From positions 1 to 17,270 of the forward strand of contig JANPJS010000015.1 in assembly GCA_031425655.1 (NCBI GenBank): a DNA stretch of 17,270 nucleotides, written 5' to 3'. Below, one piece after another: positions 1-17,270 of the stretch. Below the pieces are notes generated by a model. It worked only from the letters and a program-made list of their open reading frames with translations. It did no database searches and was not told the DNA's origin. The translations under genes were made by a program, and so were the position numbers. Source of the DNA: Abditibacteriaceae bacterium. GTDB taxonomy: Bacteria > Armatimonadota > Abditibacteriia > Abditibacteriales > Abditibacteriaceae. The stretch's first letter is position 1; the number at the start of each line of letters is the position of its first letter.

Positions 1-152
1 AACGCGCCAAAGGCTTGTCGTCCACCGCCGCTTTGTGTGCCGTCGCGCGTAAACTGGCCCGCTTGTGTTGGTCGCTGGTCACCCACGGCACAACCTACGA
101 CCCAAACCGCGTTTATCAACAAAATCCCCAAAACCAGTGGCTAACCCCTTGA
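1..152 (+). CDS. IS110-family transposase/recombinase, C-terminal fragment (5' part lies outside the window)
   Basis: Frame 3 from nt 3 translates to RAKGLSSTAALCAVARKLARLCWSLVTHGTTYDPNRVYQQNPQNQWLTP* (TGA 150-152). The segment 'ALxAVARKLxRxxWxL...YDP' is the typical C-terminus of IS110 transposases. It is absent from the ORF track because there is no start codon in the window. Confidence 0.88.
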   Translation, partial: RAKGLSSTAALCAVARKLARLCWSLVTHGTTYDPNRVYQQNPQNQWLTP

Positions 153-169
153 CTTCAACCATAGAATCT
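1..169 (+). mobile_element. Right end of an IS110-group insertion sequence
   Basis: The transposase stop overlaps TTGACT (149-154, a -35 box) and is followed by ATAGAAT-CT (161-169). This resembles the IS621 donor end ACAGTAT-CT with a CT core. The right non-coding end is very short, and there are no long terminal inverted repeats. Confidence 0.78.
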
Positions 170-179
170 CTGGGCAGGA

Positions 180-192
180 CTCAGAATGACAC
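180..192. repeat. Half of a REP-like repeat (ctcagaatgacac) flanking the IS110 end
   Basis: Matches ctcaggatgacac at 13899-13911 at 12/13 positions; that copy is the arm of a perfect REP-like palindrome. Confidence 0.5.
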
Positions 193-288
193 AACTCCTT
201 CGCCTTCCCGTGATTCGCAGGCTAATGGCTGCGCCTATCATAACCCGACCGCGTAACATGAGATTGGAAGTCTTTAAACCTGAAGGGT

Positions 289-472
289 CAGGGCAATCGC
301 ATTAGGATTCTTCGGTGTTTCACGGAATGGCCCGGCGAATAAATTCGCAGCAACAAAGCGGCAAAGTCGCCCTGCGGCGACGAAAAACTCAGAAAAGAGT
401 CCACGAAGGTGGACATTGCCGAGTTGTTGCCGCGAATTTATTCGCCCGGCACGTTCTAATGCCATTGCCCTG
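289..472. mobile_element. 184-bp MITE with ISAs1-like terminal inverted repeats and a 10-bp target-site duplication
   Basis: TIR cagggcaatcgcattagga (289-307) pairs with ttctaatgccattgccctg (454-472) at 17/19 positions. It is flanked by cctgaagggt (279-288) and cctgaagggc (473-482), 9/10 identical. CAGGG termini with a roughly 8-10 bp duplication are typical of the ISAs1 family. There is no transposase ORF inside. Confidence 0.75.
331..449. repeat. Branched palindromic (REPIN-like) element nested inside the MITE
   Basis: Paired segments: ggcgaataaattcgc (334-348) with gcgaatttattcgcc (432-446), perfect; gcaacaa (350-356) with ttgttgc (424-430); cggcaa (359-364) with ttgccg (416-421). Two inner hairpins: gtcgcc-ctgc-ggcgac (366-381) and gtccac-gaag-gtggac (399-414). 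Confidence 0.8.
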
Positions 473-651
473 CCTGAAGGGCTTAGAAAAAATTAGCGCT
501 GCTCGATTTAGGATATGCAGCGCGTCTTGGACGGCGCCGTTGGTGCCGAGGCTGCGGGCACAGCAATGCGCTTGTTGCTTATAAGCCGCCATAATACAAG
601 AAGCAAATCTCTGTGATAAAATCGCCGTGATAGTCTCCTGTTGATCCTGCC

Positions 652-1374
652 ATGAGTGACATTATTTCGCCAATTCGCGTGCTGATTGCGGACGACCATT
701 TGGTCATCCGCGAGGTGTTGCGAGTTCTATTCAGGCAGAGGGAGCATTTGCAACTGGTCGGCGAAGCGGCCAGTTGCCGTGAGGTGATTGACTGCGCCGC
801 GCTGTTGCAACCCGACATCATTGTGCTCGATTTGATGCTGTCGGATGGCAGCAGCCTCGAATGTCTCGCGCAACTCAGAACTGCCGCGCCGCGTGCGAAA
901 ATCATCATGTTTTCGGGCATGGAAGATGAAGCGTTGCTTCGCCGTGCCGTGGCCGGGGGCGCGCTGGGCTGGGTGCGAAAAACGGCTTCCATCGAAGTTT
1001 TGCTGCGCGCTATCGAATGTGTTCACGCGGGCGAAGTGTGGCTGGAACGTGCCTTAGTCGCGCAAGTGTTGGGCGAGATGATTCAACACTCGTCTGCTGT
1101 GCAAAATGTCGTCTCTCCAAAACCAGCATTGGTTCTTTCTCCTCAGGACACCGCGAAAATCGCTACTCTAACAGTGCGCGAACACGAAATCATCGAACTG
1201 ATCGGACAGGGACTGAAAAACAAGCAGATCGCGGCCAAACTTTTTCTCAGTGAAAAAACGGTGCATAGCCATCTGGCCTCTGTTTTTCAGAAGCTCGAAG
1301 TTTCCGACCGGCTGGGACTGGCCGTTTTTGCTCATCGCAACGGCCTGCTTTCCTCTTCCAACTCCGTTTCCTAA
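652..1374 (+). CDS. NarL/FixJ-family response regulator (REC + LuxR-type HTH)
   Basis: The REC domain has IADDH, the phospho-acceptor Asp in DIIVLDL, Ser in MFSG and Lys in WVRK. The C-terminal LTVREHEIIELIGQGLKNKQIAAKLFLSEKTVHSHLASVFQKL is a canonical LuxR HTH. Confidence 0.95.
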   Translation: MSDIISPIRVLIADDHLVIREVLRVLFRQREHLQLVGEAASCREVIDCAALLQPDIIVLDLMLSDGSSLECLAQLRTAAPRAKIIMFSGMEDEALLRRAVAGGALGWVRKTASIEVLLRAIECVHAGEVWLERALVAQVLGEMIQHSSAVQNVVSPKPALVLSPQDTAKIATLTVREHEIIELIGQGLKNKQIAAKLFLSEKTVHSHLASVFQKLEVSDRLGLAVFAHRNGLLSSSNSVS

Positions 1375-1377
1375 AAC

Positions 1378-1414
1378 CGGTAATTTTACCGAGAGAGTTT
1401 CGGCCAAATTACCG
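1378..1414. promoter_or_regulatory. Pair of 14-bp palindromic boxes, putative activator sites upstream of the PilZ gene
   Basis: CGGTAATTTTACCG (1378-1391) and CGGCCAAATTACCG (1401-1414) lie 23 bp apart. A candidate -10 CATAAT is at 1439-1444, with no consensus -35. Confidence 0.45.
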
Positions 1415-1442
1415 AGGCGGCTTAATCTTCGATCACGACATA

Positions 1443-1796
1443 ATGGTTGATACAACCATGAATGTTTCCACTCAGTCACACGATTCTCAGGACGAACTGC
1501 GCCGCGAGCCACGCTTAGACGTGGATTTTTTGGCGCTGGTGCGCGGCGTGGACGCGCGCGGACGCCGTTTCGAGGAACCGGCCTCACTGAACAATCTCAG
1601 TAGCGGCGGCCTTTATTTGCGTTTGCGTCATCGCGTTGCCAAAGGCGAGCGGCTTTTCATCGCCTTTCGCTTCGCTTCTGCCCTCGAAACGCCCGCGCTG
1701 GCGGTGGCGGCGCGTGGTGAGGTGCGCCATGTGGCGCCTCAATCCGATGGCCGCTGTGGACTGGGCATCATGTTTCAGCGTTATCGCACGTTGTGA
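1443..1796 (+). CDS. Stand-alone PilZ-domain protein (putative c-di-GMP receptor); alternative start ATG at 1458
   Basis: Both PilZ ligand motifs are intact: RxxxR (RREPR) and [D/N]xSxxG (NLSSGG). The C-terminal strands GEVRHV...GLGIMF fit the PilZ barrel. Confidence 0.88.
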   Translation: MVDTTMNVSTQSHDSQDELRREPRLDVDFLALVRGVDARGRRFEEPASLNNLSSGGLYLRLRHRVAKGERLFIAFRFASALETPALAVAARGEVRHVAPQSDGRCGLGIMFQRYRTL

Positions 1797-1869
1797 GCTA
1801 TCCGAGTGATCTATCGAGGCTTACGCCTCGTTTTATTTCAAAAGAACAAGAGGAAAAGGAGAAGGAATT

Positions 1870-4116
1870 ATGCAAAGGTCGTTTTGGAATCGCCGGCTTC
1901 AAATGCCGGCAGCACTACTGTTTCTCATGGCGTGCTTAATGGGCGCGCTGCCATCGCACGCAGCCGTCACCGGCAACATCGGCAGCGCGGCCATTGAGAT
2001 TGACGCCAACGCGAATCTCTATCCCGCCAATGCGCCGTTCAACCCACCGGGTTTTGTGAACGGTCCGATCCTGAACTCCGGCGCTACCGCCGACTGGGTC
2101 AAAAACGCTAACGCCAACACCGACGCGGCCAGTCTATCCAACAGCATCGCAACGGGCATCATACCGGGCGTGACTGGCGCCACTGGCGGCAAAGGCCACT
2201 GGAACGGCGTGCGCATCGTAGACGGCATCGCCGGCAACGATAACAACATCTTCCTGACCGGCGGCAAGGAAAACGATGTCAGCACCTGGAACATCGGCCC
2301 TGGCACGACCGGTTCAGCGAAATACGACATTTCGCAGGCGTATTTAGCCAACAACCAGCAGTCGCTTTTTTTCGGCATGGAGCGATTGGGCAACAACGGC
2401 ACGACCGCCTTCGACTTCGAGTTCAACCAGTTGGCGCCCAAAGCGGCCACACCGCTTTTCCCGAATCGCTCACTCGGCGATGTGCTCTTCACGTTTGAAA
2501 TGATGGGTTCCGGGAGCAGCGGCTCGGCGGTGCCTCACTATTACACATGGAACGGCTCGAAATTCGTCGAGAAAAGCCCACCGCCTTCCAGCCTGATTAG
2601 CTCAATTAACAACGTGGAGACGCCCTCGGCACCGTGGGGCACCGTGGACAGCCGCAATACCTGGGTTATCGGCACCATTCCGCGTTTCCAGTTCGCTGAG
2701 GCAGCGGTGAATATCGCTCAGGCGTTCCCGAAGTTCACCGCGTGCAATAATCGCGCGTTCGTGCAAATTCGCACTCGCGCCTCATCCACCGAAAATAGCG
2801 ACTTGAAAGACACCACAGAAATCTTCGAGTTTTTCTTCGGCGGCCCCAAAGCGGCTGGTGAACTCGCCACGAATTGCGAACAAAGCTTCACTTACGATGC
2901 CTCCGCTTCGCGTGATAGCTCCGGCGACACTGCGCTCACTTATCAATGGGCGTTCAAAGCGCCCACCGGCGTGACGCTCAGCGGCACCGTCCTTACCGGC
3001 CCCGATGCGAACGGTTTCTATCGCTCCACCTCAAAAACCGGCACCGTCAGCGTGAATCTGCCCAGTGGCGTCAATTCCGGGGTCATTACCGCCAGCCTGA
3101 CCACCGTAGAAGGCGCGGGCTGCACGGCGGCCATCGCCAATCTGAACGTGACCGTTTATCGCAAGTTGGCCGCAACGGCGACATTGGCCACGCAGTGCAA
3201 TCTGACCATCACTTATACGGGCACGGCCAGCGGCGGCAAAGCGCCTTATGCTTATAGCTGGCAATTCCAGAAGAACAGCGCCGATGACGGCAGCGGCACC
3301 TGGAGCAACGTCGGCACCGGCAACACGGCCAGCGGTTCGCTGACCGTTGCTACGGCGGGCGCCTATCGTGGAGTGCTCACTGTTACCGACACCGCCGACA
3401 GCGCGGTCAACGGCAAGCCGCAGTGCCAGACGCAGGCGATTTCCCCAACAGTCAACGTTTATCCGGCAGTTGGCGGCTCGGTGCGCCTGAACCCCGATTG
3501 CGACGACACTTTCACTTATTCAGCCAGCGGCAGCGGTGGATTGGCGCCTTATACCTTCGATTGGACGATTCAAAAGCAGGTCAACGGCGCTTGGGTGACG
3601 GCGAAAATCTTCACCTCCGGCCCGGTGGCCAGCAGCAACGGCACGCTCGACGTGGACGATTTTGCCGCCGGAGCCAACGGCGATGGCCACTATCGCGCCC
3701 TGGTGACGATCACCGACAGCCAGAGTCCCGGCTGCGACAAAACGCTCGTTTCCAATGAAATTGACGTGTTGCACGCGCTGACCGCCACCGCTACCAAAAC
3801 CAGCGCCAACGGCAGCACACTGACCGTAACTCTCACCGCGACTTCGGCCAGCGGCGCCACCTTCCAATGGCAGAAGTTAGTCAACGGCGCGTGGACGGAC
3901 ATCGCCAATGCGACGGGCACAACGCTGGCCTATTCGAGCTTCGAGGCCGATGTCGCGCCGACGGCAACCAGTTTCACGCTTGGCGCCGATAGCTACTTCG
4001 GCAAGCTTTACACGGTGCAGATTCGTGCGAAGGCAAAACGCACGCTCAACGGCATCGTGTGCGACGCGATTTCAGCTCCCGAAGCAGTGAAAAAAGTCGT
4101 GGCGGTTGACCCGTAA
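1870..4116 (+). CDS. Secreted 748-aa protein: N-terminal beta-rich domain plus 3-4 PKD/Ig-like repeats (adhesin- or surface-structure-like)
   Basis: Purine-rich RBS (aaggagaagga) and a Sec signal ending PSHA/A. Thr/Ala/Gly/Ser-rich. Repeats of about 100 aa begin ATNCEQSFTYDASA...YQW, ATQCNLTITYTGTASGGKAPYAYSW and NPDCDDTFTYSASGSGGLAPYTFDW. No transmembrane or LPxTG anchor. Confidence 0.85.
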   Translation: MQRSFWNRRLQMPAALLFLMACLMGALPSHAAVTGNIGSAAIEIDANANLYPANAPFNPPGFVNGPILNSGATADWVKNANANTDAASLSNSIATGIIPGVTGATGGKGHWNGVRIVDGIAGNDNNIFLTGGKENDVSTWNIGPGTTGSAKYDISQAYLANNQQSLFFGMERLGNNGTTAFDFEFNQLAPKAATPLFPNRSLGDVLFTFEMMGSGSSGSAVPHYYTWNGSKFVEKSPPPSSLISSINNVETPSAPWGTVDSRNTWVIGTIPRFQFAEAAVNIAQAFPKFTACNNRAFVQIRTRASSTENSDLKDTTEIFEFFFGGPKAAGELATNCEQSFTYDASASRDSSGDTALTYQWAFKAPTGVTLSGTVLTGPDANGFYRSTSKTGTVSVNLPSGVNSGVITASLTTVEGAGCTAAIANLNVTVYRKLAATATLATQCNLTITYTGTASGGKAPYAYSWQFQKNSADDGSGTWSNVGTGNTASGSLTVATAGAYRGVLTVTDTADSAVNGKPQCQTQAISPTVNVYPAVGGSVRLNPDCDDTFTYSASGSGGLAPYTFDWTIQKQVNGAWVTAKIFTSGPVASSNGTLDVDDFAAGANGDGHYRALVTITDSQSPGCDKTLVSNEIDVLHALTATATKTSANGSTLTVTLTATSASGATFQWQKLVNGAWTDIANATGTTLAYSSFEADVAPTATSFTLGADSYFGKLYTVQIRAKAKRTLNGIVCDAISAPEAVKKVVAVDP

Positions 4117-4134
4117 TCTTCCGCTAAGAAAGGC

Positions 4135-4181
4135 AAAACAACTTCCGCTGTCGGGCATATCCGACAGCGGAAGTTGTTTTT
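4135..4181 (+). terminator. Intrinsic terminator (potentially bidirectional)
   Basis: Perfect 20-bp inverted repeat aaaacaacttccgctgtcgg (4135-4154) / ccgacagcggaagttgtttt (4161-4180) with a 6-nt loop and T-tract, 18 nt after the stop codon. Confidence 0.85.
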
Positions 4182-4228
4182 GTAGTGGCCCCTGTTGCGC
4201 CTCCATTACGAGAGCGCAACGCTTCCGA

Positions 4229-4258
4229 TTGAAACATACTAAGCCTACGTTTTACGAT
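4229..4258 (+). promoter_or_regulatory. Candidate sigma70 promoter of the oxidoreductase operon
   Basis: TTGAAA (4229-4234) - 18 nt - TACGAT (4253-4258), located between the terminator and the RBS ggagga (4274-4279). Confidence 0.45.
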
Positions 4259-4288
4259 GCCGAAGTCAGGCGCGGAGGAATTTACTTT

Positions 4289-5620
4289 ATGAAAAATCAG
4301 CAGATTTCCGATGAAGGTAAAAGCGCGTTATCGCGGCGCTCGTTTCTGAATCAAACGGCGCGTATCGGCGCGGGCGCTTTGATGATTCCGCAAATCGTGC
4401 GCGCCCAGGCTTTGGGACAAGGCCGCACGGCGGCGAGCAAGCGCATCGTGATGGGCGCCATCGGCGTGGGCGGACAGGGCGCGCGCCACGTCGTCGGCGG
4501 CATTTGGACGCCCGACGGCGGTTTAGTTGGGCGCGACGACGTGCAATTTGTCGCGGTTTGCGACGTGAACGCTAACCGCCGCAACGAAGTGCGCGACGCG
4601 GTTAACGCGCGCTACGGCAACAAAGACTGCGTGGCTTATCGGGACTATCGGGAACTGCTGGCGCGTCCCGATATTGACGCGGTTCTCATCGCTACCGGCG
4701 ACCGCTGGCATCCTCTGGTTTCCATCGCCGCGGCGCGGGCGGGCAAAGACGTTTACTGCGAAAAACCAATTTCCGTGACGATTGAAGAAGGTATCGTCAT
4801 GCGCCGCGAAGTGCGCCGCTACGGCACGGTTTTCCAGATGGGCACGCAGCAAAGGTCGAGTCTGGCGTTTCGCTCGACCTGCGAGCTGGTTCGCAACGGT
4901 TATATCGGCGAAGTGAAGGAAGTGGTCGTCGGAGTCGGCGGGCCGGCGACGGTTCGCCAGTGCAGCTTGCCGGCCCAGCCCGTTCCCGACTGGCTCGATT
5001 ACGATCTGTGGCTTGGCCCGGCGCCGTGGCGCCCTTATCACGCCGATTACGTGGGCGGCTGGATGGCTTACCGTGACCTTTCCGGCGGCGAAATGACCAA
5101 CTGGGGCGCGCATCACTTCGACATCGCGCAGTGGGGCTTGGGCATGGACGACAGCGGCCCCGTCGAAGTGCTTCCGCCCGACGGCAAAGACGTGAAAACC
5201 CTGACGTATCGCTACGCCAACGGCGTGGTCATGACGCGCGACCCCGACCGTTTGCAACGCGAAGCCGGGCAGAATAACGGCCTGATGTTCGTCGGCACGA
5301 AGGGCAAAGTCGCGGCGTGGCGCTACGCTTTCAAAACATGGCCGGATAATTTGGCGCGCCAGAAAATGCGCCCCGAAGAAATCCATTTGCACAGCGCGGA
5401 AAACCATCACAGCGATTTTCTCAACTCGGTGCGCACGCGCACGCGGCCCGGCAGCGACATCGGCATCGGTGCCCGCACTTTAACCGTGTGCCATCTGGGA
5501 AACATCGCTTACGAATTGGGCCGCCCTGTGCGCTGGAATCCGACCGACGAGCATTTCGTGGACGATGCGGAAGCCGACCGCCTTTTTTCGCGCCAAATGC
5601 GCAGCCCGTGGCATCTGTGA
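4289..5620 (+). CDS. Gfo/Idh/MocA-family NAD(P)-dependent oxidoreductase with Tat signal (443 aa)
   Basis: RBS ggagga precedes ATG 4289, so the ORF-track start at 4106 is too early. Twin-arginine SRRSFL, Rossmann GVGGQG, CDV, ATGDRWH, YCEKP, WLGPAP, GGEMTNWGAHHFD. Confidence 0.93.
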   Translation: MKNQQISDEGKSALSRRSFLNQTARIGAGALMIPQIVRAQALGQGRTAASKRIVMGAIGVGGQGARHVVGGIWTPDGGLVGRDDVQFVAVCDVNANRRNEVRDAVNARYGNKDCVAYRDYRELLARPDIDAVLIATGDRWHPLVSIAAARAGKDVYCEKPISVTIEEGIVMRREVRRYGTVFQMGTQQRSSLAFRSTCELVRNGYIGEVKEVVVGVGGPATVRQCSLPAQPVPDWLDYDLWLGPAPWRPYHADYVGGWMAYRDLSGGEMTNWGAHHFDIAQWGLGMDDSGPVEVLPPDGKDVKTLTYRYANGVVMTRDPDRLQREAGQNNGLMFVGTKGKVAAWRYAFKTWPDNLARQKMRPEEIHLHSAENHHSDFLNSVRTRTRPGSDIGIGARTLTVCHLGNIAYELGRPVRWNPTDEHFVDDAEADRLFSRQMRSPWHL

Positions 5621-5625
5621 AAACC

Positions 5626-8190
5626 ATGAAAGTATTCAATTCCTTTGGTTTAATCGGTCTGATTGCTTTGTCTTTCTGCGGCTCGGCGAACGCGCAAGGC
5701 GAACGCGCGGCCTCGCTGGAACGCTTGAAAACCTATCGTTTCGGCGGCGATCAAGCGGTGCTGAACAGCGTGTCGCAATGGGTTAATGCGGCGCGCGGCA
5801 ATGCCGAAAATCGGCGCGGCGCGGCCCGCGATCTGGCGACGATTCTCACCTCCGACGCCTCATTCGATGCCAAACAATTCGCCTGCCGCGAACTCGTGCT
5901 TATCGCCGGCGACGAGCAAGTTGCGGCCTTAACGGCGCTGCTCGGCGACGAGGCTTTGGCGCACTACGCGCTGTTGGTTTTGGCGCGCATTCCCGGCCCG
6001 ATTGTCAACGAGGCGTTGCGCCGCGAGTTACCACGCGCTGCGCCACGAACGCAAATCGGAATCATGGAAACGCTGGGCGCGAAGGGCGACAGCGAATCCG
6101 TCGCGCTTTTGGCCGGCAAACTTGACAACGCCGACGCGAATATAGCCGAGGCCGCCGCGTCGGCGCTGGGCAAAATCGGCACTTCGCCCGCCGTGACGGC
6201 GCTGCTAAAAGCCTACGCGCCGTCTGCCGGCGAGCGACGTTTAGCGTATGGCCGCGCTCTGCTGGAATCCGCCGAACGCCTGCGCGTAGCCGGCGATGCG
6301 ACTGCGGCTTTGGCTATTTACGAATTTCTGGATCGCAACGCGGCCACGCCGCAAATCGGCGCTGGAGCCTTGCGCGGGTTGGCGGGAATCGGCGGCATAA
6401 AAGCTCTTCCGCGCTTGTTGGACGCGCTGGGCAAAGACGATTCGCCGATGCAGCCCATCGCCGCCAATTTGCTGCGCGAAGTTGCGGGCGCGGGCGTAAC
6501 GGCGCGTTTGGGCGAGCGACTGCCGCAACTGTCGCCGAAAGCGCAACTGCTGCTCATCGCGGCGTTAGGCGACCGGGGCGATTCGGCTGCGGTTCCGGCT
6601 CTTGCGGCGATGGCGCGCAGCACCGATTCGGCGCTGAAAATGGCGGCGCTGAACGCTTTGGGCGCCGTCGGCGACGTTTCGACGGTGCCTTTGCTGTTGC
6701 AAATTGCCGGCGGCGCGGTGGGCGAATCGCGCACGGCGGCGCGGGCCGGTCTGGCGCGTTTGCGCGGAACAGGCGTAGACGAAAAGCTGCTGGCGCTGTG
6801 GACGAAAGCCGAACCCGCAACGCAAGTAGAAATTATCAACACGCTGGGCCAGCGCCGCGCCGAAACTGCCGTTCCGCGCTTAGTCGAAGCCGCGCGCAGC
6901 CCGCAACCGGAGGTCGGGGCTGCGGCGATTCGCGTTTTGCGCGACATGGGCCGCGCGCAAGATTTGCCGGCTTTGTTAGCGGCACTTCCGACGGCGCAAA
7001 ATAACCGCGCGGCATTGGCGAATGCCATTACGGAAATCGCACGGCGCGGAAGCGATGAAAACCAGCGCACTCAGGCCATTTTAGCGCGACTTAAAGCCAC
7101 ATCAGCGGCGCCGGAACGCGCCGAGTTGATTCCCATTCTCGGCAAAGTCGGCGGCCCGGAAGCCTTGAAAATCCTGCGCGCGGCGCTGGGCGATGCCGTT
7201 CCCGATGTGCGTTTGGCGGCGCTACGCCAATTGGCCGAATGGCCGGGGGACGAGCCGATGAGCGATTTGCTGCGTGTCGTGCGCGCAACGCCCGACGAAA
7301 AGCAGCGCGCCATCGCTTTGCGCGGTTATCTGGGAATGCTCGGAATGGCCTCGCAGCGTTCGCCGGAGGAAACGCAGGCGGTTTATCGTGAAGTGTTGCC
7401 TTTGGTCAAAAACGCGGCGGAAAAGCGTTTGCTGCTTTCCGGATTGGCCAAGTTGCCCTCGCTGCCCGCGCTGCAATTCGCCATGCCTTTTCTCGCGGAT
7501 GCCGAAGTTCGTGGCGATGCTGAAATCGCAGTTGTGGAAATCGGACGCGGCACAGCGGGTGCGTGGCGCGAGAAAACTCGCGGGGCGCTGGAGCCAATCG
7601 CCAAAATTTCGGCGGACGAAAACATGCGCACTCGCGCGACGGAAGTGCTGAATTTAATAGACAAATTCGGCGATTTCGCAACGGCGTGGGAAGCCTCGCC
7701 GGCTTATGAACGCGAAGGCGCGACTTGCGAGCAACTTTTCGACATCGCTTTCGCGCCCGAAGAGCCGGCGAAAGCAAAACAAGTCGCGTGGCGCCTGATT
7801 CCGATGGGCACAATGCCCGCGCAGCCGTGGCTGCTCGATCTTTTGGCATTGTGGGGCGGCGAACAGCGCGTGGCTTATTTGCGCACGGCGGTTTGGTCGA
7901 AGGAGGCGCGCGAAGTGGTTTTAGGACTGGGCAGCGACGACGGCGCGAAGCTGTGGTGCAACGGCCAAATCGTCTTGTCGAATAACGTGCAGCGCGCCGT
8001 CGCGGAGGGTCAGGACAAGGCGAAACTGCCTTTGAAAGCCGGTTGGAACCAGCTTTTGCTCAAAGTCACGCAAAACAATCAGGGCTGGGGCGCCTGCGCG
8101 CGTTTCGCCAACGCCGACGGCACGGCGGCGACCGGACTGCTCAATGTCATTCCTTCGGGCATGGATGCCGTTTCGACCGGCGCGCCGTGA
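5626..8190 (+). CDS. Exported HEAT/PBS-lyase-repeat protein with a C-terminal beta-sandwich (PA14/galactose-binding-like) domain (854 aa)
   Basis: ATG lies 5 nt after the upstream stop (or GTG 5617 overlaps it). Signal peptide MKVFNSFGLIGLIALSFCGSANA. Many AAxALGxIG-type helical repeats. C-terminal LGSDDGAKLWCNG...LKAGWNQLLLKV...WG. Confidence 0.85.
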   Translation: MKVFNSFGLIGLIALSFCGSANAQGERAASLERLKTYRFGGDQAVLNSVSQWVNAARGNAENRRGAARDLATILTSDASFDAKQFACRELVLIAGDEQVAALTALLGDEALAHYALLVLARIPGPIVNEALRRELPRAAPRTQIGIMETLGAKGDSESVALLAGKLDNADANIAEAAASALGKIGTSPAVTALLKAYAPSAGERRLAYGRALLESAERLRVAGDATAALAIYEFLDRNAATPQIGAGALRGLAGIGGIKALPRLLDALGKDDSPMQPIAANLLREVAGAGVTARLGERLPQLSPKAQLLLIAALGDRGDSAAVPALAAMARSTDSALKMAALNALGAVGDVSTVPLLLQIAGGAVGESRTAARAGLARLRGTGVDEKLLALWTKAEPATQVEIINTLGQRRAETAVPRLVEAARSPQPEVGAAAIRVLRDMGRAQDLPALLAALPTAQNNRAALANAITEIARRGSDENQRTQAILARLKATSAAPERAELIPILGKVGGPEALKILRAALGDAVPDVRLAALRQLAEWPGDEPMSDLLRVVRATPDEKQRAIALRGYLGMLGMASQRSPEETQAVYREVLPLVKNAAEKRLLLSGLAKLPSLPALQFAMPFLADAEVRGDAEIAVVEIGRGTAGAWREKTRGALEPIAKISADENMRTRATEVLNLIDKFGDFATAWEASPAYEREGATCEQLFDIAFAPEEPAKAKQVAWRLIPMGTMPAQPWLLDLLALWGGEQRVAYLRTAVWSKEAREVVLGLGSDDGAKLWCNGQIVLSNNVQRAVAEGQDKAKLPLKAGWNQLLLKVTQNNQGWGACARFANADGTAATGLLNVIPSGMDAVSTGAP

Positions 8191-8249
8191 AAAGCAACGA
8201 ACGACGCCCGAATGTATCGAATAATTCCGATTTCAAGGAGAACGCGATT

Positions 8250-9578
8250 ATGAACCGACGTAATTTCCTCACGACCTCAGCCGTTGCCGGGGCCGGAACC
8301 TTACTTTTGCCGCGCTACGCACAAGCGCAAAAAGGCGCCAACGAAAAGCTGAACATCGCTTTAATCGGCGTTTGGGGACGCGGCGAAGCGCATTACGGCA
8401 ACATAGCGGGGCAAAACGTGGTCGCATTGTGCGACGTGCGCGAAAGCCGCTTTGCGAACGCCTTAAAAGCGTTTCCCAATGCCACGACTTACACCGACTG
8501 GCGCAAGTGTCTCGACCATAAAGGTCTCGATGCCATCGTTATCTGCACCGCCGATCACCATCACGCTTTCATTTCCAACTGGGCCATCAACCGCGATTTG
8601 CACGTTTATTGCGAAAAGCCCCTGGCCATCACCGTCGAAGAAGCGCGCGTAGTGCGCGCCAACTGGATGAAAAAGAAGACCAAACTCGCCACGCAAGTCG
8701 GAATGCAGCGCCACGCCGTTGAGAACTTCAATCGTGTGCGCGAACTGATTCTTGACGGCGCCATCGGCAACCTGACGCACGCTTATGCGTGGGGCAATCG
8801 CCAGATTCGCCGCGCCGGTTATTTGCCCGCCAACGGCACGCCGCCAGCCGATTTTCACTGGGATTTGTGGCTTGGCCCGTCGCCCGAACACCCCTACAAT
8901 CCCGATTATTTCAAAGGCGGCTCCGGCGCGAATTGCCTCGAATGGAATATGTTCTGGGACTTCGGGGCGGGACAAATCGGCGATATGGGCAGCCACACCA
9001 TGGATTTGCTGTGGAATGGCGTAGATGCCGGCATTCCCATCTCAGCCGAAGCCAAAGGCGAAGCGTTCAATCCCGACGTGACGCCCGTCAATTGCGAATC
9101 GCACTTTGAGCATCCCGCCAACGCTTGGCGCGGCCCACTGCGCGTAAGCTGGTATCAGGGAGGCGCCATGCCGCCGTCGCCGCAGGGTTACGTTAACTTG
9201 AACGCGATAGATCACGGCGCGATGTTCAAAGGCTCGAAGGGCCACATCATCTCGACTTTCGATTCGCGCATCGTTCTCCCGTTCGGCGGCAAAGCCGACT
9301 TGACGTATTACAAGCCGCGCACGCCGGACAAAGTGCTGCCGCCGCTCGGCGATTTCATGCAGCAGTGGATTAAGGCCTGCAAAGACCCCAGCCTTAAAAC
9401 CGCTTGCGATTTTGAATACAGCGGCGACATGATCGAGCAAATGCTGCTCGGCTTAGTCGCCTACCGCGCCGGCAAGAAAATCGAATACGACGCGGCCAAA
9501 GGTGTCGTCACAAATGCACCCGAAGCCAACGCGTTCCTGTCCAAACCGTATCGCGCCGGCTGGACGCTGAACGGCTAA
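8250..9578 (+). CDS. Gfo/Idh/MocA-family oxidoreductase with Tat signal (442 aa)
   Basis: RBS aaggag (8235-8240). MNRRNFL twin-arginine motif, LCDV, DHHH, YCEKP, WLGP, GQIGDMGSHTMD. Confidence 0.93.
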   Translation: MNRRNFLTTSAVAGAGTLLLPRYAQAQKGANEKLNIALIGVWGRGEAHYGNIAGQNVVALCDVRESRFANALKAFPNATTYTDWRKCLDHKGLDAIVICTADHHHAFISNWAINRDLHVYCEKPLAITVEEARVVRANWMKKKTKLATQVGMQRHAVENFNRVRELILDGAIGNLTHAYAWGNRQIRRAGYLPANGTPPADFHWDLWLGPSPEHPYNPDYFKGGSGANCLEWNMFWDFGAGQIGDMGSHTMDLLWNGVDAGIPISAEAKGEAFNPDVTPVNCESHFEHPANAWRGPLRVSWYQGGAMPPSPQGYVNLNAIDHGAMFKGSKGHIISTFDSRIVLPFGGKADLTYYKPRTPDKVLPPLGDFMQQWIKACKDPSLKTACDFEYSGDMIEQMLLGLVAYRAGKKIEYDAAKGVVTNAPEANAFLSKPYRAGWTLNG

Positions 9579-9589
9579 ATCTCGTTAAT

Positions 9590-9691
9590 CAAACACAAAG
9601 CACACAAAGGTTTTCACAAAGCACACAAAAGAGAAATAACTCATATCTCGTTTTGTGTGCTTTGTGAAAACCTTTGTGTGCTTTGTGTTTG
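9590..9691. repeat. Perfect 41-bp inverted repeat built from CACAAAG subunits
   Basis: caaacacaaagcacacaaaggttttcacaaagcacacaaaa (9590-9630) is the exact reverse complement of 9651-9691, with a 20-nt spacer. Confidence 0.95.
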
Positions 9692-9707
9692 TAAATCAAG
9701 GAGTCGC

Positions 9708-10436
9708 ATGAATCGCATTATTGGTTTGGCGAGCGTCGTTATTCTGTCGGGGTTTCTTATGCAAAGCAGTCGCGGACAGGGGCCTGCGGTCTCGCCCAAA
9801 GCCTTCATTGACGGTAGCGGCCCGGATTGGCGCACGTTGGGCGAAGCCGATTTCGTCAACGTCAACGGCGACGCCGACACTTGGACTTGGAAAGACGGTT
9901 TGCTGACGTGTTCGGGCAAACCCATCGGCGTGATGCGCTCGCAGCAAAAGTTCACCAACTTTGAATACGTCCTCGAATGGCGCCATTTGCGCGCGGCGGG
10001 CAATTCGGGCACCTTCGTTTGGGTGCCGGACGAGGCGCTCAAAGATTTGAAGCCCAACGCGCTGCCCAATTCCGGCATCGAAGTGCAAATTCTCGATCAC
10101 GGCTACACCGCGCAATACGAAAAAGGCTCCGGCAAAAAAGCCGATTGGTTCACGACCAACGGCGACGTTTTTCCGGTCGGCACCTCAAAACTCAAGCCCT
10201 TTGCCCCGCTTTCGCCCAACGGAGCGCGTAGTTTCCCGCGCAAAAATTTAAGCAAAGGCTTTGGCGAGTGGAATCACTATTACGTGCGCGCCGTCAACGG
10301 CGAAATTCGTCTGTGGGTCAACGGCGAGGAAGTTTCGGGCGGCAACAACGCCGAGCCGCGCACCGGCTATCTCTGCCTCGAAGCCGAAGGCTCGCCGATT
10401 GAATTCAAGAATATTCGCCTGCGCGAACTGCCGTAA
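9708..10436 (+). CDS. DUF1080 (3-keto-disaccharide hydrolase-like) exported protein (242 aa)
   Basis: RBS aaggag (9698-9703) and a signal peptide. Motifs FTNFEYVLEWR, GNSG, GIEVQILD, GEWNHY, VNGEEV, GYLCLEAEGSPIEFKNIRL. Confidence 0.88.
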   Translation: MNRIIGLASVVILSGFLMQSSRGQGPAVSPKAFIDGSGPDWRTLGEADFVNVNGDADTWTWKDGLLTCSGKPIGVMRSQQKFTNFEYVLEWRHLRAAGNSGTFVWVPDEALKDLKPNALPNSGIEVQILDHGYTAQYEKGSGKKADWFTTNGDVFPVGTSKLKPFAPLSPNGARSFPRKNLSKGFGEWNHYYVRAVNGEIRLWVNGEEVSGGNNAEPRTGYLCLEAEGSPIEFKNIRLRELP

Positions 10437-10457
10437 ATTCTGTGACTTCGTGTTCAA

Positions 10458-11915
10458 TCAAATTTGCTGTTGCTGAACAATACAACCCTCAGCGAAAACC
10501 AATTTGTGCGTCAGAAAATCGGGAAAATCGGCTTCGTGGTGGCTGACGAATAAAAAGTGCGTGCCGCGCGCGGCACATTCGACAAAACGCGCTGTTAGAA
10601 ACTCGCGCGCGGCTTCATCAAGGCCGTCGAACGGCTCGTCTAAAATCAAAAGCGGCGGCTGATAAACGAGCGCGCGGGCCAAAAGTATCTTGCGCGCCTC
10701 GCCGGTTGAAAGCCCTTGAAACGGGCGCTCGGCCAAGTGTGAAATCTCCAGCCAATCGAGTAATTCATCAACGCGTGCGGCTTGCTCGTCGCTCATTCGT
10801 TCAATCAAACCCAAACCGACGCTGTGGAAAAAGCCGGAAAAAACCGCTTCGCGCGCTGTGACTTGCTCGTGGTATTTAGCTTGATATTCGTGCGAGACGA
10901 AGCCGATTTTCTCGCGCAATTTCCACAAACCCTCGAAACTCGTCTTGCCGAAGCGATGCACACTTCCGCCGCGTGCGGGCCACAATTCGGCGCTCAGCAG
11001 CTTCAAAAACGTGCTTTTTCCGCTGCCGTTGGCGCCCGAAATCGCCCAGTGCTGGCCCGGCTTCATTTCCCAGTTGATGTCGCGCAAAATCAGTTTTTCA
11101 TCGAGAATCACGTTGGCGCGCTGCACGCGCAGCAGGAACGGCAATTTTGAGTTTTGAGTTTTGAGTTTTGAGTTGAAAAGACGATGAGGTCGGGGAGCAG
11201 GAAGCGCGAGTTCTTCGCTGCGTGCAAAGATGCCAAGCACTTTGCCTTCGTGCAAGTGCAGCACGTTTTGCAGGCAGGGCACGACTTCCTCGCGCCGATG
11301 CGTGCTGCAAACCAGTTGTGTGCCGCTTTGCGCCAGCGTTTCCAGAAAATCGAGCATGGCGCGGCGCGAAAGCGCGTCCAAACCGGCGCAAAACTCATCG
11401 AGAATCAAGACTTTTGGTCGGGAAAGCAGCGCGCGGGCGATAAGCAGGCGGCGCAATTCGCCCTGTGAGATTTGCTGGATACTCGCGTCGAGCAGGCCGC
11501 TGAGATTCAAATGGCGCGCGATGTCTTCGGCTTGATCGCACTGTTCGGCGTTTGGCGAATGATGCAGCAATTCGCTATCGAAAAAGCCGGTGTGCAGCAG
11601 CTTTCGTCCGCTTAATTCCCATTCCTGCCGCCAATATTTCGCTTGATGCTCAAACGAAATAAGAGCAATATTTTCCTTCGCGCGAAATGGGCTAAAAGTT
11701 GGGGCGCCGTCGAAAAAATAAGTGCGAGAGCCGCTATTGTGGTCGGGCCAGAGGTCGCCGCGCAAAATTTTCAATAAGGTGCTTTTGCCGGCGCCGTTGC
11801 CGCCTAAAACGGCCCAGTTTTCGCCGGTTTGCAGCGTCCACGAAATGTCGTCCAAGATGCGTTGCTCGCCGCGCGTCACGGCGATGTTTTCGAGTTGAAT
11901 CAGAACTTCAGGCAC
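10458..11915 (-). CDS. ModF-like ABC ATPase with two nucleotide-binding domains
   Basis: GTG start. NBD1: GGNGAGKST / ISQGE / VLILDE / STH. NBD2: GANGSGKST / LSTGE / LLILDEP / VSHH. No transmembrane segments and no adjacent permease. Confidence 0.88.
   Translation of the reverse strand: MPEVLIQLENIAVTRGEQRILDDISWTLQTGENWAVLGGNGAGKSTLLKILRGDLWPDHNSGSRTYFFDGAPTFSPFRAKENIALISFEHQAKYWRQEWELSGRKLLHTGFFDSELLHHSPNAEQCDQAEDIARHLNLSGLLDASIQQISQGELRRLLIARALLSRPKVLILDEFCAGLDALSRRAMLDFLETLAQSGTQLVCSTHRREEVVPCLQNVLHLHEGKVLGIFARSEELALPAPRPHRLFNSKLKTQNSKLPFLLRVQRANVILDEKLILRDINWEMKPGQHWAISGANGSGKSTFLKLLSAELWPARGGSVHRFGKTSFEGLWKLREKIGFVSHEYQAKYHEQVTAREAVFSGFFHSVGLGLIERMSDEQAARVDELLDWLEISHLAERPFQGLSTGEARKILLARALVYQPPLLILDEPFDGLDEAAREFLTARFVECAARGTHFLFVSHHEADFPDFLTHKLVFAEGCIVQQQQI
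11145..11172. repeat. Heptamer tandem repeat (TTTTGAG)x4 in the inter-domain linker of the ABC ATPase
   Basis: Four exact copies; they encode part of NSKLKTQNSKL on the minus strand. Confidence 0.92.
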
Positions 11916-11963
11916 GAGGTAATTTAACCCGAAAACAAAACGGTCCGCGAAATTGTCGGTAGT

Positions 11964-12083
11964 CCCGATTGAAATCGAGGTCTATCGTTACGAAGTCCCC
12001 TGCCCAGAGGGCGCCCGGCGCGGACTGAGAGTAGAGCCGGCGCAGGCCGGCTTGGTCGCCATAGCTCTCGATTCCAATCTGGG
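11964..12083. repeat. Branched palindromic (REPIN-like) element with the same architecture as 331-449
   Basis: Imperfect outer arms cccgattgaaatcgaggtctat (11964-11985) / atagctctcgattccaatctggg (12061-12083). Inner stems agtcc...ggact (11994-12026) and agccggc-gcag-gccggct (12035-12052). Confidence 0.7.
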
Positions 12084-12089
12084 GGTATG

Positions 12090-12124
12090 AAAACAAAACG
12101 GCCCGCGAAAATTTTCGCGGGCCG
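12090..12124 (-). terminator. Intrinsic terminator of amtB
   Basis: Palindrome cggcccgcgaaaa/ttttcgcgggccg (12099-12124) is followed on the minus strand by ttttgtttt, 17 nt after the amtB stop. Confidence 0.85.
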
Positions 12125-12141
12125 CTTTGCAAACCGTCACT

Positions 12142-13548
12142 TTACGCCGATGAGGCTTCGGCATACGCTTCTTCGCCGTGCAGCGAAATGTCGAGGCCGC
12201 GATCTTCGGCTTCTTCCGAGACGCGCAGGCCCATGACCGCTTTAAGCACCATGCACAGGATGTAGCTCACCACAAAAGTGTAAAGAGCCACAATCACGGC
12301 GACTTTTAACTGGGTGAACACCAATCCCATACCGCCGCCAGCCAGAGGGCCATCCACCATCGCGCTGTTCATGCCGCCGGTTTTGGCGGCAGTGTTGGAA
12401 AATATTCCGGTCAGGATAGCGCCCGTGAAGCCGCCGACGCCGTGGACGGCAAAAGCATCCAGAGAGTCGTCCAGCTTGCTTTTGGCGCGCAACGTCGCCG
12501 AAAGGTAGCAGACAGCCGAGGTAATCATGCCAACGGCCAGTGCGCCCATCGGCGTCACATATCCGCAGGCCGGCGTGATACCGACCAAGCCGGCCACAGC
12601 GCCCGTTCCGGCGCCTAATGCCGTCATTTCTTTCTTGGTAAATTGATCGAGCAGCATCCAGGCGAGCATCGCGCCGGCAGCGCCTAATGTGGTGTTAACG
12701 AAAGCGATGGTCGCCATTGAACCGCTGGCTACTGCCGAGCCGGCGTTGAAGCCATACCAGCCAAACCACAGTATTCCCACCCCTAACAAGCAAAGCGGCA
12801 GGCTATGCGGCAGCATCGCTTGCTTGCCGTAGCCTTTGCGCGGCCCCAGCACCAGACACGCCGCGAGAGCCGCGAAACCAGCGTTGATATGCACAACTGC
12901 GCCGCCTGCGAAGTCCTGTGCGCCCGCCGCATAAGCCCAGCCTTTGGGATACCAGACCCAGTGCGCGACCGGGCAATAAACCAGCAGACCCCACAGCGCC
13001 ATATAAACCAAAAAGGTCGTGAACTTCATGCGCTCGACAAGAGAGCCGGAAATCAGCGCCGGAGTGATGATGAAGAACATCATCTGGAAAACCATGAACA
13101 ATTGATGTGGAATGCCTTGCGGAACGCCGGAGTCCGGGTAAGGCGCCGATGCGCTCACGCCGTTGAGACCCATAAAATCGAAGCCGCCAAAATAAGGGCT
13201 TCCGTTGTTCCCGAAGGCTATCGAGTAGCCGACTACGGCCCAAAGCACAGCTAACACCGCCATCGCGCCATACGACATCAGTAGCGTGTTCAGCACGTTT
13301 TTGCCGCGCACCAAGCCGCCGTAAAAGAAGGCCAAACCCGGCGTCATCAACAACACTAATGCCGAGCAGGCCAGCATCCAGGCGGTGTCGCCGGTATCCG
13401 GCGCCCAGGCTTTGGCCGCTTCCGGAGCGGCGGCTACCGCCGTTGGTGCGGCAGCGTCCTGCGCCAGAGCGTAGGCGCCACACGCCAGCATCGCTCCCAG
13501 CGCGCATGAGGCCATTGTTTTCGCGCGTTTCATCATTGTTTCTCTCAT
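12142..13548 (-). CDS. amtB: Ammonium transporter AmtB (468 aa)
   Basis: RBS ggaga precedes ATG 13548. DTAWML...LMTPGLAFFYGGLVR, FQMMF, AHWVW, DFAGGAVVH (His1), WYGFNAGS, DDSLDAFAVHGVGG (His2), C-terminal GLDISLHGEEAY. N-terminal signal peptide. Confidence 0.97.
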   Translation of the reverse strand: MRETMMKRAKTMASCALGAMLACGAYALAQDAAAPTAVAAAPEAAKAWAPDTGDTAWMLACSALVLLMTPGLAFFYGGLVRGKNVLNTLLMSYGAMAVLAVLWAVVGYSIAFGNNGSPYFGGFDFMGLNGVSASAPYPDSGVPQGIPHQLFMVFQMMFFIITPALISGSLVERMKFTTFLVYMALWGLLVYCPVAHWVWYPKGWAYAAGAQDFAGGAVVHINAGFAALAACLVLGPRKGYGKQAMLPHSLPLCLLGVGILWFGWYGFNAGSAVASGSMATIAFVNTTLGAAGAMLAWMLLDQFTKKEMTALGAGTGAVAGLVGITPACGYVTPMGALAVGMITSAVCYLSATLRAKSKLDDSLDAFAVHGVGGFTGAILTGIFSNTAAKTGGMNSAMVDGPLAGGGMGLVFTQLKVAVIVALYTFVVSYILCMVLKAVMGLRVSEEAEDRGLDISLHGEEAYAEASSA

Positions 13549-13785
13549 CGCGTTTTCTCCCAATCGAAAAATTCGTCCCGCCCGCACGAAAATTCCTGAT
13601 TTTGAGCGCATCGAAGCGCCGCAGGAAAGCCGCCGGAAACTGTCTGGAATTCTAAGCAGGCTTTGTTTCGGCGATATTTCGCCGGTGTAAAAATCCAACG
13701 CGACTGCAAATGCCGACAAAAAAATGGGAAAGAACTGTGATAAAAACAAGCGAAATTAAAGGCTAATCGCGCTGAAAACCGTCCG

Positions 13786-13955
13786 AAGAATCAGTTTGAA
13801 AAGTCTGATAAAGACCATGATAAAGAAGAGCTTGGTCATCCTGAGCTTGCGAAGGATATCAGCCTGATCGAACTCATTACGCCGAGATCCTTCGCAAGCT
13901 CAGGATGACACTCCGCTTACTTTCGGCGGTGATTCAACTTTTCAAACTGATTCTT
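13786..13955. mobile_element. 170-bp MITE-like element with perfect 19-bp terminal inverted repeats
   Basis: aagaatcagtttgaaaagt (13786-13804) / acttttcaaactgattctt (13937-13955). No ORF inside and no clear target duplication. Confidence 0.65.
13835..13909. repeat. REP-like doublet (gtcatcctgag family) nested in the 170-bp element
   Basis: Perfect 23-bp inverted repeat gtcatcctgagcttgcgaaggat (13835-13857) / atccttcgcaagctcaggatgac (13887-13909) with a 29-nt spacer. Confidence 0.9.
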
Positions 13956-13965
13956 AGAATCACTG

Positions 13966-14004
13966 AAAAACAACAACGGCCCGCTGCATCGCAGCGGGCC
14001 GTTG
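13966..14004 (-). terminator. Intrinsic terminator of the small RHH gene
   Basis: 14-bp stem caacggcccgctgc (13974-13987) / gcagcgggccgttg (13991-14004), followed on the minus strand by ttgttttt. Confidence 0.85.
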
Positions 14005-14010
14005 ATTCAA

Positions 14011-14034
14011 GACGCGACAATTGACGCGACAATT
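14011..14034. repeat. 12-bp tandem duplication (gacgcgacaatt)x2
   Basis: Exact copies at 14011-14022 and 14023-14034, abutting the RHH gene stop. Confidence 0.85.
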
Positions 14035-14240
14035 TACTTATCGTCGTCCATGAAGAGGAAATTACGGATTTCCTTGATGTCTTTGCGCTTCACGGCGTCG
14101 GCGAACGCACGCACCAAAGCGCTCTTGTTTTCCAGCCGCACGCCGGTCGCCGCTGCTTTGAGCGACTTGTGAGCGTCTTCGCTCATGCGCACTTGTAAAA
14201 TCCGATCCATTTCCGGCCCCAACGACTTTTCTCTTGCCAT
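14034..14240 (-). CDS. Small (68 aa) ribbon-helix-helix-type DNA-binding protein (CopG/Arc/MetJ-like)
   Basis: GGAGG lies 6 nt before ATG 14240. The sequence has an alternating strand ILQVRM, helix SEDAHKSLKAAA and helix NKSALVRAFADAV. It has its own promoter and terminator. Confidence 0.72.
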   Translation of the reverse strand: MAREKSLGPEMDRILQVRMSEDAHKSLKAAATGVRLENKSALVRAFADAVKRKDIKEIRNFLFMDDDK

Positions 14241-14335
14241 TTCTGGCCTCCCTGACAGTGAATTCAGAGGCAAATGCGAACTTCTTAACTATGCCTGAAT
14301 CAGCATAGTGAGAACACGCCGCCACACACCAAATA

Positions 14336-14363
14336 ATTATAACTGTGCGATGACACGTCGCAA
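14336..14363 (-). promoter_or_regulatory. Sigma70 promoter for the RHH gene, overlapped by an imperfect palindrome
   Basis: Minus strand TTGCGA (14363-14358) - 16 nt - TATAAT (14341-14336). Dyad TAAC-tg-TGCGA-N7-TCGCA-aag-GTTA at 14340-14369. Confidence 0.6.
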
Positions 14364-14399
14364 AGGTTACAAAATGCCTAATGGTCTATCAGCATACAA

Positions 14400-15452
14400 T
14401 CACGGGCTAAAAGCGGTGCTGGCGGCTTGGTAAACATCGGCTGGCACCGGCTCAGCGAACGAGACAATTTTCTCGAAGCGCCGCGTTGCCGGCAGCGTGG
14501 AATTGAGATATTCAAAGCCTCGGCACGGCGTTAGATCGGGCGGATAAGCGGACGCCTTTTTAAGTTCTTCGTCGCCGGTTTCTGCGCTGTCGAAACTCCA
14601 ATTCTGGAACTCAGCGCGCACCGTTTCGGGCGTCATGCGGTCGTGAATAATGACGATGCGCGTGCGTAGCTTTTCCCATTCGGCGGCGGAAAGCGGAGTT
14701 TGCTGCAAAAAGCGGTCGCGGATGGCTTCGCTCAAAACGGCGCTGGCCTGCGACTGGTTGGTTTGGCGCAGCAAGGCCATTTCTTCGTCGGAAAGCTCTT
14801 GTCCCGATTTGGCGGCGAGAGCGCGAATTTCCGTATCCGTCACCATGCCGCGTCCCAGACGCCAATCCATTTCGTCGGCGTAAGCCTTTTCAAATTCGCT
14901 TGAAAAGTTTTCCGGCGCCACTTCCTGATATTCCACGGCGCGCCGCTCGGCGAGATGGCGCTGATACAAAGCTTCGGCGTCGAGTTCGGGCGCGTAGATT
15001 TTGTCGTGGGCGGGCCGGTGTTCCAATTCGTCGCCGTGGCGCGCGTTGGCCGTGGTTAACGAGCCGCCGTCCGCGTAGCGCGTCACGAAATCCATCCAGA
15101 CGCCGGCGATGGGATGCTCATAAACCAGCGACCAGAGATGCTCTTCAGGCCGCGCCAAAGCGCGCACTTTCACGCCCGGCATTTCGGGAATTTCGTAACT
15201 TCCGGCATCTTGAAAGCCCAGTCGCCACAAGCTTTGCAAGAAAGCGTTGGCTTTGGCTTCGTCGTCCCACGCTATCTTTTCACGAGGCTGCAAATGAACC
15301 CGTGCCGGCGTCGGCGCCAGCATTCCCGAACCGGCGATGCGAGCGATTTGCTTCAAGCCTCGCCGCACTCTCCATCCCAGCACCAGCAGCGTCAGCAGGA
15401 AAAACCCGCCTAAAATGCTGACCACAATGCCGAGAGTAGTGAAAAATGTCAT
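14400..15452 (-). CDS. Hypothetical protein with a single N-terminal membrane anchor (about 350 aa)
   Basis: Long ORF. Hydrophobic helix LGIVVSILGGFFLLTLLVLGW is followed by basic RVRRGLK, then a soluble acidic domain. ATG 15452 was chosen over the upstream non-ATG start. Confidence 0.75.
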   Translation of the reverse strand: MTFFTTLGIVVSILGGFFLLTLLVLGWRVRRGLKQIARIAGSGMLAPTPARVHLQPREKIAWDDEAKANAFLQSLWRLGFQDAGSYEIPEMPGVKVRALARPEEHLWSLVYEHPIAGVWMDFVTRYADGGSLTTANARHGDELEHRPAHDKIYAPELDAEALYQRHLAERRAVEYQEVAPENFSSEFEKAYADEMDWRLGRGMVTDTEIRALAAKSGQELSDEEMALLRQTNQSQASAVLSEAIRDRFLQQTPLSAAEWEKLRTRIVIIHDRMTPETVRAEFQNWSFDSAETGDEELKKASAYPPDLTPCRGFEYLNSTLPATRRFEKIVSFAEPVPADVYQAASTAFSP

Positions 15453-15579
15453 GAATTTCCAGTTTATCGCGCAGATTGGGGCCAACGCGCGACAAATGGC
15501 GCGTTGCTCGCTCTAAAAGTCACGAATTATAAACCGCGCAACAAAGACTTACGCGCAAATTTTCCGACAAGGCCAGACC

Positions 15580-16863
15580 ATGAGCCAATCCAAAATTTCC
15601 CGAAGGCGTTTCATCGGCGGCGCGGCGGCAGGACTCGCCATTCCTTATTTCATTCCCGACGGCGTGTTGGCCGCGCCGGGCCGTCCGGGCGCTAACGACC
15701 GCATTCGCATCGCCAATATCGGCCTCGGCGGCATGGGCACCGGCCACGTTTTCCCCGATGCCGTCGCGCTTTGCGATGTAGACGATAATCACTTGGCCGC
15801 CAACGCCAAAAGAGTGAAAGGCACGCCGTTTCTGACCAAAGATTATCGCTATATTCTCGACCGCGACGACGTGGAAGCTGTAATGATCGCCACGCCCGAT
15901 CACTGGCACGCGCTGATGACGGTTCACGCGTGTCAGGCCGGCAAAGACGTGTATTCCGAAAAGCCGACGGCGCGCACCATTCACGAAGGCCAGGCGATGG
16001 TTGCCGCCGCGCGACGGCATGGGCGCGTAGTGCAAATCGGCGCGCAGGGCCGTTCGGGGCAAGTCGGGCGTTTGGCCGCGCAGTTCGTGCGCAATGGGCA
16101 GTTGGGCAACGTGCCGCGCGTCGAGGTGTGGCACGAGAACAATTACAGCGGCGGTTCGGGCGTGCCGCAGCCGGTTCCGCCCGAACTCGATTGGGATATG
16201 TGGCTCGGCCCGGCGGCGTGGCGGCCTTACAACGCCAGTCTGGTGCATTTCAATTTTCGCTGGATTATGGACTTCGGAGGCGGCTTCATCCGTGACCGGG
16301 GCAACCACGTTCTCAGCATCGTCAAATGGTGTATGGGGGCCGACGAGCAAGGCCCGGTCAGCGTTGAAGCGACCGGACAGCGCAATTACGCTTCGCCGTG
16401 GGACGTGCCGATTACCATGGAAGTGAAGTGGGAATTCAAAAACCCCGACTGGACGCTGACCTGGAGCCAGCCCGGCGCAAAATATCCTTTGCCCGGCACC
16501 ACTCAGCCGATTGCGTGGGGCGCGAAATTTCACGGCGAGCGCGATTCGCTGATTTTCGCGGGCGGCGACGGCTATGGCGATACCGAAGCCAAAGCCAAAA
16601 CTTATGTGCCGCCGACCAATGGCGTGATCATTCCGCAAAGTCCGGGGCACCGCCAGAACTGGCTCGATTGCATTCGCAGCCGCGAAAAGCCGGTTATGGA
16701 TGTTGAAACCGGCCACAACGTGATTATTTTGCCGATTATCGCCAATATCGCGTATCGTTTAGGCCGCAAATTGCAATGGGATGGGACAAAGCAAGAATTT
16801 ATCGGCGACATCGAAGCCAATCGCTTTTTGCACGAGCCGTATCGCGCGCCTTGGCGGCTTTAA
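15580..16863 (+). CDS. Gfo/Idh/MocA-family oxidoreductase with Tat signal (427 aa)
   Basis: SRRRFI twin-arginine motif, GLGGMG, LCDVD, ATPDHWH, YSEKP, WDMWLGPA, C-terminal YRAPWRL. Confidence 0.93.
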   Translation: MSQSKISRRRFIGGAAAGLAIPYFIPDGVLAAPGRPGANDRIRIANIGLGGMGTGHVFPDAVALCDVDDNHLAANAKRVKGTPFLTKDYRYILDRDDVEAVMIATPDHWHALMTVHACQAGKDVYSEKPTARTIHEGQAMVAAARRHGRVVQIGAQGRSGQVGRLAAQFVRNGQLGNVPRVEVWHENNYSGGSGVPQPVPPELDWDMWLGPAAWRPYNASLVHFNFRWIMDFGGGFIRDRGNHVLSIVKWCMGADEQGPVSVEATGQRNYASPWDVPITMEVKWEFKNPDWTLTWSQPGAKYPLPGTTQPIAWGAKFHGERDSLIFAGGDGYGDTEAKAKTYVPPTNGVIIPQSPGHRQNWLDCIRSREKPVMDVETGHNVIILPIIANIAYRLGRKLQWDGTKQEFIGDIEANRFLHEPYRAPWRL

Positions 16864-16998
16864 CCCAGCGCGCCACTTGCGAAAAAGGCATTCGCTGCGG
16901 CAAACTGGGCAAGCATCACATCAGACTAAACTCTTGCCTTTAACTCACGTCAAAAGGCGAGCGTTTTTCAAACGTAATAAACGAAGGATAGAACGACC

Positions 16999-17270
16999 AT
17001 GAAAAGCAAAACCCTGCACGGCGCAATGTTGATCGCCACGACCGCATTTGCGCTCCCGATGTTGGCCGCTCCCGCCAAACCGGCGGCCAAACCCAAGCCG
17101 GTTGCCAAACCGATGATGAAGCCGAAGCCAAAGCCGAAAACCGGCCCCGCCGCCGGAACCGCCGAAGCCAAGTTCGTGCTACCCGCAGCCTCGTATTTGG
17201 GCACTCCCAAGCAAATTAAAGACACCACGGCGCCTCTTTTTCAGAAGCGCGGGCCGGTTTATTTGCCGAT
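16999..17270 (+). CDS. Secreted protein, N-terminal fragment with Pro/Lys-rich linker (runs off the window)
   Basis: RBS aagga (16984-16988). The frame is open to the window end: MKSKTLHGAMLIATTAFALPMLA-APAKPAAKPKPVAKPMMKPKPKPKTGPAAGTAEAKFVLPAASYLGTPKQIKDTTAPLFQKRGPVYLP. Not in the ORF track because it has no stop. Confidence 0.8.
   Translation, partial: MKSKTLHGAMLIATTAFALPMLAAPAKPAAKPKPVAKPMMKPKPKPKTGPAAGTAEAKFVLPAASYLGTPKQIKDTTAPLFQKRGPVYLP

What the first reader, a model, noticed from the sequence alone, without database searches (positions are those of the whole stretch)
11994..12018. Apparent empty target site for the IS110 element lies inside a repeat 12 kb away
Seen: the proposed core plus right flank of the IS (CTCTGGGCAGG, 168-178) is the exact reverse complement of 11999-12009. 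With a 2-nt gap the match extends to ggact. Read on the minus strand the site is ccgggcgcc-CT-ctgggcagg. Known: several IS110 elements (IS621, ISPpu10, ISPa11) target repetitive extragenic sequences via the bridge RNA. Inference: this element is programmed against a short repeated motif like GGGYGCC-CT-CTGGG, and 12008-12009 is an unoccupied core. This predicts both the left flank of the IS and the target guides of its bridge RNA without seeing them.
Basis: partly seen in the sequence, partly recalled or inferred. Interest (0 to 1): 0.78.

Follow-up and report, generated by a model that had tools for sequence, protein, structure and literature searches.

The report
IS110 homes on tiny mobile insert
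An RNA-guided jumping gene lands precisely in a roughly 20-base hairpin that has itself been pasted into hundreds of repeats and some genes of this bacterium, so one selfish element uses the copies of a much smaller, unexplained one as its landing pads.

Summary
Confirmed and extended. Window 1-167 is the right end of an IS110-group (IS621-like) element; 12009-12008 (minus strand) is an empty CT core of its target. In the genome all 10 right ends are followed by CT-CTGGGC(A/G)G and all 9 left ends are preceded by GGGYGCC-CT. The left end carries matching bridge-RNA guides, GGGTGCCCT and CCCAGAG; guides covary with targets across relatives. The 12-kb distance means nothing: the site is one of about 300, and it lies in another host repeat than the IS copy. 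The target is not a REP family. It is a 19-20-nt hairpin segment that replaces about 5 nt (NNNNG; net +15 in 61 of 71 contexts) in many unrelated repeats, in transposase genes, a tRNA and, in frame, the TyrRS gene. It occurs in 24 of 27 family genomes and in some Chloroflexota, while the IS-motif junction occurs in 2 of 27. Best reading: one IS110 lineage parasitises an SDR-like very small mobile element whose mover is unknown. The scan noted SDR-like inserts before on other DNA, but no IS110 guided to one.

The parts
1..152 (+). 3' end of the IS110 recombinase gene (frame 3-149, stop TGA 150-152); the rest is lost at the contig break
   Evidence: Translation; the longer C101 copy of the same end hits PF02371 at E 2.7e-16; aligned with full-length relatives
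149..154 (+). -35 hexamer TTGACT, 17 nt from TATGGT of the left end across the predicted circle junction
   Evidence: computed junction; inferred function, as described for IS621 in PMC11208160
155..167 (+). Right end of the IS: 9-nt sub-terminal repeat TCAACCATA (155-163, inverse of TATGGTTGA in the left end) and left-donor arm ATAGAAT (161-167)
   Evidence: sequence; identical in 10 of 10 right ends
168..169 (+). CT core at the right junction
   Evidence: CT at 10 of 10 right and 9 of 9 left junctions
170..179 (+). Right half of the interrupted mini-insert: right-target arm CTGGG (170-174) plus tail CAGGA
   Evidence: complementary to guide CCCAGAG, 7 of 7 with the core
180..191 (+). Arm of the host repeat (AGATTCTTC...CTCAGAATGACA family, 25 motif-bearing sites; motif-less twins read CGCAAGCT)
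11998..12017 (-). Intact 20-nt mini-insert C-GGGCGCCCTCTGGGC-AGG-G = empty IS target; replaces AGGCG of the host repeat (net +15)
   Evidence: (motif-less members read GTCCGCG[C/A]AGGCGGACTT)
12010..12016 (-). Left-target arm GGGCGCC (C variant at position 4, also seen at 2 of 9 occupied left flanks)
12008..12009 (-). Unoccupied CT core
   Evidence: same register as the occupied junctions
12003..12007 (-). Right-target arm CTGGG
11963..12056 (-). Host REP-like repeat (GTCCGCG..GACTTCGT..GACCYCGATTTCAATCGGG family); limits approximate
   Evidence: 10 motif-bearing members and about 60 listed motif-less strand hits in the genome

Best explanation
The element is an ordinary IS110-group bridge recombinase. 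A promoter formed across the circle junction drives a left-end RNA whose target loop (GGGUGCCCU, CCCAGAG) pairs with GGGYGCC-CT-YTGGG, and the element inserts at the CT core; 12009-12008 is one of some 280 empty sites of that form. SHOWN: junction sequences, guide match, guide-target covariation, copy number. INFERRED: RNA expression, circle, recombination, and G.U/G.T wobble as the reason why C at position 4 and T at position 10 are accepted. The target is itself a very small mobile insert, C-GGGYGCCC-NNN-GGGC-(A)GG-N, that replaces a ~5-nt NNNNG segment (SHOWN by motif-less twins and orthologues). It spreads by a process that does not need this IS to be present (INFERRED from distribution). 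The most likely mover is a single-strand or RNA-templated replacement acting on exposed (repeated, hairpin or transposing) DNA, with repeat amplification multiplying each founder; no enzyme was identified. One IS110 lineage has fixed its guides on this insert and so gains a renewed stock of mostly harmless landing sites across bacterial lineages.
For: 10 of 10 right and 9 of 9 left junctions carry motif halves, in at least five host repeat families. A relative (G125) has 10 complete copies, all in the motif, with the same guides. Covariation over distinct guide sets: left 5.0 of 7 matches against 3.06 permuted (max 4.19, n=21), right 6.67 of 7 against 4.39 (max 5.17, n=24); L139 and L192 have guide CCCAAAG with target CT-TTGGG. 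Motif-targeting elements fall in one subclade (11 rows, 97/93). Insert behaviour: 90 of 224 flank contexts have a motif-less twin; net +15 in 61 of 71 AGG-tail contexts, +14 in 12 of 19 GG-tail contexts; base before the insert C in 61 of 61 (twin C in 28), twin's 3' edge base G in 61 of 61. TyrRS has +15 nt in frame against three same-genus orthologues. Inserts also in Calx-beta repeats, tRNA-Arg, IS1, ISAs1-type, IS3-type, Y1 and IS110 genes. Independence from the IS: motif in 24 of 27 family genomes (17 with 10 or more copies), IS-motif junction in 2 of 27, including none in G033 (1 contig, 40 motifs) or G072 (3 contigs, 61 motifs); loop variants without a CT core (GAA, AAT); a second insert family of the same build at some of the same sites; 65, 17 and 13 copies in three Chloroflexota genomes whose fetched IS110 loci show no motif halves at their ends.
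Against: No recombination, RNA or circle of this element was observed. The full element is not assembled, so its DEDD domain and right donor guide were seen only in relatives. The 224 contexts and the permuted guide sets are related to each other, so the counts overstate independence. Absence of the IS in other genomes may reflect loss or collapsed assembly. The commonest motif variants in G000 are exactly those the guides tolerate, and the conserved RNA bases next to the guides resemble the insert's edges (C before, GG after), which a model of independence must treat as coincidence or adaptation. Four of the guide pairings allowed by wobble (G to A at positions 1, 2, 3, 5) are rarely seen. 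No mover was found: Y1 transposase counts do not track motif counts (rho 0.29, p 0.14, n=27).
Confidence: 0.75

Rival explanations
1. The IS110 system writes its own target: occasional half-match or direct-transfer reactions carry the flanking LT and RT arms with the element to a new site, and later loss of the IS leaves the 19-20-nt motif as a scar.
For: The motif is LT+core+RT plus a few bases, and the IS lineage and the motif share a host range in Armatimonadota. Flexible, one-sided recognition is reported for IS110 (10.64898/2026.08.31.748434 section 8; 10.1101/2025.10.25.684509 section 8). In G107 the only copy sits with motif halves inside an ISAs1-type gene. Guide-adjacent RNA bases resemble the insert's edges.
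Against: Motif abundant where the IS junction is not found (24 of 27 against 2 of 27). Loop variants lack the core. The invariant C after TGGG and the C at position 4 are not in the G000 guide. Sister elements with other guides target native repeat sequence with no such tail. All 19 junctions in G000 lie in contexts that also occur as empty motif sites. The motif also breaks IS110 genes of its own lineage and others (L151, L067). A fixed NNNNG replacement is not a known product of CT-core recombination.
Confidence: 0.1
2. The motif is a selected host signal (protein-binding or RNA hairpin site) that spreads among repeats by gene conversion and is not a mobile element; the IS simply targets it as IS621 targets REPs.
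For: The hairpin GCCC-NNN-GGGC is kept while the loop varies; most copies are intergenic and often in both arms of an inverted pair.
Against: Gene conversion needs flanking homology, but the 304 sites fall in 89 flank clusters with unrelated flanks; copies break transposase genes and a tRNA and add five residues to TyrRS; counts range from 0 to 302 within one family.
Confidence: 0.1
3. The 11-nt match is chance and the site is not a target.
For: Within the window alone 4 of 200 shuffles give two matches at one mismatch.
Against: 198 genome copies against 3.5 expected; 19 of 19 IS junctions and both guides match.
Confidence: 0.01

Closest known systems
IS621 of Escherichia coli (IS110 group; Durrant et al. 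2024 PMC11208160, Hiraizumi et al. 2024 PMC11208158; passages seen)
   Same: CT core, long non-coding left end with target loop before donor loop, left guide in the sense of the target top strand and right guide complementary to it, promoter formed across the circle junction, repeated intergenic target.
   Different: Right guide has 7 complementary bases (the native IS621 right guide is 4 bp); a 9-bp inverted repeat flanks the donor arms; the target is a small insert shared by many unrelated repeats and genes, not one REP family.
ISPpu10 and ISPpu9 of Pseudomonas putida; ISPa11 (10.64898/2026.03.19.712850 abstract and section 7; 10.1101/2025.01.17.633520 abstract; PMC11187229 passages)
   Same: IS110/IS1111-family elements that insert in repeated hairpin-forming intergenic sequences, often in inverted pairs.
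   Different: In ISPpu10 a 5' stem-loop pairs with the left target; here the hairpin is formed by left and right target arms around the core. ISPa11 is IS1111-type with the RNA downstream.
Small dispersed repeats (SDR1-8) of Nostoc (Elhai et al. 2008, Genome Res 18:1484; not held; recalled, and seen second-hand in PMC5861425 and PMC3116915)
   Same: Very short hairpin-bearing elements found inside other repeats, mobile elements and conserved genes, with no known mover (recalled); SDR5 has a specific insertion site (HIP1).
   Different: Shorter (19-20 nt segment, net 14-15; SDRs recalled as 21-27 nt), found in Armatimonadota and Chloroflexota whereas SDRs were reported only in Nostocaceae, replaces NNNNG, and is the programmed target of an IS110 lineage. 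Sequence likeness to SDR1-8 could not be tested.
REP/REPIN and CGTC repeats (PMC3116915, PMC3733652; passages seen)
   Same: Several host repeats that carry the insert look like CGTC/TGTC-tagged and other palindromic dimers.
   Different: The insert has no GTAG/CGTC tag, is nested inside these repeats, and its abundance does not track Y1 transposases.

Membership tests
IS110 group (IS621-like bridge recombinases) | C-terminal PF02371 domain | tested here: met
   C101 copy of the same gene end, E 2.7e-16
IS110 group (IS621-like bridge recombinases) | N-terminal DEDD PF01548 domain | tested here: inconclusive
   Not assembled for this element (one search finds only two other IS110 genes); present in the G125 relative with identical guides
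IS110 group (IS621-like bridge recombinases) | Short core repeated at both junctions | tested here: met
   CT at 9 of 9 left and 10 of 10 right ends; both ends on one contig in 10 G125 copies
IS110 group (IS621-like bridge recombinases) | Left-end RNA with a target loop whose two guides match the target | tested here: met
   9 of 9 and 7 of 7 matches; consensus fold of 25 left ends puts both guides in one internal loop. The single-sequence fold pairs the two guide regions with each other.
IS110 group (IS621-like bridge recombinases) | Donor loop with guides for both element ends | tested here: inconclusive
   Conserved AGAATC and CAAG segments in relatives; the G000 left end breaks before the second; alifold did not resolve the donor loop
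IS110 group (IS621-like bridge recombinases) | Promoter across the circle junction; circular intermediate | tested here: inconclusive
   TTGACT-17-TATGGT in silico; right-end/left-end junctions assembled for relatives L115, L128, L158; none seen for this element
IS110 group (IS621-like bridge recombinases) | RNA-guided recombination activity | not testable with these tools
   needs a plasmid assay
IS1111 group | Long non-coding region downstream of the gene; 7/3-bp ends outside 11-13-bp inverted repeats | tested here: not met
   Right end is 15 nt after the stop; guides lie upstream; definition from PMC11187229
SDR elements (for the insert) | Dispersed in unrelated repeats, mobile elements and conserved genes, with empty counterparts | tested here: met
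   feature recalled from Elhai 2008
SDR elements (for the insert) | Conserved hairpin | tested here: met
   GCCC-NNN-GGGC stem kept while the loop varies; no compensatory stem change was counted
SDR elements (for the insert) | Length 21-27 nt and restriction to Nostocaceae | tested here: not met
   19-20 nt; Armatimonadota and Chloroflexota; range statement from PMC5861425, length recalled
SDR elements (for the insert) | Sequence relation to SDR1-8 | not testable with these tools
   paper not held
REP/REPIN (for the insert) | GTAG/CGTC tag and link to a Y1 (RAYT) transposase | tested here: not met
   No tag in the insert; Y1 counts do not follow motif counts; flanks of the six Y1 genes of G000 were not inspected

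The most novel reading that the evidence does not exclude
The IS110 recombinase-RNA complex, through one-sided or direct-transfer reactions, seeds copies of its own target into new sites (replacing about 5 nt), so that the hundreds of tiny hairpin inserts are written by bridge recombinases. This would supply the missing mover for SDR-like elements and be the first transposon that manufactures its own landing pads.
Probability: 0.1. Interest if true: 0.92.

Novelty: new variant of a known kind. Interest (0 to 1): 0.6.

Why it matters
The IS itself is a new member of a known group, with natural guides that can be read off and tested. What differs from described cases is the target: a 19-20-nt segment that is itself mobile, crosses phyla and follows a sharp replacement rule (about 5 nt ending in G replaced, net +15 or +14). 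How such very small elements move has been open since 2008 (recalled), and the rule, the dated TyrRS insertion and the recurring sites in transposase genes make it testable. An IS110 lineage locked on such an insert is a case of nested parasitism and offers a natural recombinase with a 7-base right guide and about 280 endogenous sites. I found the motif in no held paper, nor in the readable supplements of the two 2024 guide-RNA papers, and no listed paper combining IS110 with small dispersed repeats; most subscription papers were not searched.

Tried and rejected
1) Proximity as evidence: rejected, the 12-kb site is one of about 300 and in another host family; the closest empty paralog of the window copy is on C2. 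2) Convergent targeting by unrelated IS110s: not supported, motif-targeting rows group in one subclade (80 rows, 116 columns, midpoint root, one long-branch row L092 with another target inside; L149 and L192 were not among the rows kept). 3) The motif as a tRNA anticodon arm: the variable positions 4 and 16 do not covary as a pair. 4) Y1/RAYT transposases as mover: no correlation. 5) Another large element with motif ends: among 153 GGGYGCCCT sites not followed by CTGGG the recurrent continuations were motif variants and the IS left end (output partly cut). 6) A genome-wide search for other insert families timed out twice, so the second family was found only by inspection. 7) Viral contigs: 54 stretches match a 16-nt pattern, many probably chance, not used. 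8) Sequencing runs: no RNA holder listed; contigs of run X1, possibly the source sample, show a 1250-nt piece ending at window 178 at depth 120.5 against 11.3 for unique DNA, in line with about ten copies, and no joint; not independent support. 9) Preference of the IS for perfect-match sites in G000 (T4 in 7 of 9, C10 in 10 of 10): not significant (p 0.06 and 0.09). 10) Pfam gave no hit for the short C281 and C302 fragments; their naming rests. 11) The word 'wobble' does not occur in the two Nature papers, so wobble is my inference.

Full report
OBSERVATION. The window is the start of contig C15 of genome G000 (5.98 Mb, 327 contigs). Window 168-178 equals the reverse complement of 11999-12009. 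They are the only two matches at up to one mismatch; 0.19 are expected and 4 of 200 shuffles reach two. Genome-wide the 11-mer occurs 198 times against 3.5 expected, and GGGYGCCCTCTGGG 221 times (119 C, 102 T, none with A or G) against about 0.11. Record titles of related genomes name Abditibacteriaceae; the window's own record is unnamed.

THE IS. Window 3-152 is the end of an IS110 recombinase gene (PF02371 on the longer C101 copy). The assembly holds 10 right ends, in two sequence subtypes of five each, and 9 left ends, all at contig breaks, plus one deleted remnant on C64. All 10 right ends read CATAGAAT-CT-CTGGGC(A/G)G; all 9 left ends read GGGYGCC-CT-TGTATGG (7 T, 2 C). The window copy most likely joins C189: an empty paralog on C2 matches the window's right flank at 59 of 60 bases and the C189 left flank at 44 of 45. 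The join is inferred. Contigs of run X1 show a 1250-nt piece ending at window 178 at about 10.7 times the depth of unique DNA; this run may be the source sample.

THE GUIDES. The left end contains GGGTGCCCT and, 40 nt later, CCCAGAG: 9 of 9 and 7 of 7 matches to the target in the orientation described for IS621 (PMC11208160 passages). A consensus fold of 25 left ends places them on the two sides of one internal loop; the single-sequence fold lets the two guide regions pair with each other, because the target is a hairpin. Joining the ends in silico gives TTGACT-17-TATGGT. Of 123 related loci plus G000, my anchors parsed 45. Over distinct guide sets, left arms match their own guide at 5.0 of 7 (permuted 3.06, max 4.19; n=21) and right arms at 6.67 of 7 (permuted 4.39, max 5.17; n=24); the sets are related, so these are not independent trials. 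G125 has 10 complete copies with the same guides, all in the motif (6 CTCTGGG, 3 CTTTGGG, 1 CTCCGGG). L139 and L192 carry CCCAAAG and sit before CT-TTGGG. G107 has a shifted guide and uses the second CT. In a tree of 80 C-terminal fragments the motif-targeting rows form one subclade (97/93) that also holds one long-branch row with another target. So 12009-12008 is an empty core: its left arm is the C variant, which 2 of 9 occupied left flanks also have. That U.G and G.T wobble explains the two variable positions is my inference.

WHAT THE TARGET IS. The 304 sites of GGGYGCCC-NNN-GGGY fall into 89 flank clusters by a loose rule. The site at 12008 lies in a GTCCGCG..GACTT repeat with 10 motif-bearing members and about 60 listed motif-less strand hits, which read AGGCG in place of the 20-nt segment. 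Of 224 flank contexts, 90 have a motif-less twin; the net gain is +15 in 61 of 71 contexts with the AGG tail and +14 in 12 of 19 with the GG tail. In those 61, the base before the motif is always C though the twin has C in only 28, and the twin always has G at the 3' edge. The simplest rule is NNNNG replaced by C-GGGYGCCCTYTGGGC-(A)GG-N. Many of these contexts belong to the same repeat families, so 61 is not a count of events. Apparent exceptions (net +12 or +13) in G240 and G107 were judged by eye without twins.

The segment also sits in genes. TyrRS of G000 has 15 extra bases in frame against three same-genus orthologues. Two Calx-beta repeats carry it in frame. It interrupts a tRNA-Arg(UCG) of a tRNA cluster, an IS1 gene and an ISAs1-type gene at the same HWV[LF] position as in G107 (the name ISAs1 is recalled from the motif, Pfam gives DDE_Tnp_1). 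In relatives it breaks two IS3-type genes at the same HS-x-LGY position (family name recalled), Y1 genes and IS110 genes, one of its own targeting lineage. A second family, GGG(C/A)ACCCGC-TT-GCGGGT(C/G)GG, has 18 copies, the same build and in part the same sites.

IS AND INSERT ARE NOT COUPLED. The motif occurs in 24 of 27 family genomes, 17 with ten or more copies, while the IS right end joined to it occurs in 2 of 27; G033 (one contig, 40 motifs) and G072 (three contigs, 61) lack it. Loop variants without the CT core exist. In a sample of 151 genomes of the phylum of a Chloroflexia record, 26 have a match and three have 65, 17 and 13; the seven IS110 loci fetched from five motif-bearing genomes show no motif halves at their ends. 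In the own phylum sample 64 of 201 genomes have a match. Y1 transposase counts do not track motif counts. Absence from drafts can reflect loss or collapse, so this lowers but does not exclude a role of IS110 in making the motif.

MECHANISM AND RIVALS. Best reading (0.75): a standard bridge-RNA IS110 that has fixed its guides on an independently spreading, SDR-like insert, whose mover I infer to be a single-strand or RNA-templated replacement of unknown enzyme. Rivals: the IS writes its own target (0.10), made thinkable by half-match and direct-transfer reactions (10.64898/2026.08.31.748434, abstract and section 8; 10.1101/2025.10.25.684509, abstract and section 8); a host signal spread by gene conversion (0.10); chance (0.01).

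LITERATURE SEEN. Passages: PMC11208160, PMC11208158, PMC11187229, PMC3116915, PMC5861425, PMC6006769, PMC3733652, 10.64898/2026.08.14.744561. Abstract and one section: 10.64898/2026.03.19.712850 (section 7), and the two preprints above. Abstract only: 10.1101/2025.01.17.633520. Elhai et al. 2008: not held; recalled. The motif was not found in full texts or in the readable supplements of PMC11208160 (7 files, one scan not searched, one file cut when stored) and PMC11187229. Supplements of bioRxiv preprints could not be seen and may list IS110 targets. Earlier notes of this scan report SDR-like inserts in many other genomes but none tied to IS110 guides.

VERDICT. The IS is a new member of the IS110 group; its target, a very small mobile insert with a sharp replacement rule, makes the pairing a new variant. 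Interest 0.6.

Noticed in passing
window 330-450: Inverted repeat pair (52-nt arms) that is a motif-less member of the GTCCACGAAGGTGGAC...TTGCCGCGAATTTATTCGCC family, other members of which carry the insert.
   Followed up: partly
window 11932-11952 and 12090-12110: A 21-nt imperfect direct repeat (half of a terminator-like hairpin) flanks the host repeat that holds the empty site; it may be a footprint of that repeat's insertion.
   Followed up: no
window 11145-11172 (minus-strand ABC gene 10458-11915): Heptamer repeats read in frame (KLKTQNSKL) between the two ATPase halves of the gene.
   Followed up: no
window 9590-9691 and 13835-13909: A perfect 41-nt inverted repeat and a CGTC/TGTC-type palindrome, neither with the insert.
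   Followed up: no
G000 C25 ~8796, C86 ~7672, C258 ~21942, C170 ~13365: Motif sites whose left and right flanks appear to come from different repeat families or collapsed arms, suggesting recombination at the motif or mis-assembly (judged by eye).
   Followed up: no
L005 (G000:C64:20254-20290): IS remnant: left flank and first ~23 nt of the left end run into the host repeat through a shared GGTGGTGAGG, a deletion by microhomology.
   Followed up: partly
G000, 18 sites (for example C27:8171, C145:2592): Second insert family GGG(C/A)ACCCGCTTGCGGGT(C/G)GG of the same build; it also has a CT at the loop start, but no IS110 guided to it was looked for.
   Followed up: partly
L320 (G000:C61): Cluster of seven tRNA genes in 800 bp, one of them interrupted by the insert.
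   Followed up: partly
L115-L138 group of metagenome loci: A sister IS110 subclade targets CGACCGC-CT-ACAGC in an AACAAGGCGCTGCACCCGACCGC repeat that looks attC-like (label recalled, not tested).
   Followed up: no
L244, L257 (viral contigs): A phage tRNA-like gene whose anticodon arm matches the motif; may be chance.
   Followed up: no
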